Shown one piece after another: positions 1 to 64,000 of a stretch of DNA of 64,000 nucleotides (the stretch's first letter is position 1; every line of letters begins with the position of its first letter). The translations under genes were made by a program, and so were the position numbers. The stretch spans positions 429,526 through 493,525 of the forward strand of contig CAZJBI010000001.1 of assembly GCA_964544445.1 (NCBI GenBank). Reading direction: 5' to 3'. The notes below the pieces were generated by a model. It worked only from the letters and a program-made list of their open reading frames with translations. It did not search any database and was not told where the DNA came from. Source of the stretch: an uncultured Rhodohalobacter sp. GTDB taxonomy: Bacteria; Bacteroidota; Rhodothermia; Balneolales; Balneolaceae.

Positions 1-217
1 TTCCATCGACATCAATACGGTGGTACACGCTAAGACGGACATCATTTCGATCACTGCCGGTTATTGTAACTTCAGCATCATCACTTTCTAAAAAAACCGT
101 TCCATCCGAACTTAGGTCATAATTCTCATCTAACACATATTCGTTATTTTGAGCCGCTGCAGGCATTACTAACGCCCAAAGGAGCATTGGGATGATCATC
201 GAGAGGGAAAATTTCAT
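1..217 (-). CDS. 5' part of a secreted protein, probably DUF4097/adhesin-like beta-strand repeat family (runs off the window start)
   Basis: Hand translation from ATG at 217: MKFSLSMIIPMLLWALVMPAAAQNNEYVLDENYDLSSDGTVFLESDDAEVTITGSDRNDVRLSV...; signal peptide ending AAA-Q; not in the ORF track. Confidence 0.7.
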   Translation of the reverse strand, partial: MKFSLSMIIPMLLWALVMPAAAQNNEYVLDENYDLSSDGTVFLESDDAEVTITGSDRNDVRLSVYHRIDVDG

Positions 218-471
218 AATGTGGATATTTTAATTAAAATGGTGAAATGAGCTTTGTGTTCGATACATTATCGTTAATAATTACTATGACTTAATCAAAT
301 ATATTGATTTGACTTGAAAACATACGGCTTGCCGGAAGATAGGTTTCACCGAGGCCCTGCCTGCTATGAATATCATGGAATCAATAACAGAAAGAAAATA
401 TTGGGATACTGTATTTGTGCTGTGGTTCGTCTGTGAAATCTAAAGCACGAATCGTTATCTGAAATAACAAA

Positions 472-1356
472 ATGAGAAAGCCCGTGAGTAGAGATATATT
501 CAAAAGTAAGTCTGCGAAAAAACGGATGAATGAGTGGTATCAGCGGTTTCTGGAAAGAGCAGGCGTTCAGTCTAAAGCAATACACGTTTCTACTTCCTAT
601 GGCAATAGTCATGTTTTAACGATTGGGGACAGCTCCAATCCATCCCTTGTTTGTTTGCACTCGATGTTAACAAGTTCAGCCCACCTTGTGTCTGAGCTGA
701 AAGCCCTCTCAGATGCGTTTTACATGATAGCTCCCGACATACCGGGTCAATCGGTGAAGGGACTGCCTGTTCGTCTTTCCTATAAAGATTCCTCTCACTC
801 CCTGTGGCTGAAGGACGTCTTGGATGATTTAAGCCTGCAGCATGTTCACGTTTTGGGTGTGAGTCTGGGTGGTTTTATAGCCCGTCAATTTGCATCTGAG
901 TACCCGGACAGAGCTGCTTCTCTCGTACTGATTGTTCCGGCAGGAATTGTTCAGGGATCGTTAATAAAAGGGTTTGCCAAAATGGCTTTGCCCATGATGA
1001 TGTATAAAATCCGATCAAACGAGAAAAATTTGCGAAAAATGGTCGACAACCTGATAACCACCTGGGACGAAGATTGGGCAAACTACCTCGGGGATTCATT
1101 CAATGATTTCAGTCCAAATCTCAAAATACCGCCGCTTGCATCAGATGATGAACTCAAGAAATTGAGAATGCCTTGTTTGGTCATAGGCGCTGAGGATGAT
1201 ATTTCTTTTCCGGGAGAAAAACTCATTGAACGTGCGAAAGCTCACATTCCGGATGTTGAAACTGAACTGATCAAGGGCAGCAAACATAGTCCGCCGACAA
1301 CACCTGAGTTCAGGAGATGGCTTGCTGAACGAATTAAAACATTTATCCGGATGTAG
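472..1356 (+). CDS. alpha/beta fold hydrolase
   Basis: GVSLGG nucleophile elbow, LVCLHS, PDIPGQ, GAEDD acid motif and C-terminal GSKH. Confidence 0.9.
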   Translation: MRKPVSRDIFKSKSAKKRMNEWYQRFLERAGVQSKAIHVSTSYGNSHVLTIGDSSNPSLVCLHSMLTSSAHLVSELKALSDAFYMIAPDIPGQSVKGLPVRLSYKDSSHSLWLKDVLDDLSLQHVHVLGVSLGGFIARQFASEYPDRAASLVLIVPAGIVQGSLIKGFAKMALPMMMYKIRSNEKNLRKMVDNLITTWDEDWANYLGDSFNDFSPNLKIPPLASDDELKKLRMPCLVIGAEDDISFPGEKLIERAKAHIPDVETELIKGSKHSPPTTPEFRRWLAERIKTFIRM

Positions 1357-1371
1357 TTTATCGTTTAACCG

Positions 1372-1407
1372 CTATTCCTCTTTTTCCGGCTGCCTCCGGT
1401 TATCATC
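1372..1407 (-). repeat. direct repeat copy 1: displaced copy of the last 36 bp of the permease-M1 peptidase gene
   Basis: 33/36 identical to 2228-2263, with 26 contiguous identical bases; reads DDNRRQPEKEE* versus DDNRRQPEKQE*. Confidence 0.9.
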
Positions 1408-1444
1408 AGGAAAGATATCCATGAAGGTAAAGCTAATGATTCAC

Positions 1445-1477
1445 TTGTGAATTTTTTTGGTATTGTATATAATACCA
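1445..1477 (+). promoter_or_regulatory. sigma70-type promoter with overlapping palindromic operator for the TA operon
   Basis: TTGTGA (1445-1450), 17 bp, TATAAT (1468-1473); inverted repeat TGGTATT-N6-AATACCA (1458-1477); ATG at 1479. Confidence 0.7.
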
Positions 1478-1478
1478 C

Positions 1479-1907
1479 ATGGCAAGCTATCAAATTGTAT
1501 TAGATATCAACATTGTTTATTCGGCACTTAGGTCAAAACGAGGCGCTTCATATCGCTTGTTATCTCTGCTCGATTCTGCCAAATTTGAAATTAATTTGTC
1601 TGTTCCGCTCATTATTGAGTATGAAGATGTGCTGCTCAGAAAGATAGAAACACTACAGTTTAATGAGATTCAGATCAGACAATTTTTAGATTACTTATGC
1701 ATGGTTGGAAACTGGCACGAAGTATATTTTTTATGGCGTCCTTTTTTAAAAGACCCGGAAGATGATATGCTGCTTGAGTTAGCCGTGAGAGCGAATTGCA
1801 AATACATTATAACCTACAACAAAGCCGATTTTAAGAGCGTTGATAAATTTAATATAGAGTTGGCAACAGCAAAAGAATTTCTTCAAATCATAGATGAGTT
1901 ACCATGA
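1479..1907 (+). CDS. PIN-domain toxin, putative toxin-antitoxin system toxin component
   Basis: IVLDINIV N-terminal PIN motif, EYEDVL, DPEDDMLLELA, IITYNKADF. Confidence 0.9.
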   Translation: MASYQIVLDINIVYSALRSKRGASYRLLSLLDSAKFEINLSVPLIIEYEDVLLRKIETLQFNEIQIRQFLDYLCMVGNWHEVYFLWRPFLKDPEDDMLLELAVRANCKYIITYNKADFKSVDKFNIELATAKEFLQIIDELP

Positions 1908-2140
1908 GTACATTAAGCGTTCGATTTCCCGATTCACTACATAAAAAGATAAAGGAACTCGCAGAAAAAGAAGGCGTTTCTATGAATCAATTTATTACCC
2001 TGGCGGTCTCTGAGAAAATGTCGGCGTTGTTGACTGTAGACTATCTTAAAGAGCGAGCAGAAAAAGCTAGCAGGAAAAAGTTCGAAGACATTATGGATCA
2101 GGTTCCTGATGTAGGTCCGGAAGAGTTTGATAAATTATAG
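1904..2140 (+). CDS. ribbon-helix-helix (CopG/HicB-like) antitoxin
   Basis: STLSVRFPDSLHKKIKELAEKEGVSMNQFI RHH pattern; ATGA overlap with the toxin gene. Confidence 0.85.
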   Translation: MSTLSVRFPDSLHKKIKELAEKEGVSMNQFITLAVSEKMSALLTVDYLKERAEKASRKKFEDIMDQVPDVGPEEFDKL

Positions 2141-2227
2141 ACGATTGATGAGAATCAATTTCAACAGGAGAATCGCTTCAGAACTATGAATTCTGAATTA
2201 TCGGGACCAGTCTTACTTGGAAATCCA

Positions 2228-2263
2228 CTACTCCTGCTTTTCCGGCTGCCTCCGGTTATCATC
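2228..2263 (-). repeat. direct repeat copy 2: current 3' end of the permease-M1 peptidase gene
   Basis: Matches 1372-1407 at 33/36 positions and includes the TAG stop. Confidence 0.9.
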
Positions 2264-5200
2264 CGAGTTTGTGTCGATCAGTTTATTATATGGATCAATG
2301 CCAACGGAGACGGGCATTTCATCTACCGTGATTGTGAACTCATTCAGAATATCCGAGAACTTACGTTTTTCGAGGTAGAGCACGGTTTCGTCTCCGTTCT
2401 CATCCAGGCCAAACACGCCTACGTCAATCCAGTCGTTTAGAGGCAGGGACTGAACCGGCCGCCGGCGCCCCTCAATTTCCACGGCCAGACTATCACCGGC
2501 TTCATTCAGATAGATTCGTTCACCGGTTTCATCCGTTCGGTATTTAGCAGCCTCCAGAGTCATATTTACTTCAAAGGTTGTGCTGTCAATTTCGCTGAAT
2601 GATGCCTCCTCCACACGATTGTCATAAAGCGTAATGGTTTCAAACATATCCTTAATGAGGTACTGCAGCGAATCGGGGGTGTCCTCTTTCAGGTATTCCA
2701 CGAGGTCGAGAGATATGGTATAAGGAGGCTCCTGGAAAGCGAAATCATCAATATACCGGCTGAGGGTAGCATTGAGCCTGCTTTCACCGATATAATCACT
2801 GAGCGCATAAAAGACCAGCGATCCTTTATCGTAGTGGATATACTGCTGGTTTTCGTTGTATACCAGAGGGAGTTCGCGCTGCGACTCAACGCTTCTGCCA
2901 ATTAAATATCCATCAAGAGCCTCTTTCAGAAACCGCCGCATCTGATGGACACCATACTCTTTCTCGAGCACTTTCAACGCGCTGTATTCCGACAAACTTT
3001 CAGACAGCATCGTTGCGCCCTGAACATTTGCCCCGATCACCTGGTGCGCCCACCACTGATGAGCCACCTCATGAGCCGTAATGCTGAATGGATAGTTAAC
3101 AGCTTCATTATCAGATGTGTCTACATCCGCGATAAAACCCACGCCCTCGGAATAAGGGACAGTATTGGCAAATGACTGCGCGAAACTGCCTCCCGTTCTT
3201 GGAAATTCAATAATACGAAGCTGTCGGAACTGGTAGGGTGAGAAATTCTCCGTGTAATAATCGAGGGATTTCTTGACCCCATCCATCATGTAATCAAGGT
3301 TATAGGTGTGATCGGGATGGTGATAGATCTCAATATTTACATCATTCCACTGATCCCGAACAACATCAAACTCCGCGGAAATAAAAGAGTAGAAGTTCAC
3401 GATGGTGCTGTCCATCTTATAGTGGAAGTACCGCCTGCCGTTCTCTTCCCACTCCTCCTGCAAATACCCGGGTGCAATAGCAATTTGTTCGGGTGACGTC
3501 GAGATGGTTGTCTCAAAATCGATCCAGTCGGCATCGCTGGAGATGTAGTTGTTCATCCTGGCGAGGCTGTCTGTTGGAAGAGGCATCCGGTCTTTTGGCG
3601 GGAGATCATACCGCTCTCTTGCCTCACGACTGCTGAGCTCTCCAGACTCCTGGTACCCGATTCTTGGAAAAGAGAAGTTATTGATGAAGGTTCCGTTACC
3701 ACGAACCGGGGAATGATTCCGAAGTATTTCGTTGAGTTTATTAGCCAACGTGAAGGAAAAGGCAAGTGAATCACCCGGCATCATGGGTTCACCAAGCCTG
3801 TATATATCGTAGTTCAGCGTATCATCTTCCAGCACCAGATCTGCGTCACGACTAAATTCAAACGTACTGATATAGTTGTTATGATCGATGTGGATCGAGT
3901 CGATTGCCATGTCCGTTTTATTTTCCAGAACGTACGTTCCTGCAACTTTAAAATCGCGGGTTTCGGGGTAGAGGTCCAGGTTGATATTGCTGGAGACGAT
4001 ACGCGGCTGAGGAATATTGTGAAACTTGCCGTAGTTCTTTTCATAGAACGCCGTTCGCCTTTCACTTTCCTGGGACGGGATGTAGGTGTGTCTGATGTTA
4101 TTGACGTAATAGATCCAGCTTCCCATTGTTATGAACCCGATGAGAGAGAGGGAAAAAATTGTTTTCAGACCGGGTGTAAACGTATTTCGGGCGTTTTGAA
4201 GCCGCTCATTTATACTGCCCGGCAGACCTCTTCTGAACAACAAGATCGCCAGTACGAACAGAGCCATTCCCAGCAGGAGCCAGTATAATTTATAGATAAA
4301 ATAGCGCGCCAATGTGGCACCATATCCGTTCATGTCGGAGTAGGGAGTGCCGGGCGCCTGATTAAACTTAAAAACGGTTTGCTCAATACCGAGCTGGCTC
4401 AGGAAAGGGATTCCGATCGAAATTACCAGCAATAGAATAAATCCGATAAAGTAATTTTTGAAGAAAGAGTGAATAAAAATGGCGAGCAGACCCCAGATTA
4501 CTACGTGAATCAGGGAAATGGCATAGAGATCAAACAGATAGAGACCCAGTTCAATATGGTAATAGCCATTGTAAAGCTGGACTCCGATTCCGGCAATCAT
4601 AATGATAGAGAGAAGCACCATCTGCATCAGAACCAGGGCGATAAACTTGGATAGGAGCAGTGTCCAGTTGGGCGTTGGAGTGACGTGGATGAGCTGATCC
4701 ATCCTGTCGCTGCGGCTGCGGTGAATCAGCATTCCCGCATACAGGAAAGTTAAAATATTAATGAACAGGCTGAAGAACGTTCCGGGAAGATCGAGCATCT
4801 GCCAGGTTACGGGAAGTGTGGCTGTGCCATATATTTCACCGCCAACTAAAATGACGCTGAGAGAAATTAACAGTCCGATAAGAGCAATGATAATGAACGC
4901 CCACCCGCTTATAACATATCTGAAGTCTACTTTTGCAAGTGCCCACGCCAGTTTGAGATTCTCAATAAAAGAGAAGTTCAGGTTTACATCAGGCATGGAT
5001 ATGGTGAGAATACTCCCAAAGTTCTTCTTGGTTACGACTTCTCCTTTTTTCTTTTTGAAGAAATTGAAGCTGACCGCCTGCTGCTTGAATGAAAATGTGT
5101 AGTATACCCAGGCAAAAATCAGGATTCCGAGGCCGCCCCATATCAGCCGGTTATAAAGAATGACCTCGCCCCAGGGAAGCGGATTTTCGTTTTGCTCAAA

Positions 5201-5887
5201 GATGGTCCAGTATTCCGTGTAGTAAGCGTTTGCCTGGGAGCCGTAGGGATCGAGCAGTGCGGCAAGCACTTTATTATCGAGATCAGACGTAAGATTCTGC
5301 GCAAAAATCTGGATCAGGAAGAAGGCCAGAATTGCGATAAAAGCCACGTTTATATTTCGGCTGTAAACAACCACGGCAAAGACAATAGCCCCGAAGAAGA
5401 TCATGTTGGGGATCAGGTAGTAGAGGAATGGCTGTATGTAGCTAATCAGATTAAAAGGCCCCAGGACATCAGGGTTTGTGCCGGGGGTAAGGGTTCCGAG
5501 AATAATGCCTAGTGCCGCAGCAATCATCACGAGTGTGGAAATGGTGAGGCCGGCCGTAAATTTCCCCATCAGGTATTCCCACTTCTGAAACGGATAGGAG
5601 TATAACACCGAGTGCATGTTGTGCTTGTAATCCCGGTATATGGTTCCGCCAATAAGAGCCGGCAGAAAGAAGTAGAGAATGATGGCCATCTCGTTTAGAA
5701 TACCGTTGATTGCAACGGGAGAGTTTACGATGGTGATGGTGTTCATACTCACTGTCAGGCTTTCAAAAAACCCGGACGCGCTGATCATGATAAAATAGGA
5801 GAGGGCGAACATGATACCGGCATACACATAGAAAGATGGTTTGCGTAGCCAGTACCTGATCTCAAAGGAATAAATCGAATAAAACAT
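2228..5887 (-). CDS. ABC-2 type transporter permease fused to an M1 family aminopeptidase domain
   Basis: About 590 aa of two multi-TM permease repeats, then a soluble domain with HEVAH...E zinc motif and YDKG; adjacent ABC ATPase. Confidence 0.9.
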   Translation of the reverse strand: MFYSIYSFEIRYWLRKPSFYVYAGIMFALSYFIMISASGFFESLTVSMNTITIVNSPVAINGILNEMAIILYFFLPALIGGTIYRDYKHNMHSVLYSYPFQKWEYLMGKFTAGLTISTLVMIAAALGIILGTLTPGTNPDVLGPFNLISYIQPFLYYLIPNMIFFGAIVFAVVVYSRNINVAFIAILAFFLIQIFAQNLTSDLDNKVLAALLDPYGSQANAYYTEYWTIFEQNENPLPWGEVILYNRLIWGGLGILIFAWVYYTFSFKQQAVSFNFFKKKKGEVVTKKNFGSILTISMPDVNLNFSFIENLKLAWALAKVDFRYVISGWAFIIIALIGLLISLSVILVGGEIYGTATLPVTWQMLDLPGTFFSLFINILTFLYAGMLIHRSRSDRMDQLIHVTPTPNWTLLLSKFIALVLMQMVLLSIIMIAGIGVQLYNGYYHIELGLYLFDLYAISLIHVVIWGLLAIFIHSFFKNYFIGFILLLVISIGIPFLSQLGIEQTVFKFNQAPGTPYSDMNGYGATLARYFIYKLYWLLLGMALFVLAILLFRRGLPGSINERLQNARNTFTPGLKTIFSLSLIGFITMGSWIYYVNNIRHTYIPSQESERRTAFYEKNYGKFHNIPQPRIVSSNINLDLYPETRDFKVAGTYVLENKTDMAIDSIHIDHNNYISTFEFSRDADLVLEDDTLNYDIYRLGEPMMPGDSLAFSFTLANKLNEILRNHSPVRGNGTFINNFSFPRIGYQESGELSSREARERYDLPPKDRMPLPTDSLARMNNYISSDADWIDFETTISTSPEQIAIAPGYLQEEWEENGRRYFHYKMDSTIVNFYSFISAEFDVVRDQWNDVNIEIYHHPDHTYNLDYMMDGVKKSLDYYTENFSPYQFRQLRIIEFPRTGGSFAQSFANTVPYSEGVGFIADVDTSDNEAVNYPFSITAHEVAHQWWAHQVIGANVQGATMLSESLSEYSALKVLEKEYGVHQMRRFLKEALDGYLIGRSVESQRELPLVYNENQQYIHYDKGSLVFYALSDYIGESRLNATLSRYIDDFAFQEPPYTISLDLVEYLKEDTPDSLQYLIKDMFETITLYDNRVEEASFSEIDSTTFEVNMTLEAAKYRTDETGERIYLNEAGDSLAVEIEGRRRPVQSLPLNDWIDVGVFGLDENGDETVLYLEKRKFSDILNEFTITVDEMPVSVGIDPYNKLIDTNSDDNRRQPEKQE

Positions 5888-5906
5888 GGCTGAGAAATTT
5901 TTGAGA

Positions 5907-6803
5907 TTAAGCGGCTACAACTTCTTTTTCTTCTTTCAGCGTGACAAAGTAGACGTCTGAAAGATCCGGATCTGCGGGACGGAACGTATCATCGGGCTGT
6001 TCTGTGCCGTGTACGCGTATATTCAGTGAATGATCCTGATTAAAGTTTGACGAGATGACGTTGAACTGACTTTCGTGTGCTTCCAGATCGTCGCGGTCAA
6101 TAACTTTGGTCCATATCTGGCCTGAAAGGGCATTTACAGCTTCTTCCGGTGTGTGGTGGCTCAGAATGCGTCCGCCATTCATAATGGCCATATCGGTGCA
6201 GAGCTCTTTTACATCGTCCACGATATGGGTTGAAAATATGACGATATGATTGGTTCCGATTTCACGTAGTACGTTCAGGAAACGATGCCGTTCCGACGGA
6301 TCAAGGCCTGCGGTGGGCTCATCCACGATAATCAGTTTTGGATCATTCAAAAGGAGCTGGGCAATACCAAATCGTTGTTTCATTCCGCCAGAGTACCCCG
6401 CCACGCTTTTATTTCGCACCTCATACAAGTTGGTTACTTCCAGTGCGGCTTTCACCATATCGATACGCTCATTTTTATTCGCAATTCCCTTCAGGCGGGC
6501 AAAATAGAGAAGCAGTTCCTTAGCGCTCATTTTGGGATAAACGCCGAACTCCTGAGGCAGGTAACCGAGAACTTTACGAAGATCCTGTTTCTCATTCAGG
6601 ACATTGATGTCGTCGAGCATTACAGAGCCGGAGTCCGGAGCCTGTAGCGTAGCGATCGTTCGCATCAGGGTCGATTTCCCCGCACCATTGGGTCCCAGCA
6701 GCCCAAACATTCCCGATTCAATTTCAATGGTTACATCGTTCAGGGCTTTTACCCCGTTCTTATACGTTTTGGATAGGTTGGAAATGGTTAGTTTCATAGC
6801 CAA
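5907..6803 (-). CDS. ABC transporter ATP-binding protein
   Basis: Walker A GPNGAGKST, signature YSGGMKQR, Walker B IIVDEP. Confidence 0.95.
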   Translation of the reverse strand: MAMKLTISNLSKTYKNGVKALNDVTIEIESGMFGLLGPNGAGKSTLMRTIATLQAPDSGSVMLDDINVLNEKQDLRKVLGYLPQEFGVYPKMSAKELLLYFARLKGIANKNERIDMVKAALEVTNLYEVRNKSVAGYSGGMKQRFGIAQLLLNDPKLIIVDEPTAGLDPSERHRFLNVLREIGTNHIVIFSTHIVDDVKELCTDMAIMNGGRILSHHTPEEAVNALSGQIWTKVIDRDDLEAHESQFNVISSNFNQDHSLNIRVHGTEQPDDTFRPADPDLSDVYFVTLKEEKEVVAA

Positions 6804-7047
6804 GGTTAGTTTTTAAAATTTAGACCCTTCTGTTGCTCACTTACTATTCTTCGTAATGAGAGACTTCTTTATGAATAATCAATGCTAAACAGCTAACATA
6901 CATATTAACTGAAACTTTTCGCTAAAATGATATTTTCAAATTTAAAAAACAAGGGACGCCGCCATTATATTAAAAATGTTAATCAATACATTCGTAAAAG
7001 TGGTATAATTTTATTCAGCTGAATCGGTAAGAAAGGCAGTACAGAAT

Positions 7048-8013
7048 ATGAATTCCGGTATAGATATAGATATTACTGTAAAGAACAAGGCTTTCAATAC
7101 GCACCCGGTGGTTTTTCATCATCCGGGTAATGTTGGGAGCAAAAATAATATTATTGGGATTATTAAGATTAAGAGAATGCTGTTTTCTGTTCTTGGAAGA
7201 GATAGCTCTGAATATTTTTGCGGGAGAAAAGAGCTCATTCGGTATAAAGTGCCCACAGTTCAAATGGAAAGCAGCCGTAAGATAAAAGAGCTTCTGACCG
7301 TAGTCGCTATTACAAATCTTGATGAGCCGGGGAGCGGTCCGAGAAGCCTCAAAGCCTTTGGGGTGGACTGTAAAATTCTTGGAAGTGGTGTAAAGAGATG
7401 GAATAATATTGAAAAGGTACGGCTCTTAAAGAGTGAATTGTCAATCATCGGTACAAAGTATATCATGCTTATAGATTCTGATGACACTTTTGTTGTGAAT
7501 GGACTGGATCGCGTGATCGAGAAAATTGAATCAATACCTGAGTGCAGGCTGCTGATGAATGCAGCTCAGAATTTCTGGCCGCCGATTTTACATCGGGTGA
7601 GTAACTCGTACGAATTTTGCAATCGCATTGGGAATGAAAAAAAATCGAAACACCGATATGTTAACAGTGGTGTTTTTATCGCAGAAGTTGAGTTCCTGAA
7701 AGAACTTTTAGAAGAAGATATTGCTCCCCCAAAAGAGGACGATGATCAGGGGTTGTTTTGTCTTCTCTATCAAAAATATTATCCGGCCTTTCAGTTAGAC
7801 TACTACTGCGATGTATTTCAATGTGAATTTGACGAAGAATTAACTGTTGACACAAACTCCTTACCACTTCGGCAAAAAATCTATTTTCATTCAGAGTCAA
7901 AACTGTACCCGGTTTTTTCCTTCATCTTCAGGTTGAGACAATTTGTGCTAAGAGCACTTTTGAGGCAAAGGATTTCAAAACCTATTTTAAAAAAATTTTA
8001 CAGAATAGATTGA
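7048..8013 (+). CDS. glycosyltransferase resembling the GT domain of PLOD/LH3 collagen-modifying enzymes
   Basis: Collinear motifs KVRLLK, IDSDD, RLLMNAAQNFWP, RYVNSGVFI, DDDQ, LDYYCDVFQ resemble recalled LH3 motifs. Confidence 0.75.
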   Translation: MNSGIDIDITVKNKAFNTHPVVFHHPGNVGSKNNIIGIIKIKRMLFSVLGRDSSEYFCGRKELIRYKVPTVQMESSRKIKELLTVVAITNLDEPGSGPRSLKAFGVDCKILGSGVKRWNNIEKVRLLKSELSIIGTKYIMLIDSDDTFVVNGLDRVIEKIESIPECRLLMNAAQNFWPPILHRVSNSYEFCNRIGNEKKSKHRYVNSGVFIAEVEFLKELLEEDIAPPKEDDDQGLFCLLYQKYYPAFQLDYYCDVFQCEFDEELTVDTNSLPLRQKIYFHSESKLYPVFSFIFRLRQFVLRALLRQRISKPILKKFYRID

Positions 8014-8166
8014 TAGCAGTGCTTGGGATTGTGGCAAAACCATTATTTACCTTTCTGATCTTTTTGAATAATCTGGATGTTCAATGCTGACTCTACTTTA
8101 TTAGCATCATTATGGTTAAATATTGGTGAAGAACCTTGCTTATGAACTCGAACGATCTTTTCTATA

Positions 8167-9381
8167 CTACATTTCTTGAACGGTTACCTGTGGAGGATAT
8201 GCATAGTCGTTCCAGAGCTGGTTCAGTTCATCAGGATTTGGTTCTTCATCGTAAGTTATAAATCGATAGCGTGCAATGTAAGGAGAGCCCGGGTCGATTT
8301 GCATTCTGCCCAGCTGTGTGGGGGCAAAATTAAAATAGGGAGTATCGGGGTGAATCCTGACCGGCTGCGGAGATCTGAAGTTTTTAGGGTGACTCATCAT
8401 CGTTATTCCCGCAGTCTTTCCATCAACCAATCCCCCCATATGAGTCCATTTTGTACGGGTTTCATTACCGTCTCTGCCGTAGCCGTCAGCGGTCAGAAAT
8501 TCTACATTTTCAGGGTTGTTCCAGTTCTCATGCCCCCGAAAGCCAACGCCACCGTAGTGATATTCGGGCAGAATCAAGGGCTTATTACTATTTACGGTTT
8601 GAACTGCCACCAGATCAAAAATCCGATACCGTTGATGTTCAGGTGTCGAGTAAATGGTTACTGTCCACTCTTCATTCAAAGCCGTTACGGGCGTGGGTGC
8701 CGAAAGGTCTGTAAAGTTATGTCTCGCAATGAAACCGCCATGAACGGGCCCTTCCCAATACTTTTTGAGTGAATCTGCCTGATCCACCCGCCCTGTATTC
8801 AGGTGGATATTCCAAAAGTCAGGGTTGCGGCCATCAAATTCTGTTTTTGTCCATGCAGACCAGATTCCGGATTGGTGAGGGTGGCTGCCCACATTCATAT
8901 GGCTCGTCAGTCTTACTCCGGCGGGTGTGTAGACGGGATGAATATACCCGCCTCGCTTATATCGTTCATCAAGTTCCCGGGGAGGTGCATTGTTACCGTG
9001 GTAATAGGAAAGAATTTCACTGCCTTCAGTCAGAAACGTTATTTGAGCTGAATCAATGTTGTTTGAGACGGCCGTTTCAGAGGAAATTTGCTCACCATCG
9101 AAATGACAGGTTCTGTTTTGTCCTGCAGGTAGTTCATCAAGAATAAACCAGCCGCGATTGGAGCTGTCTACCTGTAGCAGATAGCTTTCATCAGTACTGC
9201 ACTTCAGGGAGTAGACACCGGGTTCTATGGTATCAGGAAAATAGAAGGATACAATCGAGCCGGACCTGTCGAAAGCTCCGGCAGATACGTGAATTTCAAA
9301 AGATCTTTGATCGACAGACGCAGATGCAGCCCCAAATAAAAATATGATAAATAAGAGGGAGGAATAAGAAGAGTATATCAT
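8167..9381 (-). CDS. secreted DUF6807/'PmoA'-family beta-sandwich protein
   Basis: YIHPVYTPAG, HPHQSGIW, PDFW, YHYGGVGFRG and SHPKN motifs; signal peptide. Confidence 0.75.
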   Translation of the reverse strand: MIYSSYSSLLFIIFLFGAASASVDQRSFEIHVSAGAFDRSGSIVSFYFPDTIEPGVYSLKCSTDESYLLQVDSSNRGWFILDELPAGQNRTCHFDGEQISSETAVSNNIDSAQITFLTEGSEILSYYHGNNAPPRELDERYKRGGYIHPVYTPAGVRLTSHMNVGSHPHQSGIWSAWTKTEFDGRNPDFWNIHLNTGRVDQADSLKKYWEGPVHGGFIARHNFTDLSAPTPVTALNEEWTVTIYSTPEHQRYRIFDLVAVQTVNSNKPLILPEYHYGGVGFRGHENWNNPENVEFLTADGYGRDGNETRTKWTHMGGLVDGKTAGITMMSHPKNFRSPQPVRIHPDTPYFNFAPTQLGRMQIDPGSPYIARYRFITYDEEPNPDELNQLWNDYAYPPQVTVQEM

Positions 9382-9452
9382 GTTTTTTTAGTGTTCATTA
9401 TTGTAGATGAGTGGGTTTGCGATTTTAACATCTAGTTACTCCTATTAAGAGA

Positions 9453-10574
9453 CTACTCAACGAAAAGATCATCAACTGCTCGGTAGGGTAGTTTATTTGC
9501 CAGCCGCTCGCTTCGCCAGTATCCTTCCACTCCAATAACGCGAGGATTTACCAGCGTCCCGTCTTTACGTACAAGAAACACTCCATTAGTCGTTTGGGGT
9601 GATAAGCGGCCCCGACTTCTGTCATCCGTTCTAAAACGGCGCTGACCATAAAGAACATCCACCGGCCCGTTTATTTTAAACGCCTTTACATCTTCAGTGA
9701 AACCTGCAGGTGATACCCTGTTTTCCATGAGAGCCATCATGATTTCCTGATCCCTTTTTAGTTCATAGATTTTATCGGGCCGGTTTCCTTTAAAACGTAC
9801 TACATCAAATTGGTTTCTGGAGAGTTCATCATGGTATAAACTCTGCAAAAAATGCTGAAGTGAACCGCGATAAGTTCTCTCTCTGTTAGCCGCCCATTCC
9901 TTCTCTTCCTGTATAGTTTCGGGCGTTAGCTCACTAAAGTTCAGGTCAAACATCATCAGCCCGGTATCGTTGTGTAGTTTCCAAAGAAATTCTTTCATTC
10001 CAACGGTTATTTGATACCCCAAAGCCCGGTTTTCAACAATCAGAGGCGCAGAGGCCGTGGCAAAAAGCTCGCCGGATGGAGTCCTTACAAAATCAAGAAC
10101 CCATCTGTTCTGAATCGAGGATTTCGATGCGAGAAGTCCCGTGCCAAGAAACTCTTTTTTAAAGGCATCATAGTTGCTCTGCCATTCACTGTTGTCAGCA
10201 GTAATCACAATGTCATCAAGATCTATTCGATTGGGGCGCAATTCGATATTGAGATTCCTTAACGTAGCGGGTTTATCCAGATCAACAGGGTAAGATGCAG
10301 TGTGAAAACCAACGAAACTGATAATAAGGGTCTGCTCACCTGTGTGTCGTGTAGAAAAAGAAAAAGTGCCATTATCAGCTGTGCTTGTTCCGGTGGTGGT
10401 GTTATCAAGGTACACACTTGCTCCTTCAATGGGATCACCAGAAAGCTCCTGATTCACAATTCCGCTGATTTCAATCAATTGTGAATTTGCTTTAGAAACA
10501 GGGTTGAGAATCATCAATATGCAAAAGACAAATGGCGGTATATACGTTATTAATATATTTAGTTTATTACTCAA
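9453..10574 (-). CDS. carboxypeptidase-like regulatory domain-containing protein
   Basis: ISGIV...PIEGASVYLDNTTTGTSTADNGTF...ISFVGF; TTG start uncertain. Confidence 0.8.
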   Translation of the reverse strand: MSNKLNILITYIPPFVFCILMILNPVSKANSQLIEISGIVNQELSGDPIEGASVYLDNTTTGTSTADNGTFSFSTRHTGEQTLIISFVGFHTASYPVDLDKPATLRNLNIELRPNRIDLDDIVITADNSEWQSNYDAFKKEFLGTGLLASKSSIQNRWVLDFVRTPSGELFATASAPLIVENRALGYQITVGMKEFLWKLHNDTGLMMFDLNFSELTPETIQEEKEWAANRERTYRGSLQHFLQSLYHDELSRNQFDVVRFKGNRPDKIYELKRDQEIMMALMENRVSPAGFTEDVKAFKINGPVDVLYGQRRFRTDDRSRGRLSPQTTNGVFLVRKDGTLVNPRVIGVEGYWRSERLANKLPYRAVDDLFVE

Positions 10575-11004
10575 AGATGATATTTGTGCTAATTGATCTT
10601 TTGATTTTAAAGTAGAAAATGTTGGAACTTCTGGTATATCAACATATCAAACGATTGGATAGGCATCTGTTTATTATTAAAAATGATATTTTTTCAAAAG
10701 AGAACAATTGGTCATACTGTAGCTGTTCAGAGAGAATAAATTTATATCAGCTGTGGTTTTCGTTGATTGTTAATGAAAACATAATATAGATCATAATCTA
10801 TATTGGCAAGCTGCTGAAGTACTTGTAAGAGACATTTTAGAATCTTAAATAAAAATAATTCAAATACTTAATGATGGTTCATTTTCAGAATAAATCATGA
10901 ATATTTAAAAGTCGGGCAGGTAATTGAATAACGGGTTTTCTGGAATGCTTAATATTTACGTAAAGTTTATTTAATAATTTGCTGTAAATAATGAATAACC
11001 CGTT

Positions 11005-11613
11005 ATGCTTGCGATGAACATAAAAATTATCTTTCTGAGTATTGTTTTAGTTGCACTTTCATTCCCGACAGTATTAGCTCAATCTGTAAAGAATGAAATA
11101 GAGGATTCCATTCAAAAACAAGAGATGCCCAAAAATGCAATTGAAACTCTGGATGAATTCTGGCCAGACCTGAATGATATCCGATATTATTTTCAGACCG
11201 ATGGTGATAGAGAGTCTTACGAAGCGAAATTAGAGTGGAGGGGTAGAAACTATAGTATTGAGTTTGATGAGGCCGGCAAGATACTGAATGTGGAGCAGCT
11301 AATTGATTGGAAAAATATATCTTCAGAGGTTAGCAAACCTATCGACGAATATTTGCAAAAAGAGTTTAGAAGGGTTAACATTATTCGATTACAGAGACAG
11401 TATATTGCCTCAGACGATGATGACTCGGATAACGAAGATTTTATTGATGATATACTCGAAGGAGACGAAGAAGATTTTGAAATCCGATATGAATTTGAGG
11501 TAGAAGGACGAAGTGGTCAGGAAATTGGTGCTTTTGAATTACTGTTTGATCATGCCGGGGTTTTAATAGAACGCCGGAAAATAGAGAGAAGATCTATAGA
11601 TAATATTTGGTAA
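11005..11613 (+). CDS. secreted acidic protein, PepSY-like repeats
   Basis: Signal peptide; YEAK...YSIEFDEAGKILNVE and FELLFDHAG repeated pattern. Confidence 0.6.
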   Translation: MLAMNIKIIFLSIVLVALSFPTVLAQSVKNEIEDSIQKQEMPKNAIETLDEFWPDLNDIRYYFQTDGDRESYEAKLEWRGRNYSIEFDEAGKILNVEQLIDWKNISSEVSKPIDEYLQKEFRRVNIIRLQRQYIASDDDDSDNEDFIDDILEGDEEDFEIRYEFEVEGRSGQEIGAFELLFDHAGVLIERRKIERRSIDNIW

Positions 11614-11633
11614 GCCGTTATTTAAATTTATTT

Positions 11634-12314
11634 ATGAAAACATTTGTGGTTGTTTTGGTTGCCATTTTTGCATGGCCATTAACAGGGTATGCTCAATCGG
11701 GACCTGAATGGATATGGAATCCAGAGCTTTCTTATTCGAAAAAAACATCCGACCGTCTGACGTTGGGTACAAAACTGTCCATTTTTCACTCCTTTGAAGA
11801 TTTTACAGGAAAAAATGGACTTGAATACATAGAGCAGCAATTTACGGGTGCATACACCATTACTCCCAGATGGAAGATTGGTGGTGGTTATTACTACAGA
11901 TGGTCAGAACCACTTCTAGACGGTTACAATTACGAGCACAGAATTTTACAACAGGCTGGTTATGTAAGTTATTTTGGTGATCAACGACTTTCTCATCGTT
12001 TTAGGCTCGAGCAGAGAATTCGCTCATCATCCTATCAAAATCGTTTTCGCTACCGATTTGGTTTCGATTTACCTCTGGAAGGCGAACAACTTGATACGGG
12101 AGAGAAATACCTGATTATAAAAAATGAAATGATGACGGCCTTCAACGGTTCAGAAGCAGATGCTGAAAACAGAATTTCATTAGGTATTGGCTGGGACCTG
12201 GGTAGCGGACAAAAATTTGAAATTAACGCTCAGCACCGAACACTGGATATTTTCAGCGGCGATGGTATTGGTCATTTACTTTTATTAAACACCACGTACT
12301 ACATCAGCCGCTAG
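11634..12314 (+). CDS. DUF2490 family outer-membrane beta-barrel protein
   Basis: EHRILQQ, HRFRLEQR and RFRYRFG motifs; signal peptide from ATG 11634. Confidence 0.8.
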   Translation: MKTFVVVLVAIFAWPLTGYAQSGPEWIWNPELSYSKKTSDRLTLGTKLSIFHSFEDFTGKNGLEYIEQQFTGAYTITPRWKIGGGYYYRWSEPLLDGYNYEHRILQQAGYVSYFGDQRLSHRFRLEQRIRSSSYQNRFRYRFGFDLPLEGEQLDTGEKYLIIKNEMMTAFNGSEADAENRISLGIGWDLGSGQKFEINAQHRTLDIFSGDGIGHLLLLNTTYYISR

Positions 12315-12416
12315 CATTTCGAATTGTATATTTAATCTGATTTTTCTTCTCTTGTAAAGTAAGCCCTGAAGTTTTTGTTTGGCAGGTTTTGGCGGATCAA
12401 GTTATGAGGCCCGCAA

Positions 12417-13463
12417 TCAGGTCACTGCGCCACCGCAGCTGCTTCCTGCACCGGCTGTACAGCCATAACAGTGTTGATTTACGATAATTTCACGGTTGTT
12501 TAGTTTTTCGAGATCCCAGTCTTTTATATGGTTGGGTGCCCCATGATTGGTTTTTAGCTCCAGCATTTGGTTGAAATCACAGTCATAAAGAGAGCCATCC
12601 CAGCCGATAGATATGGTGTTTCTGCACATTACTCCCATCGCAGCGGATGGATTAAATGAGGTCACAAGCTTCTCCATATATTCCTCAAGGTTTCCAGACA
12701 GTACAAGAAAATTAAGGTACCGGCTGATTGGCAAATTTGTGATGGTAAAAAGATCGTTAAATACGATACCGTGGTCGTTCCAAAGCCTCTCTTTGTAATC
12801 TTCTTTGAGGGAATCCTGATCAGGTGGAAGAAAAGCCCCAACGGGATTATAAACCAGGTTGAGTTTCAGTCCGGTTTCCTCTTTTCCATAACCAATACCG
12901 TTAAGAATTTTAAGCACCTTCATTGATTTATCGTAGGTGCCTTCACCTCTTTGTGCGTCCGTGCGCCGTTTGCTGTAAAAAGGCAGCGAGCAGGTGATCT
13001 CCACGCCGCGGTCTGCCATAAACTGAGGCAAATCTTCGAACTTGCGGGTATCGAGTATCGTAAGATTAGATCGTACGATAATCTCTTTTCCAAGTTTTGA
13101 CACCTCATCCACGAACCAGCGGAAGTGTGGATTCATTTCCGGTGCTCCACCGGTAAGATCAACTGTTTGAATATCCGTATGCTTCAGAGCATCGAGACAG
13201 TGCTGTAATGTCTCTTTGGTCATGATCTCTTTGCGGTCGGGCCCGGCGTCTACATGACAGTGTTTGCACGTCATGTTGCACATATAACCAACATTTATTT
13301 GAAAAATTTCGATACCTGTCGGTTTCAGAGGAAACAGGCCGATGTCATCCAGCTTCTCCTCAAACTTTTCCAGGCTCCTGATTTTTTCATTGTTGTTATT
13401 GATAATATCCAGCTGCTTTTGAGGATCGGACATCGGGTGACTTTGGGCAATGAGAGACTTCAT
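12417..13463 (-). CDS. arsS: arsenosugar biosynthesis-type radical SAM protein with DUF3641 C-terminus
   Basis: CNMTCKHCH radical SAM motif, DLTGGAPEMNP, LYDCDFNQML, C-terminal HCYGCTAGAGSSCGG. Confidence 0.85.
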   Translation of the reverse strand: MKSLIAQSHPMSDPQKQLDIINNNNEKIRSLEKFEEKLDDIGLFPLKPTGIEIFQINVGYMCNMTCKHCHVDAGPDRKEIMTKETLQHCLDALKHTDIQTVDLTGGAPEMNPHFRWFVDEVSKLGKEIIVRSNLTILDTRKFEDLPQFMADRGVEITCSLPFYSKRRTDAQRGEGTYDKSMKVLKILNGIGYGKEETGLKLNLVYNPVGAFLPPDQDSLKEDYKERLWNDHGIVFNDLFTITNLPISRYLNFLVLSGNLEEYMEKLVTSFNPSAAMGVMCRNTISIGWDGSLYDCDFNQMLELKTNHGAPNHIKDWDLEKLNNREIIVNQHCYGCTAGAGSSCGGAVT

Positions 13464-13562
13464 ATATGAATTGTGTATTTAACGGATTTGTCAGATTCCA
13501 AGACGTCAATATAACTGAATCAAACAATGTATAGTTTTCACGACTAATTCTTTTGTTCAATG

Positions 13563-13898
13563 TTACATTGAGAGTTTATCCACTTTATTCATCATCTGTA
13601 CTCCGTGTACCAGTGACGCCCCACCTCTTATAGCTGTCGCTACATGTACAGCTTCCATCATCTGCTCTTCGGAGTGACCCTTTTCAAGTGATTCCTGGGT
13701 ATATGCATCAATACAGTAGGGGCACTGAATAGCGTGGGCAACAGCCAGGGCGATTAATGACTTTTCCTTGGCAGAAAGCGCACTATCGGAAAATACGGAA
13801 CCGTAATAGTCAAAAAACTTGTCGGCCAGATCTTTTTGAAATTCACCGACGTCACCAAATTTCTTTAAATCATCAGGATTGTAATAGGTTTTGTTCAT
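13563..13898 (-). CDS. AhpD/CMD-like peroxidase-related protein associated with ArsS
   Basis: KEKSLIALAVAHAIQCPYCIDAY CxxC motif; directly upstream of arsS. Confidence 0.85.
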   Translation of the reverse strand: MNKTYYNPDDLKKFGDVGEFQKDLADKFFDYYGSVFSDSALSAKEKSLIALAVAHAIQCPYCIDAYTQESLEKGHSEEQMMEAVHVATAIRGGASLVHGVQMMNKVDKLSM

Positions 13899-14200
13899 AA
13901 CAAATGGTTGTTTAATTATAGGTTAAAACTGAATTACCTGGTTTCAGTAATGGACCAAACTCATAGATATTGCTTACTAAAATAATAAACCGCAGCAGAG
14001 TTCCGCCATACGAAAACAATGAGATCTGTGATGATGTAAACAGACAAGAAATTTGAGTGCAGTAAGTTGATTATTTGAGCGAAATAAAGTGACCAATCTC
14101 TATTTCAATCTGCATAATGGGTGGGTCTGCTGAAGTTTTGAAGTTGGACGAAGTTCAGGCGACATTTTAATTTGCGGGCCGTGTCGAATAGCAGATAAAC

Positions 14201-14236
14201 AAAAAACGCCGACATTTTAGGTATCGGCGTTTTTTT
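14201..14236 (-). terminator. intrinsic terminator after leuB (bidirectional shape)
   Basis: AAAAAACGCCGA...TCGGCGTTTTTTT. Confidence 0.85.
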
Positions 14237-14258
14237 GATTTTTAAAAGCATATGGTCG

Positions 14259-15356
14259 CTAAACCGAGACTTCATCCTCAAGAAATGAGAGAAGCAGCTC
14301 TTCGGCTTTACTTGTAGAGACCAGATTCTCAGTCTCGTTCGGGCTTGCGATATCCCCTGTACGATATCCCTGTTCAAGAAAGGTGTCGATTGCCGACTCA
14401 ATATCAGAAGCAGCCTCTTCCATATTCAGAGAGAACCTGGCAAGCATAGCGGCTGAAGCAACGGCTGCGAGTGGATTAGCAACACCTTTCCCCGCGATAT
14501 CGGGTGCGGAGCCGTGAACAGGCTCGTAAAGTCCGTTTTCACCTCCAAGACTGGCGGATGGAAGCATCCCCAGTGAGCCGGTTAGCATGGATGCTGCGTC
14601 ACTCAGGATATCCCCGAAAAGATTTCCAGTGAGCATAACATCGAACTGTTTCGGATCTCTGATGATCTGCATTGCGCAGTTATCAACCAGCATGTGCGAA
14701 AGCTCCACGTCGGGGTACTCTTCTGCAACCTCAATTACGGATTTCCGCCACATTCGTGAGCTTTCCAGGACATTGGCTTTGTCAACGGAGCAGACCCGGC
14801 CGTCACGTTTTCGGGCAGCATCGAAGGCCGTTCTGGCTACGCGCTGTACTTCAGAACGGCTATATTTCATGGTGTCAACTGAAAATGGGTCGCCATTTTC
14901 TTCAGAGGTGTATCTCGGTTTCCCAAAATAGACACCACCTGTTAATTCACGGACAATCAGAATATCGGTACCGTCAATCACGCTCTTTTTCAGGGAAGAA
15001 GATTCCGATAGGGCAGGATAAACGTTAATTGGACGCAGATTGGAATAGACGCCAAGCTCTTTGCGCATTTTCAATAAAGCGGCTTCCGGGCGCAGTTCGG
15101 CGCTGAGGTTATCCCATTGAGGGCCACCAACTGCGCCCAGAAGCACAGTCTTGTGTTTTTTGCAAACATCGATGGTTTCGTTTGTAACAGGTACGCCATG
15201 GTTTTCATAGCTGATACCGCCAAAATCACGCTCTTCTGTCTCAATTGAAACATCATATCGAGCGCAGGCTTTTTGTAAAACGCGAACGGCAACGGAGGTG
15301 ACTTCAGGTCCGATTCCGTCTCCGGGCAGGGTAACAATTGTCTTTGATTTCATCAT
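14259..15356 (-). CDS. leuB: 3-isopropylmalate dehydrogenase
   Basis: PGDGIGPEV, GAVGGPQWD, RELTGGVYFG, NLFGDILSD, EPVHGSAPDIAG; operon context. Confidence 0.97.
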   Translation of the reverse strand: MMKSKTIVTLPGDGIGPEVTSVAVRVLQKACARYDVSIETEERDFGGISYENHGVPVTNETIDVCKKHKTVLLGAVGGPQWDNLSAELRPEAALLKMRKELGVYSNLRPINVYPALSESSSLKKSVIDGTDILIVRELTGGVYFGKPRYTSEENGDPFSVDTMKYSRSEVQRVARTAFDAARKRDGRVCSVDKANVLESSRMWRKSVIEVAEEYPDVELSHMLVDNCAMQIIRDPKQFDVMLTGNLFGDILSDAASMLTGSLGMLPSASLGGENGLYEPVHGSAPDIAGKGVANPLAAVASAAMLARFSLNMEEAASDIESAIDTFLEQGYRTGDIASPNETENLVSTSKAEELLLSFLEDEVSV

Positions 15357-15931
15357 TGTACAGCGGGCATCATTCCGTTTTGTCGTGCATATTCAAAAAT
15401 ACCGCCGGCGTGAACAATATCTGCTACGCTTCCAAGCGGTTTAATTTTGTACTCTTTTTCCTGGGTTTGATTGATGAGTAGGTGTTGTTCCTGGTCAATT
15501 TCCAATTCATCCCCGGTACGAATTTCTTTGCTGAGGTCTTCAACACTTTCAAACGGAATCAGAAAGCCGCCGTCAACAGAATTGCGGTAAAAAATCCGGG
15601 CATACGAGGGAGAGATGATAGCCTTGATTCCGGCGATTTCAAGGCATGCGGGTGCATGTTCACGGGAGGACCCACATCCGAAGTTGTCGCTGGCTACAAT
15701 GATGCTGAAGTCACTTGCAGTCTGTCCATCTTTAGTAAGCGGAATGTTTCCCTCCGGCAGCCCCGACTCTTCTGACGGGACTCCTGAAAGAGCATATTTA
15801 CCATAAAGCTTTCGTTCTTCAGGGTCTTCGAGGCTGTAAACCAGATGTGCAGCCGGTATAATTTGATCGGTATCAATGTTCTTTCCCAATACAAAAGCTT
15901 TTCCTTTGATGGGTTTCTTTTCTTTACTCAT
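15353..15931 (-). CDS. leuD: 3-isopropylmalate dehydratase small subunit (plant/HacB-like type)
   Basis: NIDTDQIIPA, NFGCGSSREHA, YARIFYRN. Confidence 0.93.
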   Translation of the reverse strand: MSKEKKPIKGKAFVLGKNIDTDQIIPAAHLVYSLEDPEERKLYGKYALSGVPSEESGLPEGNIPLTKDGQTASDFSIIVASDNFGCGSSREHAPACLEIAGIKAIISPSYARIFYRNSVDGGFLIPFESVEDLSKEIRTGDELEIDQEQHLLINQTQEKEYKIKPLGSVADIVHAGGIFEYARQNGMMPAVQ

Positions 15932-16016
15932 GTTAAAAATAGGTTCAATAAAGTTGTTGAATTAATGTGTTTATTCTGATCAGGGCTTGATCCTTTTAAA
16001 GGTGTGATCAACTTCC

Positions 16017-16051
16017 GTCTCATATCTCATGTCTCAAGACTCATGTCTAAA
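16017..16051. repeat. five degenerate heptamer repeats overlapping the leuC stop codon
   Basis: GTCTCAT ATCTCAT GTCTCAA GACTCAT GTCTAAA. Confidence 0.8.
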
Positions 16052-17360
16052 TCACCGTTTCCTGAATAAATACCCGGGGATCCGTAATGACCCCTGTAAC
16101 AGCAGATGCCGCAACCGTGTAAGGCGATGCGAGGTAGACCTGGGATTTCTTGGACCCCATTCGTCCCGGATAATTACGGTTGGTGGAGGAGATACAGACC
16201 TCCTCATTGTTGAGGCGCCCGAATGTATCGGCAGGACCGCCCAAACATGCCGCACAAGATGCATTTCCAATATTGCATCCGGCTTCTTTAAAAATTTCAA
16301 TCAACGGTGTGCCTGAGATGGTTTCGGTTTCAAGTCCGCGGGCGATTTCGGTGGTTGCCGGTACGATATAAGTGTCCAGCTTTACTTTATTGCCGCGAAT
16401 AATTTCAGCTGCCGCTTTAAAGTCACTAAGCTTCCCGCCTGTGCATGAACCAATGTAGGCGCGGTCGAGATATGTTCCTTCAACCTCTTCGGCAGTGGCC
16501 TTGTTGTCGGGACTGTGTGGTTTTGCAACCATGGGAACAAGCTCTTCAAGATTATAGAAGTGTTCGCTGTGGTACTCGGCATCCGGGTCGCTGTAAACTT
16601 TTGTGTAAGGCTTATCTGTACGAGCTTGCACATACTCATCCGTAATTTCGTCGGGTTCAACTACACCGTTTTTCCCGCCGGCTTCGATGGCCATGTTGGT
16701 AAGCGTCATTCGATCTTCCATGGTAAGGGCTTTAACTCCTGCGCCCGCAAATTCCATTGCACGGTACGTTGCTCCATCAACACCAATATCACCGATAATC
16801 TTCAGAATAATATCTTTTGCCATCAGGTAGGGCGGGAGGGATGCGCCACCAAAAACAAACCGCATGGTTTCGGGCACTTTCACCCAGAGTTTACCGGTTC
16901 CCATAATAAAGGCTGCATCGGTATTGCCAATACCTGTTGCGAACTGGCCGAATGCTCCGGCTGTGCAGGTGTGGGAGTCGGTACCAAACAGCACTTCACC
17001 GGGACGAGTGAACCCTTCTTCAGGCAGGGCGACGTGGCAAACGCCTTTGTACCGGTCGGAACCCACGTCATAAAAATTTGGGAGATCCTGTTCAGCTGCA
17101 AAAGCCCTAAGAATATCGACATTCCGGTTTGCATATTTATCTTTGGTGAAAATATAGTGGTCGGGAATAATCACAACTTTTTCTTTATCCCAAACGCGAG
17201 CATTTTCTCCGAACTGTTTATTAAAAATGCCGATAGTTGGAGGGCCGCATACGTCGTGAGTCATTAAAATGTCTACATCCACCCAAACGGTATCTCCTGC
17301 TTTTACGGCATCGCGTCCGCTGTGATTGGCAAGTATTTTTTCGGTTAACGTCATTCCCAT
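16047..17360 (-). CDS. leuC: 3-isopropylmalate dehydratase large subunit (plant/HacA-like type)
   Basis: THDVCGP, PDHY, GVCH, GTDSHTC, IGSCTGG, CAACLG, STNRNYPGRMG. Confidence 0.95.
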   Translation of the reverse strand: MGMTLTEKILANHSGRDAVKAGDTVWVDVDILMTHDVCGPPTIGIFNKQFGENARVWDKEKVVIIPDHYIFTKDKYANRNVDILRAFAAEQDLPNFYDVGSDRYKGVCHVALPEEGFTRPGEVLFGTDSHTCTAGAFGQFATGIGNTDAAFIMGTGKLWVKVPETMRFVFGGASLPPYLMAKDIILKIIGDIGVDGATYRAMEFAGAGVKALTMEDRMTLTNMAIEAGGKNGVVEPDEITDEYVQARTDKPYTKVYSDPDAEYHSEHFYNLEELVPMVAKPHSPDNKATAEEVEGTYLDRAYIGSCTGGKLSDFKAAAEIIRGNKVKLDTYIVPATTEIARGLETETISGTPLIEIFKEAGCNIGNASCAACLGGPADTFGRLNNEEVCISSTNRNYPGRMGSKKSQVYLASPYTVAASAVTGVITDPRVFIQETVI

Positions 17361-17448
17361 AATTAAAACTGCTGTTATTTATTGATTGATATTAAAAATA
17401 GTGCGTTGGATTCTGTTTTATCAGGTTTGAAATGTATTCAAACAGTTT

Positions 17449-18642
17449 TCATCCTCCGGCGGCAAATGTTCGGTCCGGGCTTTGGTTTGAATAATTTGTT
17501 GTGGCCATAATGTGTATCAGGTCCTGGTCCTCAACGGTTTTTTTCTCATCGGCAAGTTTCGTGACGGTTTTATACACGCTGTTAAGATCCTCCTTGTTCA
17601 AATAGTAGCCGAGATCCTCAAGTTTCTTGCACAGTGCAAAGCGGCCTGAATGCTTGCCGATTACAATCTTATTGCAGGTAATTCCGACCGATTCGGGCGT
17701 CATGATTTCATAGGTCAGCGGATTTTTTAAAACACCGTGCTGATGAATACCCGCTTCGTGGGCAAATGCATTATCTCCAACAATTGCCTTGTTGGGCTGT
17801 ACACCTTTGCCGGTAATTTGTGCAAGCATTTGACTGGAGGGAAAAATCTCTTTCGAATTTACGGATGTTGTGTAGTCCATGCTGTTCTTCCGTGTTTGTA
17901 CGGCCATCACTACCTCCTCAAGAGATGCGTTACCTGCCCGCTCTCCGATTCCGTTAATGGTGCATTCAACTTGTCGGGCGCCGTTCTGAACCGCCATCAG
18001 TGAGTTGGCTACTGCGAGGCCCAGATCGTTGTGACAGTGGGCGCTGATCACAGCCTGATCGATATTTGGGATTTCATCTTTAAGCTTTTTGATTAACTCC
18101 CCAAACTCCCATGGCAACGCATACCCCACCGTATCGGGCACGTTGATTGTTGTGGCACCGGCTTCTATAACGGCAGTAAAAATTTCAACTAAGAAATCAG
18201 GATCACTCCTGGACGCATCTTCGGCAGAAAATTCAACATCATCCACGTGTTGTTTGGCGAACTCAACAGCTTTCACCGCCGATTCCAGAACTTCTTCTCT
18301 GGATTTCTGAAGCTTGTATTTCAAATGAATATCGCTGGTGGCAATAAAGGTGTGAATTCTTGGCTTATTTGCAGATTCCACAGCTGATACAGCCCGTTCC
18401 AGATCGATTTTCCGGGTTCTGCAAAGAGCAGCAACGGAACTGTTTTTTATGGTTTTTGCAATCTCTTTTACCGTTTCGTAATCACCGTCAGATGCAATTG
18501 GAAAACCGGCTTCCATCACATCAACACCTAATTTTTCGAGCTGTAGAGCAAGACGCAGTTTTTCCTGCTTGTTCATGCTATAGCCCGGCGATTGCTCACC
18601 GTCCCGAAGTGTGGTATCGAAGATGGTAATGTGATTGTCCAT
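17449..18642 (-). CDS. leuA: 2-isopropylmalate synthase, short form without the C-terminal regulatory domain
   Basis: [31 protein letters not shown]; 397 aa. Confidence 0.92.
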
Positions 18643-18702
18643 GGTTTTGTGTTGTTTTGTGTTATGTATTACAGGCGAATTTTTTGTGCGGATTTCCTAA
18701 TC

Positions 18703-20322
18703 TTAGGTGGAAATTCCCGCTTCTGCCTGTTTGATGTCGATTCGTTGTTTTGCTTTACTGTTTTGATTCATTAAAAAATAGATTACTCCTTCCGAAAGGG
18801 CTTTCCAGCTGGCATCAATAATATTTTCCGATACACCAACGGTACCCCAGCTCGATCCTTCCTTGGCAGAGTCAATTAATACGCGCACTTTAGCACCCGT
18901 GCCGTCTTTTTCATTCAAAACGCGCACTTTATAATCCTGCAGGTGCATGGTGTTTATTTCGGGGTAAAATTCGCAAAGAGCTCTTCTCAATGCGGCATCC
19001 AAGGCATGAACAGGTCCGTTCCCTTCGGCGGCGCTCAGTTCCATCTGTCCATTAACGCAAACCTTAATCGTAGCTTCAGAACGGGATACGCCATCGGCAT
19101 TACGCTCCATGATTACCCGGAAACCTTCAAGGCTGAAAAAATCTGGCGCGTTGTTTGTGAGTTCTTTCACCAATAATTCAAAGGATGCCTCGGCAGCTTC
19201 AAATTGGTAGCCTTCGTTTTCCAGTTTTTTAAGTTCAGTCACAATTTTTGAACTCTCGGCAGATCCTTTATCAAATTCAAACCCAAGCTCCTCTGATTTA
19301 TAAGAGACATTACTTTTTCCAGAGAGATCAGACACAAGAACTCTTCGGCTATTGCCAACTATTTCGGGGCGTATATGTTCATACGTCTGTTCATTTTTTA
19401 TGACCGCACTCACGTGTACGCCGCCTTTATGGGCAAAAGCACTTTTACCTACGTAGGGTTGTTTATTGTCGGGGATGAGATTGCCGAGTTCACTCACAAA
19501 TTTCGAAAGCGTGGATAAATGGAGCATTTGATCCTCAGGGATACAGCTGTATCCCATCTTCAGCTGAAGGTTGGGGATAACCGAGCAGAGATTTGCGTTT
19601 CCACACCGCTCTCCATAACCATTAATAGTTCCCTGTACGTGTACAGCACCTGCATTTACCGCTGCAACTGCATTAGCTACGGCCATTTCCGAATCATTAT
19701 GAGAATGAATACCAACCGGGGTATTTACGTTGCTGCAAACCTTGTTTACAATTTCGGTTATTTCATGCGGGAGTGTACCGCCGTTGGTATCGCACAATAC
19801 AAGTACATCAGCCCCTGCAGCTGCAGCAGACTGAAGTGTTTTGATTGCGTAATCCGGATTATTTTTATACCCGTCAAAAAAGTGTTCGGCATCATATATA
19901 ACTTCTTTACCGTGCTCTTTTAAAAACGAGACCGAGTCGGTGATCAGCACAAGATTCTCTTCAGGTGTTATCTTGAGAGCCTCCGTTACGTGGAGCAGCC
20001 AGGACTTTCCAAACAGAGAAACAGCAGGGGTGCCGGCTTTTATGAGTGCCTGCAGATTGGGATCATCAGCAGCTTTATTGCCGGAACGGCAGGTGCTCCC
20101 AAAGGCAACAATTTTTGCGTGCTGAAAGCTGTGAGCGGCCGCTTTTTCGAAAAACGCCATGTCTTTCGGGTTAGAACCGGGCCAGCCGCCTTCAATATAG
20201 TCAATACCGAATTCATCAAGTCGTTTGGCAATTCGGAACTTATCTTCAGCCGAAAAAGAGACTTTTTCTCCCTGCGTGCCGTCGCGTAATGTAGTATCAA
20301 ATATGTGAATGCGTTTTGGCAT
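18703..20322 (-). CDS. cimA: citramalate synthase
   Basis: DTTLRDGTQGE, GGWPGSNPKD, YDAEHFFDG, HKGGVH; C-terminal GNGPV regulatory domain present. Confidence 0.9.
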   Translation of the reverse strand: MPKRIHIFDTTLRDGTQGEKVSFSAEDKFRIAKRLDEFGIDYIEGGWPGSNPKDMAFFEKAAAHSFQHAKIVAFGSTCRSGNKAADDPNLQALIKAGTPAVSLFGKSWLLHVTEALKITPEENLVLITDSVSFLKEHGKEVIYDAEHFFDGYKNNPDYAIKTLQSAAAAGADVLVLCDTNGGTLPHEITEIVNKVCSNVNTPVGIHSHNDSEMAVANAVAAVNAGAVHVQGTINGYGERCGNANLCSVIPNLQLKMGYSCIPEDQMLHLSTLSKFVSELGNLIPDNKQPYVGKSAFAHKGGVHVSAVIKNEQTYEHIRPEIVGNSRRVLVSDLSGKSNVSYKSEELGFEFDKGSAESSKIVTELKKLENEGYQFEAAEASFELLVKELTNNAPDFFSLEGFRVIMERNADGVSRSEATIKVCVNGQMELSAAEGNGPVHALDAALRRALCEFYPEINTMHLQDYKVRVLNEKDGTGAKVRVLIDSAKEGSSWGTVGVSENIIDASWKALSEGVIYFLMNQNSKAKQRIDIKQAEAGIST

Positions 20323-20354
20323 ATGTGTTTGTGTTTGAAATTTGATGCTTTGAA

Positions 20355-20475
20355 ATCCCCCTTTGAAGGGGGGATGACTAAACGCGTTAAGCGATTAGTC
20401 TGGGGGGATGTTTAAGCACTTAACTTGTGACACCCCTCCCCCCCGAAATGTCGGGGACTCCCCTCAAGGGGAGAG
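20355..20475. repeat. GC-rich composite palindrome (REP-like) between ilvC and cimA
   Basis: Hairpins TCCCCCTTTGAAGGGGGGA, GACTAA...TTAGTC, CCCCGAAATGTCGGGG, CTCCCCTCAAGGGGAG, plus GGGGATGT/ACACCCC pairing. Confidence 0.8.
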
Positions 20476-20479
20476 TTAC

Positions 20480-22062
<1,583 letters not shown>

Positions 22063-22108
22063 TCTTATCCGTGATTCATCATAAATATTTTGCGATTAAG
22101 AGCAAGAA

Positions 22109-23890
22109 TCAGCACTCCTCGTCTGATTCTACCATTTCATTTAAAGCCGCACCGGAAGGAACCATGGGGTAGCAGTTCTCTTCGGCCACTACGCGAAAGT
22201 CCATCAATACCGGACCATCGTTAATCTCCATGGCTTTTTTAAGTGCGTCTTCCATTTCGGCCGGTGTCTCGGCGCGTAACCCTGTAGCACCGTAACACTC
22301 CGCCATTTTTACGAAATCGGGATTGTTGGATCCAAAAACCGATGAGCTATATCTTTTGTTGTAGAACAGCTGCTGCCACTGCCGAACCATTCCAAGACAA
22401 TTGTTATTCATGATCACGATTTTTACCGGTATTTTGTACTCAACTGCAGTAGCAAGCTCGTACGATGACATTTGAAATCCGCCGTCCCCTGTAATGCAAA
22501 TTACATCACGATCAGGTTCGGCGAGTTTGGCACCAATGGCAGCCGGGAACCCGTATCCCATGGTTCCGAGCCCGCCGGACGAAATCCAAGATCGGGGGTG
22601 GTTGTACTGATAGTGCTGAGCGGCCCACATTTGGTGCTGGCCTACATCGGTGACTACAATGGCGTTTCCTTCAGTAATCTCCGAAATCATCTTCACCATC
22701 CGCTGAGGGTAAATTTCCGTTTCAGATTCCGGAACTTTCAGTGGATGATCTTTTTGCCAGCCGTGAATGGTATCCCACCAGTCAGTTATTTCCGGGGGAG
22801 TGGCTTTTTCGTGGATGCCTGGTAATACATGTTTCACATCACCAACAATTGGCACCTCCACTTCTACATTTTTTCCGATGCAGGATGGGTCAATATCGAT
22901 ATGAATTTTTCGTGAGTTGGGTGAAAATCCATCAAGACGGCCCGTAACACGGTCATCAAATCGTGCTCCAACAGCAAGTAGTACATCGCATTCGGTCATC
23001 GCCATGTTGGCATACCATGTGCCATGCATGCCCAGCATTCCAAGTGATTGAGGTTTACTTTCGGGAAAGCCACCGAGCCCCATCAAGGTTGTGGTTACGG
23101 GAATATTCATTTTTTCAGCAAATGCCGTCAATTGCTCCCATGCTTCTCCGGCAATCACTCCTCCGCCTGCGTAAATCAGGGGCTTTTTGGCATTGCTCAG
23201 CATCTCAGCTGCTTTTGTTATCTGAGGTTGATGACCGTGGAGAGTTGGCTTGAAACTTGGGATCTCGACTTTTTTCAAGCCCGAAAAGTGACCTTTTGTA
23301 TTGAGCATATCTTTTGGAAGATCTACTAAAACGGGGCCCGGCCTTCCGTTTGTGGCAATATGAAACGCTTCTCGGAGTACGCTCTCAAGCTCATTTACAT
23401 CGCGTACAAGATAATTTTGCTTTGTGATGGGGCGAGTAATACCAACAATATCTGCTTCCTGGAAGGCATCGTTTCCAATCACGCCAGTTGGTACCTGACC
23501 TGTGAGTACAACAAGTGGAATGGAGTCCATCATTGCCGTTGCAATTCCTGTTACCGTATTCGTCCCCCCGGGACCTGATGTTGCCAAAACAACGCCCGGT
23601 TTTCCCGTTGCCCGAGCATAGCCGTCGGCCGCGTGGGATCCTGCCTGTTCATGGCGAATGAGGACGTGATTGAGGTCATGATTATCAAAAAGAGCATCGT
23701 AAACCGGTAAAACTGCTCCGCCCGGATAACCAAAAATCGTATCCACATCCAGATCGGCAAGAGTTTTTATGAGGATTTCGGCGCCATTATAGCTTTCCGC
23801 GTGAGTATCCGGAGCCGGATTCTTGATAGCGTGCAAAGACGGAGTGGATCCAAGGTTCTTGGCGGTAGAAGCAGATTTATTTGATTTCAT
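22109..23890 (-). CDS. ilvB: acetolactate synthase large subunit
   Basis: FGYPGGAVL, RHEQ, TSGPG, RFDDRVTG, DVGQHQMW, GDGGFQM, GMVRQWQ. Confidence 0.98.
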   Translation of the reverse strand: MKSNKSASTAKNLGSTPSLHAIKNPAPDTHAESYNGAEILIKTLADLDVDTIFGYPGGAVLPVYDALFDNHDLNHVLIRHEQAGSHAADGYARATGKPGVVLATSGPGGTNTVTGIATAMMDSIPLVVLTGQVPTGVIGNDAFQEADIVGITRPITKQNYLVRDVNELESVLREAFHIATNGRPGPVLVDLPKDMLNTKGHFSGLKKVEIPSFKPTLHGHQPQITKAAEMLSNAKKPLIYAGGGVIAGEAWEQLTAFAEKMNIPVTTTLMGLGGFPESKPQSLGMLGMHGTWYANMAMTECDVLLAVGARFDDRVTGRLDGFSPNSRKIHIDIDPSCIGKNVEVEVPIVGDVKHVLPGIHEKATPPEITDWWDTIHGWQKDHPLKVPESETEIYPQRMVKMISEITEGNAIVVTDVGQHQMWAAQHYQYNHPRSWISSGGLGTMGYGFPAAIGAKLAEPDRDVICITGDGGFQMSSYELATAVEYKIPVKIVIMNNNCLGMVRQWQQLFYNKRYSSSVFGSNNPDFVKMAECYGATGLRAETPAEMEDALKKAMEINDGPVLMDFRVVAEENCYPMVPSGAALNEMVESDEEC

Positions 23891-23966
23891 ATTTCCTCAT
23901 GGGTGGTTTTTCCCCACCGGAGGTCAAAAATAAATCAGCAAAAATGATTTGGTTCTAACCCCCGGC
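23891..23966 (-). promoter_or_regulatory. putative translational attenuator: alternative hairpins over the ilvB initiation region
   Basis: GCCGGGGGUU (23966-23957) can pair with GACCUCCGGU (23925-23916); alternatively CCUC-C-GGUGG/CCACC-CAU-GAGG sequesters GAGG 4 nt before the ilvB AUG. Confidence 0.6.
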
Positions 23967-23973
23967 AGCTTAT

Positions 23974-24147
23974 TTAGCTAATAATTAGGTTTAGAATTAG
24001 AATTCCGGAAATTAGGATAGATAGAATAATCAGAAGGTCGGATATACTGATTACGTTTGAAGCAATAATTGAACGAGTAGCTGGAATGGAAATGAAAGAA
24101 GAGAGTACAAAAGGAAATGCAACATCACGATTTTTGCTGATAGCCAT
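23974..24147 (-). CDS. putative ilv-leu operon leader peptide (57 aa)
   Basis: MAISKNRDVAFPFVLSSFISIPATRSIIASNVISISDLLIILSILISGILILNLIIS; 15 of the last 20 codons are Ile/Leu, five of them CTA. Confidence 0.75.
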   Translation of the reverse strand: MAISKNRDVAFPFVLSSFISIPATRSIIASNVISISDLLIILSILISGILILNLIIS

Positions 24148-24250
24148 AGCTTTAGCTGGCACGGAAGTTCGGCTTCCATCGGCATTTAAAAATCTATGTG
24201 TGTTTGCGGTAGACAATTTGTAATCTGTTGTTCAATAATCGCTTGCAAAA

Positions 24251-24279
24251 AACATAGATATAGATAGATCTTGTGTCAA
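24251..24279 (-). promoter_or_regulatory. sigma70-type promoter for the leader/ilvB operon
   Basis: Minus strand TTGACA, 17 bp, TATGTT. Confidence 0.65.
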
Positions 24280-24409
24280 GAACTATTTGAAATATTTTTA
24301 TGGAGCATATTGACATTAAAAACCAAATTTATTAAAAGCGCTTCCAATTTTAGGTAAAAGTAACAACAAGTTATATAAATACAGTACTTTAATTAAATAT
24401 AAAGAAGGT

Positions 24410-26086
24410 ATGAATAAACTCAACAAATTTAGCTCAAGACTCACGGAAAATCAGGCGCAGGTTGGCTCAAAAGCAATGCTCTATGCAGCGGGGTTGAGCG
24501 AGGATGACATGAAAAAGGCCCAGGTGGGAATCGCAAGCACGGGCTGGGACGGTAATCCATGCAATATGCATTTGAACGATTTAGCTGCCGTGATTAAAGA
24601 AAGTATATGGGAGAGTGGCCTTGTTGGGTTTGTGTTTCACTCCATTGGAGTGAGCGATGGAATTTCGATGGGAACACAGGGAATGAAATTTTCCCTGCCA
24701 TCGAGGGATATAATTGCGGATTCGATTGAAGTTGTAATGAGTGCCCAGTGGTATGATGCTAATATATCAGTAGTAGGGTGTGATAAAAATATGCCGGGAT
24801 CGGTGATGGCAATGGCCCGGCTGAATCGTCCCTCTATAATGGTGTACGGGGGTACTATCCGGCCGGGGAATCTGAATGGCCAAAAGCTCGATATTGTATC
24901 TGCCTTTGAATCTTATGGCCAGTATCTGTCAAAAGAGATTGACGAGGAAGAGATGAACAAGGTGTTGAAGCATGCCTGCCCCGGCGCGGGTGCCTGCGGT
25001 GGAATGTATACTGCCAATACCATGGCTTCTGCAATCGAAACGCTGGGAATGAGCGTGCCGTATAGTTCATCGATCCCGGCTACCCATCAGGAGAAAATTA
25101 ATGAGTGTAAAAATGCTGGAAAAGCCATACTGAATCTGCTTGAACACGATATTAAGCCGCGTGACATCATCACCCGAAAGTCCCTTGAAAATGCCGTAGC
25201 GATCATTATTGCACTGGGCGGATCGACCAATGCAGTGATGCATATGCTGGCTATCGCCAGGGCAGCTGAGGTTGACTTTACAATTGATGACTTTCAGGCT
25301 GTGAGTGATCGCACACCGTTCCTGGCCGATCTGAAACCAAGCGGAAAATATGTGATGGAGGATCTGTACAATGTTGGCGGAGTTCCGGCAGTACAGAAAT
25401 ACCTTTTTGAAGAAGGATTTTTACACGAGGGATGTATGACGGTTACGGGCAAAACGCTGGAGGAGAATGTAAAAGATCTGCCAGGCTTTCTGGAGGAGCA
25501 GAATGTAATTCATCCCGTTTCAGATCCGGTGAAAAAAACGGGCCATCTGCAGATTCTGTATGGAAACCTTTCCCCGGAGGGAAGTGTAGCCAAAATTACC
25601 GGTAAGGAGGGGACACAATTCACAGGGCCTGCGAAAGTTTTTGAATCGGAAGAAGACTGTTTAAATGGAATTCAAAATGGCATGGTGCAAAGCGGTGATG
25701 TGGTGGTGATTCGCTACGAAGGCCCCAAAGGCGGTCCCGGAATGCGTGAAATGCTCTCCATAACGGCGGCAATTATGGGTGCCGGACTTGGAAATGATGT
25801 AGCACTGATAACTGACGGCCGTTTTTCCGGGGGAACCCATGGTTTTGTGATTGGACATGTAACACCGGAAGCACAGCTCGGGGGAACTATTGGGCTGCTG
25901 AAGAATGGTGATGTGATTACCATCAACGCAGACGATCGGATTTTAAATGTAGACTTAACTGAATATGAGATCGAAGAGCGCAGAAAAAACTGGAAAGCAC
26001 CGGCGCTCAAACATCAGAGCGGGATTCTGTACAAATATGCGAAATCGGTTTCTACGGCGAGTGAGGGGTGTGTGACGGATATGTGA
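24410..26086 (+). CDS. ilvD: dihydroxy-acid dehydratase
   Basis: [47 protein letters not shown]. Confidence 0.98.
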
Positions 26087-26240
26087 CTCACCCCCGGCCC
26101 CTCCCTCTCTGTCAAACAGAAAGGGGGGACGTCGGAATTACATTTTTGTTTAGCACATCAATCTTCGGCCAGAAATGAAGTTCTTCCCTTTCCCCTTTTT
26201 GCGAACGCAGTGAGTAGAGAGGGGACTAAAGGGTGAGTCA
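26084..26240. repeat. composite inverted-repeat element, copy 1
   Basis: Ends TGACTCACCC / GGGTGAGTCA; internal CCCTCTCTGTCAAACAGAAAGGG and TCCCCTTTTTGCGAACGCAGTGAGTAGAGAGGGGA. Confidence 0.9.
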
Positions 26241-26602
26241 GAGGAAATGTGAGATAATTTTCGTCTTTAGTAAATCGAGATTTCTGATTTCCTCATTTTT
26301 AAACCGGATTACAGTTAACCCCATTTATTTAATGATGAGGTCCCTTTCCTGATCATAATATTTTGGTAATCGTGAATCTTACCATCCAGTTCGATCACTA
26401 ATTTCTGTTCTGCACTATAGAAATCCGGTATGAAGAAGTGGAGTTTTCCCCGATCATCTTCATAAACAAGCGGGTGTTGTCTGTAAAATTTTACTCCACA
26501 TAGTGTACGGTTTCTTAATTCACCCCAAAGAGTTATTTCGGAAGGAGTTTGCTTTTTTCGCAGTTCTCTTGCCAGTTCTGTAATTTTCCGCCTGTAAGCC
26601 AT
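26238..26602 (-). pseudogene. DUF559 (Vsr-like PD-(D/E)xK) endonuclease, frameshifted and with an internal stop
   Basis: ARELRKKQTPSEITLWGELRNR, KFYRQHP, IPDFY, VIELDGKIH; adding one A after ...HDYQ restores KYYDQERDLIIK*MGLTVIRFKNEEI...SHFL*. Confidence 0.85.
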
Positions 26603-26670
26603 TAATGGACATTTTGCGTTATAGTGTTCTTGTAGTATGAACCGGGATTAATGAAATCCTTACATTTTTT

Positions 26671-26845
26671 TGACTCACCCCTCCAAGGGATGGAGCAGGC
26701 TCTGACCCTATCTCTGTCGGACAGAAAGGGAAAATATCAAAACCGCGATGGTGGCTAACAATTAATTCTATAGCTCAAAATTGAATTAAGGAATTTCCCC
26801 TCTTTGCGAACGGAGTGAGTAGAGAGGGGATCAAGGGGTGAGTCA
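26671..26845. repeat. composite inverted-repeat element, copy 2
   Basis: Ends TGACTCACCCC / GGGGTGAGTCA; same two internal hairpins plus an extra CTCCAAGGGATGGAG-CAGGCTCT insert. Confidence 0.9.
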
Positions 26846-26925
26846 GCAAACTTGTTTGCTTCAAAGGGTAAATGTCTTATTTTCTGCAATTGATGCAATC
26901 AGAACAGAAATTACATAGGTAAAAC

Positions 26926-28524
26926 GTGGCTGAAAAAAACTCTCCGAAAAAGAAGGAGTCCTCAACTCCCGAAAAAAGCTCTCTTTTTAACTCATTTCTA
27001 AACGGCATCGAAACTCTCGGGAATAAACTTCCCGATCCCGCCATGCTCTTCTTTATTCTGATGGCGCTGGTATGGGTTCTGTCTGCCATTCTCGCACCCA
27101 TCGATTTTGGTGAAGTACATCCTCGTACGGGCGAGGCACTCGAGGTGCAGAATCAGCTAACGGGCGAAAATCTCGCTGCATTTTTAGCGGGTATGGTCAA
27201 TACATTTGTACTTTTTGCGCCGCTGGGTATTGTGCTGGTTGCCATGCTGGGGGTTGGTGTTGCCGAGCACTCCGGCTGGATTGACGCCGGGCTCAAAAAA
27301 CTTCTTAATTTTACGCCAAAAGCCCTCCTCACGCCGATGCTTATTTTAATTGCGATTGTGAGCCACACGGCAGCTGATGCCGGGTATGTGCTGGTGATTC
27401 CGCTCGGAGGGGTAATTTTCTATGCGGCGGGTCGTCATCCACTGGCGGGGATTGCGGCTGCGTTTGCGGGGGTAAGCGGAGGTTTTTCTGCCAACTTTAT
27501 TCCCTCGGCTATTGATCCGCTAATCATGAGCTTTACGCTGGAGGCGGCCAATATTCTGGATCCTGACCTCTCCCTGAACCCTATTAATAACTGGTACTTT
27601 ACATCGGCTTCGAGCATCTTGATTGTTTTAGTAGGATGGTACGTTACCGACAAAATTGTAGAACCTCGTCTTTCTGGTGTTGAAATTGATGGAGATGAGG
27701 ATGAAATGCCAAAAATGGAAACTGTTACAGGTCGTGAAAGCCGTGCGTTCTGGTTCGGCTTCGGTGCCATGATTTTAGGAATTATCGGGCTGGTTCTCTG
27801 GGCATTACCAGAAAGTTCAGCACTGCGGGGACCCGGTATGGTTGACCCCGAAGAGATGTCTCTTGTATCCTTTAATGCACCGCTGATGCAGGCGATTGTG
27901 CCACTTATTTTTGTGCTTCTGCTTATCCCCGGGGTTGTTTATGGGTACGCATCAGGGAAGTACAAAAGCTCCAAGGATATGATTAATAATATGACCAAAT
28001 CGATGGAGAGCATGGGGTATTACATTGTAATGGCATTCTTTTGTGCTCTTTTTATTGATGCTTTTAGTTCGTCGAACATAGGCCTTCTGGTGGCTCTGAA
28101 AGGTGCAAACTTCCTTGAAGCTCTTTCGCTTCCGGGCCAGGTGACCATCGTAGGAATTATTATACTCAGTGCTTTTGTAAACCTTCTTGTAGGTTCTGCG
28201 TCTGCAAAATGGGCGCTCATTGCTCCAATCTTTGTCCCGATGTTGATGCAGCTGGGAATCTCTCCGGACCTTACACAGGCCGCCTACAGGGTAGGGGATT
28301 CGGTATCAAATATCATTACGCCGTTATTGCCCTATTTCCCGCTTGTTGTTGTGTTTTGTCAGCGATATGTGAAGAATACGGGTATTGGCACGCTTATTTC
28401 CATGATGCTGCCTTACTCCATCATTTTCCTGGTTACGTGGACAATCTTTCTGCTTGTATACTGGGCGCTGGGAATACCACTGAGTTTTGAAGCGTATTAC
28501 GTATATCCTGCACCGGCACCTTGA
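26926..28524 (+). CDS. AbgT family transporter
   Basis: IETLGNKLPDPA, GRHPLAGIAAAFAGVSGGFSAN, GSASAKW, YRVGDS. Confidence 0.93.
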   Translation: MAEKNSPKKKESSTPEKSSLFNSFLNGIETLGNKLPDPAMLFFILMALVWVLSAILAPIDFGEVHPRTGEALEVQNQLTGENLAAFLAGMVNTFVLFAPLGIVLVAMLGVGVAEHSGWIDAGLKKLLNFTPKALLTPMLILIAIVSHTAADAGYVLVIPLGGVIFYAAGRHPLAGIAAAFAGVSGGFSANFIPSAIDPLIMSFTLEAANILDPDLSLNPINNWYFTSASSILIVLVGWYVTDKIVEPRLSGVEIDGDEDEMPKMETVTGRESRAFWFGFGAMILGIIGLVLWALPESSALRGPGMVDPEEMSLVSFNAPLMQAIVPLIFVLLLIPGVVYGYASGKYKSSKDMINNMTKSMESMGYYIVMAFFCALFIDAFSSSNIGLLVALKGANFLEALSLPGQVTIVGIIILSAFVNLLVGSASAKWALIAPIFVPMLMQLGISPDLTQAAYRVGDSVSNIITPLLPYFPLVVVFCQRYVKNTGIGTLISMMLPYSIIFLVTWTIFLLVYWALGIPLSFEAYYVYPAPAP

Positions 28525-28534
28525 TAGATTATTT

Positions 28535-28586
28535 CTTGAGTCTTGAGAGTTGAGTCTCAAGACTCAAATCTTAAATCTCAAGTCTA
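28535..28586. repeat. head-to-head heptamer arrays forming a palindrome between convergent abgT-like and hisE genes
   Basis: CTTGAGT CTTGAGA GTTGAGT then CTCAAGA CTCAAAT CTTAAAT CTCAAGT; perfect 13-bp stem TTGAGTCTTGAGA/TCTCAAGACTCAA. Confidence 0.85.
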
Positions 28587-28880
28587 CTTTTTACTTCTCA
28601 CAATCAGCTCCTGGAATACGGCATCAACGGGGATGTTGCGCTCAACGAGGAGAACCATAAGGTGATAAATGAGGTCGGCAGATTCATAAATAACTTCAGA
28701 ATCTTTTTTATTTTTTGATGCGATAATTGTCTCAACAGCTTCTTCACCAAGTTTTTGAGCAATCTTATCAATCCCTTTTTTAAATAACTTAGATGAGTAA
28801 GAACCTTTTGGCAGCTCTTCTTTTCGTTGTGTTAATACTCGTTCAAGGTCGTATATAAATTCGACTTCTTCTTTAGCCAT
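28584..28880 (-). CDS. hisE: phosphoribosyl-ATP diphosphatase
   Basis: GSYSSKLF, KLGEEAVE, ESADLIYH. Confidence 0.95.
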   Translation of the reverse strand: MAKEEVEFIYDLERVLTQRKEELPKGSYSSKLFKKGIDKIAQKLGEEAVETIIASKNKKDSEVIYESADLIYHLMVLLVERNIPVDAVFQELIVRSKK

Positions 28881-28892
28881 AAATATGTAGTG

Positions 28893-29666
28893 TTAATTTA
28901 GTATCGGTTCAATAATGCGGACAGGAATTCTTTCCTGTGCCATCTTCTTTTTTAAATCTAAAATTTCAATTTCCTTGAAGTGAAAAATACTGGCTGCCAG
29001 CACAGCATCGGCATTTCCAATCTGAACGGCATCACAGCAGTGTTGAATGGTTCCCGCACCACCGCTTGCTATGACCGGAATCGTGACAAGACGATTGATT
29101 TTTTTCAAGAGTTCAAGATCAAAGCCTGACTTTGTACCGTCGCGGTCCATACTGGTAAGCAGAATTTCTCCCGCACCGTGCTGTTCCGTTTCTACCATCC
29201 AATCAATCGCGTCGATACCGGTAGGCTCAGATCCACCCTTCACATATACTTCCCAGCTTTCGCCATTTCGTTTGGCATCAACGGCAGCTACAATAGCCTG
29301 CGATCCAAATGCTTTAGATGCGTCTGTAAGAAGTTCGGGTGTACGAACGATGGCGCTGTTGAGTGAAACCTTGTCTGCTCCGGCTTTCAAAATATCTTCG
29401 ATCTCATCAACCGACCGAATGCCACCGCCTACAGTAAACGGGATGCTTATTTCCCTTGCAATTTTTTTCACAAGGTTTACAAGTGTCTTACGTTTTTCTT
29501 TAGTTGCAGTAATGTCAAGGAACACAAGTTCATCGGCTCCTTCGGATGTGTAGCGCCGGGCGAGCTCAACGGGATCACCGGCATCAAAAAGGCCTTCAAA
29601 ATTGACGCCTTTTACGGTTCTTCCGTCTTTTATGTCGAGACACGGTATGATTCTTTTTGTAAGCAT
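28893..29666 (-). CDS. hisF: imidazole glycerol phosphate synthase cyclase subunit
   Basis: [44 protein letters not shown]. Confidence 0.98.
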
Positions 29667-29766
29667 AGGCTGGCATCAAAGATAAAGGAAATTTTATTAA
29701 CTGCATGAAGCGAAAATTTTTTAATCATTAAGGTTTTTGTTGTACCATTTAAAAAAAGGAGATGAT

Positions 29767-31020
29767 ATGCGTACACTCACTTTACTCTGCACTGTAATGA
29801 TACTGTCGGGGATTTTAAGCTGTAATGGAAATATTGTAGAACCTGACGATATCGACCCGGATCCATCTCGTGAACTAAATGAATCAGAGAAAACAATTGC
29901 CGAATCTGATGGAGCATTTAGCTATACCATTTTCAGAGAGACGGTAAAATATGATGATGGTACGGAAAATGTTTTTATCTCGCCGCTGAGTATATCTATG
30001 GCGTTAGCAATGGTTTTAAACGGAGCTGAAGGAGAAACACGAGCTCAGATGAAAGAAACATTAGGACTGTCGGGACTGGATGAAAGTGAAATTAACCAGA
30101 GCTTTCTGTCCCTTATGAATTACCTGATGACCATTGATCCCGGAGTTTCAGTGAAAATAGCCAATTCGGTTTGGTTTGATGAAAACCTGGGGGTAAAACA
30201 AGAATTCCTGGATCGGCTGCGTGAGTCGTTCGAGGCCAGAGGTGAGGCTCTCAATTTTTCTGATCCCGCATCGGTTGATGTGATCAATGCATGGGTGAAT
30301 GAAAATACTGAAGGCAGAATTGAAACCATTATCGATGAAATATCGGACGAAATGGTCATGTTTTTGATAAATGCTCTCTATTTTAAAGGCGAGTGGCAGC
30401 GCCAGTTCGATGCCAATGATACAAGGGAAGCAGATTTCTACCTGGAAAATGGGAATAAAGCCACCGTGGATATGATGTACCAAAGCGGAGATTTTGCAAC
30501 CTATTTTTCAGAAGAAGTTCAAATGATTGAACTTCCCTATGGCGACAGCCTCTACTCTATGAGCGTGCTGATGCCAACCGATTTTGATGAGCCTATAGAT
30601 GAATTTGTTGATAAATCGGTTACGAAAGAAAATCTGGATAACTGGAGATCTGGCCTAAGGAGTACCGGACGCGATGTAATGATAAGACTTCCAAAATTTG
30701 AGCTTGAATATGAGTTAAGCTATAAAGAGATCCTTCAATCAATGGGAATGAACATTCCGTTTGAAGAATCAGAAGCTGATTTTAGCGGTATTGCCGAACT
30801 TTCAGGTCAAAATCTGTTTATTAGCGAGGTGAAGCATAAAACCTTTGTCTTGGTGGATGAAGAGGGGACAGAAGCTGCTGCAGCTACCTCGGTTGGGGTG
30901 GGTGTTACATCAGCTCCGCCCGCAGTAGAAGTAAACCGGCCCTTTGTTTTCATTATCCATGAAAGAACCAGCGGGGTAAATCTTTTTATGGGGAAAGTGA
31001 AGAATCCCGCCGGAGAGTAA
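29767..31020 (+). CDS. serpin family protein, predicted lipoprotein
   Basis: NVFISPLSI, NALYFKGEW, EEGTEAAAAT hinge, NRPFVF; lipobox ILSC after ATG 29767. Confidence 0.93.
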   Translation: MRTLTLLCTVMILSGILSCNGNIVEPDDIDPDPSRELNESEKTIAESDGAFSYTIFRETVKYDDGTENVFISPLSISMALAMVLNGAEGETRAQMKETLGLSGLDESEINQSFLSLMNYLMTIDPGVSVKIANSVWFDENLGVKQEFLDRLRESFEARGEALNFSDPASVDVINAWVNENTEGRIETIIDEISDEMVMFLINALYFKGEWQRQFDANDTREADFYLENGNKATVDMMYQSGDFATYFSEEVQMIELPYGDSLYSMSVLMPTDFDEPIDEFVDKSVTKENLDNWRSGLRSTGRDVMIRLPKFELEYELSYKEILQSMGMNIPFEESEADFSGIAELSGQNLFISEVKHKTFVLVDEEGTEAAAATSVGVGVTSAPPAVEVNRPFVFIIHERTSGVNLFMGKVKNPAGE

Positions 31021-31022
31021 AA

Positions 31023-32777
31023 TTATCGGTTAGAAAGCCATTTCTTAAAATCCTCAGCGCTAAATGTATTTAAAACGCGTGCAGGTTCAAATTTGGCTTT
31101 TCGAGCAATCATAACTCCGTAGCGGATATCGTCAATCCCATCAATGGAGTGGGCGTCGGGGTTAATGGATGTCATCAATCCAACTTCTTTCGCTTTATTT
31201 CCATATCTCCAGTCCAGGTCGAGCCTCCATGGGCTTGCGTTTATTTCTATAGCTGTTTGATGTTCTGCAGCCAGCTCAATAAGGTGGTTTAGGTCTACTT
31301 TGCTTTCCTCGCGTTTTAGCAAAAGGCGTCCGGTAGGATGGCCCACAATCCGCGTGAATGGATTTTTGATAGCTGCTTCAAACCGGGCGTTCATCTTGTT
31401 GGCATCCATCTCAAGGCCATTGTGAACGCTGGCAATAACGCAATCAAAGCCCTCAAGTATGTCGTCGGGGTAGTCGAGTGAACCGTCACTGAGAATATCA
31501 GATTCAATCCCTTTAAAAATTGTGAAGTTTTTCCCATCAGACTTCAGCGACTCATTTAACTCATCAATTTCATCCCACTGCTGTTTGATTTCATCAACAG
31601 TTAACCCACCTGCGTAAGCGGCAGTTTTCGAATGATCGGTGATAAGCAGGTATTCGTACCCGCGCTCGATAGCGGCATCGGCCATTTGTTTGATGCTGTA
31701 CTTGCCATCGCTCCAGGTACTGTGCGCGTGAACAACACCTTTAATATCTGCTTCCTGAACCAAGTCCATCGACTCGTGTTCTGAATAGTATTCAAATTCG
31801 CCCCGGTCCTCGCGATGTTCTGGTGGCACAAAATGAAGATCAAGTTTCCTGTAAATGTCAGACTCCGATTCTGTTTGTACAGGCTGATCAAAGTCTGTCT
31901 CTTTATCACTATTCAGTTTGAAAAGGCCATATTCATTGAGTGACATTCCACGATCCCTGGCTCTTTGCCGCATTACGATATTATGCTCTTTACTCCCGGT
32001 GAAGTACATCAGGGCGGCGGGGTATTCTTGAGGTGATACAATTCGAAGGTCAACCTGTCGACCATTTTCAGTTCGGACGGAGCTTTTGGTGTCTCCCCGT
32101 CCAAGCAGTTCTACAACAAGCTCATGATTCACAAACGAATCAAAAATAGACTCAGAATCATCTTTATTAGCTGCTACAAGTATGTCAACATCGCCGATAG
32201 TTTCGCGCGATCGCCGCAGTGAACCTGCAATATCGCACTGTTGTACGCCATCGAGCTCTTTCACAAAATGAAATATTGGCCCAGCGATATCCAGAGCCTG
32301 ATCTAGCCTGGCACGCTCCCCAAATTTTTCGAGATATTCGATGGATTTTATAATTTTTTCGGCCGATTTCTTTCCAAGTCCAGGTAGTTCGGCCACGGCA
32401 CCACTTTGGCAGGCTTCTTTAAGTTCTGATATTTCAGAAATTCCGAGCTCTTTATGAATTTTGGCGATGTTTTTAGGGCCCAATCCTGAGATATTTAACC
32501 ACTCTACCAAACCTTTTGGCACCTTCTCTTTCAAAGCATCAAGTACAGGCATGGTTCCGGTCTCAGCGAAGGAGGTAATGTCTTCGGCTATTGATTTTCC
32601 AATTCCTTTAATTTCGGTAAGCGAGCCCTCTTCAAGGTGCGTATTTATATCGGTTTTGAGGCCTTCAATAGTTTGGGCAGCTCTGTCAAAAGCAATAGCT
32701 CGAAACCGGTTTTCACCGGCAAGCTGCATCATATTGTAAACTTCGCGGAGTTTTTCAGCAACGTCCTGGTTTGTCAT
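31023..32777 (-). CDS. polX: DNA polymerase X / PHP 3'-5' exonuclease
   Basis: HhH motifs, GSLRR, GDVDIL, QVDLR, YFTGSKEHN; PHP motifs HAHSTWSDG, TDHS, DAH. Confidence 0.95.
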   Translation of the reverse strand: MTNQDVAEKLREVYNMMQLAGENRFRAIAFDRAAQTIEGLKTDINTHLEEGSLTEIKGIGKSIAEDITSFAETGTMPVLDALKEKVPKGLVEWLNISGLGPKNIAKIHKELGISEISELKEACQSGAVAELPGLGKKSAEKIIKSIEYLEKFGERARLDQALDIAGPIFHFVKELDGVQQCDIAGSLRRSRETIGDVDILVAANKDDSESIFDSFVNHELVVELLGRGDTKSSVRTENGRQVDLRIVSPQEYPAALMYFTGSKEHNIVMRQRARDRGMSLNEYGLFKLNSDKETDFDQPVQTESESDIYRKLDLHFVPPEHREDRGEFEYYSEHESMDLVQEADIKGVVHAHSTWSDGKYSIKQMADAAIERGYEYLLITDHSKTAAYAGGLTVDEIKQQWDEIDELNESLKSDGKNFTIFKGIESDILSDGSLDYPDDILEGFDCVIASVHNGLEMDANKMNARFEAAIKNPFTRIVGHPTGRLLLKREESKVDLNHLIELAAEHQTAIEINASPWRLDLDWRYGNKAKEVGLMTSINPDAHSIDGIDDIRYGVMIARKAKFEPARVLNTFSAEDFKKWLSNR

Positions 32778-32953
32778 GAAATTTGATGATCTTAAGATTC
32801 GATTTTGATTAATGTTTTTAACAAAATGAATGAACGGTCAATTCACGAAGCTATTAAAATAGCAAAGGGAAGCAAGAAAAAATTAAAAATCCTGGAAACC
32901 CGACTTTCTATTTACGCAAAAAAACCGCTATCTTTGTGATCTGTTAAAAATCT

Positions 32954-33037
32954 GCCCTGGTGGCGGAATTGGTAGACGCGCACGCTTGAGGGGCGTGTGG
33001 CCTAACGGCCGTGATGGTTCGACTCCATTCCAGGGCA
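32954..33037 (+). tRNA. tRNA-Leu (anticodon GAG), long variable arm, CCA not encoded
   Basis: GCCCTGG/CCAGGGC acceptor stem, GGAATTGGTAGAC D-loop, CACGC-TTGAGGG-GCGTG anticodon arm, GGTTCGACTCC T-arm. Confidence 0.97.
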
Positions 33038-33042
33038 CCCTG

Positions 33043-33077
33043 ACCCTTGTAAGTAATTGGCTTGCAAGGGTTTTTTT
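33043..33077 (+). terminator. intrinsic terminator after tRNA-Leu
   Basis: ACCCTTGTAAG...CTTGCAAGGGT followed by a T tract. Confidence 0.85.
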
Positions 33078-33260
33078 ATATCCATAAAGTCTAGTATCCG
33101 TTGGGTTTTTTAAATTACAGTCCTTCCCAAAAACCCAGGTCCAAATACTCTGCTTTGATATTGCTTGAAAAAAGAGTCACTTTAGCTGTCACAAAAGTGA
33201 CTGTGAAACATCTTTATGATACCTTCGTGTTGGTAGGAGAACTAAACCAATCAGCCTGTC

Positions 33261-34103
33261 ATGAAATTTTACGCATTTGTTGTATTCGCTACCCTGATGT
33301 TCGTAAATATCGGCTTTTCGCAAGGTGTTACCGAAGGCCGTATCGTTGATTCACAGTCAAATAAGCCCATTCCCTATGTAAATATTGGAATTCCCACTGG
33401 TAATATTGGAACGGTGAGCGACTCAAATGGCAACTTTAAGCTACAATATCGATCAGATAACGACATGGTGATGATTTCTGCAATCGGCTACCGTGGCCGG
33501 CAAGTCAGCGTTCCCGACTTACTTCAAGCACCGGTTGTTTTCCTTGAGCCAATCACATATACGATGGACGAAATTGTAGTGGAAGAGCAGGCCCTGGGTG
33601 AACTGAAGGAGCTTGGGTACCATCTAAAAAAGCGACGGCAAAGTATTGGATTTGGCAGCACACTTTTGGGAACAGAAATAGGCGCGCTCATCAGAGTTGA
33701 CAGGGAAACGGTTGTTGAGGAAGCATTTTTTACTTTTAACAGAGCTCGTGGTGAGCAGCTGTTGTTTCGGGTAAATCTTTATAGATTTGAGAATGGAAGC
33801 GCTGGCGAAAATCTCATTCCGGAAAATGTGCTTGTTCAGTCACCCGAATCAGCCACTACCGTATCTGTTGATTTATCATCCTATAACATTACGGTTCAGG
33901 ACGACATACTTTTATCACTTGAATGGGTGGATGCTGTGACACTTGAAGAAAATGAGCTTCAGGGTATTGCTTTTCGAGCGGATAAAAGCAGAAGAGGCTC
34001 GAATACTTATCTAAAGACGACCAGTTTCGCTCCTTTTATCAGTACCGATCCATTTGTTAAGTACAGGCTGGGTTTTTACATCACCGCCAGGCAGGTAAGG
34101 TGA
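33261..34103 (+). CDS. carboxypeptidase-like regulatory domain-containing secreted protein
   Basis: Signal peptide; GRIVD...PIPYVNIGI...GTVSDSNGNF...ISAIGY. Confidence 0.8.
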   Translation: MKFYAFVVFATLMFVNIGFSQGVTEGRIVDSQSNKPIPYVNIGIPTGNIGTVSDSNGNFKLQYRSDNDMVMISAIGYRGRQVSVPDLLQAPVVFLEPITYTMDEIVVEEQALGELKELGYHLKKRRQSIGFGSTLLGTEIGALIRVDRETVVEEAFFTFNRARGEQLLFRVNLYRFENGSAGENLIPENVLVQSPESATTVSVDLSSYNITVQDDILLSLEWVDAVTLEENELQGIAFRADKSRRGSNTYLKTTSFAPFISTDPFVKYRLGFYITARQVR

Positions 34104-34318
34104 CAGATCTCTGTTTAAGCTGGAAAAATCATTATTCAGTAAATCTCAGAGTTCATTTGAGCAAAAAACCCCGGCTGCATCCATATTATTGAATGCATCT
34201 ACAGCTCATTTAAGGTATCTAATACATCGCTACCCGCAATCGAGAATTCACTTCTACTATTGTCACCATTCATGTACTTTCTGCCGGTAATAGGGGGTTG
34301 ATTCAGCCTGCTGTCGGA

Positions 34319-34798
34319 TTAAAAAATCAAACCAAATGAGACGGAAATATTGTCGAGTCCGTGATTTTGTCTGCCACGGGCGCCATTGCTGATGTGGGAG
34401 TATTTTAGGCCAATTTCTGTTGAACCTATCTGAAATGATTTCCCGGCCTCAACCAGGAAGTTGAAATAAGTTCCGTTTTCATTTGCAAATCGTTTAAAAA
34501 AGTATCCACCACCTGCTGATAGAAACCATCCGGAACGACTGAACTTCGGGGCAAGAAAAATGGCAATATTTGTCTGCTTCACGGGATCGTCAAATTCATC
34601 CTGGCGAGTGTCACCAACATTTATAAACGAGTATTGAATGAACCGATACCTGAAATCTATTTTTTGTGTGCCAGTGGTTCCACCCCAAAATTGAAAGCTG
34701 GTAGGTGAGTACGAAACGGATACTTCCTGTGCCGAAAGTGGTACAGAGATGATCCATAAAAGAAACAACAAACTTACAACGCGTTTCAAACTCAACAA
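34319..34798 (-). CDS. lipid A 3-O-deacylase (PagL)-like small beta-barrel
   Basis: YSHISNG...NHGLD catalytic-type motif; C-terminal Phe; signal peptide; TTG start uncertain. Confidence 0.75.
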   Translation of the reverse strand: MLSLKRVVSLLFLLWIISVPLSAQEVSVSYSPTSFQFWGGTTGTQKIDFRYRFIQYSFINVGDTRQDEFDDPVKQTNIAIFLAPKFSRSGWFLSAGGGYFFKRFANENGTYFNFLVEAGKSFQIGSTEIGLKYSHISNGARGRQNHGLDNISVSFGLIF

Positions 34799-34882
34799 TG
34801 ACTAAAGGGTTTGGTAGAAATCGACCACATATTTTCATGTGTGGTGTCACGTTCACGTGAATAGTCTATGATAGGCGTTAAT

Positions 34883-34914
34883 AAAAAACCCTGCAAGTTG
34901 TACCTGCAGGGTTT
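34883..34914 (-). terminator. orphan intrinsic terminator
   Basis: Minus strand AAACCCTGCAGGT-ACA-ACTTGCAGGGTTTTTT; no annotated CDS ends here. Confidence 0.75.
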
Positions 34915-35120
34915 CTGTTTTATGAATTCTGGCGGGTTAGTTGATCGGTTTTTGCCAGTCTGTATGTCAGTCGTATTTATTTGTACTGACGTATGCGCTC
35001 AAGCGAAAACTTTTTTAAAATTTACATCAACGTAAAGCACCATGTTGATGTGTGTTGATGAGGAATGGAAATTTAGAACCCATCGATATTGACTGAAACG
35101 TTCAGGATTCAGCTTCAATC
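34883..35120 (-). ncRNA. candidate structured small RNA or leader
   Basis: Five consecutive hairpins followed by the terminator, in a 530-bp ORF-free gap; strand not certain. Confidence 0.35.
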
Positions 35121-35328
35121 TGGTGTGGATTAAAAATGCAAACTGGATAATTTTGTAAGATTATATGTAAACGGAAATCATTTACGAATCAGAACTTATA
35201 TATAAAGATGCTTGAGACAAGTAAATGTTACGAAATTTTAATATTTAATCTATACTTAATAATTACATTTAGATAGATGGCAAATAATAATGCCTCAGGT
35301 AGATTATTATGATTACAATTGAAGAAGA

Positions 35329-35910
35329 ATGAGCGATAATAAAATTCGGTGTCCGTGGGTTGAGAATACGTTTGAACGATATAAGAGATATCACGATGAG
35401 GAGTGGGGTGTTCCAGTTCACGATGATCTTGTTCATTTTGAATTTCTAACGCTGGAAGGTGCGCAGGCTGGGTTAAGCTGGAGCACAATTTTAAAGCGCA
35501 GAGAGGGATATCGAGAATGCTTTGCTGGTTTTGATCCGGAGAAAGTAGCTTACTTTAGCGAAGCAAAAATAACAGAGCTTTCGCAAAACCCTGCAATTGT
35601 ACGGCATCGCAGGAAGATAGAATCTGCCGTAACCAATTCCAGGGCGTTTATTAAAATTCAGGATGAGTTTGGTTCTTTCGATCAATACATCTGGAGATAC
35701 GTAGATGGAAGCCCGCTGGTTCATCATTTCAAAACGATGGAGCAGGTGCCGGCAAAAACAGAACTGTCTGATACGATTGCCAAGGATTTGAAAACGCGGG
35801 GATTTACATTTGTAGGTTCAACCATCATTTATGCCTATATGCAGGCATGTGGACTTGTGAACGATCACATTACCACCTGTTTTCGTCATGATGAATTATT
35901 AATGGACTAA
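35329..35910 (+). CDS. tag: DNA-3-methyladenine glycosylase I
   Basis: RCPW, YHDEEWG, LEGAQAGLSW, GLVNDH...C. Confidence 0.96.
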   Translation: MSDNKIRCPWVENTFERYKRYHDEEWGVPVHDDLVHFEFLTLEGAQAGLSWSTILKRREGYRECFAGFDPEKVAYFSEAKITELSQNPAIVRHRRKIESAVTNSRAFIKIQDEFGSFDQYIWRYVDGSPLVHHFKTMEQVPAKTELSDTIAKDLKTRGFTFVGSTIIYAYMQACGLVNDHITTCFRHDELLMD

Positions 35911-35965
35911 TTTGTCTAAAAAATTTCCTCAAATGCTTTTGCTTATCCGATCAAAACTGTATCTT

Positions 35966-35986
35966 TATTTAGATTTATTACAAATA
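35966..35986 (+). promoter_or_regulatory. putative iron-repressor box upstream of the feo operon
   Basis: Imperfect AT-rich palindrome TATTTAGATTTATTACAAATA ending 16 bp before feoA. Confidence 0.45.
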
Positions 35987-36002
35987 GTATAGGTAAGATA
36001 TT

Positions 36003-36221
36003 ATGCTGCCATTAAAAGTGACGAAATCAGGTGAAAAAGTGTCCGTCTGTTGTTTTGCCTGCAATCATGGTGAAGCGTGCAGGCTAAGGGAGTTAGGCTG
36101 TGTTGAAGGTGTTTGCGGAGTGGTTATTTCGAACCAGTCGAATGTAATCTTGCAGGTAGGAGAAACGCGGCTTGCAATCAATGGCAATCTTGCGAAAAGT
36201 ATTCTTGTCAATCCTGTTTGA
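36003..36221 (+). CDS. feoA: FeoA family protein, cysteine-rich
   Basis: RLRELG, VILQVGETRLAI...AKSILV FeoA pattern; six Cys. Confidence 0.8.
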   Translation: MLPLKVTKSGEKVSVCCFACNHGEACRLRELGCVEGVCGVVISNQSNVILQVGETRLAINGNLAKSILVNPV

Positions 36222-36449
36222 GTGATGAAAAAGCTTTCTGAAATTGATCAAACGGGAAAGGTTAAGGTTCAGAATGTGAGAGGAGAGAGAGCCCTCCGTA
36301 TTCTTGAAATGGGCATTACTCCAGGGTCTGTGCTAACCATCATCAAGGCGGCACCGCTGGGATTTCCGTTAGAAGTAAAAATTCGTGGCTACTCTTTGTC
36401 GCTGCGGGAGTCGGAAGCTGAATGTATAGAAGTTGAGGCAGGGACGTAA
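36222..36449 (+). CDS. feoA: ferrous iron transport protein A
   Basis: RILEMGITPG, APLGFP, RGYSLSLRESEA. Confidence 0.93.
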   Translation: MMKKLSEIDQTGKVKVQNVRGERALRILEMGITPGSVLTIIKAAPLGFPLEVKIRGYSLSLRESEAECIEVEAGT

Positions 36450-36452
36450 ATT

Positions 36453-38603
36453 TTGCAACATCTTTCAACGATTGCATTGGTAGGAAATCCTAATACGGGA
36501 AAATCTACGGTATTTAATGCGCTTACCGGGCTCAAACAGAAAATTGCCAACTATCCTGGTGTAACGGTTGAAAAAAAAGTAGGCTTTACCAAAATCAATG
36601 GAAAGAAAGTACGCGTTGTGGATTTGCCGGGCACATACAGCCTCAATCCAAAACAGCTTGATGAAAAAATAGCATACGAAGTACTGGCGGGAAAGTATGA
36701 ACACGAGGCGGCTCCCGATCTTGCCGTTGTGGTGGTGGATGCCAGCAATCTTGATCGTAACCTGTATCTGGCAACACAGGTAATGGACCTGGGAATACCT
36801 GTGGTGATTGCTTTAAGCATGATGGATATAGCCGAAGAGAGAGGGCTCAAAATTGACAGCAAAAAAATTTCTGAGCGCCTTGGAGTACCGGTCATTCCAA
36901 TAATTGCCAAAAATACAGGGGAAGCAGGCAAAGTCATAAAATATATCGAAGAAAACGATATTCCCGTTCCCGGAGCCCTGGCATGGAATCCAAGTGATGA
37001 GCTGAACGATGCGGTTGATTTTATCATCGAAAACTGGATCAAAACAGAACTTAATATTCCTGAACGAGCCTGGAATATAGAAGCTCTGAGATATCTGGGG
37101 AATGATCACGCGATTAATGATATACCCGATTTAGAGAAGCAGCTTTCTCTTCGGAGTGTTGTTGAAGAAGCACGCAGCAGGCTCGAAAAGCATGGCAAGA
37201 ACTATTCAGCCGAGGAGGTACTGCGGAGATATGATTTTATTGAAAAATGTACGAGTAGCTCTGTTTCAACTTCCGAGGAGGTCTCGGAAAATATTTCGGA
37301 TAAAATAGATGCGTTTGTCACCCATAAATTTGCAGGGCCAATCATTTTCGCAGCTATTTTATTGCTGATGTTTCAGGCGATTTTTTCTTGGGCCGAGCCG
37401 TTTATGAACCTGATTGACCTCACCTTTATTGAAACAGGAAACTGGATAGCCGAAACATTGCCGGAAGGGACACTCAACGATCTGATAGTAGAGGGCGTAA
37501 TTGCGGGGCTGGGGGGTGTAGTCATTTTTTTGCCACAAATTGTATTTCTATTCTTTTTCATTTCCATTCTGGAGGGAACCGGGTATATGGCTCGGGCAGC
37601 TTTTGTGATGGATGGATTTATGACAAAGATTGGATTGCACGGAAGATCTGTAGTACCGTTGATGTCGGGTTTTGCCTGCGCGATTCCTGGAATTATGGCT
37701 ACCCGAACAATAGAAAACTGGCGCGATAGGCTCATAACAATTATGGTGCTGCCTTTTATGGCGTGCTCAGCCAGACTCCCGGTTTACGCATTGATGATTG
37801 CAGCGTTTATTCCGGATACAACAATACTTGGAATTATCACACTACAGGGAGTCACGTTTTTTGGTCTTTATATTTTTGGCATTCTGATGGCTATCCTGTC
37901 GGCATTGGTGATAAAGCAGTTTTTCTCTTCTAAGGAGCAGTCTCCTTTCATCATGGAATTACCCGCCTACAAAATGCCAAAGTGGTCATCTGTAGCACAC
38001 AATGTATACGACCGGGGAAAAGTGTTTGTATTGGAGGCAGGAAAAATAATACTAGCAATATCCATCGTTCTGTGGTTTTTAGCTTCATTTCCAAACGTAG
38101 AAATTCCGGCAGATCTACAAAATAGTTCGGCACAGTCTGAGTTAACCACTGAAACTGTTTCACAAGAACAGCTAGAAGCAACGTACAGACTTGAACATAG
38201 CTATGCGGGTCAATTTGGCCATTTGATTGAACCGGTTATCAAACCACTTGGATTTGACTGGAAAATCGGAATTGGATTAATAACTTCTTTTGCAGCACGA
38301 GAAGTGATGGTGGGTACTCTCAATACAATTTACAGTGTAGAAGATGAGAGTGATGAAGCCCTGTCGCTTCAGAAGAAACTGCAAAGAGATGTTAATGAAA
38401 CGACAGGAGAACCCGTTTATAACGTTTGGACAGCTTTATCGCTGATGGTCTTTTTTGCGCTGGCAATGCAGTGCATGAGCACAATAGCCATTGTTCGTCG
38501 CGAGACCAACAGTTGGAAATGGCCAACGATCATGTTTACCTACATGACGGGCCTTGCATATCTTTGCTCATTTATTGTATACCAAGTAGGAATGATGCTC
38601 TGA
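36453..38603 (+). CDS. feoB: ferrous iron transport protein B
   Basis: GNPNTGKST, NYPGVTVE, DLPG, GFACAIP, CSARLP. Confidence 0.97.
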   Translation: MQHLSTIALVGNPNTGKSTVFNALTGLKQKIANYPGVTVEKKVGFTKINGKKVRVVDLPGTYSLNPKQLDEKIAYEVLAGKYEHEAAPDLAVVVVDASNLDRNLYLATQVMDLGIPVVIALSMMDIAEERGLKIDSKKISERLGVPVIPIIAKNTGEAGKVIKYIEENDIPVPGALAWNPSDELNDAVDFIIENWIKTELNIPERAWNIEALRYLGNDHAINDIPDLEKQLSLRSVVEEARSRLEKHGKNYSAEEVLRRYDFIEKCTSSSVSTSEEVSENISDKIDAFVTHKFAGPIIFAAILLLMFQAIFSWAEPFMNLIDLTFIETGNWIAETLPEGTLNDLIVEGVIAGLGGVVIFLPQIVFLFFFISILEGTGYMARAAFVMDGFMTKIGLHGRSVVPLMSGFACAIPGIMATRTIENWRDRLITIMVLPFMACSARLPVYALMIAAFIPDTTILGIITLQGVTFFGLYIFGILMAILSALVIKQFFSSKEQSPFIMELPAYKMPKWSSVAHNVYDRGKVFVLEAGKIILAISIVLWFLASFPNVEIPADLQNSSAQSELTTETVSQEQLEATYRLEHSYAGQFGHLIEPVIKPLGFDWKIGIGLITSFAAREVMVGTLNTIYSVEDESDEALSLQKKLQRDVNETTGEPVYNVWTALSLMVFFALAMQCMSTIAIVRRETNSWKWPTIMFTYMTGLAYLCSFIVYQVGMML

Positions 38604-38621
38604 ACTCATGAAGTCTGGAGT

Positions 38622-38909
38622 TCATTTGAACTGTTTCAACGCTTTATTGTAGGTGTTTTTTAACTCTTCAGCTGCATTTTCAACACCTTTTTTGATGTCA
38701 TCCCAGGCCTCATCTCCCGAATCTTCCAGCTTCTGAAGTTTTTTTCGGGCTTTTTGTTGCTTCTTTTCAAGGTCCTTCAGAAGGTTGTCAATCTCAATAT
38801 CTGATTCTGCTTTCTTTTTCTTTGCCTTTGCTTTCCACTTTTCAGTTTCAGCTTTCCATTCATCAAGCTGAGCTTCTATTTTTCGTTTCCACGCCTCTTT
38901 CTCTTTCAT
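38622..38909 (-). CDS. small charged coiled-coil protein
   Basis: KIEAQLDEWKA...SGDEAWDDIKKGVENA pattern. Confidence 0.8.
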   Translation of the reverse strand: MKEKEAWKRKIEAQLDEWKAETEKWKAKAKKKKAESDIEIDNLLKDLEKKQQKARKKLQKLEDSGDEAWDDIKKGVENAAEELKNTYNKALKQFK

Positions 38910-39000
38910 AACTAAAGTAATTAATTATTTATTAGGATTATTTTTGTCTCTTCTGTAAAAACATGGCATGCAATAAGTTCGTTCGAAAATTATACTTAAA

Positions 39001-39039
39001 AAAGAAAAGGCACGCCAATGACTGGAATGCCTTTTTTTT
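39001..39039 (-). terminator. intrinsic terminator after the 39061-39888 gene
   Basis: AAAAGGCA...TGCCTTTT inverted repeat with A and T tracts. Confidence 0.7.
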
Positions 39040-39060
39040 AAAAATGGTAGAGGACTTTTT

Positions 39061-39888
39061 TTATTCTGGAATAGAGACGTTGGTTTGTGCCTCAAGAATG
39101 GTAACGGTCATGGTCATACTTCCCTCTTCAAGAATTTTTTCCATGCGTTCGAGCTGCGGTGCTATAGCGCGTTCCATTATTCGTTTTTGCATACCCGAAG
39201 AATTTTCAAGCTGTTCACGTAGTTCTCTCATTCCTTCACGGGCTTCAGCCAGTTCTTCGGCTGAAAATTGATCTGAAATCCCCGCCATTGATATCTCCGT
39301 TAGAAAGGCCATTTGGATCCCGTCTACAGAGCGATAGTCATTCATATTTACATCCACAGAACCACTATATTCACCATCATATTCAACATCAAAGCTCATA
39401 CGAAGGGGTACATAATCGTTGACGTCAACATAAAATCTGCCGCTTTGAGGTTCTCCCTGGGTGCCGCTTTCAACGTCTCCCATGGTTTGTCCGTACAGGG
39501 CCGATACATCTTCAATAAAAATGACGTGTGCTTCTCTGCCATTTATACTTTCTGTTCCTTCATAGGTAGCATTTTCGGCTACGGTATCGAAATTTTCCTT
39601 AAGATTCCAATAGTTCGCACTGGGTGTGTCTCCATTTACATCTTCAAGGACCTGGGTTCCATCTTCAAGGGTCACTTTTCTGTAGTAGGTAGTATCGGGT
39701 GTGTCCGTAGCCATGAAGCCTTCCATTGTGGATATGGTCATCATGGTTTCTATTCCATCCAGTGAGTTACTGTACTGGGATATCATTTGGTTCAGAATCT
39801 CTTCCGGGCTTTGTGCATTTACCGCTGAAGAAATTAAAGCTAAGAGCAGAATTGATTGTAATAACAGTGTTTTAAAAAATATTTTCAT
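39061..39888 (-). CDS. secreted protein, possibly LolA-like/lipoprotein-sorting fold
   Basis: Signal peptide; YEGTESINGREAHVI, FYVD...P, DYRSVDG. Confidence 0.6.
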   Translation of the reverse strand: MKIFFKTLLLQSILLLALISSAVNAQSPEEILNQMISQYSNSLDGIETMMTISTMEGFMATDTPDTTYYRKVTLEDGTQVLEDVNGDTPSANYWNLKENFDTVAENATYEGTESINGREAHVIFIEDVSALYGQTMGDVESGTQGEPQSGRFYVDVNDYVPLRMSFDVEYDGEYSGSVDVNMNDYRSVDGIQMAFLTEISMAGISDQFSAEELAEAREGMRELREQLENSSGMQKRIMERAIAPQLERMEKILEEGSMTMTVTILEAQTNVSIPE

Positions 39889-40228
39889 GATTTCAAGTGA
39901 TGGTGTTAATGATCAGTCTTTTAATGATTGCCTCTGTAAGATTATACGTAATAAACCATTAAAACAGCTCATCTGCGAGACAAAAAAATGGATTGATTGA
40001 AGAAAAAGGCTTCAATACTCTCAAATTAAAGGGCAGCAGGGGATAATTCAGTCAATGAGTTTACTTTTTTAGTCAAATATGATCGTTTATAAAAATAAAA
40101 AAAGCGCTTTTCTGAATTATATAGTATTAATTAAGTAAAAATATAAAAAATCATAAAAAAATATTGACAAATACCCTTCGTGCTTAGAAATTTTAGGCAA
40201 CCAATAACATCAATCAAATACACTCTCC

Positions 40229-41689
40229 ATGAATAGGATAATAAAAGCTACACTTCTGGTTGCCGGAGTAGTTGCTTTAACTTTTTTCACAGCCATGCAA
40301 ACTTCTTCTGAGCCTGAAGTAACAGAGGCTCCTGCTGCCGAGATTTTAACTGTTGCAGAAGCTGAGCCCGATCTCCAGGAAACTGAGGAGACTTCAGAGG
40401 GATTTGCTACTCTTGAAGAGTTTCAGGCATCTCCCGGATACGTAAAATTTATGATCGATAACCTCTGGATTTTGATTGCCGCGTTTATGGTTCTCATAAT
40501 GCACCTGGGTTTCGCAACGGTCGAAAGCGGAATGACACAGTCGAAAAATTCCGTAAATGTAATCTATAAAAATGTATTTATTCTCTGTGCAGGTCTCCTG
40601 ATATATGCGCTTGTTGGGTTTCAAATTATGTACCCCGGAGATTTTAACGGAATTATTGGATTTGGAGGGTTTGGAATTGGGTTTGATCCATCAGACCCCG
40701 TTGGAATGCTCACCACAGGTTATGGCATGGATATGACCATCTGGAGCGATTTTATATTCCAGGGTATGTTTGCAGCTACCGCAGCCACTATTGTTTCGGG
40801 GTGCGTAACCGGGCGTATAAAACTCTCTTCATTTATGATTTTCGGTGTACTTCTGCTTGCTTTTTCATATCCCGTAACAGGAAGCTGGGTGTGGGGTGGC
40901 GGCTGGTTGTCTGAACTTGGATTTCACGATTTTGCCGGTTCATCTCTTGTTCACGGAGTAGGCGGAGCTGCCGGACTTGCCTGCGTAATATTATTAGGTG
41001 CCAGAACCGGTAAGTATAAAGATGGTAAAGTATCGGCTATCCCGGCTCATAATATTCCACTGGCAACGGTTGGTGTATTTTTACTCTGGTTTGGCTGGTT
41101 TGGGTTTAATGGGGGTTCAGTGCTCAGTGCCGATCCGGCCGGAGTGTCTTATGTATTTGTAACAACTGCACTGGCAGCCTGTGCCGGGGCCCTCGCTTCG
41201 ATGGTTGCCACACAGGTGGTAATGCACAATCTTGATGCACCTATGGCCTTAAATGGAATTCTTGCGGGTCTCGTGGGTATAACTGCCGGCGCTGATGTGG
41301 TATCAATAATGGGGGCTGTTACTATCGGTGCGGTAGCCGGCGTAATTGTAGTGTTCGCCATTATTATGTTCGATAAACTTCGGCTTGATGATCCAGTAGG
41401 TGCAATTTCAGTGCACGGCGTTTGCGGAATTTGGGGAACAGTTGCCGTTGGGTTATTCTCTTCTTCAGCGTCTGTTGGCGTACAATTATTGGGTACACTG
41501 GCTATTACCGGCACCACTTTTCTGTTTTCGCTGGTCGTGTTCGGTGCTATTAAAGCAGTATTGGGAGTTCGGGTTTCTCCTGAAGTGGAGTCTGACGGAC
41601 TGGATATATCGGAGCACGGAAATAAAGCCTATCCCGATTTTTCGCCCGTTCCAACGTCTGAACTTGGCGCCTTTACGACCTCTTCTTAG
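40229..41689 (+). CDS. amtB: ammonium transporter
   Basis: FQGMFAAT, HDFAGSSLVH, LWFGWFGFNGGS, NGILAGLVGITAG, DDPVGAISVHG, GLDISEHG. Confidence 0.97.
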   Translation: MNRIIKATLLVAGVVALTFFTAMQTSSEPEVTEAPAAEILTVAEAEPDLQETEETSEGFATLEEFQASPGYVKFMIDNLWILIAAFMVLIMHLGFATVESGMTQSKNSVNVIYKNVFILCAGLLIYALVGFQIMYPGDFNGIIGFGGFGIGFDPSDPVGMLTTGYGMDMTIWSDFIFQGMFAATAATIVSGCVTGRIKLSSFMIFGVLLLAFSYPVTGSWVWGGGWLSELGFHDFAGSSLVHGVGGAAGLACVILLGARTGKYKDGKVSAIPAHNIPLATVGVFLLWFGWFGFNGGSVLSADPAGVSYVFVTTALAACAGALASMVATQVVMHNLDAPMALNGILAGLVGITAGADVVSIMGAVTIGAVAGVIVVFAIIMFDKLRLDDPVGAISVHGVCGIWGTVAVGLFSSSASVGVQLLGTLAITGTTFLFSLVVFGAIKAVLGVRVSPEVESDGLDISEHGNKAYPDFSPVPTSELGAFTTSS

Positions 41690-41721
41690 CGATTATCAAT
41701 TAAAACTTTCAACATAAAAAA

Positions 41722-41751
41722 AGGAGCACCCTGATGGGGTCAGGGGCTCCT
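41722..41751 (+). other. strong hairpin between amtB and the porin-like gene
   Basis: AGGAGC-A-CCCTGA loop TCAGGG-GCTCCT; weak U tail on the + strand. Confidence 0.65.
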
Positions 41752-41808
41752 GTTGTTTCAAATTTACATGCTTCTACACATTCAACCGAAACATTTCAAT
41801 ATAATAGT

Positions 41809-42477
41809 ATGTCTTTTAAACAGAAAATCTTCTCTCTATCAATAATTGTTGCATTTCTTTCATTTTCAACAGAATTAAAAGCCCAGGAAATTTCAACCGG
41901 GGTAGATCTCTATAGCACGTACGTTTGGCGTGGTGTGGCATATTCAGGTCCATCAATCCAGCCCTATGTAGAATTTGGAGCAGGCGGTTTTACGCTGGGA
42001 GCCTGGGGGTCGCAGGGAATCGACGGGATCGTATCCAGCGAAGAGTCGAGCACTGGGTTCCAGGAGATGGATTTATACGCCTCGTATAGCTTTGATTTTG
42101 GCTTGAGCCTTGGAGTGACCGATTACTACTATCCAGGCACGCTGTACTTTGAAGATGACAGCCACGCTTACGAGTTTAATCTTGGGTTTGAGGCGGGTAA
42201 TTTTTCTCTTTCTGGAAACTACATATTTGCAGGCGGGGGATCTGTTGGAGATGATGTCTATGGAGAGCTGGGATACAGTTTGGGAGCTGCAGATCTATTT
42301 GTAGGTGCCGGGGATGGTTGGCATTCTACAGACACAGAATTCGCTGTTGTCAACATTGGGATCGGAACCACAAAAATGATTGAAATCACGGAATCATTTT
42401 CGCTTCCAATCAGCGGTGCAGTCATCCTCAATCCCGATACAGAGCAATTCTATATTCTCGCCGGGATATCTCTCTGA
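41809..42477 (+). CDS. TorF-like outer-membrane beta-barrel protein
   Basis: STYVWRG, PSIQP, LGAWGS, EMDLY; signal peptide from ATG 41809. Confidence 0.75.
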   Translation: MSFKQKIFSLSIIVAFLSFSTELKAQEISTGVDLYSTYVWRGVAYSGPSIQPYVEFGAGGFTLGAWGSQGIDGIVSSEESSTGFQEMDLYASYSFDFGLSLGVTDYYYPGTLYFEDDSHAYEFNLGFEAGNFSLSGNYIFAGGGSVGDDVYGELGYSLGAADLFVGAGDGWHSTDTEFAVVNIGIGTTKMIEITESFSLPISGAVILNPDTEQFYILAGISL

Positions 42478-42483
42478 AATAAA

Positions 42484-42522
42484 TAAGCAGCTCCAGCTAA
42501 ACGTATTTTTTGGAGCTGCTTA
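42484..42522. terminator. inverted repeat between convergent genes
   Basis: TAAGCAGCTCCA...TGGAGCTGCTTA. Confidence 0.7.
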
Positions 42523-42544
42523 AATAATTTTCCTATCTGTTATA

Positions 42545-42748
42545 CTATCCTTTGTATCGGTATAGTGTCCAGGCTGTGAGCCCCAATACTGCAGTTGTTG
42601 CACCTAAAATAAGAGCCAAGTTAATGTCTCGCTGCACGCGTTCTGCCCTGCTAAGATAGTCTGAACCAATACCTTTTTTTGCGATCAGGTTTTCTAATCG
42701 CTCAACTTTCTCTTCCAATTCTTTTCTTGTTTTCTCTTTAAGTGCCAT
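42545..42748 (-). CDS. small hypothetical protein with a C-terminal TM helix
   Basis: MALKEKTRKELEEKVERLE... coiled segment plus hydrophobic tail. Confidence 0.7.
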   Translation of the reverse strand: MALKEKTRKELEEKVERLENLIAKKGIGSDYLSRAERVQRDINLALILGATTAVLGLTAWTLYRYKG

Positions 42749-42810
42749 AATACTTATGATTTTGTTCAAGGTCTGTATCTAAAACAAAAATGTGCACAAA
42801 AAGCATTCAC

Positions 42811-43485
42811 TTATTTCGATGAGGTGGCTTCAGAGTTATGGTAATATTCGCTCTGCCTGAAGTTTTCATAAATTTCAAGGAATTCACTCATAATCATAGC
42901 TGTAGCTCCCCAAAGAGGAACGTCGTGAATGTCCCAGTACGGAACATTAAAAGATGATTGTGATAAATCCCACTGCTCTCTTTTTTTGTGTCTGTCCGAT
43001 AATAGTGCATCAAGCTCAGCGGTAACTATTTCGCTCACTTCAATTGGATTGGGAATGAGTTTTGGTTTTTTATCCAGTATGCCAACATAGGGTGTAATTT
43101 GATTGTCGGTTCGATGAAGGTATAGCGGAGTGATAGGGCCTGCAGTTTTTACTATTGTGCCCGGGATTCCAACCTCTTCATGTAGTTCCCGAAGTGCTGT
43201 TTCTTCAAGTGACTCCTGATTTTCTTGTCGCCCTCCCGGAAAACTGATTTGCCCTGCATGGCGTATCCGGTCTGACCGCAATGTTAAAACCACATGTAAA
43301 TTTTGATTGGAATCTGGATAAATGGGAATGAGAACGCTACTGGGGTGAGCCGTGTCGCTCGGTTTTCGAGGGAGAACAAAATCGGGGTCCAGCGGCGTTG
43401 GCGACATTCGCATTTGGGCTTGCCGACCGGGAAGACGGCCAAATTCCAGCTGTTTCAAATAGTGATAAAAGTGAGTTTGAATCAT
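42811..43485 (-). CDS. Nudix hydrolase, CoA pyrophosphatase family
   Basis: HAGQISFPGG, ALRELHEEVG Nudix box, LWGATA. Confidence 0.92.
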   Translation of the reverse strand: MIQTHFYHYLKQLEFGRLPGRQAQMRMSPTPLDPDFVLPRKPSDTAHPSSVLIPIYPDSNQNLHVVLTLRSDRIRHAGQISFPGGRQENQESLEETALRELHEEVGIPGTIVKTAGPITPLYLHRTDNQITPYVGILDKKPKLIPNPIEVSEIVTAELDALLSDRHKKREQWDLSQSSFNVPYWDIHDVPLWGATAMIMSEFLEIYENFRQSEYYHNSEATSSK

Positions 43486-43511
43486 AGTAAATAAACAGAG
43501 CGCTCTTTTTG

Positions 43512-44144
43512 CTAACGATCCAAAATATGGAAAAGATTCGGAATAAATCGGGGTACTTCTTTTTGATAGGTTCTGTATTGATCACCAAAACGTTTAATTA
43601 AACCCCGCTCCTCGAAAAAGCTGCCTACATAAAAATAGAGTCCAACACATATGATGATGTAAACCAAATTCTGAGTCATCAAAGGAGAGGCCAGAAGAAT
43701 AATCATTGAAAATGAATACAGAGGGTGTCGTATATACGCGTAGAAACCGGAACGGATAAGGCTGCCCTTTTTGGGCTCATCAAGATAATTTGGGAGCTCT
43801 CCTTTTTGAAAAAAGCGTCTTAACTGTGTAATCCCCAGAAAAACCGCCCCGTGTCCTTTTAGAGATTTGATTGCCGCCCATGCTGCCAATACCTGAATTC
43901 CTATCAAAAGATACATCCAGACACCGTGAGTTTGATAGTAAATTCGGTCTTCGGGCAGTGTAATAAGCCAAAGCAAGAGCAGTAGGCCGGATAATAGGTT
44001 ATATAACATTCTATAGAATGACTTGAGCCCTGGCAGCACCCTAAAAATTTTCTGTTTTAACGACTTCAGGGCAAAAAGGGAGTGTGTTATACAAAAGAGA
44101 ATAAATACAAGTGTGGCTACGCCAAATTCTTGAAGGATGATCAT
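43512..44144 (-). CDS. isoprenylcysteine carboxylmethyltransferase/nurim-like membrane methyltransferase
   Basis: GFYAYIRHPLY, EERGL...FGDQYRTYQKEVP; start chosen at ATG 44144. Confidence 0.8.
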   Translation of the reverse strand: MIILQEFGVATLVFILFCITHSLFALKSLKQKIFRVLPGLKSFYRMLYNLLSGLLLLLWLITLPEDRIYYQTHGVWMYLLIGIQVLAAWAAIKSLKGHGAVFLGITQLRRFFQKGELPNYLDEPKKGSLIRSGFYAYIRHPLYSFSMIILLASPLMTQNLVYIIICVGLYFYVGSFFEERGLIKRFGDQYRTYQKEVPRFIPNLFHILDR

Positions 44145-44151
44145 ACAGTCA

Positions 44152-44619
44152 TTAATATTCCTCTTTATCCTCTTTCTGATCCCATTTTTTAAAGAGGGCA
44201 ACTGCTCGCTGATTCAGAACGTTGATCATTGGGATTTTCCTGGAATCGGGTTCAATTTGAAGCTCTTCGTAAATAAATTCGTCATCGAAACCGATAGCTG
44301 CGGCATCCTTTCGTGTAGCTGCAAAAAAAACACGCTCTGGCCGGGCCCAGTATATTGCGCCCAGGCACATGGGGCAGGGTTCGCAACTGGTATAAATATC
44401 ACAGCCGTTAAGCTGAAAAGAATTTAGTTTTTGGCAGGCTTTTCTGATTGCCACCATCTCAGCGTGTGAAGTTGGGTCGTTTGATAGGATGACTTCATTA
44501 TGGCCTTCTGCGATAAGTACACCATTCTTTACAATAACACAACCAAACGGTCCGCCATGGCCTCTACTCATCCCTTCTTCGGCAATCTCAATTGCTCTAT
44601 CCATCCAATTTTGATCCAT
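44152..44619 (-). CDS. nucleoside deaminase, Bacillus-type guanine deaminase
   Basis: GGPFG, DPTSHAE, CEPCPMC, AIYWA, GFDD. Confidence 0.9.
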   Translation of the reverse strand: MDQNWMDRAIEIAEEGMSRGHGGPFGCVIVKNGVLIAEGHNEVILSNDPTSHAEMVAIRKACQKLNSFQLNGCDIYTSCEPCPMCLGAIYWARPERVFFAATRKDAAAIGFDDEFIYEELQIEPDSRKIPMINVLNQRAVALFKKWDQKEDKEEY

Positions 44620-44810
44620 CAGCCTTAAATATAAGTGATTTACCTTATGTTGAGATCTCCTCCAATCTCTTTAGCCACACTAAGTAGCTTTAACTTACTT
44701 AAAAGTTGCAAATAGATTGGAGAATAAAAAAACAGAAATGAAGTGCACAAAACAGGTTCAAAACCTTTATTTTGAGCCGATAAATGAATTTCTAATCAAT
44801 AAAATTTTTT

Positions 44811-45737
44811 ATGTCACTTTTAGTTGTTGGATCGGTAGCATATGATGGAATTGAAACTCCATTTGGATCTGTAGATCGAATTTTGGGAGGATCCGCTACC
44901 TACATTTCTCTGGCCTCATCCTATTTTGCCAATATTGTAAATCTTGTAGGAGTTGTGGGAAAAGATTTTAATGAAGAGGATATTGATCTGTTACGAAGCA
45001 AAGGCGTGGATTTGCAGGGACTTCAGCGGGACGATTCCGGGAATACATTTTTTTGGAAAGGTAAATACCATTACGATCTGAATAACAGGGATACACTGGA
45101 TACTCAGCTAAACGTATTTGAGCATTTTGACCCAATCATTCCCGAAAGTTACCAAAACACGAAATACATTGCACTCGGTAACATTGAACCCAGCCTGCAG
45201 GAAAAAGTACTGGATCAGGTAAAGAATCCCGGTTTTGTGGTGATGGATACTATGAATTTCTGGATTGAAGGAACACCGGATGCACTCAAAAAAACATTGA
45301 AGCGTGTAGATCTGCTGGTTATTAACGATTCGGAAGCACGTGAGCTGGCCGATGAGCCTAACCTGATGAAAGCGGCTGAAAAAGTAATGGATATGGGACC
45401 GGAAGCTCTCATCATTAAAAAAGGCGAACACGGGGCGCTTCTGTTTACGGACAGCGAAATATTTTCGGCACCTGCATATCCGATTATTGATATTTTTGAT
45501 CCCACCGGAGCCGGCGATACGTTTATGGGCGGACTGCTTGGATGGCTTTCATATACCGATGATGCTTCACCTCAAAATCTGAGACGAGCCGTCATCATGG
45601 GATCCGTAATGGCCAGTTTTTGCGTGGAGGAGTTTGGCCCTGAACGGCTGAAGGATCTTAAGGAAAAAGAGATTTATGATCGCTATCGGGAGTTCAGAGA
45701 GCTGAGTGAAATTCCGGAAATCTCAAACCTGGATTAA
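44811..45737 (+). CDS. PfkB family carbohydrate/nucleoside kinase
   Basis: GGSATY, DTMNFWI, NDSE, DPTGAGDTF. Confidence 0.92.
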   Translation: MSLLVVGSVAYDGIETPFGSVDRILGGSATYISLASSYFANIVNLVGVVGKDFNEEDIDLLRSKGVDLQGLQRDDSGNTFFWKGKYHYDLNNRDTLDTQLNVFEHFDPIIPESYQNTKYIALGNIEPSLQEKVLDQVKNPGFVVMDTMNFWIEGTPDALKKTLKRVDLLVINDSEARELADEPNLMKAAEKVMDMGPEALIIKKGEHGALLFTDSEIFSAPAYPIIDIFDPTGAGDTFMGGLLGWLSYTDDASPQNLRRAVIMGSVMASFCVEEFGPERLKDLKEKEIYDRYREFRELSEIPEISNLD

Positions 45738-45764
45738 CACGCCGGGGGCAATTAGAAATAGCAT

Positions 45765-46343
45765 ATGGATAAAATTTTCCTGGCTTCCGGCAATTCTCAC
45801 AAAATTGAGGAGCTTAAGCAGATGATAGAGCCTCTCGGTATAGAGCTAAAATCCACGCTTAATGTCTCCAATGCACATGAAGTAGTTGAAGATCAGCCCG
45901 ATTTAAAGGGAAATGCTCTAAAAAAAGCGCGCTATTGGTTTAATGAGACGGGTATTCCGTCTCTTGCTGATGATACCGGCCTGGAAGTAGATGCTTTAAA
46001 TGGAGCGCCGGGTGTGTACTCTGCCCGCTATGCCGGTGAAAATGTGACTTACGAAGAAAATGTGGATAAACTACTTCGGGAAATGGAGGGCAAATCATAC
46101 CGAAAAGCGAGGTTCCGGACGGTTATTGCGTTTGTAGAAGGAGGGAATGAGTATGTTTTTGAGGGAGTTTGTGAAGGCGAAATCATCAGGGAGCAAAAAG
46201 GTGAAAAAGGATTTGGATATGACCCGGTATTCCAGCCGGAGGGATATGATCAGACGTTTGCTGAGCTGAGTGCCGAAGAAAAAAACAGAATAAGTCATCG
46301 AGGGCTCGCATTTCAAAAGTTTCTTACTTATTTGAAAGAATAA
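45765..46343 (+). CDS. rdgB: non-canonical purine NTP pyrophosphatase
   Basis: ASGNSHK, ADDTGL, GAPGVYSARYAG, GFGYDP, KNRISHR. Confidence 0.96.
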   Translation: MDKIFLASGNSHKIEELKQMIEPLGIELKSTLNVSNAHEVVEDQPDLKGNALKKARYWFNETGIPSLADDTGLEVDALNGAPGVYSARYAGENVTYEENVDKLLREMEGKSYRKARFRTVIAFVEGGNEYVFEGVCEGEIIREQKGEKGFGYDPVFQPEGYDQTFAELSAEEKNRISHRGLAFQKFLTYLKE

Positions 46344-46547
46344 TTGCCACAGTTACAATAAGGGGCAAAGAGAAAATTTCAGAGTAAATCCGTGCTACAA
46401 TGGCCACTCTTCGATCAGTATGAACTGAGATTTTTGAGTTCCTTACAGTGAAATTGGATTCTCCTTCACCTTTCCTTTTGAAACCATCATTGAATTCAGT
46501 TTCTTATTCTGTTAAAGGGATAAATTGTAAAAGTTAGACAATAAAGA

Positions 46548-48092
46548 ATGGGATTCACTTACATCGATGGCCTTGTTATCGTCTTCTATCTGATTATTGT
46601 TGCAGTATTTGGGATATGGTCTGCCGGAACCCAAAAAACAACCACTGACTATTTTCTGGGAGGCCGGGCAATGCCATGGTGGGCAATCCTCTTTTCAGTT
46701 GTGGCTACCGAAACAAGTACGCTTACATTTATCAGTATTCCTGCGGTGGCCTATGGCGGAAGCCTTACGTTTTTACAATTAACGATAGGATATATTTTGG
46801 GCCGAACAATTGTGGCTATTTGGTTCCTGCCGGCTTACGTGCAGGGCGAACTCACCACGGCATATCAGTACCTTGAAGAGCGCTTTGGTTCCGGTATGAG
46901 AAAAGCAGCCAGTTCAACCTTTATTATCACCCGACTGCTGGCTGATGGCGTCCGTCTTTTTGCCACGGCTATCCCGCTGGCTATCATCATCCGTTTTGCG
47001 GGGGTATTTGAAGAGTGGAGCGATGCTGAAGTGTACCTTGCAGCTATTTCTATCATTTCGGTTATAACATTGGTTTACACCTTTCTTGGTGGAATAAAAG
47101 CCGTAATCTGGATGGATGTAGTACAGATGGTAGTATACATCGGAGGTGCGCTGTTTGCACTTGGACTGCTGATTGGGAAATTACCCGTTCCATTTTCCGA
47201 GGCCTTAACAATTGTGAGTGAGGCCGGCAAGTTCGAGCTATTTAATTTTGGTGGGGGTTTGTCATGGAGCGAATTTATTGCAGATCCGTACGTTTTTTGG
47301 GTGGCACTTTTCGGTGGGGCAGTGTTTTCGCTTGCCTCACACGGTACCGACCAATTAATTGTTCAGAGATTACTGGCTACGGGTGATTTGCGATCCAGCC
47401 AAAAAGCACTAATCTGGAGCGGGGTTGTTGCCGGCATGCAGTTCGCCCTGTTTCTGTTTATCGGACTGATGCTCTATGTTTTTTATGAAGCGGCCCTGCC
47501 GGTAGATATCGGTCTTACAACGACAGATGAGGTTTTCGCCAAATTTATTGTGGATCACATGCCGGTTGGGATAGCGGGACTTATCGTCGCCTCACTTTTT
47601 GCAGCCGCAATGAGCAGCCTGAGTTCGTCACTAAATGCGTTAGCTTCATCCACTACATACGACATCATCAAACCTTTGTCGAAAGCCGTTTGGGACGACG
47701 CAAAAGAGCTTTGGGTGTCGCGAATGGTAACTATTTTCTGGGGTGTGGTTCTGACAGGATCGGCCTTTCTGTTTACATGGCTCCAGCTTAGCGGAGATGA
47801 TCGCCCCGCCATTGTGGAGCTCGGTCTCGGGATTGCATCCTACACCTATGGAGGATTATTGGGGATCTTTCTGCTGGGCAGACTCTTCCCCAAGCCAAAT
47901 AAAACTGATGCAATGATTGGTTTCTTTAGCGGATTGATCTCGCTTTTATTTATGGTTGAAGGAGCACTTCAGGAGTTTCTGCCCGGTGATCCGCTCACTA
48001 TTGCCTGGCCGCTTTATACATTTGTGGGAGCGTTAGTAGTCATTGTTGTCGCGAATGGATCACACTACCTGAGAAAGGCGTTAAACCGATAG
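46548..48092 (+). CDS. sodium:solute symporter
   Basis: DYFLGGR, ATETS, GGIKAVIWMD, DQLIVQR, AAAMSS. Confidence 0.92.
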   Translation: MGFTYIDGLVIVFYLIIVAVFGIWSAGTQKTTTDYFLGGRAMPWWAILFSVVATETSTLTFISIPAVAYGGSLTFLQLTIGYILGRTIVAIWFLPAYVQGELTTAYQYLEERFGSGMRKAASSTFIITRLLADGVRLFATAIPLAIIIRFAGVFEEWSDAEVYLAAISIISVITLVYTFLGGIKAVIWMDVVQMVVYIGGALFALGLLIGKLPVPFSEALTIVSEAGKFELFNFGGGLSWSEFIADPYVFWVALFGGAVFSLASHGTDQLIVQRLLATGDLRSSQKALIWSGVVAGMQFALFLFIGLMLYVFYEAALPVDIGLTTTDEVFAKFIVDHMPVGIAGLIVASLFAAAMSSLSSSLNALASSTTYDIIKPLSKAVWDDAKELWVSRMVTIFWGVVLTGSAFLFTWLQLSGDDRPAIVELGLGIASYTYGGLLGIFLLGRLFPKPNKTDAMIGFFSGLISLLFMVEGALQEFLPGDPLTIAWPLYTFVGALVVIVVANGSHYLRKALNR

Positions 48093-48102
48093 TCTGCAGG
48101 CT

Positions 48103-49017
48103 ATGGAAAACCGTTACCCACTTCTTGGTTTTGCTATTCTGTCTCATAGACAACCGGCACAGCTTCTGAGGCTTGCACGGAAATTATCCGCCATGTTTGA
48201 TAACCCGCCGATCTCAATCCATCACGATTTTTCACAGTGCATGCTTGAGAGAAACAACTTTCAGCAGAAGGTTCAGTTTATCACTCCCTCCATTCAAACA
48301 AAATGGGGTCATTGGTCTCTCTCCGAAGCCGCTGTGTCAACTATTCAGCATTTAAATGAAAGGGAAGATAGCCCAGAGTGGATTGTTTTGCTAAGCGGAA
48401 ACGACTATCCGATTCAGAGTGCTGATAAGATTAAAATATTTTATGAAAATACATCTTACGATGCATTTGTGTCATCCAAAAAATTAACAGGAGCTATACT
48501 TTCAACCAGGCGTGAATTCTACTGGTTTGCCCGTTATCACTGGCCAAAAATTACATACCCGTCTCTCTTTCATCTTTTAAAAAGCATTAAAAAAGCAAAA
48601 ATAATAAAAGAACCCATTTTTCTAAAGGAGAAATGGGCTCAAAAATTCTTAACACCTTTTGGACCCGATTATCCATGTTACGGAGGTAGTTTTTGGTTTA
48701 GCGTAAACCGGAAAGCAGCAAAAAAAATCACAGAGGTAATGCACAGGAATAAAAAGCTGTGCAAATATTATGAAAGAGTGTTAATACCCGATGAGTCTTT
48801 TTTTGTGACGGTCTTAAACAATGCGAATGATCTCCGGGTATATAATTTCAATTATAGATTTACCGACTGGGCTAAGAACATCGGTGCACATCCCAAACAA
48901 TTAACTATAGATGACTTACCCGCGTTAAAGAGAGCCCGGGAACATTTTGCCAGAAAAATCTATATGAAAACCGATTCGGATCTTTTAGATGCACTCGACA
49001 GGCTGACGGACAGCTAA
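48103..49017 (+). CDS. core-2/I-branching beta-1,6-GlcNAc transferase-like protein (GT14)
   Basis: IHHD, TKWG, LLSGNDYP, GGSFWF, PDESFF, HP, FARK. Confidence 0.85.
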   Translation: MENRYPLLGFAILSHRQPAQLLRLARKLSAMFDNPPISIHHDFSQCMLERNNFQQKVQFITPSIQTKWGHWSLSEAAVSTIQHLNEREDSPEWIVLLSGNDYPIQSADKIKIFYENTSYDAFVSSKKLTGAILSTRREFYWFARYHWPKITYPSLFHLLKSIKKAKIIKEPIFLKEKWAQKFLTPFGPDYPCYGGSFWFSVNRKAAKKITEVMHRNKKLCKYYERVLIPDESFFVTVLNNANDLRVYNFNYRFTDWAKNIGAHPKQLTIDDLPALKRAREHFARKIYMKTDSDLLDALDRLTDS

Positions 49018-49019
49018 AT

Positions 49020-49844
49020 CTACAAAAAAATCTTTCGGGTAATCTCTTTTAGTAGAAGACTGCCAGGCACCGACCGGAACAGCTCAATCCACCCGATCGC
49101 TTCTCCCGAAGCCAGCCGGATCCGGTATTGTTGATATTTTTTTTGAGAAGCATTCATTTTAGCCTGATGTTTTTCGAAACATCGATTGTACCCCTCAATT
49201 TGCCGTTCCGAGGTGGTAATTCGCTCTTCCTCATCCCGCATATTCACAACCTGAGTTGTTTTTTGCACGTTTCTGATGGGGCCATAATCATGAACCAGAC
49301 GAATCCAAAGATCATAATCTTGTGCTGATGGGAGAGATTCATCATATCCACCCAGGTTTAACAAATAGTCCCTTTTGGTAAATATCTGGTTGCCAATCAT
49401 ATTGTAATAAAGCAGATCTTGAAGAGTAATGAATGGTTTTTTCTTCCATACAATCTCTTTATCACCAAAGTCCATGCGGTCATTAGCGCAAATACCACCA
49501 AATTGATCACTTTGCCAGGCGTTCAGGAACTCCTCCACTCTATTTGGGCGCCAGTAATCGTCATCATCAATTCCCGTTGCAAATTCACCGCTCGCCGTTT
49601 TAAGCGCAATATTACGGGATGATGCTGCCCCTTTCGGTTCACGGTTTCGAACAATGGTAATTCCATCTTTTTGAGCATAGGATTTGAGAATTTCAGGTGT
49701 AGAATCGTCGGACGCATCATCTACAATAATCAGCTCAATCGATTTGTAAGTCTGGTCAATAACCGACTGTATTGCTCGCTCCAAATACTCTTCCCTGTTG
49801 CGGGTTGGCATATATACCGAAACCAATGGCGTGTTATTCTTCAA
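49020..49844 (-). CDS. GT2 family glycosyltransferase
   Basis: VSVYMPTRN, IVDDASDD, IDDDD, QDYDLW. Confidence 0.92.
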   Translation of the reverse strand: MKNNTPLVSVYMPTRNREEYLERAIQSVIDQTYKSIELIIVDDASDDSTPEILKSYAQKDGITIVRNREPKGAASSRNIALKTASGEFATGIDDDDYWRPNRVEEFLNAWQSDQFGGICANDRMDFGDKEIVWKKKPFITLQDLLYYNMIGNQIFTKRDYLLNLGGYDESLPSAQDYDLWIRLVHDYGPIRNVQKTTQVVNMRDEEERITTSERQIEGYNRCFEKHQAKMNASQKKYQQYRIRLASGEAIGWIELFRSVPGSLLLKEITRKIFL

Positions 49845-49939
49845 AATTCACCAGCTCGTTTGTTTATATTGAAGATTGCACCTGACCAACAGTCAGGATT
49901 ATCTTACGTTTTATAAAATTCCAGATTTATCGAAAAGGT

Positions 49940-50887
49940 ATGCAAACCCAGCCACGAATAACAGTTGCGATATGCACGTACAACAGAGCAGAATACTTAC
50001 GGGATACGCTTCAGGGGCTTTCAAACCAAAGTGTAGAACCGCAGCTTTTTGAAATTCTGGTAGTGAACAATAACAGTACGGACCATACAGAACAGGTTTG
50101 CAAAGAGTTTCAAAAAGGAAAGGAAAAACCGACTTTTAAACATGTAATAGAGCCTGAGCAAGGGTTATCTCGTGCCCGAAACCGCGCGGCCAAAGAGAGC
50201 CGTGCACCCATCGTCATATTTATTGATGATGACGTTTATTTGCCAAAAGAATTTATACAGGAGGCATTGACCTACTCCCAAAGCTATTCTACGTCTTTTT
50301 GTGCAGGGGGCAGAATTGATGTAGCGTTCGAAGGCGAATCGAGGCAGCCTAGCTGGATTCCAAACGAGTTGATGCCGATGTTCGGGCTGCATAATCCATT
50401 CGAAGAGGAGCGGGAATACACCGAAAGTAATTTCCCCAGGGGAGGCAATATGGTTATTCACAAGTCTGTCTTTGAAAAAGCAGGCTATTTCAAAACAGAT
50501 CTTGGCCGAACCGGGGGGCAGCTTCTTGGCGGAGAGGAAAAAGACTATTTTGATACGGTGCGTCGTAAAGGAATCCCACTTTACTACTGGCCTAAGCTCC
50601 GTTTAACGCATCGCATTGGCCGTGCAAGGCTGGAAAAGGAGTATATTAAAAATCAGTCTGTTGGAATTGGCCACAGTGAATGGCTTCGCGTGAGGCACAA
50701 TCCCGCGGATATTGTCCGAAAAAGTGCAGAGGAAGCAGTTAAATTTGCGGGATCACTTATTCTGTTTTTTTGGTATGGACTTTCAGGCAGATGGAGAGCC
50801 GCAATGTTCTTGATTCAGTTCCGCATTTGGGTTTTAGTGGGATTTCTTGGCAGTAAAACGGGAGCTCAAAGGAATGGAGTAGAGTAG
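49940..50887 (+). CDS. GT2 family glycosyltransferase
   Basis: VAICTYNR, VNNNSTD, GLSRARN, FIDDD, GGEE. Confidence 0.92.
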   Translation: MQTQPRITVAICTYNRAEYLRDTLQGLSNQSVEPQLFEILVVNNNSTDHTEQVCKEFQKGKEKPTFKHVIEPEQGLSRARNRAAKESRAPIVIFIDDDVYLPKEFIQEALTYSQSYSTSFCAGGRIDVAFEGESRQPSWIPNELMPMFGLHNPFEEEREYTESNFPRGGNMVIHKSVFEKAGYFKTDLGRTGGQLLGGEEKDYFDTVRRKGIPLYYWPKLRLTHRIGRARLEKEYIKNQSVGIGHSEWLRVRHNPADIVRKSAEEAVKFAGSLILFFWYGLSGRWRAAMFLIQFRIWVLVGFLGSKTGAQRNGVE

Positions 50888-50889
50888 CC

Positions 50890-52368
50890 GTGGGAATTAT
50901 CGTTAAGCAGAGTTTATCCAACCTCCTTATATCCTATGCAGGAATTGCACTGGGTTTTCTGCTAACGATTTTATTATATCCGCATATTCTCTCCCCGGAT
51001 GAGTATGGTTTAACCCGCGTTCTCTTTTCTGCATCTTTTATTAGCACTCAGTTTGCACACCTGGGATTTCAAAATCTGGTCATACGATATTTTCCAGTAT
51101 TTAAGAGTGCCGCACCCGGGAATCATGGGTTTCTATTTTGGGTATGTACGATTCCGATCTTTGGATTTTTACTATTTGCCGGCATCTACTACGCTGCAGA
51201 TAGTACGATCATCGCTTATTATGCAGAGCAATCACCTCTTTTTGTGGATTACTATCTTTGGGTACTCCCCCTCACGCTGTTTATTCTCTATTTCGAAATC
51301 TTAAACAACTATCTGAGATCCCTGCGAGATAGTGTATCAGGTTCGTTTGCAATGGAGATTATTCAGCGACTCATTACTATTGCGCTTCTCGGAGGATATT
51401 TTTTTGAATGGATCACATTCCATCTGTTTATCATGCTTTTTGTACTCAGCTATCTGATAAACCCTCTGATTGTTGCTATACAAATTGCCAGAAAAGGAGA
51501 GTGGAAATTTCGGCCAAATATGAAGCTGCTTCGTCGTCCGCTGATAAAAGGAATGGCAAACTATGGTCTTTTTTCCATGCTCGGGGGCCTCACAACGGTT
51601 ATAGTGTGGAATGTAGATATTCTAATGCTTGGATCCCTGGCGGGGCTCGATCAAACAGCTGTTTACGCGATTGCTTTCTATATGGCGTCCGTAATTGCTA
51701 TTCCTCAACGATCCATCAATAAGATTGTGTCACCTTTGTTGGCAGATTTCATCAAAAACAAAGAGTGGGATGAAGTAGGATCTATATATACCAAATCATC
51801 GCTGAACCAGCTTATTCCGGGAATGTTTATTTTTGGGTTAATCTGGATTAATCTTGATGTTGTATACCACATGATGCCCGAATTTTATTCAGCGGGAAAA
51901 TGGGTGGTGTTCATTGTGGGAATTGGTAAAATAATTGAGATGATCACGGGTGCCAATGGCCTGATATTAATAAACTCCAGGCACTATCGGGTGAGCTTTT
52001 ACACCAACCTGGTTCTTATTGTAGTCACCATTGGTGCAAACTATATCATGATACCGAGATTTGGGATTGAGGGAGCGGCAATGGCATCAGTACTTGCCAT
52101 TTTGGTGTACAACAGTACGAAATATATTTGGGTACTTGTAAAAATGCGCCTGCAGCCTTTCACAAAAAAAACAGTGCTGGTAACAGTTTTGGGTGCAGCT
52201 GCTCTTTCCATTACCCAGCTATTTACATTCGTTGATTTCTACCTGACAGAGGCTATTGTCAATTCACTGATTTTTGTGATACTGTTTGGAGGCCCTGTTA
52301 TTTATTTTTCAATTTCTGAGGATTTGAACATTATGCTAAAGGACTTGGTGGGAAAATGGAAACGATGA
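50890..52368 (+). CDS. oligosaccharide flippase (Wzx/MOP family)
   Basis: About 13-14 hydrophobic segments; LSPDEYG, DILMLG, IPRFGIEGAA. Confidence 0.88.
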   Translation: MGIIVKQSLSNLLISYAGIALGFLLTILLYPHILSPDEYGLTRVLFSASFISTQFAHLGFQNLVIRYFPVFKSAAPGNHGFLFWVCTIPIFGFLLFAGIYYAADSTIIAYYAEQSPLFVDYYLWVLPLTLFILYFEILNNYLRSLRDSVSGSFAMEIIQRLITIALLGGYFFEWITFHLFIMLFVLSYLINPLIVAIQIARKGEWKFRPNMKLLRRPLIKGMANYGLFSMLGGLTTVIVWNVDILMLGSLAGLDQTAVYAIAFYMASVIAIPQRSINKIVSPLLADFIKNKEWDEVGSIYTKSSLNQLIPGMFIFGLIWINLDVVYHMMPEFYSAGKWVVFIVGIGKIIEMITGANGLILINSRHYRVSFYTNLVLIVVTIGANYIMIPRFGIEGAAMASVLAILVYNSTKYIWVLVKMRLQPFTKKTVLVTVLGAAALSITQLFTFVDFYLTEAIVNSLIFVILFGGPVIYFSISEDLNIMLKDLVGKWKR

Positions 52369-53354
52369 AAGCACTACAAGTAGAGGAGAAAAACGGAAAA
52401 AATGTGATGGTGATGGGGGATGCTGAAAAGCCTGTGCCATCAGAACATGATTTGCTTGTAAAAGTTGAGGCGACAGCACTGAATCGGGCTGATCTTCTTC
52501 AGAAATCGGGGAAATACCCTCCTCCAAAAGGAGCTTCCAATATTCTTGGGCTTGAAATGGCTGGTAAAGTGGTTGGCTTCGGCAGAGCCGTCCAAAATGT
52601 TGAGGTGGGCGATCGTGTATTTGGACTGTTGCCTGGTGGAGGGTATGCTGAATACTGTGCAATTCCTGCGAAAATGGCGATACCTGTTCCCGAATCCTTT
52701 TCTTATGAGGAGGCAGCCGCAATTCCGGAGGTTTTTCTTACGGCTTACCAGGCACTTTTTTGGCTTGGAGGATTATCAGGCAGTGAGTCTGTACTCGTTC
52801 ATGCCGGCGCAAGTGGTGTTGGCACTGCAGCCATTCAGCTTGCGGTGCAGTTACGCGGATCAAAAGTTTGTACAACCTCGGGAGCAAAGAGAAAACAGGA
52901 ATTATGCGCTGCGCTCGGTTCAGAAATAAACGTCAATTACAAAGAGCAAGATTTTGCAGAAGTCATTGAATCAGAGCTTGGAAAAGATAATGTAGATTTG
53001 ATTATCGACTTTATTGGAAAGCCGTACTGGGAAAAAAATATAGACCTGTTGGCCAGAGACGGGCGGCTTGTGATGCTGGCGTTGATGGGAGGTTCATCAT
53101 TAAAAGAGGCTAGCCTGGTGCCAATACTTCGAAAACGTCTTGCAATAAAAGGTTCAACCCTTCGCAACCGAACACTGGAGTATAAATCCAATCTTACCCA
53201 GGAGTTTATAAAAAATTGTATACCTCTTTTCGAAGAGGGTAAACTACGACCGGTCATTGATTCTGTTTTCAGCTGGGAAGACGCAGAACATGCTCATCAG
53301 CGAATGGAAGAAAATAAGAATGCCGGCAAGATTGTACTTTCAGTTACTTCATGA
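52365..53354 (+). CDS. NAD(P)H-quinone oxidoreductase, PIG3 family
   Basis: NRADLLQ, YPPPKGAS, GGGYAE, HAGASGVG, GSTLR. Confidence 0.93.
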   Translation: MKALQVEEKNGKNVMVMGDAEKPVPSEHDLLVKVEATALNRADLLQKSGKYPPPKGASNILGLEMAGKVVGFGRAVQNVEVGDRVFGLLPGGGYAEYCAIPAKMAIPVPESFSYEEAAAIPEVFLTAYQALFWLGGLSGSESVLVHAGASGVGTAAIQLAVQLRGSKVCTTSGAKRKQELCAALGSEINVNYKEQDFAEVIESELGKDNVDLIIDFIGKPYWEKNIDLLARDGRLVMLALMGGSSLKEASLVPILRKRLAIKGSTLRNRTLEYKSNLTQEFIKNCIPLFEEGKLRPVIDSVFSWEDAEHAHQRMEENKNAGKIVLSVTS

Positions 53355-53480
53355 AAGTCCTTGGAAGTAGTGAGAAAGGTTCAGAACTTACTATCTTTGC
53401 TGCATCACAGTTATCTTTTTGGTAGTCACCATGAGAAGACTTAAATCTGAACAGTTGATTGGGATTGGATAAGAATATTT

Positions 53481-55994
53481 ATGTTAAAACAGATGTATTG
53501 GTATCGGCAAGTGTGGGTAGTTGCAGCAATCGTTATACTACCTATGATTTTTTATTATGGGTGTAAATCTTCAGAAACAATGATGGCTGAACCTCCTGAG
53601 AATGTATCTGAAAGAGCAGATGAAATCGATATTGCCAAATCTGAGAGGGCAGAAGATCCTAAGCCGATGGAGGAGTTCCGGGGAGTGTGGGTCGCTACGG
53701 TTGCAAATATCGACTGGCCATCTGAACCGGGCTTATCTGTTCAAAAACAGAAAGAAGAACTGATTACACTTCTCGACAAGGCCGCCTCACTTCATTTTAA
53801 TGCAATTATTTTTCAGGTTAGGCCTGCTGCCGATGCTATGTATCATTCACATCTTGAGCCGTGGTCGTACTACCTTACTGGAAAAATGGGCCGTGCTCCT
53901 CTGCCGGAATTTGACCCTCTTGAATTTGTGATACTGGAATCCCACAAGCGGGGAATGGAGCTTCACGCATGGTTTAATCCATATCGTGCGGGGCATCCGG
54001 CTGATAAATCAGATGAAATTTCTCCGGATCATATCAGTAAAACCAATCCTGACTTTGTTGTAGAGTACGGCGACTTTTTATGGCTTGATCCAGGATCTGA
54101 GGGAGCTCGAGAACATACGCTCTCCGTAATAATGGATGTTGTGGAGCGCTATGATATTGATGGGGTTCATTTTGATGACTATTTCTATCCATATCCATCC
54201 TATGCTGACGGGGCAGATTTTCCGGATGAGGCGAGCTGGCAAACTGCGCAGCAGAACGGAAATACTCTTTCAAGGGGGGATTGGCGACGTGAAAACGTGA
54301 ACAAATTGATGAAAGAGCTGTCTGATAGCATCAAACAAACAAAACCACATGTAAAATTTGGAATCAGTCCATTTGGAATCTGGCGCCCTGGGTTCCCTGA
54401 AAATACCACAGGTTTTGATGCATATGAAAACCTGTACGCTGATGCAAGACTGTGGATCCAGGAAGGGTGGGTAGACTATTTTACACCACAAATCTATTAT
54501 AAAATGGATCAAATTCCGCAACCATTTCCGGTTATGCTGGAGTGGTGGCTGGAACAAAATGATCACGATCGCCATATCTGGCCGGGTCTTTATACAAGCC
54601 GGTTGAGGACGCAGGACAGAACCTGGCCAAGTGAAGAGATCATGGGTCAGATTTATACATCTCGTGGTTTTCCAGGCGTGAGTGGAGCAATCCATTTTAG
54701 CATGAAAACGTTTCTTGAAAACACCAACGGATTTAACCGGCAGATTTCCGCAGGTCCGCACGCTCTCCCATCAATTGTACCGGCTTCAACCTGGATGGAT
54801 GCAGAGGCTCCGGCTCCACCCGTTGCGGAGTTTAAAGATTATGGAGGTTTTTATTCAGTTCATATAGATCACCAAAATCCTGAATCGGTTCGCTGGTGGA
54901 TTATTCAAAGTCGTACCGGCGATCTTACAGATTATGATGTGCTGCCAGCACATCGAAGAGATATTCGATATTATGGTGGTAAAGCAATGAAACGGCCAGA
55001 TAAAATCAAGATTACGGCTGTGAACAAATTAGGATTTCAGAGCAGGAAAATGAGTATTTACCCGCATGGCGAGTCCGCTTCTGATCAAGATTCAACAGAA
55101 ATTGAAAAGCCCGAAATGGTGTTGAGGATGAAATGGGGGGATCAATCACCCGGTGGAGTGCAGGCGAACGGCATACGTCGAAATATTCTACAGCAAGATA
55201 CTCTACGGTTTCAAGATATAACGATTGTATTTGAGGGAATAGTTAAATCTGTCCCCTTTCCTGCACGTCTTTTAAAAGCTCCGGAAACGGCACCTGACGA
55301 TCAACCTGAAGAGAAAGAGACTATTACTCTGCAATTATATAAAAATGGGGTATCGGAGCGGCTAAAAGTTGAGTCGGGAGATGCATTTAACTGGTACGGC
55401 TATCATGTGGGCGTTTTGAAGTCTGATTTTCAAAGCGGTATGATACAGCTTGAGGTGGCCACGGTTTCGTCAATGTCGGTAGCCAGGGCTGCACTACCCG
55501 GTGTCGGTACTGCAAATGATCGAATTCGGGTGCCACACCGTATCAACCAAATTACGCTGCATCATACGGGGAGTGCTGAGCCGCTAAGTGAGGATGTTGA
55601 TCCCGTGGAGGCGCTTCAAAATTTATTCAGATGGGGGGCAGAAGACCGGAATTGGTGGGACTTGCCCTATCACTTTTTAATTGGGCTTGATGGAACAATT
55701 TATGAGGGAAGGGATGCGCGCTTTGCAGGCGATACAAATACAACTTATGATCCCCGTGGACACCTGCTAATAAGCGTAATGGGAAATTATACGCTGCAAG
55801 AACCCACAGACGCGCAGATCGAGGCCATCTCTGATTTGATGGCCTATGGCCTCAAAAAATATGAACTCGGCATGGATGATATTGGTACTCACAGCCATTT
55901 TGCAGATACAAGTTGTCCGGGGTTACATCTTCAGGAGCTTTTTGATGATGGAACACTTCTAAAATTGGTTGCGGATAAGCGATCAGAGCTGTAA
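53481..55994 (+). CDS. lipoprotein: GHL10 (YddW/DigH-like) glycoside hydrolase fused to a PGRP/Amidase_2 domain
   Basis: EFRGVWVATVANIDWPS, HAWFNPYR, DGVHFDDYFYPY, GISPFGIW; C-terminal TLHHTG, PYHFLI...IYEGR, HSH...TSCPG; lipobox YYGC. Confidence 0.88.
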   Translation: MLKQMYWYRQVWVVAAIVILPMIFYYGCKSSETMMAEPPENVSERADEIDIAKSERAEDPKPMEEFRGVWVATVANIDWPSEPGLSVQKQKEELITLLDKAASLHFNAIIFQVRPAADAMYHSHLEPWSYYLTGKMGRAPLPEFDPLEFVILESHKRGMELHAWFNPYRAGHPADKSDEISPDHISKTNPDFVVEYGDFLWLDPGSEGAREHTLSVIMDVVERYDIDGVHFDDYFYPYPSYADGADFPDEASWQTAQQNGNTLSRGDWRRENVNKLMKELSDSIKQTKPHVKFGISPFGIWRPGFPENTTGFDAYENLYADARLWIQEGWVDYFTPQIYYKMDQIPQPFPVMLEWWLEQNDHDRHIWPGLYTSRLRTQDRTWPSEEIMGQIYTSRGFPGVSGAIHFSMKTFLENTNGFNRQISAGPHALPSIVPASTWMDAEAPAPPVAEFKDYGGFYSVHIDHQNPESVRWWIIQSRTGDLTDYDVLPAHRRDIRYYGGKAMKRPDKIKITAVNKLGFQSRKMSIYPHGESASDQDSTEIEKPEMVLRMKWGDQSPGGVQANGIRRNILQQDTLRFQDITIVFEGIVKSVPFPARLLKAPETAPDDQPEEKETITLQLYKNGVSERLKVESGDAFNWYGYHVGVLKSDFQSGMIQLEVATVSSMSVARAALPGVGTANDRIRVPHRINQITLHHTGSAEPLSEDVDPVEALQNLFRWGAEDRNWWDLPYHFLIGLDGTIYEGRDARFAGDTNTTYDPRGHLLISVMGNYTLQEPTDAQIEAISDLMAYGLKKYELGMDDIGTHSHFADTSCPGLHLQELFDDGTLLKLVADKRSEL

Positions 55995-56004
55995 TCATAC
56001 GTGC

Positions 56005-56388
56005 TCAGGAGTTGAGTGGCTCTATTTTTTCTATGGAATCTTTTAACTGCTTGAAAGTAAGAGGTTTACCCAAGTAGTCGTAGTAGCCAAGTTCCTCGGC
56101 TCGATCTTTGTTTTTCGGGTCGGTATTTCCCGTAATATAGATTACAGGAACATCACCTTTCTTCTCTTTGATGCGTTTATAAGCTTCAATTCCGTCAATG
56201 TCGTCCTGAAGCATGATGTCCATGAGGATGAGCCCAAAATCGTTCTCTTCGCAAAGCTCTACAGCCTCACGGCCTTTTGTTGTTTTCTCAAACTGATCAA
56301 AACCCATTCTCTGCAGCATGTGTACCAGCATGAGCTGAAGGACCAATTCGTCTTCAACTATAAGTATTTTTTTTGTTGTGCCGCTCAT
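56005..56388 (-). CDS. single-domain response regulator
   Basis: ILIVEDE, LMDIML, DG, ITG, KP. Confidence 0.93.
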   Translation of the reverse strand: MSGTTKKILIVEDELVLQLMLVHMLQRMGFDQFEKTTKGREAVELCEENDFGLILMDIMLQDDIDGIEAYKRIKEKKGDVPVIYITGNTDPKNKDRAEELGYYDYLGKPLTFKQLKDSIEKIEPLNS

Positions 56389-56510
56389 GGTGTCTATTAG
56401 AGAACAATTAATTTTCCAATCATTAATTATACAAATAATCTTATCAACTAAAAATGTAATCTAATGTCTTGGTAATTCAATCTTTTGAAAAAAAGTAAAA
56501 TTGTTGACCA

Positions 56511-57524
56511 TTAATCTTGTAACAGCCGGCAAATAGCATTGGTATAAGATTTAGTATTGCCGCTGCCGCCAATGTCTTTGGTACACGCAGCTTTGTGATC
56601 TTGGAGTACCGTATACACCGCCGAGCGTATGCGTTCTGCTGTTCTGTATTGATCCAGATACTCGAGCATCATGAGGGCAGAAAATAATACGGCTGTAGGA
56701 TTTGCAACTCCTTTACCGGCTATATCGGGGGCTGAGCCATGAACTGCTTCAAACATTGCGGCATCATCACCAATATTTGCGGCACCGGTCACGCCAAGGC
56801 CGCCCACAAGACCTGAGGCTAAATCCGATAGAATATCACCGAACAGATTGGTTGTAACAATGATATCAAACTGTCCGGGATTCAGTACCATCTGCATAGC
56901 CATGTTGTCGACAATAAGATCCTGAAACTCAATGCTTGTATACTCCTTCGCGATCTTCCTGCCCACCTCAAGGAAAAGACCTGTAGTTAGTTTTAGAATA
57001 TTGGCTTTATGAACCAGCGTTACTTTTTTTCGATTATTTTTTACAGCGTAATCGAAAGCCGCGCGAATAATTTTTTCACTTGCAGCACGTGTGACAACGG
57101 CAATACTCTCTGCATGCTCGGTTTCTTCCTTGTCAATCCAGTGTTCTTTGCCATAGTAAAGTCCCTGGGTATTTTCTCTGAAAATAACGAGGTCTACAGC
57201 TCGAAAGGGACTTTCAATGTTAGGCAAGGATTTGGCGGGTCGAATATTACTGTAAAGGTTAAATTTTTGGCGAAGTGCAACATTAATGGATCGAAATCCG
57301 GCTCCAACGGGAGTTGTTAACGGCCCCTTAAATGCAATTCTATGCTTCTCAATTGCCTCTAGAGTTTCATCTGGCAGTGGGTTTCCCGTACGTTTAAACG
57401 TGGCTTCTCCAGCCTCACACTTTATCCAGTTAATATTGGCTCCTGCTGTGTCCAGTATTTTAACAACCGAATCTGTGATCTCTTTTCCTATTCCGTCACC
57501 GGGTATTAATACAATGTCTGTCAT
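56511..57524 (-). CDS. isocitrate/isopropylmalate dehydrogenase family protein, most like NAD-dependent isocitrate dehydrogenase
   Basis: KGPLTTPVG..FRSINVALR, VHKANI, NLFGDILSD, HGSAPDIAG. Confidence 0.88.
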   Translation of the reverse strand: MTDIVLIPGDGIGKEITDSVVKILDTAGANINWIKCEAGEATFKRTGNPLPDETLEAIEKHRIAFKGPLTTPVGAGFRSINVALRQKFNLYSNIRPAKSLPNIESPFRAVDLVIFRENTQGLYYGKEHWIDKEETEHAESIAVVTRAASEKIIRAAFDYAVKNNRKKVTLVHKANILKLTTGLFLEVGRKIAKEYTSIEFQDLIVDNMAMQMVLNPGQFDIIVTTNLFGDILSDLASGLVGGLGVTGAANIGDDAAMFEAVHGSAPDIAGKGVANPTAVLFSALMMLEYLDQYRTAERIRSAVYTVLQDHKAACTKDIGGSGNTKSYTNAICRLLQD

Positions 57525-57699
57525 GAAAATAGCTGATGATTATTCATTTTTTATCTATTACAGCAAGGTATAAATTCACAGGGATTGCAGCAATTCTATT
57601 TGGAGGTAGATACAGGTGCAAAGGTATAAACAAAGCCTTTTCTTTGATTCATAAAATAAATTCGTAATATCTCGCTACACTTATAATAAACAAGGCAGC

Positions 57700-59055
57700 A
57701 TGAAACGATTTAGAAGTGATACTCCTCGGGCATCCAAAAAAGAGATATTTGGCTGGGCAATGTTCGATTTTGCAAACCAGTCGTATACTCTTTTAATCAT
57801 CACCGTTATTTTTCCTGTACTATTTACAACAGTGATAGTGGGAGATGCGGAACAAGACTACCGCCTTGGAAATTTGCTGTGGAGTGTGGCTCTGGGTGTC
57901 AGCTATTTTATTGTTGTACTAAGCGGGCCGGTTTTTGGGGCGATTATGGACTATTCGGCGCTCAAGAAAAAGTTTCTGTTTTACAGCTATCTTCTCACCA
58001 TTATTAGCACAACTCTGCTCTACTTTGTGGAACCAGGCCTAGTGGTTCTTGGTGTTACCCTGATTATTATTTCAAATTTTGCTTACGCAATCGGGGAAAA
58101 TTTTATTGCAGCTTTTTTGCCAAGCCTGGGGCCTCCTAGCGATCTTGGAAAAATTTCGGGATTTGGATGGGCTCTAGGTTACGTTGGCGGGTTATGCTCG
58201 GCAGGTTTTGTTATTGCATACCTGGGCGAACCAACAGCCGATAATTATGAACGTATTCGGTGGGTGGGTCCTTTTGCTGCCCTCTTTTTTATGCTGGCAG
58301 CCATTCCTACGTTTATGTGGGTAAAAGAACCTGGCGCCAGAAAGCCCCTGCCAAAAGGTGAAACATTTTATTCTATGGGGTTTAAGCGCTTGGGAGAAAC
58401 GCTAAAGATGGTTAGCAAATTTAAAGACCTTACTGTATTTCTTATATCTGTTTTCTTTGCAATGGCTGGAATTTATATCGTAATCTCTTTTGCATTTATT
58501 TATGGAGATCAAATTGTGCAGTGGGATGAATCTGTGCGGGTTTTGATGTTTATTGTAGTGCAGATAACTGCTGCTGTTGGTGCATTTGCCTTTGGGTTCA
58601 TTCAGGATAAAATTGGAGCTAAGGTAACATACAACCTCACTCTGGGTCTCTGGTTTATTGGCGTATTGGGAATATGGGGAGTCACTGACATTACAAACTG
58701 GTTGAATAGCACATTCGCTCAGGATTTTGAAGTACAGTATGTGTTCTTGAATATTGGAGTGATTGCGGGGCTAAGCCTTGGCTCAAGCCAGTCTGCAAGC
58801 CGCGCACTGGTAGGGCTGTTTACGCCGGAACAAAAGTCGGCTGAATTTTTTGGATTCTGGGGACTTGCTAACAAAATAGCCGGTGTTGTTGGAATTATTG
58901 GTATAGGATTGCTTCAGGCTGAGTTTGGGCTGCATCAATCGGTTCTATTCTGCGCATTTCTTTTCCTGGCGGCAATCATTGTTTGTCTTTTTGTAAACGA
59001 AAAGCGTGGTGAGGTAGCTGCAGACGATTTTCAAGAACAAAATTTGGTTCTCTAA
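57700..59055 (+). CDS. MFS transporter (UMF1/Atg22-like)
   Basis: WAMFDFAN, ISGFGWALGYVGG, QSASRA, AEFFGF; 12-TM pattern. Confidence 0.9.
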   Translation: MKRFRSDTPRASKKEIFGWAMFDFANQSYTLLIITVIFPVLFTTVIVGDAEQDYRLGNLLWSVALGVSYFIVVLSGPVFGAIMDYSALKKKFLFYSYLLTIISTTLLYFVEPGLVVLGVTLIIISNFAYAIGENFIAAFLPSLGPPSDLGKISGFGWALGYVGGLCSAGFVIAYLGEPTADNYERIRWVGPFAALFFMLAAIPTFMWVKEPGARKPLPKGETFYSMGFKRLGETLKMVSKFKDLTVFLISVFFAMAGIYIVISFAFIYGDQIVQWDESVRVLMFIVVQITAAVGAFAFGFIQDKIGAKVTYNLTLGLWFIGVLGIWGVTDITNWLNSTFAQDFEVQYVFLNIGVIAGLSLGSSQSASRALVGLFTPEQKSAEFFGFWGLANKIAGVVGIIGIGLLQAEFGLHQSVLFCAFLFLAAIIVCLFVNEKRGEVAADDFQEQNLVL

Positions 59056-59381
59056 AGAAGATTAATAAAACATTTTTTGGGGATGTTCATTAAACGATTT
59101 GTTTAAAGATAGAACTATCTCAATATCAATATTTCTTGTGAGGCTCATAAAGCACTGATAATATTTATCGTTTACGGTATATACTGTGTTCTGGCGAAAT
59201 AGATTCAAAAATCTGAGTGAATAATGTGAATAGAACAAAAAAATCATTAGAAAAAGGTGATTTTAAGCCCCAGAGTGTTAACTTGTGCAAACTTATTTGA
59301 GACGAGATAATGACCATTTTTCGTATCAAACGTGGGTTTGAATAACCTACTAACTACTAACTAAATACACGGAGATATTTT

Positions 59382-59558
59382 ATGAGCAGAATTAGCGAAG
59401 TTAAAACGTTGATGGAAGGCCTGGAAGAAGATCTTGTTAAGTTTTATGATAAAGGCAATAAAGCCGCAGGTACGCGTGCAAGAAAACAGCTGCAAGACTT
59501 GAAAAAACTTGCCCAGGAAATACGCCTTGAAATCCAGGACATCAAAAATAAAGCATAA
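59382..59558 (+). CDS. histone H1-like (Hc1 family) small protein, 58 aa
   Basis: Hand translation MSRISEVKTLMEGLEEDLVKFYDKGNKAAGTRARKQLQDLKKLAQEIRLEIQDIKNKA; GGAG upstream; below the ORF-track size cut-off. Confidence 0.9.
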   Translation: MSRISEVKTLMEGLEEDLVKFYDKGNKAAGTRARKQLQDLKKLAQEIRLEIQDIKNKA

Positions 59559-59578
59559 GGAATTATCCTGTTTTTAAT

Positions 59579-59604
59579 AAAAGCCACCTTGTGTGGCTTT
59601 TTTT
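59579..59604 (+). terminator. intrinsic terminator after the Hc1-like gene
   Basis: AAAAGCCAC-CTTGT-GTGGCTTTTTTT. Confidence 0.85.
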
Positions 59605-59687
59605 GTTTCAGCCTGTACTTGAAAATCATATCTTTTTGTGCGGTTAAGATCTCCTTATCGTTATTTCGAATCTTTTGTTGAATAAGT

Positions 59688-60167
59688 ATGGAGCAACAAT
59701 CTTTTCATAAAATTACCCCACGCGCTATTAAAGTGTGGCAGTGGTCGAACTCTGTCAGATATCTTTTTTACTTTGGTATTCCTATAGGGTATTCAGCAGT
59801 TTTTGGTCTCGGTCAATTTCATCTATGGGTGGCTACAAGCCTTGCACTGCTTATTCTGGTGGGCTGGATTCTCTCTATTGTTTGGCTGCCATACAAAATT
59901 TGGGAAAACTGGAGATATGCGGTAAATGACAGAGAAATTGAGTTAAAACATGGTGTTTTCTTTAAAACACAGACTCTGATACCCCTAAGCCGCGTACAGC
60001 ACGTGGATACACGGCAAGGACCGCTTCTTCGCTGGTACTCCCTGTCTAAGGTTACGATTTCCACAGCGGCTACAACACACGAAATTCCCGGCCTTGATAT
60101 CGTATTGGCAGACCGGGTACGCCGGCAAATTTCAACTTATGCCCGCCTTGCAGAAGATGATGTATGA
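59688..60167 (+). CDS. YdbS-like bacterial PH domain membrane protein
   Basis: Two TM helices then WRY...IPLSRVQHVDTRQGPL...ISTAA...IPGL. Confidence 0.88.
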   Translation: MEQQSFHKITPRAIKVWQWSNSVRYLFYFGIPIGYSAVFGLGQFHLWVATSLALLILVGWILSIVWLPYKIWENWRYAVNDREIELKHGVFFKTQTLIPLSRVQHVDTRQGPLLRWYSLSKVTISTAATTHEIPGLDIVLADRVRRQISTYARLAEDDV

Positions 60168-61671
60168 TTTTCAGCGCCAACATCCCGTAGCAGCAATTAG
60201 CCGTGCCTTGGGTCTCATACGTGGTAACTTTGTTACGATCCTGGTGTTCCTATTTGTAGGGGCCAGAAGCGATAACTTTCCGTTTCTTTGGTGGATTGCA
60301 GGTGGAGCAGGGTTCCTTCTAATAGTTGGATTTGCAAACTGGTGGCGATTTCTGTATAAAGTTGAAGATGATACACTGCATATAAAAAGCGGAATTTTTG
60401 TACGCAAGGACCTCTACCTCACCCGAGATCGCATTCAGGTGATCGACGTTACATCCGGAATTTTACAGCGCATATTTGGCCTGGTGCGTCTCGATATACA
60501 GACTGCCGGCTCCAGTTCACGGCAGGCAGCAATTGACGCCATCACTACTGATAACGCAAGAGAAATTAGCCGGCTGCTGAGGCCTGATAAAAATGGTGAA
60601 CAATCTGAGGGTGCTGAACTAGACACATCTGAAACTGTGGCAAATAATGAAAATGTTAAAACGATAAAGCTACCGGTGAAGGAGTTGCTCATTGCGGCAT
60701 CCACCTCAGGTAGTTTTGGAATCGCACTTTCATTAATTGCAACGGTTTTCTCCCAGGTTGAGCCCCTCATCAGTCAGTCTGAAATGTATGAATATATTAT
60801 TGGTTTGATTCCCAGTGATGCCGATATCGTAGTGATTCTGGCAACAATTGGGGCTTTTATCATTTTTGCATGGCTGATTTCGTTCTTCAGTACCCTGTTT
60901 AAGTATGGTAATTTTCAGCTGGATGTAAAAGAAGACGAAATTGTTGTTTCAAGAGGCATTTTTGAGAAAAAAAGGATTACCATACCCTACAACCGAATTC
61001 AGGCCATTCACGTGGCGGAAGGGATGATTCGCCAGCCGCTTGGCTATGCATCCCTACACCTGGAAAGTGCGGGCTATGGTGATGAGAAAGGATCAGGTTC
61101 ATTTGTACTTTTTCCACTCATAGGTAAAAATAATATTGAGTCGCTGCTTCAGGACGTGCTGCCAGACTATAACCGGGGTGTTGAAGGTGTGAAACCACCT
61201 AAAAGATCACTTCGAAGGTATGTATTCCGGTCGTCTGTTCTGGTTACACTGGTAACCGGAATCCTCTACTGGCTGTTATCGCTCAATATTTGGATTTGGC
61301 TCCTTCCGGTTCTGTCGGTTTTTTGGGGATGGATTCGCTTTAGAGATGCGGCGGCAGGCTGGGATGGTGACCTGTTTGTAATTCGCAGTCGGTTTTTATC
61401 AAAAACCACTGCATATATTAAGAAGAAAAGAATACAAGATTTTAGCCTACAGCAAAGTTTCTTTCAGAGGCAAAGAGGGTTATGTTCATTGAACATGTAT
61501 GTGGCCTCGGGAGATCATGGGAAATCGTTTGGAGTGAGTGATCTGGAGCTCGACGACGGAAACAGGGCATTGAATGAAGCCCGAAAAGAGACTAATATTA
61601 CAAAAGCGGATGATGACAAAAGTGACGTTGACTGGATGAACCGAAGGATAATCCTGCCGGGTTGGGCCTGA
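60157..61671 (+). CDS. YdbT-like membrane protein with three bacterial PH domains
   Basis: Repeated RIQ motifs (DRIQVID, NRIQAI, KRIQDF); start at ATG 60157 or 60160 overlapping the ydbS-like stop. Confidence 0.88.
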   Translation: MMYDFQRQHPVAAISRALGLIRGNFVTILVFLFVGARSDNFPFLWWIAGGAGFLLIVGFANWWRFLYKVEDDTLHIKSGIFVRKDLYLTRDRIQVIDVTSGILQRIFGLVRLDIQTAGSSSRQAAIDAITTDNAREISRLLRPDKNGEQSEGAELDTSETVANNENVKTIKLPVKELLIAASTSGSFGIALSLIATVFSQVEPLISQSEMYEYIIGLIPSDADIVVILATIGAFIIFAWLISFFSTLFKYGNFQLDVKEDEIVVSRGIFEKKRITIPYNRIQAIHVAEGMIRQPLGYASLHLESAGYGDEKGSGSFVLFPLIGKNNIESLLQDVLPDYNRGVEGVKPPKRSLRRYVFRSSVLVTLVTGILYWLLSLNIWIWLLPVLSVFWGWIRFRDAAAGWDGDLFVIRSRFLSKTTAYIKKKRIQDFSLQQSFFQRQRGLCSLNMYVASGDHGKSFGVSDLELDDGNRALNEARKETNITKADDDKSDVDWMNRRIILPGWA

Positions 61672-61697
61672 AATTTAAATCATACGAATACAATACC

Positions 61698-62459
61698 ATG
61701 AAGCCATATATTCTTGCCGAAAATAACTGGAAAGAGATCAAAAATCAGCAAATAGACATGGCCATACTGCCTTGGGGAGCTACCGAGGCGCATAACTATC
61801 ATCTTCCTTATGGTACCGATAACTACCAGGTAGAAGCAATTGCTGAGCGTTCAGCTGAAATAGCATGGAGCGCGGGTCAACACCCCATCGTTCTGCCGGT
61901 TGTGCCGTTTGGTGTGAACACGGGGCAACCGGATATTCGCCTGGATATGAACCTGAATCCTAGCACGCAGCTCATCATTCTTCGTGATTTAATTACGGTA
62001 CTGAACCGACAGGGAATACATAAATTAATGGTGCTAAACGGCCATGGCGGGAATAATTTTAAACCATTACTTCGTGAACTGGGCCTGGAATTTCCAGACA
62101 TGTTCCTGTCGTTGTGCAACTGGTTTTCAGTTGGAGATCGTGACAAACATTTTAAAGAGCCGGGCGATCATGCCGATGAGATGGAAACAAGCGTGATGTT
62201 ATATTTGAAGCCTGAATTTGTTCGTCCGTTAGAGGAAGCGGGCAGTGGCTCGGCCAAGGAGTCGGTTATTACGGGAATACGAAATGGCTGGGCCTGGGCA
62301 GAGAGAAAATGGTCTCAGGTAACAGATGATACCGGGGTTGGCAACCCTGAACACGCGACCTCAGAAAAAGGAGAGGCGTATGTGAATGAAGTATCAGAGC
62401 GGGTGGGGCAGCTTATAATTGAGATATCGAAAATGGATATAGAGAATATGTACCAATAA
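61698..62459 (+). CDS. creatininase family amidohydrolase
   Basis: PWGATEAH..HLPYGTD, NGHGGN, DHADEMETS, GVGNP. Confidence 0.92.
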   Translation: MKPYILAENNWKEIKNQQIDMAILPWGATEAHNYHLPYGTDNYQVEAIAERSAEIAWSAGQHPIVLPVVPFGVNTGQPDIRLDMNLNPSTQLIILRDLITVLNRQGIHKLMVLNGHGGNNFKPLLRELGLEFPDMFLSLCNWFSVGDRDKHFKEPGDHADEMETSVMLYLKPEFVRPLEEAGSGSAKESVITGIRNGWAWAERKWSQVTDDTGVGNPEHATSEKGEAYVNEVSERVGQLIIEISKMDIENMYQ

Positions 62460-62485
62460 AATTATTTCGACTGCATTTTAAAAAA

Positions 62486-62520
62486 AACAGCAGAAGACTT
62501 AATCTGTTGCTTCTGCTGTT
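62486..62520. terminator. bidirectional terminator between the creatininase gene and gcvP
   Basis: AACAGCAGAAG...CTTCTGCTGTT. Confidence 0.75.
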
Positions 62521-62551
62521 TCTGAAATAGAATTGAGATCCGTGTTTCGAC

Positions 62552-64000
62552 TTATGCCGGATATAACGGCTCCTCTGATACCGGTTCCTGTCCTTCTGTG
62601 TAGGCCTCGATTGGCAAACAGCTGCAGACCAGGTTTCGGTCTCCATAGGCGTCATCAACGCGGCTTACGGCAGGCCAGAACTTATCAAACCGCAGCGATG
62701 GAACGGGAAACACGGCCTCTTCTCGGGAGTAGGGTCGATTCCACTCGTCACCCATTACCACGCGCATTGTATGTGGAGCATGCTTCAGTACGTTGTTCTC
62801 AGGATCTGACTCCCCTTCCTCAATTGCACGGATTTCATTACGGATACCGATCATCGCGTCGCAAAACCGGTCCAGCTCCTCTTTCGACTCACTTTCGGTT
62901 GGTTCAATCATGAGGGTGCCGGGAACCGGGAACGACATGGTTGGAGCATGAAAACCATAATCCATCAGTCGCTTGGCAAGATCTACTGCTTCAATACCGG
63001 CACTCTGTTTGAACGAGCGAAGGTCCACGATAAATTCATGAGCCGATCGTCCGCCACGCCCTGTATAAAGTATGGGGTAGTGATCTTTCAGACGATCTTT
63101 GATGTAGTTGGCGTTCAAAATAGCGATTTCAGTCGCTTTTTTTAGTCCGTCAGCTCCCATCATGCGAATGTAGGCGTGTGAAATTGTAAGAATACTCGCA
63201 CTTCCCCAGGGAGCGGCAGAAACAGGTTTAATAGCCTGCTCGCCACCGGTTTTTATAATATCATGGCCCGGTAAAAAAGGCTTCAGTTTATCATTAACCC
63301 CAATGGGCCCCATTCCCGGTCCGCCACCGCCGTGAGGTATGCAGAATGTTTTGTGAAGATTCAGATGGCAGACATCCGCACCAATTGCAGCCGGAGATGT
63401 CCACCCGATTTGTGCATTCATATTGGCGCCATCCATGTAAACCAAGCCACCATGATTGTGGATGATTTCACAAATTTCACGAATATCTTCTTCAAATACA
63501 CCGTGAGTTGATGGGTATGTCACCATTAAAGCAGAAAGCCGATCACTATATTTTTCAGCTTTCTCCCGGAGATCGTCCAGGTCGATATTTCCTTTCTCGT
63601 CGCACTTAGTTACCACAACTTCCATGCCGGCCATTACAGCGCTTGCGGGATTTGTTCCGTGGGCTGATGAGGGGACAATAGTCACATTTCTCTGTGAATC
63701 GTTATTTGCAATATGATATCCGCGGATCGTCATGAGACCAGTATATTCTCCCTGCGCACCGGAGTTTGGCTGAAGGGATACCTTCGAAAAGCCTGTAATT
63801 TCAGATAACCAGGTATCTAGTTCATCAAAAAGTTGGTGGTAGCCTGCTGCCTGATCTTCAGGCACGAAAGGGTGAATTTTACCAAATTCCGGCCAGGTAA
63901 GCGGAATCATCTCGGCTGTTGCATTCAGTTTCATGGTGCAGGATCCAAGCGAAATCATCGAGTGTGTTAAATCGAGATCACGGTTTTCCAGTTTTTTCAG
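62552..64000 (-). CDS. gcvP: glycine dehydrogenase (decarboxylating), 3' part; continues past the window end
   Basis: [57 protein letters not shown]; frame open to position 64000. Confidence 0.97.

Follow-up and report, generated by a model that had tools for sequence, protein, structure and literature searches.

A putative isoleucine/leucine-responsive translational attenuator ahead of the ilvB operon in a Balneolaceae genome and its relatives

The window, a stretch of 64,000 nucleotides, comes from the genome of a salt-water bacterium of the Balneolaceae. Its minus strand carries ilvB (22109–23890), encoding the acetolactate synthase large subunit, followed by ilvN, ilvC, cimA, leuA, leuC, leuD and leuB (14259–22062), and the gene order suggests that ilvB to leuB are co-transcribed as one operon. 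The ilvD gene (24410–26086, plus strand) is divergent and lies outside the proposed switch in this genome. A preliminary description of this DNA had placed a promoter, TTGACA-17-TATGTT, upstream of ilvB, and this sigma-70-type site was indeed found at 24279–24251 of the minus strand with 10 of 12 matches and a predicted transcription start near 24244. Because three promoter-like sites of such quality were found against 3.5 expected in shuffled sequences, the weight of this site comes from its conservation in relatives: the −35 and −10 boxes aligned in 29 loci of the genus, and the pattern was matched in 15/15 loci of genus g26 and 7/7 of family f7. RNA-library contigs covered the leader in 4/4 runs of one study and gave a weak upper limit at 24209–24226, with none beyond in any run; one contig spanned the leader into ilvB (23833–24222) and another stopped at 23955. 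Data of this kind reveal neither the strand nor the level nor the ends of an RNA, so the contigs were left out of the mechanism. A candidate internal promoter in the loop of the hairpin nearest to ilvB was dropped for its 14-nt spacing, judged by eye.

Between the promoter and ilvB, the preliminary description had reported a leader ORF starting at an ATG (24147–23974; 57 codons, among them 15 Ile, 8 Leu and 3 Val). The composition was reproduced on recounting, and the start had to be revised. Upstream of the ATG, this frame continues without a stop as far as a TTG at 24216, making the ATG (24145–24147) codon 24 of a longer frame. An in-frame TTG with the frame open to the stop was found in 29/29 genus loci (70–81 codons), in none of which the other two frames were open. 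An in-frame ATG occurred in 10/28 genus leaders, anywhere from codon 18 to 51, and locus L002, whose ilvB is 97% identical, has no ATG at the position of the one in the window. Three of the four database homologues start at the same residue as the UUG. The ATG at 24147 was rejected as leader start for not being conserved in the genus, unlike the TTG, and the leader is most likely an 80-codon ORF (23974–24216, minus strand) initiated at the UUG, about 28 nt downstream of the predicted transcription start.

The final 20 codons of the leader (23977–24036) form the putative regulatory run, with 8 Ile and 7 Leu, the last five Leu all being CTA, as first described. The nine CTA/ATT codons among the last 15 ranked first of 147,314 open 15-codon pre-stop windows genome-wide. 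CTA made up 118/126 of the Leu codons in the last 15 positions in the genus, 45/45 in g26, 22/22 in f7, 78/83 in group f5 and 25/30 in group f3, compared with a baseline of 0.5–2.4% in coding genes of the same loci and 8% genome-wide, and within the leader it was restricted to the last 20 codons. Val accounted for 1/435 of the last-15 codons in the genus and is probably not sensed there. The synonymous sites of this region were nearly frozen, with dS of 0.065 in the last 16 codons of the leader versus 0.85 in ilvB (nine pairs), that is, 13 times more conserved.

The hydrophobic C-terminus of the leader, and the annotation of its homologues as a gene in four database records, would suit an ordinary small membrane protein gene lying ahead of ilvB by chance. 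Against this, dN in the upstream part of the leader was nine times that of ilvB, the conservation at the 3′ end concerned synonymous sites, the sequence was unrelated between classes while its position and composition were kept, and Pfam and NCBIfam returned no match for it. The dN and synonymous-site data largely refute such a gene, which we regard as the least credible of the explanations considered. A nascent peptide that sets the stall through the ribosomal tunnel or the membrane-insertion machinery, with a logic like that of MifM or VemP, would let the switch report more than tRNA charging. Its attraction lies in the length of the leaders in all groups (~45–83 codons), in a second hydrophobic 19-residue window (mean hydropathy at least 1.6) located at least 22 residues before the stop in 27/29 genus leaders, and in a dN/dS of 0.54 for the upstream part, which is below neutrality. 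The leader in the window, however, is one of the two that have no second hydrophobic window (1.39), the N-terminal part is polar in Chlorobiaceae-like leaders, the 3′-end constraint sits on synonymous sites, and the enriched amino acids are exactly the products of the downstream genes; a peptide-dependent stall thus seems unlikely.

The RNA spanning the leader end and the ilvB start contains four segments that could pair as 1:2, 2:3 and 3:4, the layout known from the trp-type attenuator of E. coli and from ermC. Segment 1 (24004–24016), overlooked in the preliminary description, lies within Leu-Ile-Ser-Gly codons of the regulatory run and is complementary to segment 2 (−16.0 kcal/mol, z −1.8), with a possible second register at 23996–23987; against synonymous shuffles, this 1:2 duplex gave p = 0.135 in the window. 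Segment 2 (23954–23966) begins 7 nt past the leader stop, where a stem had been noticed earlier, and pairs with segment 3 (23914–23929) in the minimum-energy fold (−29.3 kcal/mol, z −3.5, matched by 0/200 shuffles). The stem is longer than was first reported: it extends over 14 bp, and the hairpin loop holds a further inner helix of 6 bp (23932–23950) that is variable in relatives. Segment 3 may alternatively pair with segment 4 (23895–23906), which includes the GAGG (23898–23895) 4 nt ahead of the ilvB AUG; this hairpin, also seen previously, reached −14.0 kcal/mol (z −2.0, matched by 6/200 shuffles), and as had been claimed no U tract follows it; nor was a terminator-like site found there.

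Folding of the ribosome-free window RNA gave a probability of 0.99 for 2:3 and 0.00 for 1:2. When the 9–15 nt past the stop were masked, the probability of 3:4 rose to 0.91–1.00, and it was 0.04–0.37 for stalls placed 3–14 codons upstream of the stop. Thus, the constrained folding that the preliminary description had proposed as a check came out as predicted, with 3:4 favoured by masking and disfavoured by upstream stalls. The locus would work as a ribosome-controlled translational attenuator in which the Ile/Leu leader and the four segments open or hide the ilvB start, a reading that we consider the most probable one, with moderate confidence. With charged tRNA-Leu(UAG) and tRNA-Ile in ample supply, the ribosome would reach the stop and cover segment 2, or segment 1 might capture segment 2 during transcription; with segment 2 occupied, 3:4 would pair and block the ilvB initiation region (OFF). 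When Leu or Ile is short, a ribosome stalled on the CUA/AUU run would cover segment 1 and spare segment 2, allowing hairpin 2:3 to form and leaving the ilvB start accessible (ON). Since the naked RNA of the window adopts 2:3 at equilibrium, OFF would have to be a co-transcriptional state, which needs a ribosome at the stop and some lock. The most likely lock would be Rho-dependent polarity within an ilvB that is not being translated, and such polarity would silence the downstream genes too.

The pairing was examined in an alignment of 39 rows, in which 95.9% of the cells were paired for 1:2, 95.1% for 2:3 and 86.3% for 3:4, as against 32–54% in slid controls. Changes on both sides of a pair were found in four cells of 1:2, four of 2:3 and 10 of 3:4, and these counts were equalled in 1, 0 and 0 of 500 shuffles, respectively; the covariation rests on few columns from related genomes. 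In L001, L002 and L048, one synonymous change in segment 1 was accompanied by changes in segments 2 and 3, a triple change for which the tree cannot tell one event from two. The 1:2 duplex beat synonymous shuffles (p ≤ 0.05) in 15/30 loci of the genus, 15/15 of g26, 6/7 of f7 and 7/21 of f5, and in 0/5 of f3, 0/2 of f4 and 2/14 on the Rhodothermales side. The three helices are mutually exclusive with segment 2 just past the stop, and 1:2 was significant in groups f1 and f7. The alignment of ilvB upstream regions suggested by the preliminary description therefore showed a conserved Ile/Leu codon run and covarying stems, and none of the computational results it had named as speaking against the switch, such as a leader conserved as a membrane peptide free of codon bias or stems that do not covary, was encountered.

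The effect on the start region was estimated as the rise in its opening cost when segment 2 is masked. The medians were 7.0 kcal/mol for the genus (null 1.6), 6.1 for f7 (0.7), 3.6 for f5 (0.8) and 2.8 for g26 (0.9), while the switch was at most 2 kcal/mol in 5/30 genus and 4/15 g26 loci, and a free RNA exceeding the stalled state in closure by more than 1 kcal/mol was limited to 18/30 genus and 6/15 g26 loci. The 3:4 helix covered or ended within 12 nt of the gene AUG in 29/30 loci of the genus, 15/15 of g26 and 7/7 of f7, so that 51/52 loci of these three closest groups have its end on or close to the ilvB AUG. It ended within 12 nt of the AUG in 8/21 loci of f5, 0/5 of f3, 5/17 of other Rhodothermia and 6/15 of other classes; where it is far from the AUG, the gene may start 100–300 nt further on. 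In four loci of f5, an ORF of 18–19 codons begins at the AUG that follows the switch, and its stop overlaps the ilvB AUG; the same overlap occurs in three further loci of other groups. In silico, the start-blocking output is thus apparent for Balneolaceae and f7, ambiguous in f3 and much less evident outside Balneolales, where the attenuation reading as a whole is weaker.

A first possibility for the output other than start blocking is that 2:3, the sole helix found in every locus and the equilibrium fold, does no more than place the end of the leader close to the ilvB AUG, so that ribosomes can re-initiate there, or protect the RNA, with no amino acid sensing. It would leave unexplained the CUA/AUU run, the frozen synonymous sites and the conserved 1:2 and 3:4 helices, as well as the swap to a classical Ile/Val leader with a terminator in 20/20 loci of another operon described below, and we consider it very improbable. 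A more serious contender keeps the same sensor and takes termination independent of a U tract as the output, with 3:4, or the RNA freed when 2:3 fails to form, acting as a pause or Rho-loading signal and the closeness of the AUG being secondary. The loci of other Rhodothermia and other classes often have a compact GC-rich 3:4 far from the gene (gaps of 97–291 nt in 14 loci), at least five U in the 8 nt past 3:4 were found in 4/15 other-class loci and at least six in two, C exceeds G in the loop and downstream RNA of most Balneolales groups, Rho is present in the genome (its N-terminal domain is encoded there), and the reversion of naked RNA to 2:3 would fit a one-time co-transcriptional decision. 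On the other side, segment 4 tracks the AUG across families although its spacing and sequence vary, the opening of the start region switches more than with shuffled spacers, the short relay ORFs terminate on the ilvB AUG in several lineages, and no C>G skew was found behind the leader in other classes. At least six U in the 8 nt past 3:4 occurred in 0/82 Balneolales and 0/17 other Rhodothermia loci. We regard termination as a possible output, with a clearly smaller chance than the translational one.

Translational attenuation need not act through the GAGG. A Shine-Dalgarno sequence was found at 12.5% of 1221 starts in the genome versus a background of 5–6%, and the GAGG is not retained in several relatives; it is therefore likely the entire start region, not one motif in it, that the hairpin blocks. 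The first 90 nt of ilvB are C-rich (28 C and 14 G, the 97th percentile of 1221 gene starts), and the ilvB 5′ end exceeded the divergent ilvD in C-richness in 57/61 loci. This lends weak support to a Rho lock, because ilvN equals ilvB in this respect and other classes have no C-rich 5′ end. Taken together, the Ile/Leu sensing, two competing helices, missing terminator and ilvB-start output of the preliminary description agree with the conservation, codon bias, covariation and constrained folding; its start codon and a block centred on the GAGG are unlikely to hold, segment 1 has to be added, and the naked RNA of this genome is ON at equilibrium. Sequence and comparison together establish the leader with its codon bias, the complementary segments and the placement of 3:4 at the AUG.

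The leader and hairpin were found in 82/85 Balneolales loci with this type of ilvB, in 17/19 other Rhodothermia loci and in 15/16 loci of other classes, including Chlorobiaceae-like genomes, among which locus L223 has no leader. By a T-run test, 20/20 loci with a distant ilvD-ilvB operon have a short classical Ile/Val leader with a U-tract terminator. In the Rhodothermia families f10 and f17, no leader was seen at ilvB (L172, L173) or ilvD (four genomes). A contig scan with an ilvB query covered 1/64 of the collection and returned distant taxa, and only seven named reference loci were used; L103 (Rhodothermus) carries the leader, five loci end inside ilvD, and no leader was seen in L052 and L053. 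The covariance model R1 matched 12/101 genomes, at one place each and only in genera g1 and g26 and family f7; its blanks are uninformative, as R1 misses leaders seen otherwise in f3–f6. A scan of the window's own genome for other amino acid leaders turned up no convincing candidate for His, Trp, Thr or Phe, but is uninformative, as its threshold also missed the ilv leader. Some of the loci with a leader are near relatives of records named as Rhodothermus and Chlorobaculum, two genera for which genetic tools exist. Work by Lopatovskaya et al. from 2010 in Mol Biol reportedly predicts attenuators in Bacteroidetes and Chlorobi and could pre-empt part of the present findings.

Against Rfam, with its T-box, ppGpp riboswitch and leader families, the window gave only three chance matches far below the gathering score and 20 related loci gave none; no Rfam, Pfam or NCBIfam entry and no paper matching the element was found. 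The ilvB-OMG and Leptospira ilvB motifs resemble it as predicted attenuators in which ORFs of varying length, enriched in branched-chain codons, precede ilvB (PMC10272879), but no Rfam match was obtained here; the accessible part of that paper's supplement, which may list accessions only, contains no lineage name of this phylum. PMC7797042 does not mention the lineage, and PMC2965389, PMC4833913 and PMC5737381 contained nothing relevant to the element. The classical transcription attenuators of branched-chain operons, such as Salmonella leu, where CUA is the control codon (PMC1183508), and Corynebacterium ilvB-II (PMC10272879), have in common with the element a cognate-codon leader, CUA for Leu, segment 2 just past the stop and competing helices. 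Enrichment of pathway-product codons and exclusive helices are thus shared with classical attenuators; unlike theirs, 3:4 here lacks a U tract and is placed over the start codon, and the leader has 80 codons versus 15–17 in Corynebacterium ilvB-II (PMC10272879).

Three further systems resemble the element, judged from the accessible parts of their sources. The mycobacterial polycysteine sORF Ms5788A, an amino acid-sensing translational attenuator, likewise has an upstream ORF that finishes in a run of cognate codons, no terminator, a stall that frees the downstream start and a proposed downstream polarity (10.1101/834739). Its codon run, however, pairs with the Shine-Dalgarno region in a leaderless 90-nt ORF responding to Cys (10.1101/834739), whereas the ilvB leader has two extra relay segments, 80 codons, a 5′ UTR, a UUG start and a Leu/Ile signal. 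In the LEU element of actinobacterial leuA, too, a leader with a run of Leu codons precedes a branched-chain gene, a terminator is missing and the ribosome-binding site is predicted to be blocked, but there the Shine-Dalgarno box is bound by the Leu codons themselves, at the foot of a pseudoknot, and the authors doubted a leader-translation mechanism (PMC1262725); in the pseudoknot-free folds computed here, the codon run pairs with segment 2 and not with segment 4 or a Shine-Dalgarno box. In ermC a stalled ribosome also rearranges hairpins and exposes a downstream start, the stall there depending on an antibiotic and the nascent peptide (10.1101/834739) and here, as proposed, on uncharged tRNA.

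In the broadest reading, the element might represent an ancient, phylum-wide class of attenuators (Rhodothermia, Chlorobia and Ignavibacteria-like), without terminator, with a 45–83-codon leader whose length is functional and a four-segment relay acting on translation initiation with little reliance on Shine-Dalgarno sequences; short coupling ORFs might pass on the signal where the gene has moved, and a terminator attenuator might have replaced the element where a foreign ilvD-ilvB operon arrived. We consider this broader proposal a possibility rather than an expectation. In the literature found, as far as its accessible text goes, amino acid leaders acting on translation initiation were shown for mycobacterial cysteine, and branched-chain leaders were described with terminators. 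The element, if true, would add a second instance of translational amino acid attenuation, independent of the first, much more widespread and built on the classical four-segment plan. The annotation is corrected to an 80-codon, UUG-started ORF that is nameless in the databases searched. The element and a classical terminator version, occurring on the same pathway within one family, would offer a natural comparison of two outputs, and they raise the questions of why the leader keeps its length though its sequence is free to vary, what maintains a translational OFF if the RNA at equilibrium folds into the ON helix, and by what means a start site can be blocked in genomes that make little use of Shine-Dalgarno sequences.

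The preliminary description, whose statements on the promoter, the ORF, the stems and the missing U tract were each borne out on re-examination of the window, had started the leader of ilvB (22109–23890, reverse strand) at an ATG at 24147. Its reading frame stood, and it stays open up to a TTG at 24216. Among the 29 loci of the window's own genus with sufficient upstream DNA for a start alignment, this TTG occupied a single column in 28, each time in frame with the stop of the leader, and lay 2 nt off the column, likewise in frame, in the 29th; an in-frame ATG was found in only 10 of 28 leaders, at scattered positions, and the ATG start was therefore given up. Leaders of the genus are 70–81 codons long, with the remaining two frames open in 0/29. 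The two other closest groups, g26 and f7 (g, genus; f, family), have TTG as first start about 30 nt past the −10 box (15/15 loci) and TTG at 70–74 codons (7/7), respectively, and the remaining groups mostly have ATG or GTG and about 45–66 codons. Three of four database homologues of the leader start at the identical residue. We infer that translation starts at the UUG at 24216, giving a predicted leader of 80 codons (24216–23974, reverse strand). A short word, G(C/T)GAT (24244–24232, reverse strand), follows the −10 box in most loci of the genus. RNA contigs from one study covered the leader in 4/4 runs, none reaching past 24226, and a single contig spanned the leader into ilvB; they are compatible with the predicted promoter and read-through, and no more than that.

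The last 15 leader codons contain nine CTA/ATT, the top count of 147,314 open 15-codon windows of the genome. CTA provides 118/126 Leu codons of this stretch in the genus, 45/45 in g26, 22/22 in f7, 78/83 in f5 and 25/30 in f3, is restricted to the last 20 codons of the leader and makes up 0.5–2.4% in coding genes at the same loci. CTT is commoner in other Rhodothermia (CTA 16/92) and other classes of the phylum (16/69), where ATT supplies 42/50 and 44/49 of the Ile codons. In nine close pairs, dS was 0.065 in the last 16 leader codons versus 0.85 in ilvB, and dN/dS was 0.54 in the upstream part of the leader versus 0.03 in ilvB. The constraint at the leader 3′ end is a nucleotide-level signal rather than protein conservation, which speaks against an ordinary membrane peptide lacking codon bias. 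Pairing with segment 2, behind the leader stop, accounts for a share of this constraint, but the CTA bias is present too in families with a different segment 2. In Salmonella, the leu attenuator uses CUA as its control codon (PMC1183508).

In addition to the two alternative helices described earlier, 2:3 (predicted ON) and 3:4 (predicted OFF, over the ilvB start region), codons 67–71 pair with the first strand as helix 1:2. In a pairing alignment of 39 Balneolaceae rows (45 loci, 6 near-duplicates excluded), 95.9% of cells were paired in 1:2, 95.1% in 2:3 and 86.3% in 3:4, against 32–54% for slid partners, and the helices are kept across families while sequences differ. The expected covariation was seen as both-side changes in 4, 4 and 10 cells, respectively, counts that come from few columns of related genomes and are not a probability. 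Against synonymous shuffles, 1:2 was significant in 15/30 loci of the genus, 15/15 of g26, 6/7 of f7, 7/21 of f5, 1/1 of f6, 0/5 of f3, 0/2 of f4, 0/1 of g31 and 2/14 of other Rhodothermia, with p = 0.135 in the window itself. The naked window RNA folded into 2:3 (P 0.99), masking 9–15 nt past the leader stop drove 3:4 to P = 0.91–1.00, and stalls 3–14 codons upstream left it at 0.04–0.37. These folds point to a ribosome at the leader stop as the robust OFF trigger, in agreement with the earlier proposal, and to a more likely role for 1:2 as a kinetic helix or a pause helix. The 3:4 loop (23913–23906, reverse strand; columns 134–142 of alignment A1) retains, in most Balneolaceae rows, an A-rich sequence resembling AAAnnTATA, more than base pairing would require; the copy in the window, too, is A-rich, though diverged.

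The effect on the ilvB start was estimated as the energy to open −12 to +13 around the AUG, for loci with the gene start within 130 nt. Segment-2 masking raised this cost by more than 2 kcal/mol in 25/30 loci of the genus, 11/15 of g26, 7/7 of f7, 6/8 of f5, 4/4 of f3, 2/2 of f4 and 6/7 of other Rhodothermia, beating at least 19 of 20 spacer shuffles in 20/30, 7/15, 7/7, 6/8, 2/4, 1/2 and 3/7, a control that is weak at loci with only 6 nt shufflable. Helix 3:4 covers the gene's AUG or ends no more than 12 nt away from it in 29/30 loci of the genus, 15/15 of g26, 7/7 of f7, 8/21 of f5 (20/21 for the first AUG), 0/5 of f3, 5/17 of other Rhodothermia and 6/15 of other classes, although the 52-nt local fold window favours such ends. 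Because a Shine-Dalgarno 4-mer precedes only 12.5% of 1221 gene starts (background 5–6%) and GAGG is missing in several g26 loci, a region blocked as a whole seems the better description. An AUG within segment 3, in frame with ilvB, occurs in L146, L152, L159 and L032, is absent in relatives and is probably incidental. The reported lack of a U tract extends to all Balneolales and other Rhodothermia loci examined, none having 6 U within 8 nt behind 3:4 (other classes, 2/15). The genome encodes Rho, and ilvB is C-rich at its 5′ end, but ilvN is so as well. A translational output is the most likely one in the window's lineage, with reasonable, not high, confidence; terminator-less transcription termination ranks next and is rather improbable.

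Where the gene is distant, a short ORF often begins behind the switch. Its stop overlaps the gene's AUG in L035, L036, L138, L140, L157, L165 and L229, and in about as many other loci it ends 8–98 nt short or runs past the AUG. The overlapping ORFs of genus g5 have 18–19 codons and unrelated sequences. A second upstream ORF with 2–4 Cys codons lies between switch and ilvB in L143, L144, L148 and L149 and in L165 and L167 (25 codons in genus g16).

Leader and hairpin were found in 82 of 85 Balneolales loci with the same ilvB type and an assembled ilvB 5′ end, the three misses being loci that are cut off at the end of a contig or broken by a stretch of N. They were also found in 17/19 loci of other Rhodothermia orders and 15/16 of other classes (ilvB 54–59% identity), where, for these distant leaders, the best upstream stop rich in Ile/Leu/Val was chosen and then accepted on visual inspection; a similar criterion let through 2–3 of 400 random upstream regions of the window's genome. 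Among the other-class loci, ilvB is 89–96% identical to a Chlorobaculum fragment in L225, L226 and L235 and 86% identical to an Ignavibacteriaceae fragment in L222. In these four and L224, an ATG precedes the leader stop by exactly 57 codons although the N-terminal sequences look unrelated, so that leader length seems conserved.

A distant ilvB type (44–48% identity, ilvD-ilvB order) carries, in 20/20 Balneolales loci (L183–L202), a short Ile/Val-rich leader 66–103 nt upstream of ilvD, followed in all 20 by a hairpin with a run of at least 7 T. This is a candidate classical attenuator, a counterpart of the long leader in sister genera; two of its loci were scanned against Rfam and gave no match. 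Its operon may have entered from outside, replacing the long leader. No leader was seen in four other-class loci with the distant type, two of which stop short of the operon start.

The element is real and conserved, and it is very likely an Ile/Leu-sensing ribosome switch. Its layout is like the classical four-segment attenuator and its predicted working like the mycobacterial polycysteine translational attenuator (10.1101/834739), but it lacks a defining feature of each of these and of the LEU element (PMC1262725). The leader had no match in Rfam, Pfam or NCBIfam. No description for Balneolales, Rhodothermus or Chlorobia was found in the literature searched, which included few subscription papers. 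Lopatovskaya et al (2010) reportedly may treat Chlorobi. Six lineage names were absent from the supplement of PMC10272879 as available, and the supplements of PMC5737381 and PMC4833913 could list members.

Downstream of the leader lie ilvB, ilvN, ilvC, cimA, leuA, leuC, leuD and leuB, with ilvD divergent from this set. Homologues of ilvB sharing 80–97% identity carry the name Balneolaceae bacterium or Rhodohalobacter, and those sharing 76–78% the name Fodinibius. Ahead of the family match, which begins at residue 35, IlvB is extended at its N-terminus by a polar and poorly conserved stretch of about 30 residues (23890–23790, reverse strand), encoded by C-rich RNA. LeuA (17449–18642, reverse strand; 397 aa) matches only positions 4–386 of a 516-position model and is missing the C-terminal part, which in long LeuA proteins carries Leu feedback; control at the leader may weigh more heavily for such feedback.
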